Shown: piece after piece, positions 1 to 18,596 of the stretch
Position numbering within the stretch: the first letter of the stretch is position 1
How the letters are laid out: each line of letters begins with the position of its first letter
Assembly (NCBI GenBank): GCA_039809385.1
Contig: JBDHUY010000025.1
Span: forward strand, 1 to 18,596
DNA length: 18,596 bases
Direction: 5' to 3'
From: Candidatus Altimarinota bacterium
GTDB lineage: Bacteria > Patescibacteriota > Gracilibacteria > JBDHUY01
The notes under the pieces: model-generated
The model's input: the letters and a program-made list of their open reading frames with translations, nothing else
What the model was told of the DNA's origin: nothing
The model's database searches: none
Position numbers and translations under genes: made by a program

Positions 1-698
1 GGTCTACCTTCGCCCAATGACTTGAACCCGCGACCTCCCCGACGCTTCCGTCGGGACGCGCTAGCATTCTTGCGCTAATCCCCGTTAATGGCTCACTATT
101 TGATAGTGATAGTATGGTATTGTTTTCGAGATAGTAACGTAACGATCGGTCTACCTTCGCCCAATGACTTGAACCCGCGACCTCCCCGACGCTTCCGTCG
201 GGACGCGCTAGCATTCTTGCGCTAATCCCCGTTAATGGCTCACTATTTGATAGTGATAGTATGGTATTGTTTTCGAGATAGTAATGTAACGATCGGTCTA
301 GCTTTGCCCAATGACTTGAACCCGCGACCTCCCCGACGCTTCCGTCGGGACGCGCTAGCATTCTTGCGCTAATCCCCGTTAATGGCTCACTATTTGATAG
401 TGATAGTATGGTATTGTTTTCGAGATAGTAATGTAACGATCGGTCTAGCTTCGCCCAATGACTTGAACCTGCGACCTCCCCGACGCTTCCGTCGGGACGC
501 GCTAGCCAACTGCGCTAATCCCCGTTGGTAACCGTATGTCTGAAAACGATCGTATCGTATTCTTTTCGAGATACCAGAGCAAAGTTGTATGTAATTTAGT
601 ATTCTCAATATCTAGGTCTAGTGCTTTACGAGGACTTGAACCCGCGACCTTCCCGACGGTAGCGTCGGGGCGCGCTAGCATTCTTGCGCTAATCCCCG
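1..698 (-). repeat. Tandem array of tRNA-Pro-like pseudo-tRNA units (units start at 1, 148, 295, 442 with 147-bp period; diverged fifth unit at 615); probably continues beyond the left edge
   Basis: GGTCTA recurs at 1/148/295/442/615. Units 1-3 differ by only a few substitutions. The minus strand of 19-84, 166-231, 313-378, 460-524 and 633-698 reads CGGGGAT-TA-GCGC-Dloop-GCGC-G-[20-nt hairpin]-AGGTC-GCRGG-TTCAAGT-C, i.e. tRNA positions 1-61 without an anticodon or 3' acceptor strand. Confidence 0.9.
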
Positions 699-716
699 TT
701 CCCATAGAAAACATGT

Positions 717-1094
717 TTAATTCTCCAATACTTCTCCTACAGCCTGTCTTGCTTGTTGCAAATAGGCATGTATCTCATTGACAAAGGCCACTACTCCTTT
801 CTCTTTTGCCGATAAAAATCCGTCGAGCAAATGAATCAGATCCCTTTTCTTAGCAGCTTCCAGTGAGGCTCTGGCTTTTTCTAGCGTACCAAAAGAATCT
901 GTTACACAAGAACTGAGTTCGCTACGAACTTGATTCAAGCGTATTAGCCCGGCTTGTGCCATAAGCCGGGATGTTTCTCCTTTTTCAAAAGGTCTCATGG
1001 CATTAACAAGCTCCATCAATGTCTCAAGAAGCTTGATGATATCTTGGGGTGATTTCTCTATGGTACTTGTTCCTACGATTTCTTCGGGAGGCAT
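717..1094 (-). CDS. Hypothetical helical protein (~125 aa; ORF track extends to a TTG at 1154)
   Basis: Open frame with amphipathic-helix-like composition. ATG at 1094 (MPPEEIVG) follows a pyrimidine-rich leader. No recognisable motif. Confidence 0.6.
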   Translation of the reverse strand: MPPEEIVGTSTIEKSPQDIIKLLETLMELVNAMRPFEKGETSRLMAQAGLIRLNQVRSELSSCVTDSFGTLEKARASLEAAKKRDLIHLLDGFLSAKEKGVVAFVNEIHAYLQQARQAVGEVLEN

Positions 1095-1247
1095 AAGGAA
1101 GTGTGGAAAAAATAATCGCGTTCTTACCCTAATCGAAATCGGGAGAGGAGTCAATTATTTGATACAATGCTGAAGTGTACTTCACTTGAAGCTTGTTTTC
1201 CTATGCTTTACGCTCATTACAGTTTTATTCTTTCCTATCCTTTTCCT

Positions 1248-1949
1248 ATGACTACCGATCTTACTGTCCATCCCATTCAATCCCGTATCCTGCGGCAATT
1301 GCTCTTTACGCCCCAGTCGCGCTTTTCAGAATTGAATGTCGAAGGCGTTTCAAGCGATCATTTTACGTTTCACCTCAAACAGCTCGTTGCTTTGAACCTT
1401 GTCGAAAAAACCGATGACCATCGGTATACGCTTACCACCAAAGGCAAAGAGTTTGCCAATCGTTTCGACACTGATACGCTCCTGATCGAAAGACAAGCCA
1501 AAATAGCCGTTCTGGTCGGTTGTATACGTTCCCACGGACAGGAAACGGAATATCTGGTTCAAGAAAGACGCAAACAACCCTATTACGGATACATAGGGTT
1601 CATGACCGGCAAGATCCGCTGGGGCGAGACTGTCTTAGAAGCCGCCGCGCGCGAACTTTTGGAGGAGACCGGTCTCACCGGGAAACTGGCGCTTGCCGGT
1701 ATCAAACACAATATGGACTATGACCAACAACACCTGCTTTTGGAAGACAAATATTTTTTTCTGATTCGTGCCGATAATGTCACGGGTGATCTTATCGAGA
1801 CCTTTGAAGGAGGAAACAATATTTGGAAAACTCGCCAAAGAATACTGGCCATGCCGGATCTGTTTAACGGGGTCGATCAGACCATGGATATGCTTGACGG
1901 AAAAAAAACTTTTTTTGTCGAAAATCATTTTACGGTCAATCGTTATTGA
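1248..1949 (+). CDS. Winged-helix (ArsR-like) HTH fused to a NUDIX hydrolase
   Basis: N-terminal RFSELN...SDHFTFHLKQLVALNLVEK..YTLTTKG wHTH pattern. Nudix box GKIRWGETVLEAAARELLEETGL. ATG at 1248 preferred over 1167. Confidence 0.85.
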   Translation: MTTDLTVHPIQSRILRQLLFTPQSRFSELNVEGVSSDHFTFHLKQLVALNLVEKTDDHRYTLTTKGKEFANRFDTDTLLIERQAKIAVLVGCIRSHGQETEYLVQERRKQPYYGYIGFMTGKIRWGETVLEAAARELLEETGLTGKLALAGIKHNMDYDQQHLLLEDKYFFLIRADNVTGDLIETFEGGNNIWKTRQRILAMPDLFNGVDQTMDMLDGKKTFFVENHFTVNRY

Positions 1950-2103
1950 TATGCTTCCCGGGATTTGTCACAATATCGACAAAACTCTCCTGGAGCGCCA
2001 TACATTGCCGTCTTGTCATCCCAACGGAGGCAGAACAATTTACAAGATGCTTTTGCGATTCGATCCGAAATCGGTACAATAAGTGAAGTTATTCGTTTTT
2101 CAT

Positions 2104-3567
2104 ATGGCATATCAACAATCGACTCTGTTTCGCTCCTGGCAGGAACTTACAGAGCATCTTAGTACGTTGGTTCCCCACAGTCCGCCGGCATTTGCCCAGC
2201 ACCTCCTCGATGAACAAATCGAACTGGGAAAAACCGTTTTCGACCTCACGAACGATGTGTATTCTCTCGAAGACCGCGAGACGAAAAAAGAGCTCTCCCA
2301 CATTCTGCGTCGCCGCCTGACCATCCTGCGTCAACTCTTACCGCAGTATATCTCATCAGATGCTTTCGTTTCATCCGCCCTTACTCAAATAAATCTGTTC
2401 GAAGGACAGATAGATCACTTCTTGCAGAAACGCAAACGCATGCTGATTTTTTATTTCAGCATGGGCAACGGTCATCGCGTCGCTGCCGAAGCGATCGCTG
2501 AGGGAATGCGCCATTACTTCGGTTCGGACTATATCGTCGAAACATTGGACTTTCTGGAGACCGCAAGTACGTTTTTTAACAGCACCTCCAAGGCTTTTTA
2601 CGATGCCAGCTCCAAGAGCCTGCCCGATATGTGGCGGTTGTGGTTCGAGGCGACCGACAATCCCGGTTCGATCAAGATTATCAAATATCTGACTTATCCG
2701 GTTATCATGAGCAAGCTGGAAGAGATGATCCAGGAAAAAAATCCCGACCTGCTCGTTTCCACCTTTCCGCTCTTTAATTACACGATCAAGCATATCTGGT
2801 CCAACCCCGACAATGCCAAAAAAATTGTTACCGTGATTACCGATTCGATTCGGGTACATAAGGCTTGGCTGATGACCGACACTGACTACTTTATTGTTTC
2901 TAACCCTGATACGGCCGATACATTGCGCAAAAGCGGTATTGACGAAAAACGTATCCAAATCTTGGGATTCCCGCTCCGGATGGGGTTCTACCAACCGGTC
3001 GACCCGGCGGCTGTAGCGCGCAGGTTTCATCTTGACCCGGCTAAAAAAACAATTCTGTATTCGATCGGTACCGGCGGGAATAAAGATGACTTGCAACCGC
3101 TGTACTATCTCAATGAGCACCTGGATCCCGACAGAGTACAGATTGCGGCCGTTTTTGGAAACAACCGTAAACTGAAAGAGTCGTTTGAAAAGAAGCTCCA
3201 TCCGCGTGTTTCCATAAAAACACTTGGCTGGACCGATCAGATGCCGGCTCTCATGTCGGTTGCGGATCTGATTATTACCAAACCGGGCGGAGCTATCGTG
3301 ATGGAGTCGGTCGACAAAGAACTGCCCATGGTCATCACCCGGCTGATTCCCGGTCAGGAGGAGGGGAATCTGGCCTTGTTGGAACGCCATAACCTCGGAC
3401 GTTTGGCTATTACTCCGCGCGAAATCCTCAAGGCGGTTCTGGACATGATCGATGCCCGGCACGATAAAGCCTACAAACAACGTTTTCAAAAAGCCAAAGT
3501 CTCCCATTCAACCGAAAAGATCTGTTCTTTCTTGCATGATCTGATGGATAATCCCAGTGCTAACTGA
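2104..3567 (+). CDS. Glycosyltransferase family 28, UgtP/MGDG-synthase-like diacylglycerol glycosyltransferase, with ~110-aa N-terminal extension
   Basis: Motifs SMGNGHRVAAEAI, VITD..VHKAW, LGFPLR, GWTDQMPALMSVADLIITKPGG, PGQEEGN. ATG at 2104 preferred over GTG at 2083. Confidence 0.85.
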   Translation: MAYQQSTLFRSWQELTEHLSTLVPHSPPAFAQHLLDEQIELGKTVFDLTNDVYSLEDRETKKELSHILRRRLTILRQLLPQYISSDAFVSSALTQINLFEGQIDHFLQKRKRMLIFYFSMGNGHRVAAEAIAEGMRHYFGSDYIVETLDFLETASTFFNSTSKAFYDASSKSLPDMWRLWFEATDNPGSIKIIKYLTYPVIMSKLEEMIQEKNPDLLVSTFPLFNYTIKHIWSNPDNAKKIVTVITDSIRVHKAWLMTDTDYFIVSNPDTADTLRKSGIDEKRIQILGFPLRMGFYQPVDPAAVARRFHLDPAKKTILYSIGTGGNKDDLQPLYYLNEHLDPDRVQIAAVFGNNRKLKESFEKKLHPRVSIKTLGWTDQMPALMSVADLIITKPGGAIVMESVDKELPMVITRLIPGQEEGNLALLERHNLGRLAITPREILKAVLDMIDARHDKAYKQRFQKAKVSHSTEKICSFLHDLMDNPSAN

Positions 3568-3568
3568 T

Positions 3569-3952
3569 TTACCGACCCCGGTCTTTGCGCGACACGAAAA
3601 ACATTTCGAGCAGTATGATCGCCAGAAACAGCAAGGCCAGGTTCCACCATTTGAGTACTTTCATGAGCTGAAAGGTCAGCGACAGGCAGACAAACAGCGA
3701 GAATAAAATCCCTTGTCGCAGTGAAATGATAATGTGCGCGTAATAGATTTCGTTGCGATTCAGCAAGACTCTCAGATAGTATCCGATGACTGTGAAAAAG
3801 CTGGCCAGCGTAAAGAACAGCGTTATAAAAAACAGAGTCATAGCGATCGTAGTAGAACTGAAAGGATCGAGTCGGTACAGGACTAAAACCCAGCCGAGTA
3901 AACTGATGATGCCGGCGGCGAAAATCCCGAGAATGTATTTGGTGTGGGACAT
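3569..3952 (-). CDS. Small integral membrane protein (~4 TM), hypothetical
   Basis: Four hydrophobic segments, clean ORF, converges on the GT gene with 1-bp spacing. Confidence 0.75.
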   Translation of the reverse strand: MSHTKYILGIFAAGIISLLGWVLVLYRLDPFSSTTIAMTLFFITLFFTLASFFTVIGYYLRVLLNRNEIYYAHIIISLRQGILFSLFVCLSLTFQLMKVLKWWNLALLFLAIILLEMFFVSRKDRGR

Positions 3953-4063
3953 GGGGAGTCAAAAGTACATAGTACAAAGTGCTTAGTCCAAAGGGAAGGG
4001 GTAACAGGCTTGCTCGGTCTAAAGTGGCCAGTGATTAACATCAAGCGTTCAGGTACGAGATTC

Positions 4064-4091
4064 TTTATACATAATGCGTAATACTTAATAC
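4064..4091. repeat. Degenerate heptamer run (TTTATAC ATAATGC GTAATAC TTAATAC)
   Basis: 7-bp periodicity; the reverse complement matches the GTATWAR-like heptads at 17641-17668. Confidence 0.55.
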
Positions 4092-4098
4092 TGTTGCC

Positions 4099-4758
4099 CT
4101 AGAACAGCGTCTGCGGGGGATTCACGCTTTCTTCCTTTTGCGGAACCTCGGTCGAGAAATGAGCGATTGCCGAATCGTCTTTTTTATAGGAAACGGTGCC
4201 TTCTTCTATTTTCGCGAGCATTGTTTTGAGTTTGAACATGTCTTTTTCCAATACGTCCAGCATGGCCGGTTTGTACAGAGCCATAGCCGGATGGTATAAA
4301 GGAAAGATGATCCGTCCGTCGCTTTGACGGCGTTTTGGTTCTCCGTGAACCGAACTGATCGTGTATCCCGGTAAAAACCGTTTCATGGAATGGCGTCCCA
4401 AGGTTACGATCACCCGCGGATCGATCAGGTGGATCTGCCGGTCCAGGTAGGGCCAGCAGGCGGCGATCTCGTCGTCTTCGGGGTCGCGGTTATTGGGCGG
4501 GCGGCATTTTACCACGTTCGTGATAAAAACGTCTTTGCGCTCAATTCCGATTTTATTGAGCAGTGTTGTCAGTAATTTTCCGGCTCTTCCGACAAACGGT
4601 TCGCCTTGCAGATCCTCATCTTTTCCGGGCCCCTCGCCGATAAATAGAATTTTGGCTTCCGGATCTCCGACTCCCGGCACGGCATTAGTCCTGGTTTCGC
4701 ACAAGCGGCATTTAGTACAAGAGCGTACTTCCGAGGCAATGACGTGGAGAGAATCCAT
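4099..4758 (-). CDS. udg: Uracil-DNA glycosylase family 4 (4Fe-4S)
   Basis: CTKCRLC, motif A IGEGPG..ED..GEPFVGRAG, TNVVKCRPP.NRDP, motif B YHPA. Confidence 0.95.
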   Translation of the reverse strand: MDSLHVIASEVRSCTKCRLCETRTNAVPGVGDPEAKILFIGEGPGKDEDLQGEPFVGRAGKLLTTLLNKIGIERKDVFITNVVKCRPPNNRDPEDDEIAACWPYLDRQIHLIDPRVIVTLGRHSMKRFLPGYTISSVHGEPKRRQSDGRIIFPLYHPAMALYKPAMLDVLEKDMFKLKTMLAKIEEGTVSYKKDDSAIAHFSTEVPQKEESVNPPQTLF

Positions 4759-4807
4759 GGGAATAAAGCGATAGTACCAAACTTACGGGTATCTTATACC
4801 AGAAATA

Positions 4808-4847
4808 TCAAATGACAAAGTTCAAATGACAAAGTTCAAATGACAAA
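4808..4847. repeat. 14-bp tandem repeat TCAAATGACAAAGT x~2.9 (alternating heptads CAAATGA/CAAAGTT)
   Basis: Read directly at 4808, 4822, 4836. Confidence 0.85.
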
Positions 4848-4879
4848 AGCCATATCGGGCAGTCCGAAAACTCCTTTTT

Positions 4880-4948
4880 CTATATTCCCGGGTATGAGTG
4901 TGAACCGATTCTTTCCAGGATGAGCAAATTTCTTGTAGTATCTTTTTG
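4880..4948 (-). pseudogene. Possible remnant C-terminus of a YafQ/RelE-type toxin
   Basis: Minus frame reads QKDTTRNLLILERIGSHSYPGI*, resembling the YafQ C-terminal L.L.R.G[ST]HS motif (cf. EFVAVGTHSQLY in the intact toxin at 14132-14398). No start codon; cut at the inverted-repeat element. Confidence 0.4.
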
Positions 4949-5050
4949 AGGGTGTCTGAAAAATATACATCGTTCCTTCTTGGCCGTCATGCCCCACCGG
5001 GGCGGGAAATGACGAAAAAACCGAACCACTGTATACTTTTCATACAGGCT
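4949..5050. mobile_element. MITE/REP-like non-coding element with terminal inverted repeats
   Basis: TGTCTGAAAAATATACA (4953-4969) matches the reverse complement of 5030-5046 (TGTATGAAAAGTATACA) at 15/17. Nested CGTCAT/ATGACG (4985-4990/5009-5014) and GCCCC-ACC-GGGGC hairpins. Confidence 0.45.
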
Positions 5051-5068
5051 TTTAGAGAGCTCTTATTC

Positions 5069-5644
5069 TCAGGGATGAGTTTTTAGAAAATCCAGAATTC
5101 TTTCGACTTGTTTTTGTAAATTCTCGACGTCGCTTTCGTTCAGGATCATAAAATCAGCCATGGCAATCGGGCCGCCTTTTTCGACATGTTCAATCTCGTT
5201 GTAGTCGCGGATTTTAGCTTCCGCCCCCTTATACGGTCGATTACGCATCTTTTCGTCAATCACTGTCCGATTGAGCAGCCGTTCGTAGCGTAAGCGGGGC
5301 GAAGCGTGGACAGCTACGACCCAAAAACGGTCGTCGTATTTTTCTTTGAGAATCTTGTACTCCGACCAACTGTAGAGACCGTCGATAACGACATTGCCGT
5401 TTTCGAGCAGTTTGTCTATTTTGGGAATATTGAGCGTCGCGTAGGCACCCATGCCGTACTCTCTTCGCACCTCTTCCCGAATCGGCTTCTCATTCTCTTC
5501 GGTCGGCGTCAGTCCACGTTCTTTGACGATATCGAGCGTAATCTGCCCGAATCGTAAAAATTGGTAGCCTTGCCTGACCAGATAGTCCGACAAGACCGAT
5601 TTTCCGGAACCGCACATGCCGACCACGGCGATAATATGAGACAT
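5069..5644 (-). CDS. P-loop nucleotide kinase, dephospho-CoA kinase-like / UPF0200-type
   Basis: N-terminal Walker A VVGMCGSGKS, VVIDGLYS, RYERL..R lid, IAMADFMILNE C-terminus. Confidence 0.8.
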   Translation of the reverse strand: MSHIIAVVGMCGSGKSVLSDYLVRQGYQFLRFGQITLDIVKERGLTPTEENEKPIREEVRREYGMGAYATLNIPKIDKLLENGNVVIDGLYSWSEYKILKEKYDDRFWVVAVHASPRLRYERLLNRTVIDEKMRNRPYKGAEAKIRDYNEIEHVEKGGPIAMADFMILNESDVENLQKQVERILDFLKTHP

Positions 5645-5786
5645 ACCTTAGCAGAATAAAGAATCAAGAATCTGGAATTAAGGCAGAGTGCAGGAAGAAA
5701 AAAGTTTATCGCGGGGAAGGTATGCAACCTTGATTCTAAATTCTAGGTTCTCTTCTGATACTCCCCCATACTTTATACGCAATGGA

Positions 5787-7715
5787 TTATGCTGATGCTC
5801 CTCCTGTTAGTCCTGTCGCCGTTTTTCTTCCTCCGCGTTTCTTGGGAGTTTCTTCGCTTTGTCCGAAAAAGGCCAAAAATTCTTCCCGCAGCAATGTCTC
5901 TTTTTTGAGCAGTTGCTCGGCGATCAATCCCATCTTTTCTTTATTGTCGGTCAAAATGGTTTTGGCATTTTTGTAAGCTTTTTCGAGCAGCGAGCTTACC
6001 TCTTCATCAATCTGGCGCGCCACGTCCTCGCTGTAGTTTTTGTGCGCCATCATGTCCCGTCCGAGAAAGACCGAGCCTTGTTTCTCTCCAAAGACTACCG
6101 GTCCGAGCTTCTCGCTCATGCCATATTCGGTGACCATACGGCGGGCGATCTCGCTGGCACGTTCCAGATCGTTTCCGGCTCCGGTGGTGATGTTGTCTTT
6201 GCCAAAGACCAGTTCTTCGGCCACGCGGCCACCCATCAGGGAAGCCAGTTCGCTTTCAAATTTGGTCTTGGAATTCATAAATTGGTCACGCTCGGGCAGA
6301 TGCCATGTTCCACCCAGGGAAAAGCCGCGGGGAATAATCGTAATTTTGTGAATCGGGTCGTGCTCGGGCATGAGGTGCCCGACCAGCGCATGGCCGGTTT
6401 CGTGATAGGCGGTAATCTTTTTTTCCTGGTCACTCATGACACGGTTTCTCTTTTCCGGTCCCATTAAGACCTTTTCCACCGATTCCTGGACCATATGGGT
6501 CGTGATTTCGCCGGCATTTAGTTTTGCGGCCAAAATGGCTGCTTCGTTGAGCATGTTTTCAAGGTCCGCGCCGGAAAATCCGGGGGTTTGCTTGGCTACG
6601 TTGTGCAGATCGACATCTTTGGCCATCGGCTTGTTGCGCGCGTGGACTCGCAAAATCGATTCCCGCTCTTTCAAATCCGGTTTATCGATCACGACCCGGC
6701 GGTCGAACCGTCCAGGGCGCATCAAAGCCGGATCTAAGACATCGGGCCGGTTCGTGGCGGCCATGACGATCACATTCGTATCTTTTTCGAAGCCGTCCAT
6801 CTCGGTCAGAATCTGGTTGAGTGTTTGCTCGCGTTCGTCGTGCCCTCCGCCCAATCCCGTGCCGCGCTGGCGTCCTACGGCATCAATTTCATCGACAAAA
6901 ACGATACTGGGGGCATTCCGTTTGGCTTTGGTAAACAAATCTCTGACGCGGCTGGCTCCTACGCCGACGAACATTTCAACAAATTCGGAACCCGAGATCG
7001 AAAAGAATGGGACATCGGCTTCTCCCGCGACAGCGCGGGCCAGCAAAGTTTTTCCCGTTCCCGGCGCGCCGACCAGCAGGACGCCTTTGGGAATTTTAGC
7101 GCCCATTTTGAGGTATTTTTTAGGATTTTTGAGAAAATCGACGATCTCCATCAGCTCTTGTTTGGCTTCTTCGGCTCCGGCTACATCGGCAAAAGTGGTC
7201 TTGTCTTTGGATTTGTCGTGCACGCGGGGGGTACTTTTTCCGAATGAGAGGGCCGAGGAAGCGCCGCTCTGGGCTTGCCGCAGCATAAAGAAAAGTACCA
7301 GGATGATGATCCCAAAAGGTAATAGCGAGGAGAGCAGGTCGAGCCAGAACCGGTCGGAGGCTTCGTTGAAGGTTTTGACTTCTACGCCGCTGGTTTCCAG
7401 ATTCACGCCGTTATCTTTGAGCCATTCGTTCCAGCGCTCCCCGGTGGGGAGGTAGCTGATATGAATCTTTTCGTCTTTGGTGGTGCCTTTGATCATGTTG
7501 CCGCGCAGTTCCACACTTTTGACCTGGTCATCCTTCAGTTCGCGCAGGATCTGGGTGATCGGGACTTGTTCGCTTTTCTGGTTTAAAAAGGTTTCGGGGG
7601 AGACGAGCAGATAGATGCCGGTGAGTATCAGCGCGACGATCAGCAGGTAGACCCATCCGCGCGGGCGGGGGAGTTGCGGGGTGTTGCTGCCCCGGCTTGG
7701 TCGGCGAAATTCCAT
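5787..7715 (-). CDS. ftsH: ATP-dependent zinc metalloprotease FtsH
   Basis: Two N-terminal TMs, Walker A GAPGTGKT, Walker [32 protein letters not shown], zinc motif HETGH. Confidence 0.99.
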
Positions 7716-7789
7716 AGGTAAAAATTAAAAAATCTAAGAAAGGCATTCTTTCTTATTATAGGTAAAAGCGGGTTTTAGGCAAAACAAGT

Positions 7790-8689
7790 TTATGTTTCTT
7801 CGGGCTTGTTTGTTGGCAGGCTCAGCAGTTTATTCAGGAGATTGTCAGATGAAATGCCTCTAGTTTTCATATCTTCGAGGAGTGGCTTTATTGAGATCTG
7901 ATCGTCTTGTTTTTCATTCAGTCCGACATTCATCTTGAGTAGTAGCATCGTCAAGTCCGCTAATGCGCTTATCTTTTTTTGAGTTGCTTGCGATGCTTGT
8001 ACTATCTTGTATTCTTCGGCAATTTTTCCTTGCTGTCGATCACTTAAACACTGCACCCATACGTTAGCTTCGTCCTGAAAGTATAACCGCATGAATTTAT
8101 AAATATGGATGGCAAACTCGTCCTGGAATTTCAGAAGCGCTTCTGACTCATCTGTAAAATACTTTAGAAATTCGTATCCAGTACGAAGTTTGGCAATAGT
8201 GTATCGTGCTAAAAGCTGTATATCATCTACCTCCCCAGGGTTTAAAAGCGTTGCGCAGCCTGATTCCGTTCGGCCTGTTCTGGATTCGTCCGTAATAGTG
8301 TTCCATGCTTCGTTGACTGTTCCGACTAGAAGTCTTTTTTTCTCTACTTCATTAGGATCTTTGAAATAGTCCTCTATGACTTTGTCAACAATATTTCTCA
8401 CAAAACTAGTATCATCCATCATCAGGATGCCTATTTCGGGCTTACTGAGGACAATATCGTCTGCACAGATATAGGTGAAGCGCGGGTCGTCTCTTAGTCT
8501 TTCTTCCGGATCTATGCTTTCTGGGTTATTTCCCTCGATGTTTTTGAAAGTAGTCCTCTTCTTGTCCAAGATTTTTCGAAAAAAGTCAATATCCTGGAGT
8601 GCGCTAATACAATCCAGTTTATATTGTTCCAAGGCCTCTGACGGATTTAGTTTTTCCGGTTCGACGGAATGATTTTCGTTTAGTTCCAT
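7790..8689 (-). CDS. Hypothetical protein (299 aa, acidic, helical)
   Basis: Long ORF, visibly more AT-rich than ftsH, no recognisable motif. Confidence 0.75.
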   Translation of the reverse strand: MELNENHSVEPEKLNPSEALEQYKLDCISALQDIDFFRKILDKKRTTFKNIEGNNPESIDPEERLRDDPRFTYICADDIVLSKPEIGILMMDDTSFVRNIVDKVIEDYFKDPNEVEKKRLLVGTVNEAWNTITDESRTGRTESGCATLLNPGEVDDIQLLARYTIAKLRTGYEFLKYFTDESEALLKFQDEFAIHIYKFMRLYFQDEANVWVQCLSDRQQGKIAEEYKIVQASQATQKKISALADLTMLLLKMNVGLNEKQDDQISIKPLLEDMKTRGISSDNLLNKLLSLPTNKPEET

Positions 8690-8768
8690 ATTTACTTACA
8701 ACATATATTGGTTGACTAATGTAATCGTTTGTATTGATATTCACAAGTCTATTTGAAAAAAACTTTGT

Positions 8769-8796
8769 TTGACATTTTGAAAATAACTCCTAAAAT
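8769..8796 (+). promoter_or_regulatory. Putative sigma70 promoter for the 8830 ORF
   Basis: TTGACA (8769-8774), 16-nt spacer, TAAAAT (8791-8796), 33 nt before the ATG. Confidence 0.6.
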
Positions 8797-8829
8797 CCAT
8801 AAAATTCTGTTTCAACAAATTACCATTCT

Positions 8830-9399
8830 ATGGCCGAACAAGAAACGGACGATTTAGTTCAAGAAAATGAGGAGACACTTGTACCGCCTCCTCCTGTGGT
8901 ACTAAAATTCCCTGATGATGTTTTTCGTCGAATCGCTGCTTTGCTCAAAGCAAAAGATCCTGCACTTCGTGTCGGCGACCTTCTGATACACGATACAACC
9001 GGTCATGTCTATAAGATTGTTGGATTTACTCAATCCGGTTATGTCAGGATGGTTGACCCACAGAGTATGGATCCGAATATGGAATGTATCTCTTCAAATA
9101 TTCATGCTTATCGACGTCTTACCCAAGACGAGGTACAACGCTATATACATAACATCGTACAAAATTTGGTAGTGCAGCTACACTCTCTCCTTACAAATGG
9201 ACGTATGGAGATTGGCGGGGCGTTCCAAGTCTCTGTGACAAAGATCTGTGATACCCCCCCTACATTTCAAATTCTACAGGCAGGAGAAATCTTGAGCCAG
9301 TGTGATCTTCCTTTCGTAGAACAACTTTTACAGCAAGTGATCAGTGGTAGATCCGTAAATCCGAACGAGATTCTCTTCATCCACCCCTCCTCCCCCTGA
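8830..9399 (+). CDS. Hypothetical protein (189 aa)
   Basis: ORF with upstream promoter. LRVGDLLIHDTTGHVYKIVGF is reminiscent of a small SH3-like beta-barrel, which is not confirmed. Confidence 0.7.
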   Translation: MAEQETDDLVQENEETLVPPPPVVLKFPDDVFRRIAALLKAKDPALRVGDLLIHDTTGHVYKIVGFTQSGYVRMVDPQSMDPNMECISSNIHAYRRLTQDEVQRYIHNIVQNLVVQLHSLLTNGRMEIGGAFQVSVTKICDTPPTFQILQAGEILSQCDLPFVEQLLQQVISGRSVNPNEILFIHPSSP

Positions 9400-9464
9400 T
9401 TCGCTATTTTCAGTCCAACGAGAATCGGTTATACTGACAAACGTTCTTGGCTGTCATATTTCTT

Positions 9465-10610
9465 ATGCGTTTCCTAAAATCTTTATTCTTCGTTGCAGTC
9501 TTGCTGGTTGTCTTACTGCCGAAAACTTTGCCGCTCGTCCGGGCTCAAACGTCCGACACATGTTCGCTGGAGGAAGTCCAGAATACGGCGTTGCGAGTCA
9601 TCTACGACAATGGCGTCGATTGCCCCCTGCAGAGCGGCAAAAAATGTTTTCACGCCGGCGGATTCTGGAACCAGTTCTGGGTACGCGATACTTCGTATAG
9701 CAGCCTGATGGGACTGTGGAGTATCTACCCCGAAGAATTAAAAAATACGTTTATCGAATTGGTCTTGATGAACGGAAAGTCCGGCTATCCGGCTCAGGAC
9801 GGCGCCGCCGACTTTGGCCGGTTCCCCTACCAGACCGATAGTATCGTATGGGTCGTCGGCGCTTTCGAAACCGCCAAAATGACCAACGATCCGGTTTTTC
9901 GGAAATATGTCTACGAAGTAGCCAAAAAAATGTTGCCTGTCTGGAAAACCGCCAGCGATTCCGGGGACGGACTCCTCTTCGGCGCAGCCTCCTTTCTCGA
10001 TTCGTGGGCTTCCTACCCCGCCGACTGGCAGGGCCAAAAAAAACGATTCCGGGAGAATAAATTCTTATCTACAAACGTCTTGTGGCTACGGTTCAACGAA
10101 ATAATCCTGTACGAAGGAAAGTATTTCGGAGACACCTCCGAAAACGAATTTCAAAGCCGCCAATCCGCTCTTGCCGGTATGCTGCAAACTCTCAACGATC
10201 ACTTTTACGATTCCACAAAAGGCTTTTACCTGTACTATCCGGATTCCGATCGCTATGAAGGTCTCGGCAACGCCCTGATGGAACGTTTCGGGTATAACGT
10301 TTACCCGATCAACCATCCCAAAACCGCCGAAGGTTTTTACCCGGCGCTCTTCCCTTCCTACCAGGTCAATATCCCCGGAAATTGGTACAGCCGCACCGAT
10401 CAACACATCTGGGTCGATGCCTTGCTTGCCACGTTACTCCGCGAAAATCCGGACAGTTTTTGCACCCGCTACCGTCCTTTGGTTCTGGCTTACGACGATA
10501 TCAAGGAGCTTATCGTGGGAGGCGAAATGCTGGGAGGAACTCATCAGCTATGGGCCGCGGTTGGCCTGCAGGGTTATATTTCGAGTTTGCAGAAAACTTC
10601 TTCGAATTGA
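9465..10610 (+). CDS. Secreted six-hairpin (alpha/alpha)6 glycoside hydrolase (GH63/GH78/amylo-alpha-1,6-glucosidase-like)
   Basis: Signal peptide (MRFLKSLFFVAVLLVVLLP...VRA), FWVRDTSYS (WxRD), TDSIVWVVGA, SFLD.W, LSTNVLW, C-terminal HQLWAAVG. Confidence 0.7.
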   Translation: MRFLKSLFFVAVLLVVLLPKTLPLVRAQTSDTCSLEEVQNTALRVIYDNGVDCPLQSGKKCFHAGGFWNQFWVRDTSYSSLMGLWSIYPEELKNTFIELVLMNGKSGYPAQDGAADFGRFPYQTDSIVWVVGAFETAKMTNDPVFRKYVYEVAKKMLPVWKTASDSGDGLLFGAASFLDSWASYPADWQGQKKRFRENKFLSTNVLWLRFNEIILYEGKYFGDTSENEFQSRQSALAGMLQTLNDHFYDSTKGFYLYYPDSDRYEGLGNALMERFGYNVYPINHPKTAEGFYPALFPSYQVNIPGNWYSRTDQHIWVDALLATLLRENPDSFCTRYRPLVLAYDDIKELIVGGEMLGGTHQLWAAVGLQGYISSLQKTSSN

Positions 10611-10913
10611 TTCGCTTCAGGAAGATTTTCGGTACTTCCTTTTCTTCCGGTTGTCCAATCTGATCCCGGATGCCCTGTCGTGGCGAGGCATGACCTGTCA
10701 CTTTGGCTTGTGCAGAGTCCGGAGTATTGCGTGGATGTGGAAATAGTATGTCGTTTCTTCAGAATGACTCATACTCTTACGTATTGCACACAAATCGGAA
10801 TTTTTTTCAAACGTTGGGAGCGAATCGTTGCAAACAGCCGCTTGAAATTTTGGACAAGCGCGCCGAAGGTATGAGATAATGATACGATACCTCGATTTTT
10901 TAGGCGCAGCCTT

Positions 10914-11429
10914 ATGCTCTATACCGATTTTTACAAAAAAATACGTACCTGTCCGTTTTGCGTGCGCGATCACAAAGTCATGGTCTCCTACGATACGGCC
11001 TATATTACCTATGCTCTGGCGCCGTACCATCCGCATCACTTGCTGGTTATCCCGCAGCGCCATGTTACCTCTTTCCTGCTCTTGGATGCAGAGGAATCCG
11101 AAGAGATTTCGGCATTACTGAGACTCTGCGTACGTATTCTTCACCAGCACGGCTATAAAGACTGCGCCATCATGGTCAAAGACGGTCAAAATGCCGGGAA
11201 AAGTATCCGGCATCTCCACTATCACGTCATTCCCAACGTTGTTTTGGGCGATATCGATCATAAAGGCGATGAAAGGCGCATCCTGAACAAAGCCGAAATC
11301 CGCCAGATCGTACGAGATATTCGTATATCTAAACAAAAACTTGATCAGCGCAGCAAGCACAAACCGGCGCGCGGTCGCACGCGGGTTCTTCCCGGGCATG
11401 TACGAAAATCTTCCGCCAAGAAGGTATAA
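10914..11429 (+). CDS. HIT family hydrolase
   Basis: CPFC, HLLVIPQRH, AGKSIRHLHYHVIP histidine triad; basic C-terminal tail. Confidence 0.92.
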   Translation: MLYTDFYKKIRTCPFCVRDHKVMVSYDTAYITYALAPYHPHHLLVIPQRHVTSFLLLDAEESEEISALLRLCVRILHQHGYKDCAIMVKDGQNAGKSIRHLHYHVIPNVVLGDIDHKGDERRILNKAEIRQIVRDIRISKQKLDQRSKHKPARGRTRVLPGHVRKSSAKKV

Positions 11430-11508
11430 TACTTCGTGCTTTTGAGTCTCTCTCCGTTTGCGTAAACAAGACGCCCGTGGTACAGTCAGCGAGTCCTTTG
11501 TAACCGCT

Positions 11509-12450
11509 ATGCCATCGCTCTTTCGTCGTAAAAAAAATACATTTCAGTCGGCTCTGGTACGCAAACACCGGGTATCCCACGAATTACGTAAAAAACGTAA
11601 GCGCTTTGTCCGTACCAAGCTTTTTTTAAGCAATATCCGTACCAAATTTCTGGCGGAATACAAATACATCATTGCCGGAGTAGCCTTTATTCTATTGGTG
11701 GGCGGCACGGTAGGATTGGTCTTTTTTTCGCACTACTTCGATATTGCGTATCTTGTGGTCGAGCGTTCCGGCCTCGAGACCAATACCATCCCGATCGAGC
11801 AAAAGCTTCAACCCTACCTGAAAAAAAATATTTTGCTGGTCGATCCCGCTGAAATCCGCAGCCAGGTCTTGTCGAGCTTTCCGGAATTACAGGAAGTTCT
11901 GGTAAGCCGTCTCTTACCGCGAACGATCAAAGTACAGGTAGCCGAATATGAACTCAAAGCCCGGGTAAAAACGCCCGCCAGTCCTGATCAGCTTTTTATC
12001 AACGAGATCGGTATGCTGCGCAACCTGAAATTCAAAAATGAATCGTTGCCGCTGATCGAATATCATAATCAGTACGACATCAAAGATGAAAAAATGCTCA
12101 AGGTGCTGTCGGGATTTTTGGCATTTCAGGATCGCAATATCATTATGGATCGGCAAGAGCTGGCGGTTATTTTACAAACCCGCAGCGATTTCGAACGCGA
12201 ATTCTCGCTTAAAGTCCCCTTGGTCGAATTTTATCCGCTGGAGCGCGAATTGCATCTGCATACTGAAAAGGGGTTCACTGTCTGGATCGATCTGGCCGAC
12301 AATGTGCCCGAACAAATGCAGAAACTCAAGGCCGCCCAGCAGGATTTCAATATCTACACGATTGAGTTGTCGTATATCGATCTGAGGATCAAACACAAAA
12401 TCATTTATTGTAGCAAAAACAGTGCTTGTACGCCGAAAGCAGCCAAGTAG
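11509..12450 (+). CDS. ftsQ: Cell division protein FtsQ/DivIB-like (POTRA domain)
   Basis: Basic cytoplasmic N-terminus, single TM, POTRA-like KNILLVD...FPELQEVLVSRLLPRTIKVQVAE, C-terminal YIDLR. ATG at 11509 preferred. Confidence 0.8.
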   Translation: MPSLFRRKKNTFQSALVRKHRVSHELRKKRKRFVRTKLFLSNIRTKFLAEYKYIIAGVAFILLVGGTVGLVFFSHYFDIAYLVVERSGLETNTIPIEQKLQPYLKKNILLVDPAEIRSQVLSSFPELQEVLVSRLLPRTIKVQVAEYELKARVKTPASPDQLFINEIGMLRNLKFKNESLPLIEYHNQYDIKDEKMLKVLSGFLAFQDRNIIMDRQELAVILQTRSDFEREFSLKVPLVEFYPLERELHLHTEKGFTVWIDLADNVPEQMQKLKAAQQDFNIYTIELSYIDLRIKHKIIYCSKNSACTPKAAK

Positions 12451-12487
12451 GAAGTACATTCTTCTTCTTTTTTGAAGACATTTTTAA

Positions 12488-12518
12488 AAAAGCTATCGAC
12501 AGTCGCTCGACAGCTTTT
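12488..12518. terminator. Putative bidirectional intrinsic terminator between convergent ftsQ and FKBP genes
   Basis: AAAAGCT-A-TCGA-(CAGTCGC)-TCGA-C-AGCTTTT stem flanked by A/T tracts. Confidence 0.55.
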
Positions 12519-12540
12519 CTTGTTTTTCAATCGGTCAGAT

Positions 12541-13134
12541 TTAGCGAACGTCCACCAATTCGAGTTCGAATACAAGCGGTGAGTTTGGTGGAATAATGCC
12601 TTGTCCTTGAGGTCCGTAAGCCATGTCGGACGGGATGGTAAGTTTGCGTTTTCCGCCGACCTTCATGCCGACGACTCCCAGATCCCAGCCTTTGATCACT
12701 CTGCCTACACCGATCTGTGTGGTAAAAGGATTGCCGCGATCATAGGAGCTGTCAAATTTGGTACCGTTTAGTAACGTTCCTTTATAGTGAATCGTAACTG
12801 TGTCACCGCTTTTAACCTCGCGGCCGGTTCCGACAGCTGTGTCTTCGATCTTTAGTTCGGTGATAGCAGCGTTGTTATCTGGTTGATTATTGTTTGAATT
12901 CATGATAGTGACATTACGATTTATATTGGAAACGGCATTCGTGTTATTGGTATTCCCTGTTGTTACTTCTCCCGTATACGGTACCTCCCCGGTATACAAT
13001 CCGTCTGTGACCGGATTGGACGGAACTGGTTTTTTGCCCGAAAATACGTTGATCCACAACATGATCCCGCCAACGATCAGCACAAGCAGGATGATTGAAG
13101 CGATGATGACTTCGATTTTGGCTTTGTTCGTCAT
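12541..13134 (-). CDS. FKBP-type peptidyl-prolyl cis-trans isomerase, membrane-anchored with an Asn/Thr-rich linker
   Basis: HYKGTLLNGTKFDSSYDR, VIKGWDLG, GGKRKLTIPSDMAYG, IPPNSPLVFELEL; N-terminal TM. Confidence 0.96.
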   Translation of the reverse strand: MTNKAKIEVIIASIILLVLIVGGIMLWINVFSGKKPVPSNPVTDGLYTGEVPYTGEVTTGNTNNTNAVSNINRNVTIMNSNNNQPDNNAAITELKIEDTAVGTGREVKSGDTVTIHYKGTLLNGTKFDSSYDRGNPFTTQIGVGRVIKGWDLGVVGMKVGGKRKLTIPSDMAYGPQGQGIIPPNSPLVFELELVDVR

Positions 13135-13405
13135 ATATACTGCGATAAAGGTAAAAGTCTGCTTTTAAAAACAGCCCCTGTAGAATATAACGGGGGGTAG
13201 TATTTAGCAAGAGTTCTCTGCTTGTCTGATTACGTTACGCTCCCAGTTGCGCTTTGAGTTCTGGTAGATCGATTTACTCCAGCTTTTTGCCCAACATCCG
13301 TTCCTGACTTGGTGAAGACTTGCATTCTTAATATACCGATACCATGCGCTGCATGCTTTTTCGCAAAGCTTCCGGGGGTCTTCTTTATAGAGAAAAAGTT
13401 CAGTC

Positions 13406-14110
13406 TCAAATTTCTGGTCCGGTAACCAGAGGATCTACCACTATAAAATTTCCTCCGCCAAAGCGGGTAATCTGTTTCCCAGTTTCCAATGCAGCCGCTT
13501 TTATATACTCATAGGGAGTATACATGTTGCCTTGGACGATCAGAAAAATATTCCGTGTTTTGGCTGTCACTTTGGTCTCTTCGCACTGCAGGACTTCCAT
13601 ACGGCAGATCACTCTTTTTCGATCCTGGTCCAGGTACGCATATTCATTGGCAAATACGGGAGTCGTAGAATGCTTGCCCAGCGGTATGAAATTTTCGTTT
13701 CCGGTTGTTGTTTTCAGTATCACGTTTCCTGAAAGCTTGTTTCTGTCATGAGCTCCCAGAGCAAGGCGGGTTTGCAGTGATATCAGATTATAAATATCCA
13801 CGACCGGATTGATTACTGGGAACCGTTCCTTTTCCAGCAGCAATCCCAGTAATACCTCGGGTGATGCTACATAGTCGCGGTTGCTGCGACCGATGAGACT
13901 GTGAAGTTTCCTGAATCCGGTCAAAACCGGATCGTCTTTGTATGCTTTTGCGCGGAAAGTTTCCCGTACGTCTCTCAGCACGTTCTCCCGATACGTGAGA
14001 AAATCGGCTTCCCGCTGGATACGGTTGTCTACTCCGTCGATACAAATTCCGACGACGCGGATGCCCATTTCTTGAATTTCCGGCGTGTTCTGAAAAGAAA
14101 AAGGATCCAT
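13406..14110 (-). CDS. Free-standing B3/B4 domain protein (PheRS-beta editing-domain-like)
   Basis: GFRKLH...YVASPEVLL, FPVINPVVDIYNLISL..RLALGAHD, EYAYLD, VICR, TKVT..TRNIFLIVQG. Confidence 0.85.
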   Translation of the reverse strand: MDPFSFQNTPEIQEMGIRVVGICIDGVDNRIQREADFLTYRENVLRDVRETFRAKAYKDDPVLTGFRKLHSLIGRSNRDYVASPEVLLGLLLEKERFPVINPVVDIYNLISLQTRLALGAHDRNKLSGNVILKTTTGNENFIPLGKHSTTPVFANEYAYLDQDRKRVICRMEVLQCEETKVTAKTRNIFLIVQGNMYTPYEYIKAAALETGKQITRFGGGNFIVVDPLVTGPEI

Positions 14111-14131
14111 GGGGGAGCATATTAGATCAAT

Positions 14132-14398
14132 TTATTTTCTTTTTCCGTAGAGCTGACTGTGTGTCCCCACAGCTACAAATTCGAGTCTCTCTTTTGTTTC
14201 GATAAGCTGGATTCTCCAATCTCCTGTAATAGAGAAAGAAGTATACCCTTCCAAGCTGCCTTTTAATTTGTGATAGCGTAATAAGGGATCATGCTTGTTC
14301 GCAAGAAACATTTTAATGCGTTCGGTTGTCTTCTCTTGCACTTCCTGGCGTAATCGATCGAATTGCTTTAAAAATGTCTTGGAATAAACAATCTTCAT
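14132..14398 (-). CDS. Type II TA toxin, RelE/YafQ-family mRNA interferase
   Basis: MKIVYSKTFLKQF, HKLKGSLEGY, SITGDWRI, VGTHSQLY; 4-bp ATGA overlap with the upstream antitoxin. Confidence 0.9.
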   Translation of the reverse strand: MKIVYSKTFLKQFDRLRQEVQEKTTERIKMFLANKHDPLLRYHKLKGSLEGYTSFSITGDWRIQLIETKERLEFVAVGTHSQLYGKRK

Positions 14399-14673
14399 CT
14401 GCGTTTTTGTAAAAAGTCTAGCGCTTGCCGGGGGTCTTCAAAGGAAACATAGTCTCCTTTTTTGATATCCTGCTTGTGATCTTTCATGATCTTAAGAAGG
14501 TGCGATGTCGGTTCTTCGTCGCCAAAAGAGAGTCGGACATTCTTGGCTTCGATAAATTGATACAGCAACATATTTAGAACGGCCGTGAGGTCGATTCCCA
14601 TTGCTTTGGCCCGTTTCATAGCTTCTTTTTTCATGCCGGAATGAGTTTTGAATTGTACGATAGCGTCGCGCAT
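14395..14673 (-). CDS. Type II TA antitoxin, RelB/DinJ family (RHH)
   Basis: IVQFKT...KKEA...AKAMGIDLTAVLNMLLYQF RHH pattern; C-terminal SFEDPRQALDFL; coupled to the toxin. Confidence 0.85.
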   Translation of the reverse strand: MRDAIVQFKTHSGMKKEAMKRAKAMGIDLTAVLNMLLYQFIEAKNVRLSFGDEEPTSHLLKIMKDHKQDIKKGDYVSFEDPRQALDFLQKRR

Positions 14674-14692
14674 ATAGTTCTTAGTATGATTA

Positions 14693-14717
14693 TTGTAATG
14701 ACATCAGTACTATAGCA
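14693..14717 (-). promoter_or_regulatory. Putative TA promoter (extended -10 TGCTATAGT) and RelB-type operator
   Basis: Minus-strand TGCTATAGT at 14717-14709, followed by pseudo-palindrome ATGTCATTACAA (14704-14693) 19 nt before the antitoxin ATG. Confidence 0.5.
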
Positions 14718-14837
14718 TACAAAAAAATCGGATAAAAGAAAAAAACCGTTTTGCAAACTGTTCTTTTTTCTGCGCCTCTGGGAAAATGACTGATTCCTTC
14801 TTACCCCTATAACGTTCTCTTTGGAGTCGAAAATTGC

Positions 14838-14928
14838 TGGCGGAAGGGGGGGGATTCGAACCCCCGCGAGGGAAAACCCTCCTACAGGTTTAGCAAACCC
14901 GCCTCTTCAGCCACTTGAGTACCCTTCC
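14838..14928 (-). tRNA. tRNA-Ser(GCT)
   Basis: GGAAGGG acceptor, anticodon loop TTGCTAA, long variable arm, GGTTCGAATCC, G73 and encoded CCA. Confidence 0.96.
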
Positions 14929-15180
14929 GTGCGTGGATTTTGGCTGAGCTTTTAGTCAAAGCAAGAAAGAGAGTATCGTGCTTTATGGCCTTTGTCAATT
15001 CGCATTTCCCGTCCCATTGAAGCGGGCGGAGTTCTTGAAAAATAGAAGAAAGCCTCCCGGCTCGGAGCGCAAGGGCGATTTTCGCTTGAAAAGGCCCAGC
15101 AAACACGCTACACTTCTTGACGCCAAGACTTCACGTTCCCCGTAAAACGTCCATTTCATTCTCTAATCTTCACTTATACT

Positions 15181-15345
15181 ATGGCTAAAGGCGCAGCAAC
15201 CATTACCTCCCTGTATTGTACCGTTTGCAATAAGCTCAACTACACAACCGAGCGCAATAAAAAAGAGGTTTCCAAACTGGAGCTCAACAAATACTGCAAC
15301 AAATGCCGCAAACATACTCCGCATAAGGGAAAAGACGCCAAGTAA
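15181..15345 (+). CDS. rpmG: 50S ribosomal protein L33 (zinc-binding C+ form)
   Basis: Hand translation MAKGAATITSLYCTVCNKLNYTTERNKKEVSKLELNKYCNKCRKHTPHKGKDAK*, 54 aa with two CxxC motifs; below the ORF-track cutoff. Confidence 0.95.
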   Translation: MAKGAATITSLYCTVCNKLNYTTERNKKEVSKLELNKYCNKCRKHTPHKGKDAK

Positions 15346-15481
15346 GTCTTGCCGGTAGTATTGAGATAGTCTTCCCGGATAGAGTTTTTCCCTCTCCGGA
15401 AGCCGGACGAATCAAAAACACAATTCTGCTGATACTCGTCTTCCGTTTACTTTCTCTCTATTCCTTACACCCCACTTTTTT

Positions 15482-17251
15482 ATGCGTACACGAACCTCGT
15501 TGTCCCTGGTTTTACTGGTTACGCTGGTTTTTTCCGGATGCAATTTATTCGGCGGCGGTCAAAACAAAGGTGCCGACGATCAGATGTCGCTCTTTGAAAA
15601 ACAAGTTCAGTCCCAGCAAAAGATCGTTCCCGAGAAGTTCTTTCCCAAAGATACATTAGCGGTCGTGGGGGTAAGTGTTAACGAGCCTGAAACAAAACAG
15701 AATCTTGAGCGCATCGTAGCTCAATTCCCGGGCGTGGAACAATTGAAAGAAGCTTTCTGGACCGGATTCCGTTCGTCGGGAAAAAATAATATGCAAGAAG
15801 CTGAGACTCTCATAAAGGAGCTTTGGAGCGAAACCGAACGGGTTACCGTCGGAGTCGCCTGGACGAGTCCCGAGGCCGAACCTACCGTATATGTCGCTCT
15901 GGTTTTGTCGAAGACCGACGCGGTCGGCAAAGTTGAGGCCGAAGCGCTCAAAAGCGGCGGTACCGAAGAAAATTTCAAGGATACCAAAATTCTGCAAAAT
16001 CCCGACAGTACCATCTTTGGCATGCTGAAAGGCGATATGTATGTAGTTTCCAATCAGAAAAAAGCGTTAACCGATTTGTATGATCGCGCAGCATCCGATT
16101 CTCTCTATAACGATTTTGACTATCGGAACTCGGTTTCAAAACTGGACCAGCCGCATTGGGTCTACGGATACGTACGATTTGCCCCGCTGATCTCGATGAT
16201 CAGTCAAAAAGTCAACGATCCCGAGGTACGCCGCGTCCTGGATACCGACAGTACCCGCATGCTCGATACCATGGCATTTAGTCTGGGAGCACAATCCGAC
16301 GGCGTCAGTCTGAAATTTTTCGGACGGGGCGACAAGGCCGTGATGGACCGGATCGGATATAAATTTTCCGATCTGAAAAATCCCAAAAACGAATTCTATC
16401 TTCTCTCCAAGATCCCCGCCCTTCAAACGGTCTGGTTGGAAGAAGCCTATAATCTGAAATCGGCATTTAAAATATCTTTTCGGGACAACCCTGCTTTTAC
16501 GCCCGAAATGCAGAGCAGTTTGATGGTGGCGCGACAGCAAATCGAAACGCTATCAGGCTTGGATCTGGAAAAGGACCTGTTGGATTTGTTCGGGAAAGGA
16601 GCGGCTTTTGCTTTCCAATACGACAGCGGTAATTTTATGCCCGCGATGACCGCCCTGATAGACGTATCCGATCATGAAACGAGTGCCAAAAAGATTACCG
16701 GTTTGATGGATCAGGGATTTTCCGCGCTAAAGGAACGTCTGGCGGCTTCGGGAGCTCCGACTACGTTTCTGGATGTATCGACCGACAAGCTAGGAAACAG
16801 TACCCTGGCCCTGGTATCGGTAAACCTGAATGCTTTCGTCGCCGGAAATCCCGGTATTCCGCCGGCGGCCAAAGATGTAATTGCCAAAATCAAAATCCAG
16901 TTCCGCTATGGGGTGACCGACGACAAACTCTTACTCCTGTCTACCATTGCCGATCTACCAACCCGACAAGGGAAAAACAGTGTTATGGACGAAGAGAATC
17001 TGAAAAAGGCGATGACCTATGTCGATGCGAAAGGAGCGGCCAATATCGTCTATTTTGACCTTTCCCACTTGCTGACCTATGTCGACGATATTGTCAATGT
17101 CGTCAACGATATAGAACCGATGTCCACTTCTGACCGGACTTCGTATGAGCGGGTTGTCAATGTCCTCAAGCCCATCCAGTACGCTATCTTTACCTCCCAG
17201 ACACAGGACTATGAGGTCGTATCCTCAGGTTTTGTCAAAATCGGGAAATAA
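15482..17251 (+). CDS. Large lipoprotein (DUF3352-like hypothetical)
   Basis: Lipobox LVFSG-C at residue 20. FFPKDTLAVV start and two internally similar beta-rich halves resemble DUF3352 proteins (family call tentative). Confidence 0.75.
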   Translation: MRTRTSLSLVLLVTLVFSGCNLFGGGQNKGADDQMSLFEKQVQSQQKIVPEKFFPKDTLAVVGVSVNEPETKQNLERIVAQFPGVEQLKEAFWTGFRSSGKNNMQEAETLIKELWSETERVTVGVAWTSPEAEPTVYVALVLSKTDAVGKVEAEALKSGGTEENFKDTKILQNPDSTIFGMLKGDMYVVSNQKKALTDLYDRAASDSLYNDFDYRNSVSKLDQPHWVYGYVRFAPLISMISQKVNDPEVRRVLDTDSTRMLDTMAFSLGAQSDGVSLKFFGRGDKAVMDRIGYKFSDLKNPKNEFYLLSKIPALQTVWLEEAYNLKSAFKISFRDNPAFTPEMQSSLMVARQQIETLSGLDLEKDLLDLFGKGAAFAFQYDSGNFMPAMTALIDVSDHETSAKKITGLMDQGFSALKERLAASGAPTTFLDVSTDKLGNSTLALVSVNLNAFVAGNPGIPPAAKDVIAKIKIQFRYGVTDDKLLLLSTIADLPTRQGKNSVMDEENLKKAMTYVDAKGAANIVYFDLSHLLTYVDDIVNVVNDIEPMSTSDRTSYERVVNVLKPIQYAIFTSQTQDYEVVSSGFVKIGK

Positions 17252-17412
17252 TAGAATTCTGGATCTTGGAATATAGCATCTTCTTGCTGCTTTAAAAAAT
17301 ACCAACGTCGGGTTCAGAGAAACTTTGGACCCGCTTTTCTGGCCTTTTGAATTTCTGATTTGGCATTTATTTCGTATTTCGGTATTCTGTTTTAGAATTT
17401 TTCTTTTACTGT

Positions 17413-17486
17413 AGGGTCGTCGTTCAACGGTAGGACTGCGGTCTCCAAAACCGCCAATCACGGTTCGAATCCGTGCGACCCTGCCA
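17413..17486 (+). tRNA. tRNA-Trp(CCA)
   Basis: AGGGTCG/CGACCCT acceptor, GCGGT-CTCCAAA-ACCGC anticodon arm, TTCGAAT T-loop, G73, CCA. Confidence 0.96.
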
Positions 17487-17501
17487 CGCCGCTTTCTCCG
17501 C

Positions 17502-17529
17502 TTGACTTTGAGAGCAGGCTCTTTAGAAT
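17502..17529 (+). promoter_or_regulatory. Putative sigma70 promoter for the downstream tRNA-CAT
   Basis: TTGACT (17502-17507), 16-nt spacer, TAGAAT (17524-17529). Confidence 0.55.
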
Positions 17530-17554
17530 GGATTTTGCTTTAGGTTACTTTTTC

Positions 17555-17630
17555 GGCAAGGTAGCTCAGCTAGTAGAGCACAGGATTCATAAACCTGCGG
17601 TCACGGGTGCAAATCCCGTCCTTGCCACCA
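17555..17630 (+). tRNA. tRNA with CAT anticodon (elongator Met, or Ile2)
   Basis: 76-nt cloverleaf GGCAAGG/CCTTGCC, loop TTCATAA, A73, CCA; non-canonical A18, G55 and A31-A39 mismatch. Confidence 0.88.
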
Positions 17631-17640
17631 GCAGACAGGG

Positions 17641-17668
17641 GTATAAAGTATTAGGTATCATGTATTAA
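17641..17668. repeat. Heptamer run GTATAAA GTATTAG GTATCAT GTATTAA
   Basis: GTAT every 7 bp, four times. Confidence 0.65.
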
Positions 17669-17809
17669 GGATGGGGCAAGTGAGTGTTACTACCCCGATA
17701 CTCCTTAAATGCCCCGGCTGAGATAGTTCTCTTGTTGTTTCGAGTCAAAATCAGTATACTAAGAATAATAGGTTTGAAATTTCGAAAGGTTGAACTATAG
17801 TTTTGTTGA

Positions 17810-17885
17810 CGCGGGGTAGAGCAGCTGGTAGCTCGCAAGGCCCATAACCTTGAGGTCGTCGGTTCGAGTCCGACCCCCGCAACCA
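17810..17885 (+). tRNA. Initiator tRNA-fMet(CAT)
   Basis: CGCGGGG start with C1:A72 mismatch, CAAGG-CCCATAA-CCTTG anticodon arm, TTCGAGT T-loop, ACCA end. Confidence 0.95.
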
Positions 17886-17893
17886 AAAGATAT

Positions 17894-18136
17894 ATGTACA
17901 GTGTGTATGTTATTTTGAGTGAAAGCGGTATTCTATATGTGGGTCAGACGGATAATCTTTCTCGGAGGTTAGAAGAGCATAATGCAGGAGTATCTTTCTA
18001 TACCAGAAGAAGTAAAAGCTGGAAACTCGTTTATAAAGAAGAATATGCAACCCGTTCGGAAGCAATGAAACGTGAAAAAGTATTGAAAAGCGGAAAAGGG
18101 AGGGATTTTCTGAAACGCTTGGTATCTGGCCCATAA
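17894..18136 (+). CDS. Small GIY-YIG nuclease family protein (UPF0213/YhbQ-like)
   Basis: YSVYVI...LYVGQT.NL.RRL.EHN.G...YT....WKLVYKE....RSEAMKREK.LKSGKGR; 80 aa; starts 8 nt after the tRNA CCA. Confidence 0.92.
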   Translation: MYSVYVILSESGILYVGQTDNLSRRLEEHNAGVSFYTRRSKSWKLVYKEEYATRSEAMKREKVLKSGKGRDFLKRLVSGP

Positions 18137-18181
18137 TCCGCCGCGGCGGATCGTCGGGCACGAGTCCGACCCCCGCAACCA
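18128..18181 (+). pseudogene. Duplicated 3' half of tRNA-fMet with a palindrome insertion
   Basis: GGCCCATAA-[TCCGCCGCGGCGGA]-TCGTCGG-GCA-CGAGTCCGACCCCCGCAACCA versus native GGCCCATAA-CCTTGAGG-TCGTCGG-TT-CGAGTCC... Confidence 0.85.
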
Positions 18182-18189
18182 AAAGATAT

Positions 18190-18261
18190 ATGTACAGTGT
18201 GTATGTTATTTTGAGTGAAAGCGGTATTCTATATGTGGGTCAGACGGATAATCTTTTTTAA
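18190..18261 (+). pseudogene. Truncated second copy of the GIY-YIG gene (23 aa)
   Basis: MYSVYVILSESGILYVGQTDNLF*; first 22 codons identical to 17894. Confidence 0.85.
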
Positions 18262-18596
18262 TCAATCTAAGTAATGATTTTAGCGACAATCTTCCCGGAT
18301 TGCTTGCGCCCCGTCGTGGCGGTGATCCGGGATCCGGAGCAGGCAAGTTCATGTTTTTTCTCATATTGACATTGAACCCTTAAAAAGGAGCTATCCCAGG
18401 ATTCTGGAAGAACATATACAGAGACTGTATGAATAAAAAAACGTATTATGGTGATACGTTTGAATAATATTGTAGATAACCTGAGTTACGAAATAGAGGA
18501 AATGAGGAAAGAGTGATAGAGTAGGGCAGAAAAGTATTACCACATAAATTTCTGCCCTATGGAGATTGTAGCACAATCGGATGATCTGGTACGAAC

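What the first reader, a model, noticed from the sequence alone, without database searches (positions are those of the whole stretch)
1..698. Tandem array of anticodon-less tRNA-Pro mimics with the anticodon arm replaced by a hairpin cassette
Seen: at least five units on the minus strand map onto tRNA positions 1-61. Each has CGGGGAT, TA, a GCGC D-stem, G26, then a 20-nt hairpin (TCCCGACG-GAAG-CGTCGGGG) exactly where the 17-nt anticodon arm belongs, then AGGTC, GCRGG, TTCAAGT, C, after which similarity stops. Unit 4 (460-524) keeps a canonical D-loop (AGTTGGCTA); the others have AAGAATGCTA. Known: a C1-G-G-G-G start with a GCGC D-stem is typical of bacterial tRNA-Pro. Inference: this is not ordinary tRNA decay, because the edit is precise and the unit has been amplified. 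It could be a tRNA-derived ncRNA array (decoy for anticodon nucleases or for tRNA-targeting integrases) or the footprint of a tRNA-targeted duplicating element.
Basis: partly seen in the sequence, partly recalled or inferred. Interest (0 to 1): 0.85.

Follow-up and report, generated by a model that had tools for sequence, protein, structure and literature searches.

The report
Pseudo-tRNA array beside GIY-YIG nuclease element
The repeat is a tandem pile-up of truncated proline-tRNA gene copies whose anticodon arm has been overwritten by a small palindrome, apparently left by a little-studied family of small nuclease genes that settle at tRNA and other stable-RNA genes in several bacterial groups.

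Summary
Window 1-698 (minus strand) carries five copies of tRNA-Pro(CGG) positions 1-61, each with its upstream flank. In each, the 17-nt anticodon arm is replaced by a 20-nt palindrome.

The array runs off the contig. Its end overlaps contig C20 by 44 exact bases. There lie the intact tRNA-Pro(CGG), two 88-aa GIY-YIG nuclease genes, and two 3' pseudo-tRNA-Pro copies with the same cassette.

The cassette also replaces the anticodon arm in pseudo-copies of tRNA-Pro(GGG), Ile and Leu in this genome. It occurs in pseudo-tRNAs of Bacteroidota too.

Of 69 loci with small GIY-YIG genes from related genomes:
- 55 have a same-strand tRNA within 350 nt;
- 6 more lie in or beside 16S, 23S, RNase P RNA or tmRNA genes.

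Of the first 29 of these loci, 23 hold a partial tRNA copy with a GC palindrome. In the rRNA and RNase P cases similar sequences flank the nuclease gene as inverted repeats.

Best reading: ORF-less, amplified footprints of a stable-RNA-gene-targeting GIY-YIG element. Phage T4/T6 SegB is the closest known system. What the cassette does is unknown. A functional RNA array is not excluded. I found no description of this architecture in seven literature searches.

The parts
632..698 (-). Unit A, the oldest and most upstream 5' pseudo-tRNA-Pro. It has the D-loop variant AAGAATGCTA and the cassette in inverted orientation (CCCCGACG-CTAC-CGTCGGGA).
525..631 (-). Diverged spacer between units A and B. 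It is about 60% identical to the other spacers over the shared columns (my count on the alignment). It keeps the block TATCTCGAAAA.AATAC.ATAC.
460..524 (-). Unit B. tRNA-Pro(CGG) positions 1-26 with the canonical D-loop, then cassette TCCCGACG-GAAG-CGTCGGGG, then positions 44-61.
313..378 (-). Unit C, a 5' pseudo-tRNA-Pro with the cassette and the D-loop variant.
166..231 (-). Unit D, a 5' pseudo-tRNA-Pro with the cassette and the D-loop variant.
19..84 (-). Unit E, a 5' pseudo-tRNA-Pro with the cassette and the D-loop variant.
1..18 (-). Start of the 83-nt spacer. The spacer continues on contig C20 and leads to the intact tRNA-Pro(CGG). Window bases 1-44 overlap the C20 end exactly.
85..165 (-). 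82/83-nt spacer, equal to the sequence that precedes the intact tRNA-Pro(CGG). The spacers at 232-312 and 379-459 are the same.
717..1154 (-). 145-aa ORF directly upstream of the array, with no Pfam or NCBIfam match. It marks the array's outer boundary.
17810..17885 (+). Intact tRNA-Met(CAT), probably the initiator. It is host to a second element of the same kind in this window.
17894..18136 (+). 80-aa GIY-YIG ORF 8 nt after the tRNA. Its last codons and stop lie in the tRNA-derived anticodon stem-loop sequence GGCCCATAA.
18128..18181 (+). 3' pseudo-tRNA-Met. It runs from the anticodon stem to CCA. The region after the anticodon loop is replaced by the palindrome TCCGCCGCGGCGGA (18137-18150), and the T-loop is altered.
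18182..18256 (+). Repeat of the 75 nt that follow the intact tRNA-Met (17886-17960). This covers the first codons of the GIY-YIG ORF and then breaks off.

Best explanation
The array is a tandemly amplified, ORF-less module of a mobile-element family that lives at stable-RNA genes.

Each unit is the 82/83-nt upstream flank of the tRNA-Pro(CGG) gene plus tRNA positions 1-61. The element's conserved GC palindrome sits where the anticodon arm was. The intact tRNA-Pro(CGG) and the element's small GIY-YIG nuclease gene follow directly on the adjoining contig. The nuclease is 88 aa and of the stand-alone Slx1-like/UPF0213 type.

Proposed mechanism (inferred, by analogy with phage SegB):
1. The nuclease cuts the tRNA gene in or near the T-loop.
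2. Recombinational repair between sister or repeated copies duplicates the segment that ends at the break. This gives 5' copies truncated at position 53-61.
3. Later unequal exchange amplifies the unit.

The palindrome belongs to the element. In relatives the same kind of sequence forms the inverted-repeat stem that flanks the nuclease ORF where it sits inside 16S, 23S or RNase P RNA genes. The 14-20-nt cassette looks like that stem without the ORF.

Shown:
- the anatomy;
- the physical link to the GIY-YIG genes;
- the recurrence across tRNA species, genomes and two phyla;
- intact catalytic motifs.

Inferred:
- cleavage at the T-loop;
- repair-driven duplication;
- the reason for the cassette. 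My guesses are that it breaks the long direct repeat into pieces too short for efficient recombination, and/or removes the anticodon-arm identity and target site, and/or is the nuclease's own recognition hairpin.
For: 1. The intact tRNA-Pro(CGG) lies on C20. It is preceded by the same spacer as the units. It is followed after 17 nt by an 88-aa GIY-YIG ORF (Pfam PF01541, E 2.9e-13) and a 3' pseudo-tRNA-Pro with cassette TCCCGACG-CTCC-CGTCGGGA. A second ORF (91% identical) plus pseudo-copy lies 1 kb further on. There is a 44-nt exact overlap with the window start.

2. The same cassette sits in 5' pseudo-copies upstream of tRNA-Pro(GGG) (C20 start, C26 end) and tRNA-Ile (C23). It also sits in a downstream array of 3' pseudo-tRNA-Leu (C18 end, C17 start). 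The flanks are specific to each tRNA.

3. A second element lies in the window itself at tRNA-Met.

4. The GIY-YIG protein has a match in 90 of 151 genomes of the class, counting G000 itself.

5. 27 of the 29 best loci from relatives have a tRNA, and the nearest one is on the ORF's strand. 23 of these 29 have a partial tRNA copy in which a segment, mostly the anticodon arm, is replaced by a GC palindrome.

6. 28 of 40 further loci have a same-strand tRNA within 350 nt. Of the rest, the ORF is inside 23S (2 loci), inside RNase P RNA (1) or beside tmRNA (2). One locus of the first set has it inside 16S. In the 16S, 23S and RNase P cases the ORF is flanked by 13-15-bp inverted repeats such as TCCCGCCCATTCT...AGAATGGGCGGGA.

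7. 5' copies end at positions 53-61, within the T-arm, in all cases read.

8. Bacteroidota genomes carry the same TCCCGACG-NNNN-CGTCGGGA cassette in pseudo-tRNA-Ala and pseudo-tRNA-Pro. One has tRNA-Arg followed by four repeats of [GIY-YIG ORF + 3' pseudo-tRNA-Arg with stem TCCCGAT/ATCGGGA].

9. GIY-YIG lineages track tRNA type: 31 label changes on the tree, against a mean of 42.9 and a minimum of 38 in 200 shuffles.

10. Y7, Y18, G20, R28, H32, N33 and E64 are invariant in 13 aligned proteins.

11. SegB, a GIY-YIG homing endonuclease, recognises the tRNA T-psi-C motif (PMC2330249, abstract). It drives recombination-dependent tandem amplification of a tRNA-containing segment (PMC13096335, abstract and sections 9 and 10).

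12. The 103 nt after tRNA-Tyr (C4) and after tRNA-Val (C11) are 82% identical. Both are followed by GIY-YIG ORFs, so one element type sits at two tRNA genes.
Against: - No cleavage, homing or presence/absence polymorphism was shown.
- The proteins are catalytic domains only (80-105 aa) and lack the DNA-binding domain that gives SegB or I-TevI their specificity. How a target would be chosen is open.
- Clustering of nuclease lineages by tRNA type fits vertical inheritance of old insertions as well as it fits homing.
- The model does not explain why an amplified 5' copy should carry the cassette at all.
- It does not explain why the stem sequence is the same in two phyla while the nuclease proteins compared here from different groups are only 33-40% identical.
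- Several cassette-bearing pseudo-tRNAs have no GIY-YIG gene nearby: pseudo-Ile, pseudo-Leu and pseudo-Pro(GGG) here, and pseudo-Ala in two Bacteroidota contigs.
- The pseudo-tRNA part of the diverged unit A is identical to units C and D outside the cassette, while its spacer is only about 60% identical. That fits gene conversion, but equally purifying selection on a functional RNA.
- GC palindromes of this class are in excess genome-wide: 107 hits against 3-10 in five shuffles. Many are far from any tRNA or GIY-YIG gene. They may therefore be an independent repeat family.
Confidence: 0.62

Rival explanations
1. The units are genes for functional small RNAs. Each unit carries the tRNA's own upstream region and yields a tRNA-like RNA with a stable hairpin. 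This RNA could act as a decoy or as an antitoxin-like inhibitor of the neighbouring nuclease, comparable in layout to the repeat arrays of type III toxin-antitoxin systems.
For: - The pseudo-tRNA part is kept identical in the oldest unit while its spacer has diverged. A spacer block, TATCTCGAAAA.AATAC.ATAC, is also kept.
- Stem variants keep pairing. Three imperfect pairs are G-U type on the tRNA-sense strand: the T...G outer pair of units B-E, and the TG...TG variants on C20 and C26.
- In 8 of the 10 distinct versions I read, the cassette loop has the G-ending form (GAAG, GTAG, TGAG) or a G-initial form (GAAA, GAAT, GCAG) on the sense strand.
- The hairpin forms in the predicted minimum-energy fold of every unit.
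Against: - The units lack the 3' T-stem and acceptor strand.
- Fold z-scores of single units are weak, -1.1 to -1.8.
- The whole 20-mer occurs in both orientations.
- The simple sigma-70 scan found no promoter-like site in bases 1-1300.
- The cassette also sits in the D-loop, at the D/anticodon junction or in the variable region in other loci. That fits a DNA insertion better than one RNA design.
Confidence: 0.15
2. The palindromes are an independent REP- or MITE-like repeat family that inserts into hairpin-prone DNA. Their presence in duplicated tRNA fragments near GIY-YIG genes is coincidental. Only insertions in dispensable tRNA copies survive.
For: - 107 such palindromes in the genome against 3-10 in five shuffles.
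- Many are intergenic and far from tRNAs, for example the family CAAAGTTCAA-TCCGCCGTGGCGGA-TTGAACTTTG.
- Repeat-like copies of the cassette lie outside recognisable tRNA context in a Flavisolibacter genome.
Against: - 23 of 29 GIY-YIG loci of relatives have the palindrome within the partial tRNA copy that abuts the ORF.
- In the 16S, 23S and RNase P RNA cases the same kind of sequence directly flanks the ORF as inverted repeats.
- Only one weak Y1-transposase match exists in the genome, on C2.
Confidence: 0.12
3. The array is the scar of repeated integration and excision of tyrosine-integrase islands at tRNA-Pro.
For: Cargo genes lie downstream of the tRNA between repeated 3' tRNA fragments: a GNAT acetyltransferase and an N6-methyltransferase with a specificity-like subunit.
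Against: - The only two PF00589 matches are on C2 and C3, not on C20 or C25.
- The window array holds 5' fragments with only 82-83 nt between them.
- Integrase scars are 3' fragments with unaltered sequence.
Confidence: 0.03
4. Assembly artefact or chance decay of duplicated tRNA genes.
For: The array sits at a contig end.
Against: - A 177-nt contig lying within the array is present in each of 4 runs from 3 studies.
- The identical 20-nt replacement occurs in four tRNA species and in another phylum.
Confidence: 0.02

Closest known systems
SegB of phages T4/T6, a free-standing GIY-YIG homing endonuclease in a tRNA gene cluster
   Same: - It is a GIY-YIG nuclease gene set among tRNA genes.
- It recognises the conserved T-psi-C stem-loop motif of tRNA genes (PMC2330249, abstract).
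- Its cuts lead to recombination-dependent tandem amplification of the adjoining tRNA-containing segment. Homologues are enriched near tRNAs (PMC13096335, abstract and sections 9 and 10).
- Here the 5' pseudo-copies end in the T-arm and are tandemly amplified.
   Different: - SegB is a phage protein. That it carries a DNA-binding part is my recollection.
- The proteins here are 80-105-aa catalytic domains of the Slx1-like/UPF0213 branch, encoded in bacterial chromosomes.
- The SegB text I read reports amplification of a full-length tRNA gene. It mentions no pseudo-tRNA with a replaced anticodon arm and no palindromic cassette.
Stand-alone bacterial Slx1-like GIY-YIG proteins (UPF0213; PDB 1ZG2 BH0048, 1YWL EF2693)
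   Same: Best solved-structure matches: E 2.5e-07 and 3.1e-05. Same size, with no extra domain. PMC1564403 (passages) describes them as the minimal GIY-YIG form.
   Different: In the passages I read, that family is treated as vertically inherited, probable repair proteins. No link to tRNA genes, pseudo-tRNAs or palindromes is described there.
Non-intron insertions with GIY-YIG ORFs in rRNA genes of Candidate Phyla Radiation bacteria, and classical rRNA intervening sequences
   Same: - Relatives of this genome have the same kind of ORF inside 16S and 23S genes, bounded by a stem.
- PMC11270868 (passages) reports that all GIY-YIG ORFs in rRNA insertions lie in insertions that are not introns. 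It also reports that most insertions sit at the top or base of stem-loops.
   Different: - That paper does not contain the word tRNA or the term 'inverted repeat'. [quoted passage not shown]
- The window's units are ORF-less and lie in truncated tRNA copies, not in a working RNA gene.
REP elements with RAYT transposases
   Same: Short GC-rich palindromes occur in excess in the genome, in both orientations, and are associated with a small nuclease gene.
   Different: The nuclease here is GIY-YIG, not a Y1/HUH enzyme. The genome has only one weak Y1 match, on another contig. The palindromes here replace defined helices of RNA-gene copies.

Membership tests
Functional tRNA gene | Complete cloverleaf with a 7-nt anticodon loop, a closed T-arm and an acceptor stem | tested here: not met
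   ARAGORN and the Rfam tRNA model at E<=1 give no call in 1-698. The sequence ends at position 61 and has an 8-bp stem with a 4-nt loop in place of the anticodon arm.
tRNA-Pro(CGG)-derived sequence | Match to the genome's own tRNA-Pro outside the replaced arm | tested here: met
   Unit B: 26 of 26 scored before the arm and 17 of 18 after it, against G000:C20 c[25452..25528].
GIY-YIG nuclease superfamily (the neighbouring ORFs) | GIY and YIG motifs with the Arg, His and Glu catalytic residues | tested here: met
   PF01541 E 2.9e-13 and 1.6e-16. Y7, Y18, G20, R28, H32, N33 and E64 are invariant in 13 sequences.
Free-standing homing endonuclease gene (SegB-like) | Site-specific cleavage of the ORF-less allele, and copying of the ORF into it | not testable with these tools
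   Indirect only: association with tRNA and other stable-RNA genes in 61 of 69 loci, and lineage-to-tRNA-type correlation.
Free-standing homing endonuclease gene (SegB-like) | A DNA-binding domain joined to the catalytic domain | tested here: not met
   The ORFs are 80-105 aa, and Pfam finds only the catalytic domain. NCBIfam's group I intron endonuclease model matches only residues 4-40, far below its cut-off.
UPF0213 / prokaryotic Slx1-like | Sequence similarity to 1ZG2 and 1YWL, with stand-alone domain size | tested here: met
rRNA-type intervening sequence | Insertion at a helix tip, bounded by complementary ends that extend the helix | tested here: met
   Met for the relatives' ORF-bearing insertions in 16S (L027), 23S (L212, L216) and RNase P RNA (L191). 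For the window's cassette only the form fits: a stem replacing a stem-loop. Excision by RNase III is not testable here.
REP/RAYT system | A Y1 (HUH) transposase gene associated with the palindromes | tested here: not met
   One PF01797 match at 22.7 bits on C2. None on C20 or C25.
Integrase-borne island at a tRNA gene | A tyrosine or serine recombinase gene next to the tRNA, with unaltered 3' tRNA fragments as att repeats | tested here: not met
   The PF00589 matches are only on C2 and C3. The fragments in the window are 5' parts with an altered arm.
Type III toxin-antitoxin (ToxIN-like) | A tandem RNA repeat array processed by, and inhibiting, the adjacent endoribonuclease toxin | not tested
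   Only the layout resembles it: an array, then a nuclease gene. The nuclease family differs, and no RNA data exist.

The most novel reading that the evidence does not exclude
Stand-alone Slx1-like GIY-YIG proteins (UPF0213), so far regarded as orphan repair proteins, may be the nucleases of a cross-phylum family of mobile elements. These elements would colonise the loops of stable-RNA genes: tRNA, tmRNA, RNase P RNA, 16S and 23S. The conserved YCCCG...CGGGR palindrome would be their cis-acting end or recognition hairpin. ORF-less 14-20-nt cassettes would be its miniature derivatives, which overwrite a helix of the duplicated tRNA copy. The pseudo-tRNA arrays would then be either arrays of empty homing sites or RNAs that hold the nuclease in check.
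Probability: 0.35. Interest if true: 0.85.

Novelty: new variant of a known kind. Interest (0 to 1): 0.72.

Why it matters
- It would give a biological role and testable substrates to a very large family of small GIY-YIG proteins of unknown function. The substrates are tRNA genes and a defined hairpin.
- It would extend the SegB principle, a nuclease that cuts tRNA genes and thereby amplifies neighbouring DNA, from phages to bacterial chromosomes.
- It would link the unexplained GIY-YIG insertions in rRNA genes of small-genome bacteria with events at tRNA, tmRNA and RNase P RNA genes.
- It explains why assemblies of such genomes break at tRNA genes. It also warns annotators that ARAGORN can call cassette-bearing pseudo-tRNAs as tRNAs, as happened in loci L025 and L183.

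Tried and rejected
- The exact cassette was not found in 40 related genomes (0 of 40). It is therefore not a conserved sequence of the lineage. Related palindromes with other stems are what recur.
- A metagenome scan with the 32-nt Pro-specific pattern found nothing.
- The wider pattern found one contig, L189, with a pseudo-tRNA-Ala and no GIY-YIG gene.
Most lie in high-GC genomes, which I take to be chance. Among the 80 loci listed I looked only at those under 55% GC or with a T-loop motif after the match.
- No RNA holder was listed for the stretch, so expression could not be examined.
- Contig depths are 1.4 to 2.5 times the flank for the 177-nt repeat contig. They hint at few near-identical units, but the tool states that depth is no copy number.
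- The sigma-70 scan found no promoter-like site in 1-1300. I do not take this as evidence of silence.
- Single-unit fold z-scores were unremarkable.
- The 120-aa open frame at 2-361 runs through the repeats. I take it as spurious.
- The Rfam hit 'Plastid-psbI-rps4' at 14841-14893 is below its cut-off and overlaps tRNA-Ser. I rejected it.
- I considered a complex prediction for a nuclease dimer and a structure prediction, and ran neither. The report does not rest on dimerisation, and solved structures of the family exist.
- The search for homologous proteins gave only 11 close relatives.
- Seven literature searches found no description of small GIY-YIG genes with cassette-bearing pseudo-tRNAs. 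Subscription journals are not covered.
- I could not see the supplements of PMC13096335 and PMC11270868. They list SegB neighbourhoods and GIY-YIG insertion sites, and may bear on this.
That its class belongs to the Candidate Phyla Radiation is my inference from genome sizes and rRNA insertions.
Full report
**What is in the window**

Bases 1-698 hold, on the minus strand, five copies of the first 61 positions of a tRNA-Pro gene. Tandem Repeats Finder reports one array at 1-526 with period 147, 3.6 copies and 97% matches.

I located the units by their shared 5' end (plus-strand coordinates):

| Unit | Coordinates |
|---|---|
| A | 698-632 |
| B | 524-460 |
| C | 378-313 |
| D | 231-166 |
| E | 84-19 |

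The spacers are 110, 82, 83 and 83 nt. Each unit reads CGGGGAT-TA-GCGC-(D-loop)-GCGC-G, then a 20-nt palindrome, then AGGTC-GCRGG-TTCAAGT-C, and there the likeness to a tRNA ends.

ARAGORN and Rfam (E up to 1) call no tRNA here.
- Unit A carries the cassette in the opposite orientation.
- The array does not stop at base 1.

**The parent gene and the far end**

The window is the whole of contig C25 of a 1.87-Mb, 26-contig genome. ARAGORN on the genome finds tRNA-Pro(CGG) at C20 c[25452..25528], 107 nt from the end of that contig.

Read on the minus strand, C20 begins with the last 44 bases of a unit-plus-spacer. These are identical to window bases 44-1. It then continues with the rest of the 83-nt spacer and the intact tRNA. 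The array therefore lies directly upstream of the intact gene. Unidentified further identical units could lie in between.

Unit B matches the intact tRNA over its first 26 nt (26 of 26 scored) and at 17 of the 18 nt after the arm. The 17-nt anticodon arm CGTCG-TTCGGGA-CGACG is replaced by TCCCGACG-GAAG-CGTCGGGG.

The array is present in independent data. In each of four DNA runs from three studies (activated sludge and wastewater), a 177-nt Logan contig lies within the 147-bp array. Its length is one period plus 30. Copy number cannot be read from these contigs.

**The nuclease genes**

Seventeen bases after the intact tRNA-Pro starts an 88-aa ORF with a GIY-YIG domain (PF01541, E 2.9e-13). 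A 3' pseudo-tRNA-Pro follows it directly. This copy starts in the D-loop and runs to ACCA, and its anticodon arm is TCCCGACG-CTCC-CGTCGGGA.

Downstream come, in order:
- a GNAT acetyltransferase gene;
- a second GIY-YIG ORF (91% identical) with an identical pseudo-tRNA;
- an N6-methyltransferase with a specificity-like subunit;
- a GIY-YIG fragment.

The window itself holds another case. tRNA-Met(CAT) at 17810-17885 is followed after 8 nt by an 80-aa GIY-YIG ORF (17894-18136; PF01541 E 1.6e-16). Its stop codon lies in tRNA-derived anticodon-loop sequence. Next comes a 3' pseudo-tRNA-Met (18128-18181) in which the palindrome TCCGCCGCGGCGGA replaces the region after the anticodon loop. Last comes a repeat of the first 75 nt of the element.

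The genome has 12 PF01541 matches. Besides the above they include:
- one 88 nt downstream of the tmRNA gene;
- one next to tRNA-Tyr;
- a frameshifted one between tRNA-Val and tRNA-Ala.

The 103 nt after tRNA-Tyr and after tRNA-Val are 82% identical. One element type therefore sits at two different tRNA genes.

**The cassette is generic**

A search of the genome for the palindrome and a reading of the hits show it in:
- 5' pseudo-copies upstream of tRNA-Pro(GGG), forming an array across the C26 end and C20 start;
- a 5' pseudo-tRNA-Ile upstream of tRNA-Ile(GAT);
- a downstream array of 3' pseudo-tRNA-Leu after tRNA-Leu(GAG), across the C18 end and C17 start.

In each case the flanks are those of the neighbouring intact tRNA. 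Only the anticodon arm is exchanged.

The pseudo-Ile cassette TCCCGACGGTAGCGTCGGGG is the exact reverse complement of the cassette of unit A, including the non-pairing outer bases. The 20-mer therefore behaves as a discrete piece usable in both orientations.

**Relatives**

The exact cassette was not found in 40 related genomes. The GIY-YIG protein, however, has matches in 90 of 151 genomes of the class, G000 included.

Of the 29 best loci from other genomes:
- 27 have a tRNA, and the nearest one is on the ORF's strand.
- 23 have a partial copy of that tRNA in which a segment is replaced by a perfect GC palindrome. The segment is usually the anticodon arm. Sometimes it is the D-loop, the D/anticodon junction or the variable region.

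The usual layout there is [5' copy, positions 1 to 53-61, with palindrome] - [ORF starting in or just after the T-loop] - [intact tRNA]. Several loci also have a 3' remnant downstream. Tandem ORF-less units like those in the window occur too: L039 has an 82-bp period, and L028 and L042 show the same.

The palindromes are of a few related types:
- TCCCGAY...RTCGGGA
- TCCCGCC...GGCGGGA
- TCCGCC...GGCGGA
- CCCCG...CGGGG

I fetched 40 further places from the ranked list. Of these, 28 have a same-strand tRNA within 350 nt, 2 have only an opposite-strand tRNA more than 450 nt away, and 10 have none by ARAGORN. Rfam then placed two of these ORFs inside 23S rRNA genes, one inside an RNase P RNA gene and two just downstream of tmRNA genes. 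L027 of the first set lies inside a 16S gene.

In the 16S, 23S and RNase P cases the ORF is bracketed by 13-15-bp inverted repeats:
- TCCCGCCCATTCT...AGAATGGGCGGGA
- TCCCACCCATTCA...TGAATGGGTGGGA
- CCCGCACCTTTTA...TAAAAGGTGCGGG

These are the same kind of sequence as the cassette, here with the ORF in the loop. Altogether 61 of 69 loci lie at stable-RNA genes.

On a tree of 74 ORF fragments, the tRNA type next to the ORF changes 31 times. In 200 label shuffles the mean was 42.9 and the minimum 38. Clades for Pro, Ala, Ser, Asn and Gln come from different families. This fits target-specific lineages, but also old vertical inheritance.

**Another phylum**

A pattern scan of one genome per species returned mostly chance hits in high-GC genomes. 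Four Bacteroidota genomes, however, carry the very same stem in pseudo-tRNAs:
- a 5' pseudo-tRNA-Ala(GGC) 17 nt before the intact gene (L065);
- a similar one in metagenome contig L189;
- an array of 5' pseudo-tRNA-Pro units in a Draconibacterium genome (L067, L127).

These genomes have 2-17 PF01541 matches each. In L183, tRNA-Arg(TCT) is followed by four 349-bp repeats of [terminator-like hairpin - GIY-YIG ORF ending inside the D-arm - 3' pseudo-tRNA-Arg with the 7-bp stem TCCCGAT/ATCGGGA].

**The protein**

The best solved relatives are the stand-alone UPF0213 proteins 1ZG2 and 1YWL, and more weakly an SLX1 homologue. NCBIfam gives only a sub-threshold partial match to group I intron endonucleases.

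In an alignment of 13 members from tRNA, rRNA and Bacteroidota contexts, the following are invariant: Y7, Y18, G20, R28, H32, N33 and E64. The enzymes therefore look active. They have no second domain.

**Explanation**

The closest precedent is phage SegB. This GIY-YIG homing endonuclease has a 27-bp site containing the conserved T-psi-C stem-loop motif of tRNA genes (PMC2330249, abstract). Its cuts cause recombination-dependent tandem amplification of a tRNA-containing segment in T6, and its homologues are enriched near tRNAs (PMC13096335, abstract and sections 9 and 10).

The window's units end in the T-arm, as do the 5' copies in relatives. I therefore propose that the neighbouring nuclease cuts the tRNA gene there. 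Repair then generates and amplifies copies of the segment upstream of the break. This step is inferred, not shown.

The cassette is not explained by SegB biology. Because the same kind of sequence forms the flanking stem of ORF-bearing insertions in rRNA and RNase P RNA genes, I read it as the element's own terminal stem without the ORF.

Three reasons why it sits in the middle of the pseudo-copy remain open, and they do not exclude each other:
- It splits a roughly 60-nt direct repeat into 26 + 18 nt. By my recollection of the minimal length for efficient RecA recombination, that would slow loss of the element.
- It removes the anticodon arm. That could otherwise be a nuclease target, or could titrate tRNA-binding enzymes.
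- It is the hairpin that the nuclease recognises.

Unit A shows that the pseudo-tRNA part stays identical while the spacer drifts to about 60% identity. This points to gene conversion among units or to selection.

**Rivals**

- *Functional RNA array.* Not excluded. It rests on that conservation, on a conserved spacer block, and on G-U-type pairs on the sense strand. Against it stand the missing 3' half, both orientations of the cassette and its varied position.
- *Independent REP-like palindrome family.* Suggested by a genome-wide excess: 107 against 3-10 in five shuffles. The tight link to the ORFs argues against independence.
- *Integrase scars.* Rejected.
- *Assembly artefact.* Rejected.

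**Novelty**

Seven full-text searches found no account of small GIY-YIG genes joined to cassette-bearing pseudo-tRNAs.

A 2024 survey of rRNA insertions in Candidate Phyla Radiation bacteria reports GIY-YIG ORFs in non-intron insertions. It thought them outside homing, and it does not mention tRNA (PMC11270868, passages). The 2006 survey of the superfamily treats the stand-alone Slx1-like proteins as the minimal, vertically inherited form (PMC1564403, passages).

I rate this a new variant of a known kind: a homing-type GIY-YIG element. It could turn out to be more if the hairpin proves to be a cis-acting end.

Noticed in passing
window 17810-18256: A second element of the same kind. tRNA-Met(CAT) is followed by an 80-aa GIY-YIG ORF, then a 3' pseudo-tRNA-Met with palindrome TCCGCCGCGGCGGA and an altered T-loop, then a 75-nt repeat of the element's start.
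   Followed up: yes
G000:C18:30331-30683 and C17:1-170: tRNA-Leu(GAG) is followed by a tandem array of [88-nt downstream flank + 3' pseudo-tRNA-Leu with cassette TCCCGACCGAAGCGTCGGGG and a changed T-loop]. The array breaks the assembly between two contigs. No GIY-YIG ORF was seen in the assembled part.
   Followed up: partly
G000, whole genome: There is an excess of perfect GC palindromes of the CCCG/CCGC type: 107 hits against 3-10 in five shuffles. They include intergenic families such as CAAAGTTCAA-TCCGCCGTGGCGGA-TTGAACTTTG and CCCCCTTATCAGGGGG preceded by CTGAACCCCCTAG.
   Followed up: partly
L191 (G131:C8), relative: A GIY-YIG ORF sits inside an RNase P RNA gene, just before the conserved AGGAAAGTCCGGGC block (I take the place to be helix P3, from recall). 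It is bracketed by the 13-bp inverted repeats TCCCACCCATTCA/TGAATGGGTGGGA.
   Followed up: partly
G000:C8:28413-29154; L215, L222: A GIY-YIG ORF lies about 90-250 nt downstream of the tmRNA gene on the same strand, in this genome and in two relatives.
   Followed up: partly
G000:C20:19870-25170 (L230): Between successive GIY-YIG/pseudo-tRNA-Pro modules lie cargo-like genes: a GNAT acetyltransferase, a 725-aa N6 DNA methyltransferase (Eco57I-like) and a 495-aa protein with a weak specificity-subunit match.
   Followed up: partly
cassette versus tRNA-Pro(CGG) anticodon loop: The recurrent stem end TCGGGA equals positions 33-38 (U-CGG-G-A) of the anticodon loop of tRNA-Pro(CGG), and TCCCGA is its complement. 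This may hint at an origin of the palindrome at a tRNA-Pro gene, or it may be chance.
   Followed up: no
L050, L064, L107, L122 (Flavisolibacter MAG): Four copies of GCG-TCCCGACGGTACCGTCGGGA-TTGCG lie in repeat-like surroundings without recognisable tRNA sequence.
   Followed up: no
L025, L183 and L179: ARAGORN calls some cassette-bearing pseudo-tRNAs as tRNA genes: Ala(TGC), Arg(TCT) with a 7-bp anticodon stem, and one of undetermined type. This is a possible source of wrong tRNA counts in annotations.
   Followed up: partly
window 17368-17386 and upstream of several tRNAs: A TTTCGAA-like motif recurs upstream of tRNA genes: TATTTCGG (Trp), AATTTCGAAAGG (Met), TATTTCGAATTT (Pro GGG) and TATCTCGAAAAC (Pro CGG spacer). 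Its distance from the gene varies. It may be a promoter element.
   Followed up: no
G000:C8:28716-29154: ARAGORN's tag peptide for the tmRNA (GVKDRIGNYFDRWITFRISSMILA) looks atypical. The tag may be mis-called.
   Followed up: no

What the first reader, a model, noticed from the sequence alone, without database searches (positions are those of the whole stretch)
17810..18261. tRNA-fMet / GIY-YIG micro-element: 296-bp unit bounded by tRNA 3' duplications, with a palindrome at the junction
Seen: intact tRNA-fMet, an 80-aa GIY-YIG gene 8 nt later, a second tRNA 3' half, then the start of another GIY-YIG copy (96 bp identical). The nuclease's final codons and stop (GGC CCA TAA, 18128-18136) are the duplicated tRNA anticodon loop. 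They are directly followed by the perfect 16-bp palindrome ATCCGCCGCGGCGGAT (18136-18151), which replaces the 3' anticodon stem strand. Known: duplication of a tRNA 3' end is the attL/attR signature of integrative elements, and GIY-YIG domains act as homing nucleases. Inference: this is a minimal, integrase-free tRNA-homing element that propagates and tandemly amplifies through its own nuclease.
Basis: partly seen in the sequence, partly recalled or inferred. Interest (0 to 1): 0.8.

Follow-up and report, generated by a model that had tools for sequence, protein, structure and literature searches.

The report
Tiny nuclease cassette living in tRNA genes
A 296-base unit made of a very small nuclease gene and a crippled second copy of the initiator tRNA sits behind the working tRNA gene, and it belongs to a widespread, apparently undescribed kind of miniature mobile DNA that settles in tRNA genes of many bacterial phyla.

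Summary
An intact initiator-type tRNA-Met (17810-17885) is followed after 8 nt by an 80-aa single-domain GIY-YIG gene (17894-18136). Its last codons and stop are built from a second, damaged tRNA copy (18120-18181). In that copy the palindrome ATCCGCCGCGGCGGAT replaces the 3' anticodon-stem strand. A truncated second nuclease copy follows, and the exact repeat is 96 nt with a spacing of 296.

Contigs from an independent study reproduce the second junction. It is not a one-off:
- Among relatives of this protein from many phyla, 48 of 59 loci have a same-strand tRNA within 150 nt.
- 38 of those 48 carry a partial copy of that same tRNA on the other side of the nuclease gene.
- The partial copies usually carry a TCCGCC..GGCGGA-type hairpin in place of a tRNA arm.
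- Nuclease clades follow tRNA isotype across phyla.
- In Winogradskyella 1 of 31 genomes has the insert and the others gave no match to it. In Ferruginibacter the locus is filled, empty, scarred or tandemly amplified.

Best reading: a miniature mobile cassette resident in tRNA genes. It carries a replacement tRNA segment, is expressed from the tRNA promoter, and spreads and amplifies by recombination. Its nuclease is probably a hairpin-directed one like Ssn. Mobility is well supported; the mechanism is inferred. I found no description of this class in nine literature searches.

The parts
17774..17801 (+). Promoter-like site (TTGAAA-16-TATAGT) just upstream of the initiator tRNA. It is the only candidate promoter for the tRNA and the nuclease gene.
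   Evidence: 10 of 12 consensus matches. No promoter-like site lies between the tRNA and the ORF, and no terminator-like site follows the tRNA. This is a consensus match only.
17810..17885 (+). Intact initiator-type tRNA-Met(CAT) gene with encoded CCA
   Evidence: The C1/A72 mismatch is read.
17886..17893 (+). 8-nt spacer AAAGATAT between the tRNA 3' end and the ATG. It is repeated at 18182-18189.
17894..18136 (+). 80-aa single-domain GIY-YIG nuclease gene. The last 17 nt, including the TAA stop, are tRNA-derived.
   Evidence: ORF. (PF01541, E 1.6e-16). (Y5, Y15, G17, R25, H29, E61 invariant in 19 relatives). (closest solved structures: UPF0213 proteins 1zg2 and 1ywl, then SLX1).
18120..18181 (+). 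Crippled second copy of the tRNA (positions 17-76). It has a 5-nt deletion, the palindrome in place of the 3' anticodon stem and variable region, the T loop TT changed to GCA, and an intact acceptor 3' strand plus CCA.
   Evidence: alignment (score 55). (21-nt exact hit).
18136..18151 (.). Perfect palindrome ATCCGCCGCGGCGGAT. It belongs to the TCCGCC..GGCGGA hairpin class that accompanies this nuclease subfamily in many phyla.
   Evidence: 14 exact core sites in the genome. (the same class in pseudo-tRNAs of other phyla).
17865..17960 (+). First copy of the exact 96-nt repeat: T loop to CCA, the spacer, and the first 67 nt of the ORF
18161..18256 (+). Second copy of the exact 96-nt repeat. The unit length is 296 nt.
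   Evidence: Bridged by contigs of runs X5 and X6.
18190..18261 (+). Truncated second nuclease gene copy: 22 codons identical to the first copy, then one more codon and TAA
   Evidence: 92% identity over residues 1-24, 1 TAA..
1..670 (-). Same phenomenon at the other end of the contig: a tandem array (period 147) of pseudo-tRNA-Pro(CGG) 5' copies. Their anticodon arm is replaced by the hairpin TCCCGACGGAAGCGTCGGGG. The array continues into the end of contig C20, upstream of the real tRNA-Pro and two GIY-YIG genes.

Best explanation
The region is a miniature mobile cassette resident in a tRNA gene. Its unit is 296 nt here. The unit consists of a tRNA-derived segment, a short spacer and a single-domain GIY-YIG nuclease gene that ends inside the next tRNA-like copy. 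Exactly one tRNA copy in the array is intact. The other copies are disabled by GC-rich hairpins that replace or split a tRNA arm.

Shown here:
- The structure is real.
- The nuclease subfamily is tied to tRNA and tmRNA genes, always on the same strand, in many phyla.
- A partial copy of the same tRNA lies on the far side of the nuclease gene.
- Relatives of one genus show filled, empty, scarred and tandemly amplified states of one locus.
- Nuclease clades follow tRNA isotype across phyla.

Inferred mechanism:
1. The cassette has no promoter of its own and is read through from the tRNA promoter.
2. It enters a tRNA gene by homologous recombination. The tRNA-derived segments act as portable homology arms and as the address label.
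3. It brings the part of the tRNA that it displaces, so the gene stays functional. Mitochondrial mobile endonuclease ORFs and the attP sites of integrative elements do the same.
4. The nuclease is probably a hairpin-directed single-strand DNA nuclease like Ssn. It would make the break at or beside the hairpin, or in tRNA DNA, that starts recombination.
5. Unequal recombination between the tRNA copies gives tandem units, as in the 1.4 copies here. It also causes loss of the ORF, which leaves solo hairpin-bearing pseudo-tRNAs.
For: Structure:
- Anatomy.
- Independent contigs across the second junction.

Own genome:
- 5 of 8 small GIY loci lie directly downstream of a same-strand tRNA or tmRNA (fMet, Pro-CGG, Tyr, tmRNA, Val).
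- The tRNA-Pro locus repeats the design: ORF, then a tRNA copy from the D loop onward with the anticodon arm replaced by a hairpin.

Same class:
- 16 of 28 fetched loci have a same-strand tRNA or tmRNA within about 120 nt.
- 14 of those 16 have a partial copy of that tRNA on the other side.
- The same palindrome occurs in L013 (tRNA-Phe) and L014 (initiator tRNA).

Across phyla:
- 48 of 59 loci have a tRNA within 150 nt, all on the same strand.
- 38 of those 48 have a partial copy scoring 30 or more, where the null maxima are mostly 22 or less.
- 48 of 58 remnants hold a GC hairpin that is not part of the tRNA. By position: D arm 19, anticodon arm 13, T arm 6, elsewhere or at a remnant edge 10.

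Tree of 69 proteins:
- Isotype changes 29 times, against 41-49 in 300 shuffles.
- The Lys, Phe and Glu clades mix Patescibacteria with Gammaproteobacteria or Bacteroidota.
- The up/down arrangement changes 14 times, against 11-23 in shuffles, so it flips freely.

Polymorphism within genera:
- Winogradskyella: only G031 of 31 genomes matched the ORF part of the query. In 8 of 10 printed loci the upstream gene runs straight into the tRNA.
- The filled site there reads tRNA 1-22, hairpin, tRNA 23-33, ORF, intact tRNA. The ORF's stop is the TAG at tRNA positions 8-10.
- Ferruginibacter initiator-tRNA locus: GIY is present in 6 of 24 loci, one of them with three tandem copies. Solo scars carry the hairpin directly after CATA, as in the window.

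Expression: there is a promoter-like site only upstream of the tRNA.

Precedents read in papers:
- Ssn: small GIY-YIG nucleases that cut ssDNA beside their own flanking hairpin repeats (PMC11893778, sections read).
- SegB recognises the tRNA T-loop motif (PMC2330249, abstract) and drives tandem amplification of tRNA plus segB (PMC13096335, sections read).
- Mitochondrial mobile ORFs carry a duplicate of the host gene's 3' end (PMC3630166, passages).
Against: - No cleavage, circle or transfer was observed. Every mechanistic step is inference.
- This copy shows no recent mobility. It is a singleton at 90% identity and its nearest relative is 61% identical.
- Only 1 of 17 relatives' initiator-tRNA loci holds a GIY gene.
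- In Ferruginibacter the GIY copies are 61-75% identical to one another, about as diverged as the flanks. Old inheritance with repeated loss fits as well as repeated gain.
- 11 of 59 loci have no tRNA within 150 nt, 10 of 48 have no clear remnant, and 10 of 58 remnants have no hairpin.
- Hairpin-bearing pseudo-tRNAs and their tandem arrays occur without any GIY gene beside them, at His, Phe, Ile, Leu-GAG and Pro-GGG.
- 24 of 29 TCCGCC-type hairpin sites in the genome are not near a tRNA. The hairpins may therefore have another source or role.
- An intact tRNA stays next to the nuclease gene. A nuclease that cut generic tRNA DNA would endanger its host.
- An 80-aa protein has no separate DNA-binding domain.
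- The tree backbone is weakly supported, and related rows share labels.
Confidence: 0.6

Rival explanations
1. The system is domesticated and serves the host. The small nucleases and the hairpin-bearing pseudo-tRNAs would be host tools rather than a selfish element. One possible job is control of recombination or transformation at tRNA loci, like Ssn with its NTS repeats. Another is to act as decoys for elements that integrate into tRNA genes. The cassette would be inherited vertically and sometimes lost.
For: - The Ssn precedent is interpreted as domesticated (PMC11893778, discussion).
- Pseudo-tRNA arrays exist without a GIY gene.
- The catalytic residues are conserved in all 19 aligned relatives.
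- The Ferruginibacter copies are old, at 61-75% identity.
Against: - Only 1 of 31 Winogradskyella genomes carries the insert, and it is otherwise undiverged from the tRNA.
- Clades follow tRNA isotype across phyla.
- Pseudogenised and truncated copies exist: the window's second copy, the C11 frameshift, and L087 with an in-frame TAA.
- Copy number varies from 1 to 11 matches among the five Bacteroidota genomes searched.
Confidence: 0.15
2. The cassette is a passenger, a miniature non-autonomous island moved in trans by a tyrosine integrase or another recombinase encoded elsewhere. The tRNA duplications would be attL/attR, and the nuclease would play no part in mobility.
For: - Partial tRNA duplication at both ends is the classical mark of integrase-mediated insertion (PMC9897764, passages).
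- The genome has two tyrosine-recombinase hits.
Against: - The duplicated pieces range from about 13 to 77 nt. They are 5' or 3' parts, and they carry hairpin substitutions rather than one fixed core.
- The association with this one nuclease subfamily holds across many phyla.
- No integrase lies in or beside the 296-nt unit.
- One of the two recombinase hits is strong and is probably the housekeeping Xer type. That reading is inference and was not tested.
Confidence: 0.1
3. The window's structure is an ordinary local tandem duplication by replication slippage or unequal crossing-over, or an assembly artefact of a 96-nt repeat. It would have no special link to the nuclease.
For: - The window is a whole 18.6-kb contig of a metagenome bin, and the structure lies 340 nt from its end.
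- Contigs of run X2 break at the repeat borders.
- k=31 contigs cannot resolve a 96-nt repeat.
Against: - Two runs of another study give identical contigs from the unique ORF 3' part through the palindrome, the remnant and the second repeat copy into unique downstream DNA.
- The same design recurs at tRNA-Pro in this genome and in dozens of other genomes, including ones assembled as a single contig.
Confidence: 0.05

Closest known systems
Ssn family: SsnA and its NTS/SRM hairpin repeats (Chenal et al. 2025, PMC11893778; sections read)
   Same: - Both are very small single-domain GIY-YIG proteins with conserved Tyr/Tyr/Glu. SsnA was mutated at Y6, Y17 and E64; the equivalents here are Y5, Y15 and E61.
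- In both, the gene lies beside GC-rich hairpin repeats that also occur at many other places in the genome.
- Two other GIY copies of this genome (C8:94290 and C12:34563) are flanked by CGTCATTC-type inverted repeats that resemble the published NTS.
   Different: - The hairpin here has a different consensus (TCCGCC..GGCGGA).
- It sits inside a pseudo-tRNA rather than flanking the gene on both sides.
- The word tRNA does not occur in that paper's main text. Its supplementary files could not be seen.
- Assignment to cd10448 could not be tested. The closest solved structures are UPF0213 proteins.
- Cleavage of ssDNA is not shown for this protein.
Phage T4/T6 SegB, a free-standing GIY-YIG homing endonuclease in tRNA gene clusters (PMC2330249, abstract; PMC13096335, abstract and two sections)
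   Same: - Both are GIY-YIG nuclease genes placed among tRNA genes.
- SegB recognises a site that contains the conserved T-loop motif of tRNA genes.
- SegB is linked with tRNAs of many isotypes.
- SegB drives tandem amplification of a tRNA-plus-segB segment by recombination at microhomology.
   Different: - SegB is a phage protein. That it carries a separate DNA-binding part is recalled knowledge, not a result of any call.
- The NCBIfam group I intron endonuclease model scores only 18.2 bits against a cut-off of 56.05.
- No partial tRNA duplication with hairpin lesions is described in the parts of those papers that I read.
- The elements here are chromosomal, in bacteria of many phyla.
Mobile endonuclease ORFs (mORFs) of fungal mitochondria that carry a duplicate of the host gene's 3' end: Allomyces atp6; Glomus atp6, atp9, cox2 and nad3 (PMC3630166, passages)
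   Same: - Architecture: a functional host gene completed by an element-borne copy of its end, then the endonuclease ORF (sometimes in phase, without its own stop), then the displaced native end as a remnant.
- Spread by horizontal transfer.
   Different: - The host genes there are mitochondrial protein genes, and the endonucleases are larger LAGLIDADG or GIY-YIG proteins.
- Here the target is a tRNA gene and either the 5' or the 3' part can be the remnant.
- Here the remnants carry a characteristic hairpin, and the unit is only about 300 nt.
Integrase-type genomic islands and prophages in tRNA/tmRNA genes (attL/attR; PMC9897764, passages)
   Same: [quoted passage not shown]
- The element restores the tRNA.
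   Different: - There is no integrase here.
- The insert is about 0.3 kb rather than 9-23 kb or more.
- The duplicated segments vary in extent and carry lesions.
REP elements with RAYT, and IS200/IS605 hairpin-guided single-strand transposition (as discussed in PMC11893778)
   Same: A small nuclease gene is associated with short palindromic hairpins that have multiplied in the genome.
   Different: - Those enzymes are HUH tyrosine transposases that form covalent intermediates, which a GIY-YIG nuclease does not. That point is recalled knowledge.
- The one weak RAYT-like gene of this genome is flanked by a different hairpin (GGTTCCAAGT..ACTTGGAACC), not the TCCGCC one.

Membership tests
GIY-YIG nuclease superfamily (PF01541) | Profile match above the curated cut-off, and conserved catalytic Tyr, Tyr, Arg, His and Glu | tested here: met
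   60.8 bits against a cut-off of 22.6. Y5, Y15, G17, R25, H29 and E61 are invariant in 19 sequences.
Ssn family (cd10448) | Single-domain GIY-YIG protein of about 80-110 aa with no other domain | tested here: met
   80 aa, with only GIY-YIG and the overlapping T5orf172 matched.
Ssn family (cd10448) | Assignment to CDD model cd10448 | not testable with these tools
   No CDD library is on hand. The closest solved sequences are UPF0213 proteins at E about 1e-12.
Ssn family (cd10448) | Gene flanked by its own Ssn-related hairpin motifs (CGTCATTC...GAAT type), often on both sides | tested here: not met
   there is one hairpin of a different consensus, downstream only, inside a pseudo-tRNA. Other GIY copies of the genome do have CGTCATTC-type repeats on both sides.
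Ssn family (cd10448) | Site-specific cleavage of single-stranded DNA only | not testable with these tools
   This needs purified protein and oligonucleotides.
Free-standing homing endonuclease gene | Presence/absence polymorphism at one conserved site among relatives | tested here: met
   Met for the subfamily: Winogradskyella 1 of 31 and Ferruginibacter 6 of 24. For the window's own site, 1 of 17 relatives' initiator-tRNA loci holds a GIY gene, but no close relative is available.
Free-standing homing endonuclease gene | The enzyme cleaves the empty allele and not the occupied one | not testable with these tools
   This is a biochemical assay.
Free-standing homing endonuclease gene | A separate DNA-binding domain gives a long recognition site (typical of I-TevI and the Seg proteins; recalled) | tested here: not met
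   The protein is 80 aa and consists of the catalytic domain only.
Integrase-type tRNA island | A tyrosine or serine integrase is encoded at one end of the element | tested here: not met
   The 296-nt unit holds only the nuclease ORF. The genome's PF00589 hits lie on other contigs.
Group I intron in the tRNA-fMet anticodon loop | A group I ribozyme core between the tRNA halves | tested here: not met
   The Rfam gathering search of the window found only tRNA. The upstream tRNA is uninterrupted.

The most novel reading that the evidence does not exclude
This is among the smallest self-sufficient kinds of bacterial mobile DNA, at about 300 nt. A pseudo-tRNA serves as an exchangeable address that guides insertion by homology into the matching tRNA gene of almost any bacterium. 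A hairpin is the cognate site of an 80-aa single-strand nuclease that starts the event. The unit can exist as a small circle or a tandem array. Because tRNA genes are so conserved, the same lineage can cross phylum boundaries.
Probability: 0.3. Interest if true: 0.9.

Novelty: new variant of a known kind. Interest (0 to 1): 0.8.

Why it matters
If the reading holds, tRNA genes of many phyla host a common class of miniature mobile elements that has so far been overlooked. These elements would explain three puzzling features of annotation:
- the many small "GIY-YIG nuclease family" genes,
- the pseudo-tRNA fragments and arrays beside tRNA genes,
- part of the contig breaks at tRNA loci in metagenome bins.

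The elements extend the recently found Ssn principle, a tiny nuclease paired with its own hairpin, to a setting where the element seems to carry its own homology arms. Nuclease-hairpin pairs of this kind are candidate tools for cutting single-stranded DNA at chosen sites. The cross-phylum clades that follow tRNA isotype give a clean system for studying how a mobile element keeps or changes its target.

Tried and rejected
It was corrected by first obtaining handles.
- NCBIfam has no model for the subfamily.
- Group I intron and other known RNA families: nothing beyond tRNA in the window or in two other loci.
- RAYT/REP origin of the TCCGCC hairpins is rejected. The only weak Y1 transposase hit has its own, different REP.
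- A strict circular permutation of one unit to explain the "tRNA upstream" and "tRNA downstream" forms could not be shown. The Gln pair L034/L035 has different leaders. The Ferruginibacter tandem arrays make a tandem array with one surviving intact copy the simpler account.
- Run X2 shows no cover at 18110-18211, and several runs cover only parts. The tool itself says a hole proves nothing.
- The RNA-library contig of run X9 (17945-18211) is no proof of transcription.
- Literature: nine searches found no description of small GIY-YIG genes flanked by a tRNA and a hairpin-bearing partial copy of it.
The supplementary tables of PMC11893778 (lists of Ssn homologues and motifs) and of PMC13096335 may bear on this.
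- No structure prediction, complex prediction or protein-representative search was run, because none would have changed the reading.
Full report
**Observation**

The window is the whole of contig C25 of a 1.87-Mb, 26-contig genome bin. ARAGORN finds tRNA-Met(CAT) at 17810-17885 and Rfam agrees. Its C1/A72 mismatch and its CGCGGGG...CCCCGCAACCA ends are shared by the matching genes of 17 relatives. This marks it as the initiator tRNA; the diagnostic features themselves are recalled knowledge.

Eight nucleotides later an ORF of 80 codons begins (17894-18136). It matches the GIY-YIG domain at E 1.6e-16 and has all the catalytic residues that are invariant in 19 relatives. An exact 96-nt direct repeat (17865-17960 and 18161-18256, spacing 296) is confirmed.

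Between the ORF and the second repeat copy lies the perfect palindrome ATCCGCCGCGGCGGAT (18136-18151).
- It covers tRNA positions 17-76 (18120-18181).
- It supplies the last codons and the stop of the nuclease gene.
- It has a 5-nt deletion.
- The palindrome stands in place of the 3' anticodon-stem strand and variable region.
- The T loop is altered from TT to GCA.

After it come the 8-nt spacer again and the first 67 nt of the ORF. The sequence then diverges and a stop follows.

**Is it an assembly artefact?**

Coded runs from a different study hold contigs identical to 17979-18378 (X5) and 17943-18317 (X6). Both run from the unique 3' part of the ORF through the palindrome, the remnant and the entire second repeat copy into unique downstream DNA. 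In run X2 the contigs stop at the repeat borders, as expected for a repeat.

These are k=31 contigs of low depth. The alternative path through the graph, a 296-nt circle plus a tRNA followed only by the truncated copy, cannot be excluded without raw reads. The same design in many other genomes, some assembled as a single contig, argues against an artefact.

**The same design elsewhere in this genome**

Besides the query and its truncated copy, the protein finds eight small GIY-like loci in the genome. Five lie directly downstream of a same-strand tRNA or tmRNA: fMet, Pro-CGG, Tyr, tmRNA, and a frameshifted copy after Val.

At tRNA-Pro(CGG) both GIY copies are followed by a tRNA-Pro copy that starts in the D loop. 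In it the anticodon arm is replaced by the hairpin TCCCGACG-CTCC-CGTCGGGA.

BLAST of all 47 tRNAs against the genome finds nearby partial copies for at least 11 of them. Printed out, these are pseudo-tRNAs with an arm replaced by a GC hairpin:
- Some form tandem arrays that include the tRNA's flank: Leu-GAG with period 159, Pro-GGG, and Pro-CGG with period 147. The Pro-CGG array fills the first 650 nt of this window.
- Several have no GIY gene beside them.
- tRNA-His carries TCCGCCGCGGCAGA directly after the anticodon loop, the same position as in the fMet remnant.

The exact 14-nt core of the palindrome occurs at 14 sites in the genome, against 0.003 expected. Of 29 sites of the relaxed form, 5 lie within 300 nt of a tRNA gene, a zone that makes up 1.8% of the genome. 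Others look like terminator stems or intergenic repeats.

**Relatives in the same class**

23 of 31 genomes, counting G000, have a match. Of 28 fetched loci, 16 have a same-strand tRNA or tmRNA within about 120 nt, either upstream or downstream. L037 is counted by its second copy.

In 14 of those 16, a partial copy of that same tRNA lies on the other side of the nuclease gene. A 3' part lies downstream when the intact tRNA is upstream. A 5' part lies upstream when the intact tRNA is downstream.

The identical palindrome appears in two genomes of other families. In L013 it replaces the D arm of a tRNA-Phe remnant. In L014 it directly precedes an exact 50-nt copy of initiator-tRNA positions 26-75.

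**Across phyla**

The window's protein has no close relative; the best is 61% identical. The genome-contig scan returned 59 loci at 38-58% identity. They come from Bacteroidota, Ignavibacteriota, many Patescibacteria lineages, Gammaproteobacteria bins, Planctomycetota, Acidobacteriota, NC10 and others.
- 48 of the 59 have a tRNA within 150 nt, every one on the same strand.
- In 38 of these 48, the other flank holds a partial copy of that tRNA. The local alignment score is at least 30, while the best score elsewhere in the same loci was mostly 22 or less, with two exceptions.
- With gentler gap penalties, for which no null was computed, and with 16 loci of the class added, 58 of 64 cases show a remnant. 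48 of those 58 hold a GC-rich hairpin that is not part of the tRNA. By position: D arm 19, anticodon arm 13, T arm 6, the rest at edges or elsewhere.

The commonest hairpin is TCCGCC-N(2-4)-GGCGGA or a close variant. It occurs in Patescibacteria, Bacteroidota, Ignavibacteriota, Gammaproteobacteria and Acidobacteriota. The Bacteroidota tRNA-Arg elements, and one tRNA-Leu element of the window's class, carry CCTGCCTGCC..GGCAGGCAGG instead, and their proteins fall in one part of the tree.

**Phylogeny**

I built a maximum-likelihood tree of 69 proteins. Nine loci with stops or odd lengths were dropped: L053, L057, L064, L078, L085, L087, L090, L093 and L096. The backbone is weak.
- Starred clades are defined by tRNA isotype but mix phyla. 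Lys joins three Patescibacteria lineages with Gammaproteobacteria. Phe joins Chitinophaga and another Bacteroidota with Peregrinibacteria. Glu joins a Gammaproteobacterium with Levyibacteria. Asn, Gln, Ser, Asp and Val also form clades.
- Isotype changes 29 times on the tree, against 41-49 in 300 shuffles.
- Phylum changes 24 times, against 26-33.
- The arrangement (tRNA upstream or downstream) changes 14 times, against 11-23, so it flips freely even within clades.

Related rows share labels, so these figures overstate independence.

**Filled and empty sites**

*Winogradskyella.* Of 31 genomes, only G031 matched the part of the query that holds the nuclease gene. In 8 of 10 loci that I printed, the upstream gene runs straight into tRNA-Arg(TCG). 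In the other two, my exact-word look-up did not find the tRNA.

The filled site reads: tRNA 1-22, a 19-nt hairpin, tRNA 23-33, six bases, the ORF, then the complete tRNA. The ORF has no stop of its own and ends at the TAG formed by tRNA positions 8-10. The remnant is otherwise identical to the tRNA. The insertion is therefore young, and the hairpin came with it.

*Ferruginibacter.* The initiator-type tRNA-Met locus was found in 24 loci, L087 plus 23 of 29 fetched.
- Six hold the nuclease gene. L087's copy is broken by a stop, and L159 has three tandem copies upstream of the intact tRNA.
- Eighteen lack it.
- Among those 18, several keep solo scars. The scar reads GGCTCATA, hairpin TCCGCC..GGCGGA, then CACTGG...CGCAAC.
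- L149 and L151 also keep the last ~15 nt of the ORF.

The hairpin sits right after CATA in the anticodon loop, the same place as in the window.

In L087 the remnant is joined to a downstream terminator like that of the closest empty genome. The intact tRNA is followed by a different terminator and the ORF leader. This fits an element that brings the 3' part of the functional tRNA.

Against repeated recent gain, the copies in this genus are only 61-75% identical to L087's.

In the window's own class, 1 of 17 relatives' initiator-tRNA loci has a GIY gene. The one genome of the same family has no GIY but has a solo T-loop-to-CCA remnant with a GC hairpin about 120 nt downstream.

**What it most likely is**

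These facts fit a miniature mobile cassette that lives in tRNA genes as a unit, or a tandem array of units, of tRNA-like copy plus ORF. Exactly one tRNA copy is kept intact by selection.

Expression by read-through from the tRNA promoter is suggested by three things. Orientation is invariably co-linear with the tRNA. The spacer is only 8 nt. The only promoter-like site lies upstream of the tRNA.

Insertion through tRNA homology would explain several observations:
- Clades track isotype.
- Either a 5' or a 3' part can be the remnant.
- Both arrangements occur in one clade.
- The element crosses phyla.

The closest documented architecture is the mitochondrial mobile endonuclease ORF, which carries a duplicate of the host gene's end (PMC3630166, passages).

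The closest documented enzyme type is Ssn. These are small single-domain GIY-YIG proteins that bind a hairpin repeat next to their own gene and cut single-stranded DNA beside it (PMC11893778). That paper's main text never mentions tRNA.

Phage SegB shows that a GIY-YIG enzyme can recognise the tRNA T-loop motif (PMC2330249, abstract). It also shows that such an enzyme can drive tandem amplification of a tRNA-plus-nuclease segment (PMC13096335). That is a precedent for the 1.4-copy array here and the three-copy array in L159.

Three points are inferred or open, not shown:
- That the hairpin is the nuclease's cognate site.
- That the hairpin is instead merely a lesion that inactivates the spare tRNA copy and breaks up the homology that would otherwise delete the ORF.
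- Whether the nuclease acts on the hairpin or on tRNA DNA.

**Points against, and limits**
- No activity, circle or transfer was observed.
- The hairpins and pseudo-tRNA arrays also occur away from GIY genes, and most hairpin copies are away from tRNAs.
- An intact tRNA gene stays next to the nuclease gene, so the enzyme cannot be a general cutter of double-stranded tRNA genes.
- This particular copy may be old and immobile.
- The organism is probably a Patescibacteria member near Peribacteria/Peregrinibacteria. Some class relatives show in-frame TGA, and Peribacteria bins are among the best cross-collection hits. This placement is inference.

**Novelty**

Nine full-text searches and reading of the most relevant papers found no description of this tRNA-resident class. 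Supplementary files could not be opened. I rate it a new variant of known kinds: a free-standing endonuclease ORF with a target duplicate, and an Ssn-like nuclease with its hairpin. It is of high interest because it is so small, so widespread and so regular.

Noticed in passing
window 1-670 (minus strand); G000 C20:25610-25635: A tandem array, at least 4 copies with period 147, of pseudo-tRNA-Pro(CGG) 5' copies together with their upstream flank. Each copy has an altered D loop and the hairpin TCCCGACGGAAGCGTCGGGG in place of the anticodon arm. The array continues at the end of contig C20, so C25 and C20 probably adjoin.
   Followed up: partly
L004 (G000 C4, after tRNA-Tyr); L010 (G000 C11, after tRNA-Glu and tRNA-Val); G000 C3:45223 (after tRNA-Lys-TTT): A repeated element of about 110 nt starts right after the CCA end of several tRNAs. 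It begins with the hairpin ATTCTTCGC-N4-GCGAAGAAT. At tRNA-Tyr and tRNA-Val it precedes a different clade of small GIY-YIG genes, with no obvious tRNA duplication. Rfam has no match.
   Followed up: partly
G000 C9:7700-7860 and C3:67080-67220: The 3' remnants of tRNA-Asp and tRNA-Lys(CTT) are each preceded by the same GC-rich insert of about 90 nt, placed in the T loop. A similar GC-rich T-loop insert precedes the solo initiator-tRNA remnant of the same-family genome (L130).
   Followed up: no
L006 (G000 C8:94290) and L008 (G000 C12:34563): Two longer GIY-YIG genes not linked to a tRNA are flanked on both sides by long inverted repeats beginning CGTCATTC/CGTCATTG. These resemble the published NTS/SRM repeats of Ssn nucleases (PMC11893778).
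   Followed up: partly
G000 C2:139500-140760: A weak Y1-transposase (RAYT-like) ORF is flanked by several copies of its own hairpin repeat, GGTTCCAAGTTGTACTTGGAACC. This is a second, separate nuclease-plus-hairpin system in the genome.
   Followed up: partly
window 18477-18596: The last 120 nt of the contig recur at the ends of contigs C4, C5 and C15. In other runs they join to several different upstream sequences at higher depth. This is a dispersed repeat that breaks the assembly.
   Followed up: no
L063:1720-1745; L023:1715-1735: Nuclease ORFs without a stop of their own end at the TAG formed by the conserved tRNA positions 8-10 of the next tRNA or pseudo-tRNA copy. In the window the stop is the TAA of the anticodon loop.
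   Followed up: partly
L159 (G082 C10:242400-243700): Three tandem GIY copies with a period of about 414 nt, each followed by a tRNA-Met-like copy. Only the last tRNA copy is called intact by ARAGORN.
   Followed up: partly
L020:1850-2219; L013:1837-1940: Downstream of an intact tRNA-Asn and a tRNA-Phe lie further tandem 3' remnants with hairpins, each followed by a copy of the tRNA's terminator region and with no ORF.
   Followed up: no
window 17945-18211: A metatranscriptome run (X9) holds an identical 267-nt contig covering the ORF 3' part, the palindrome, the remnant and the start of the second copy. It could be carried-over DNA.
   Followed up: no
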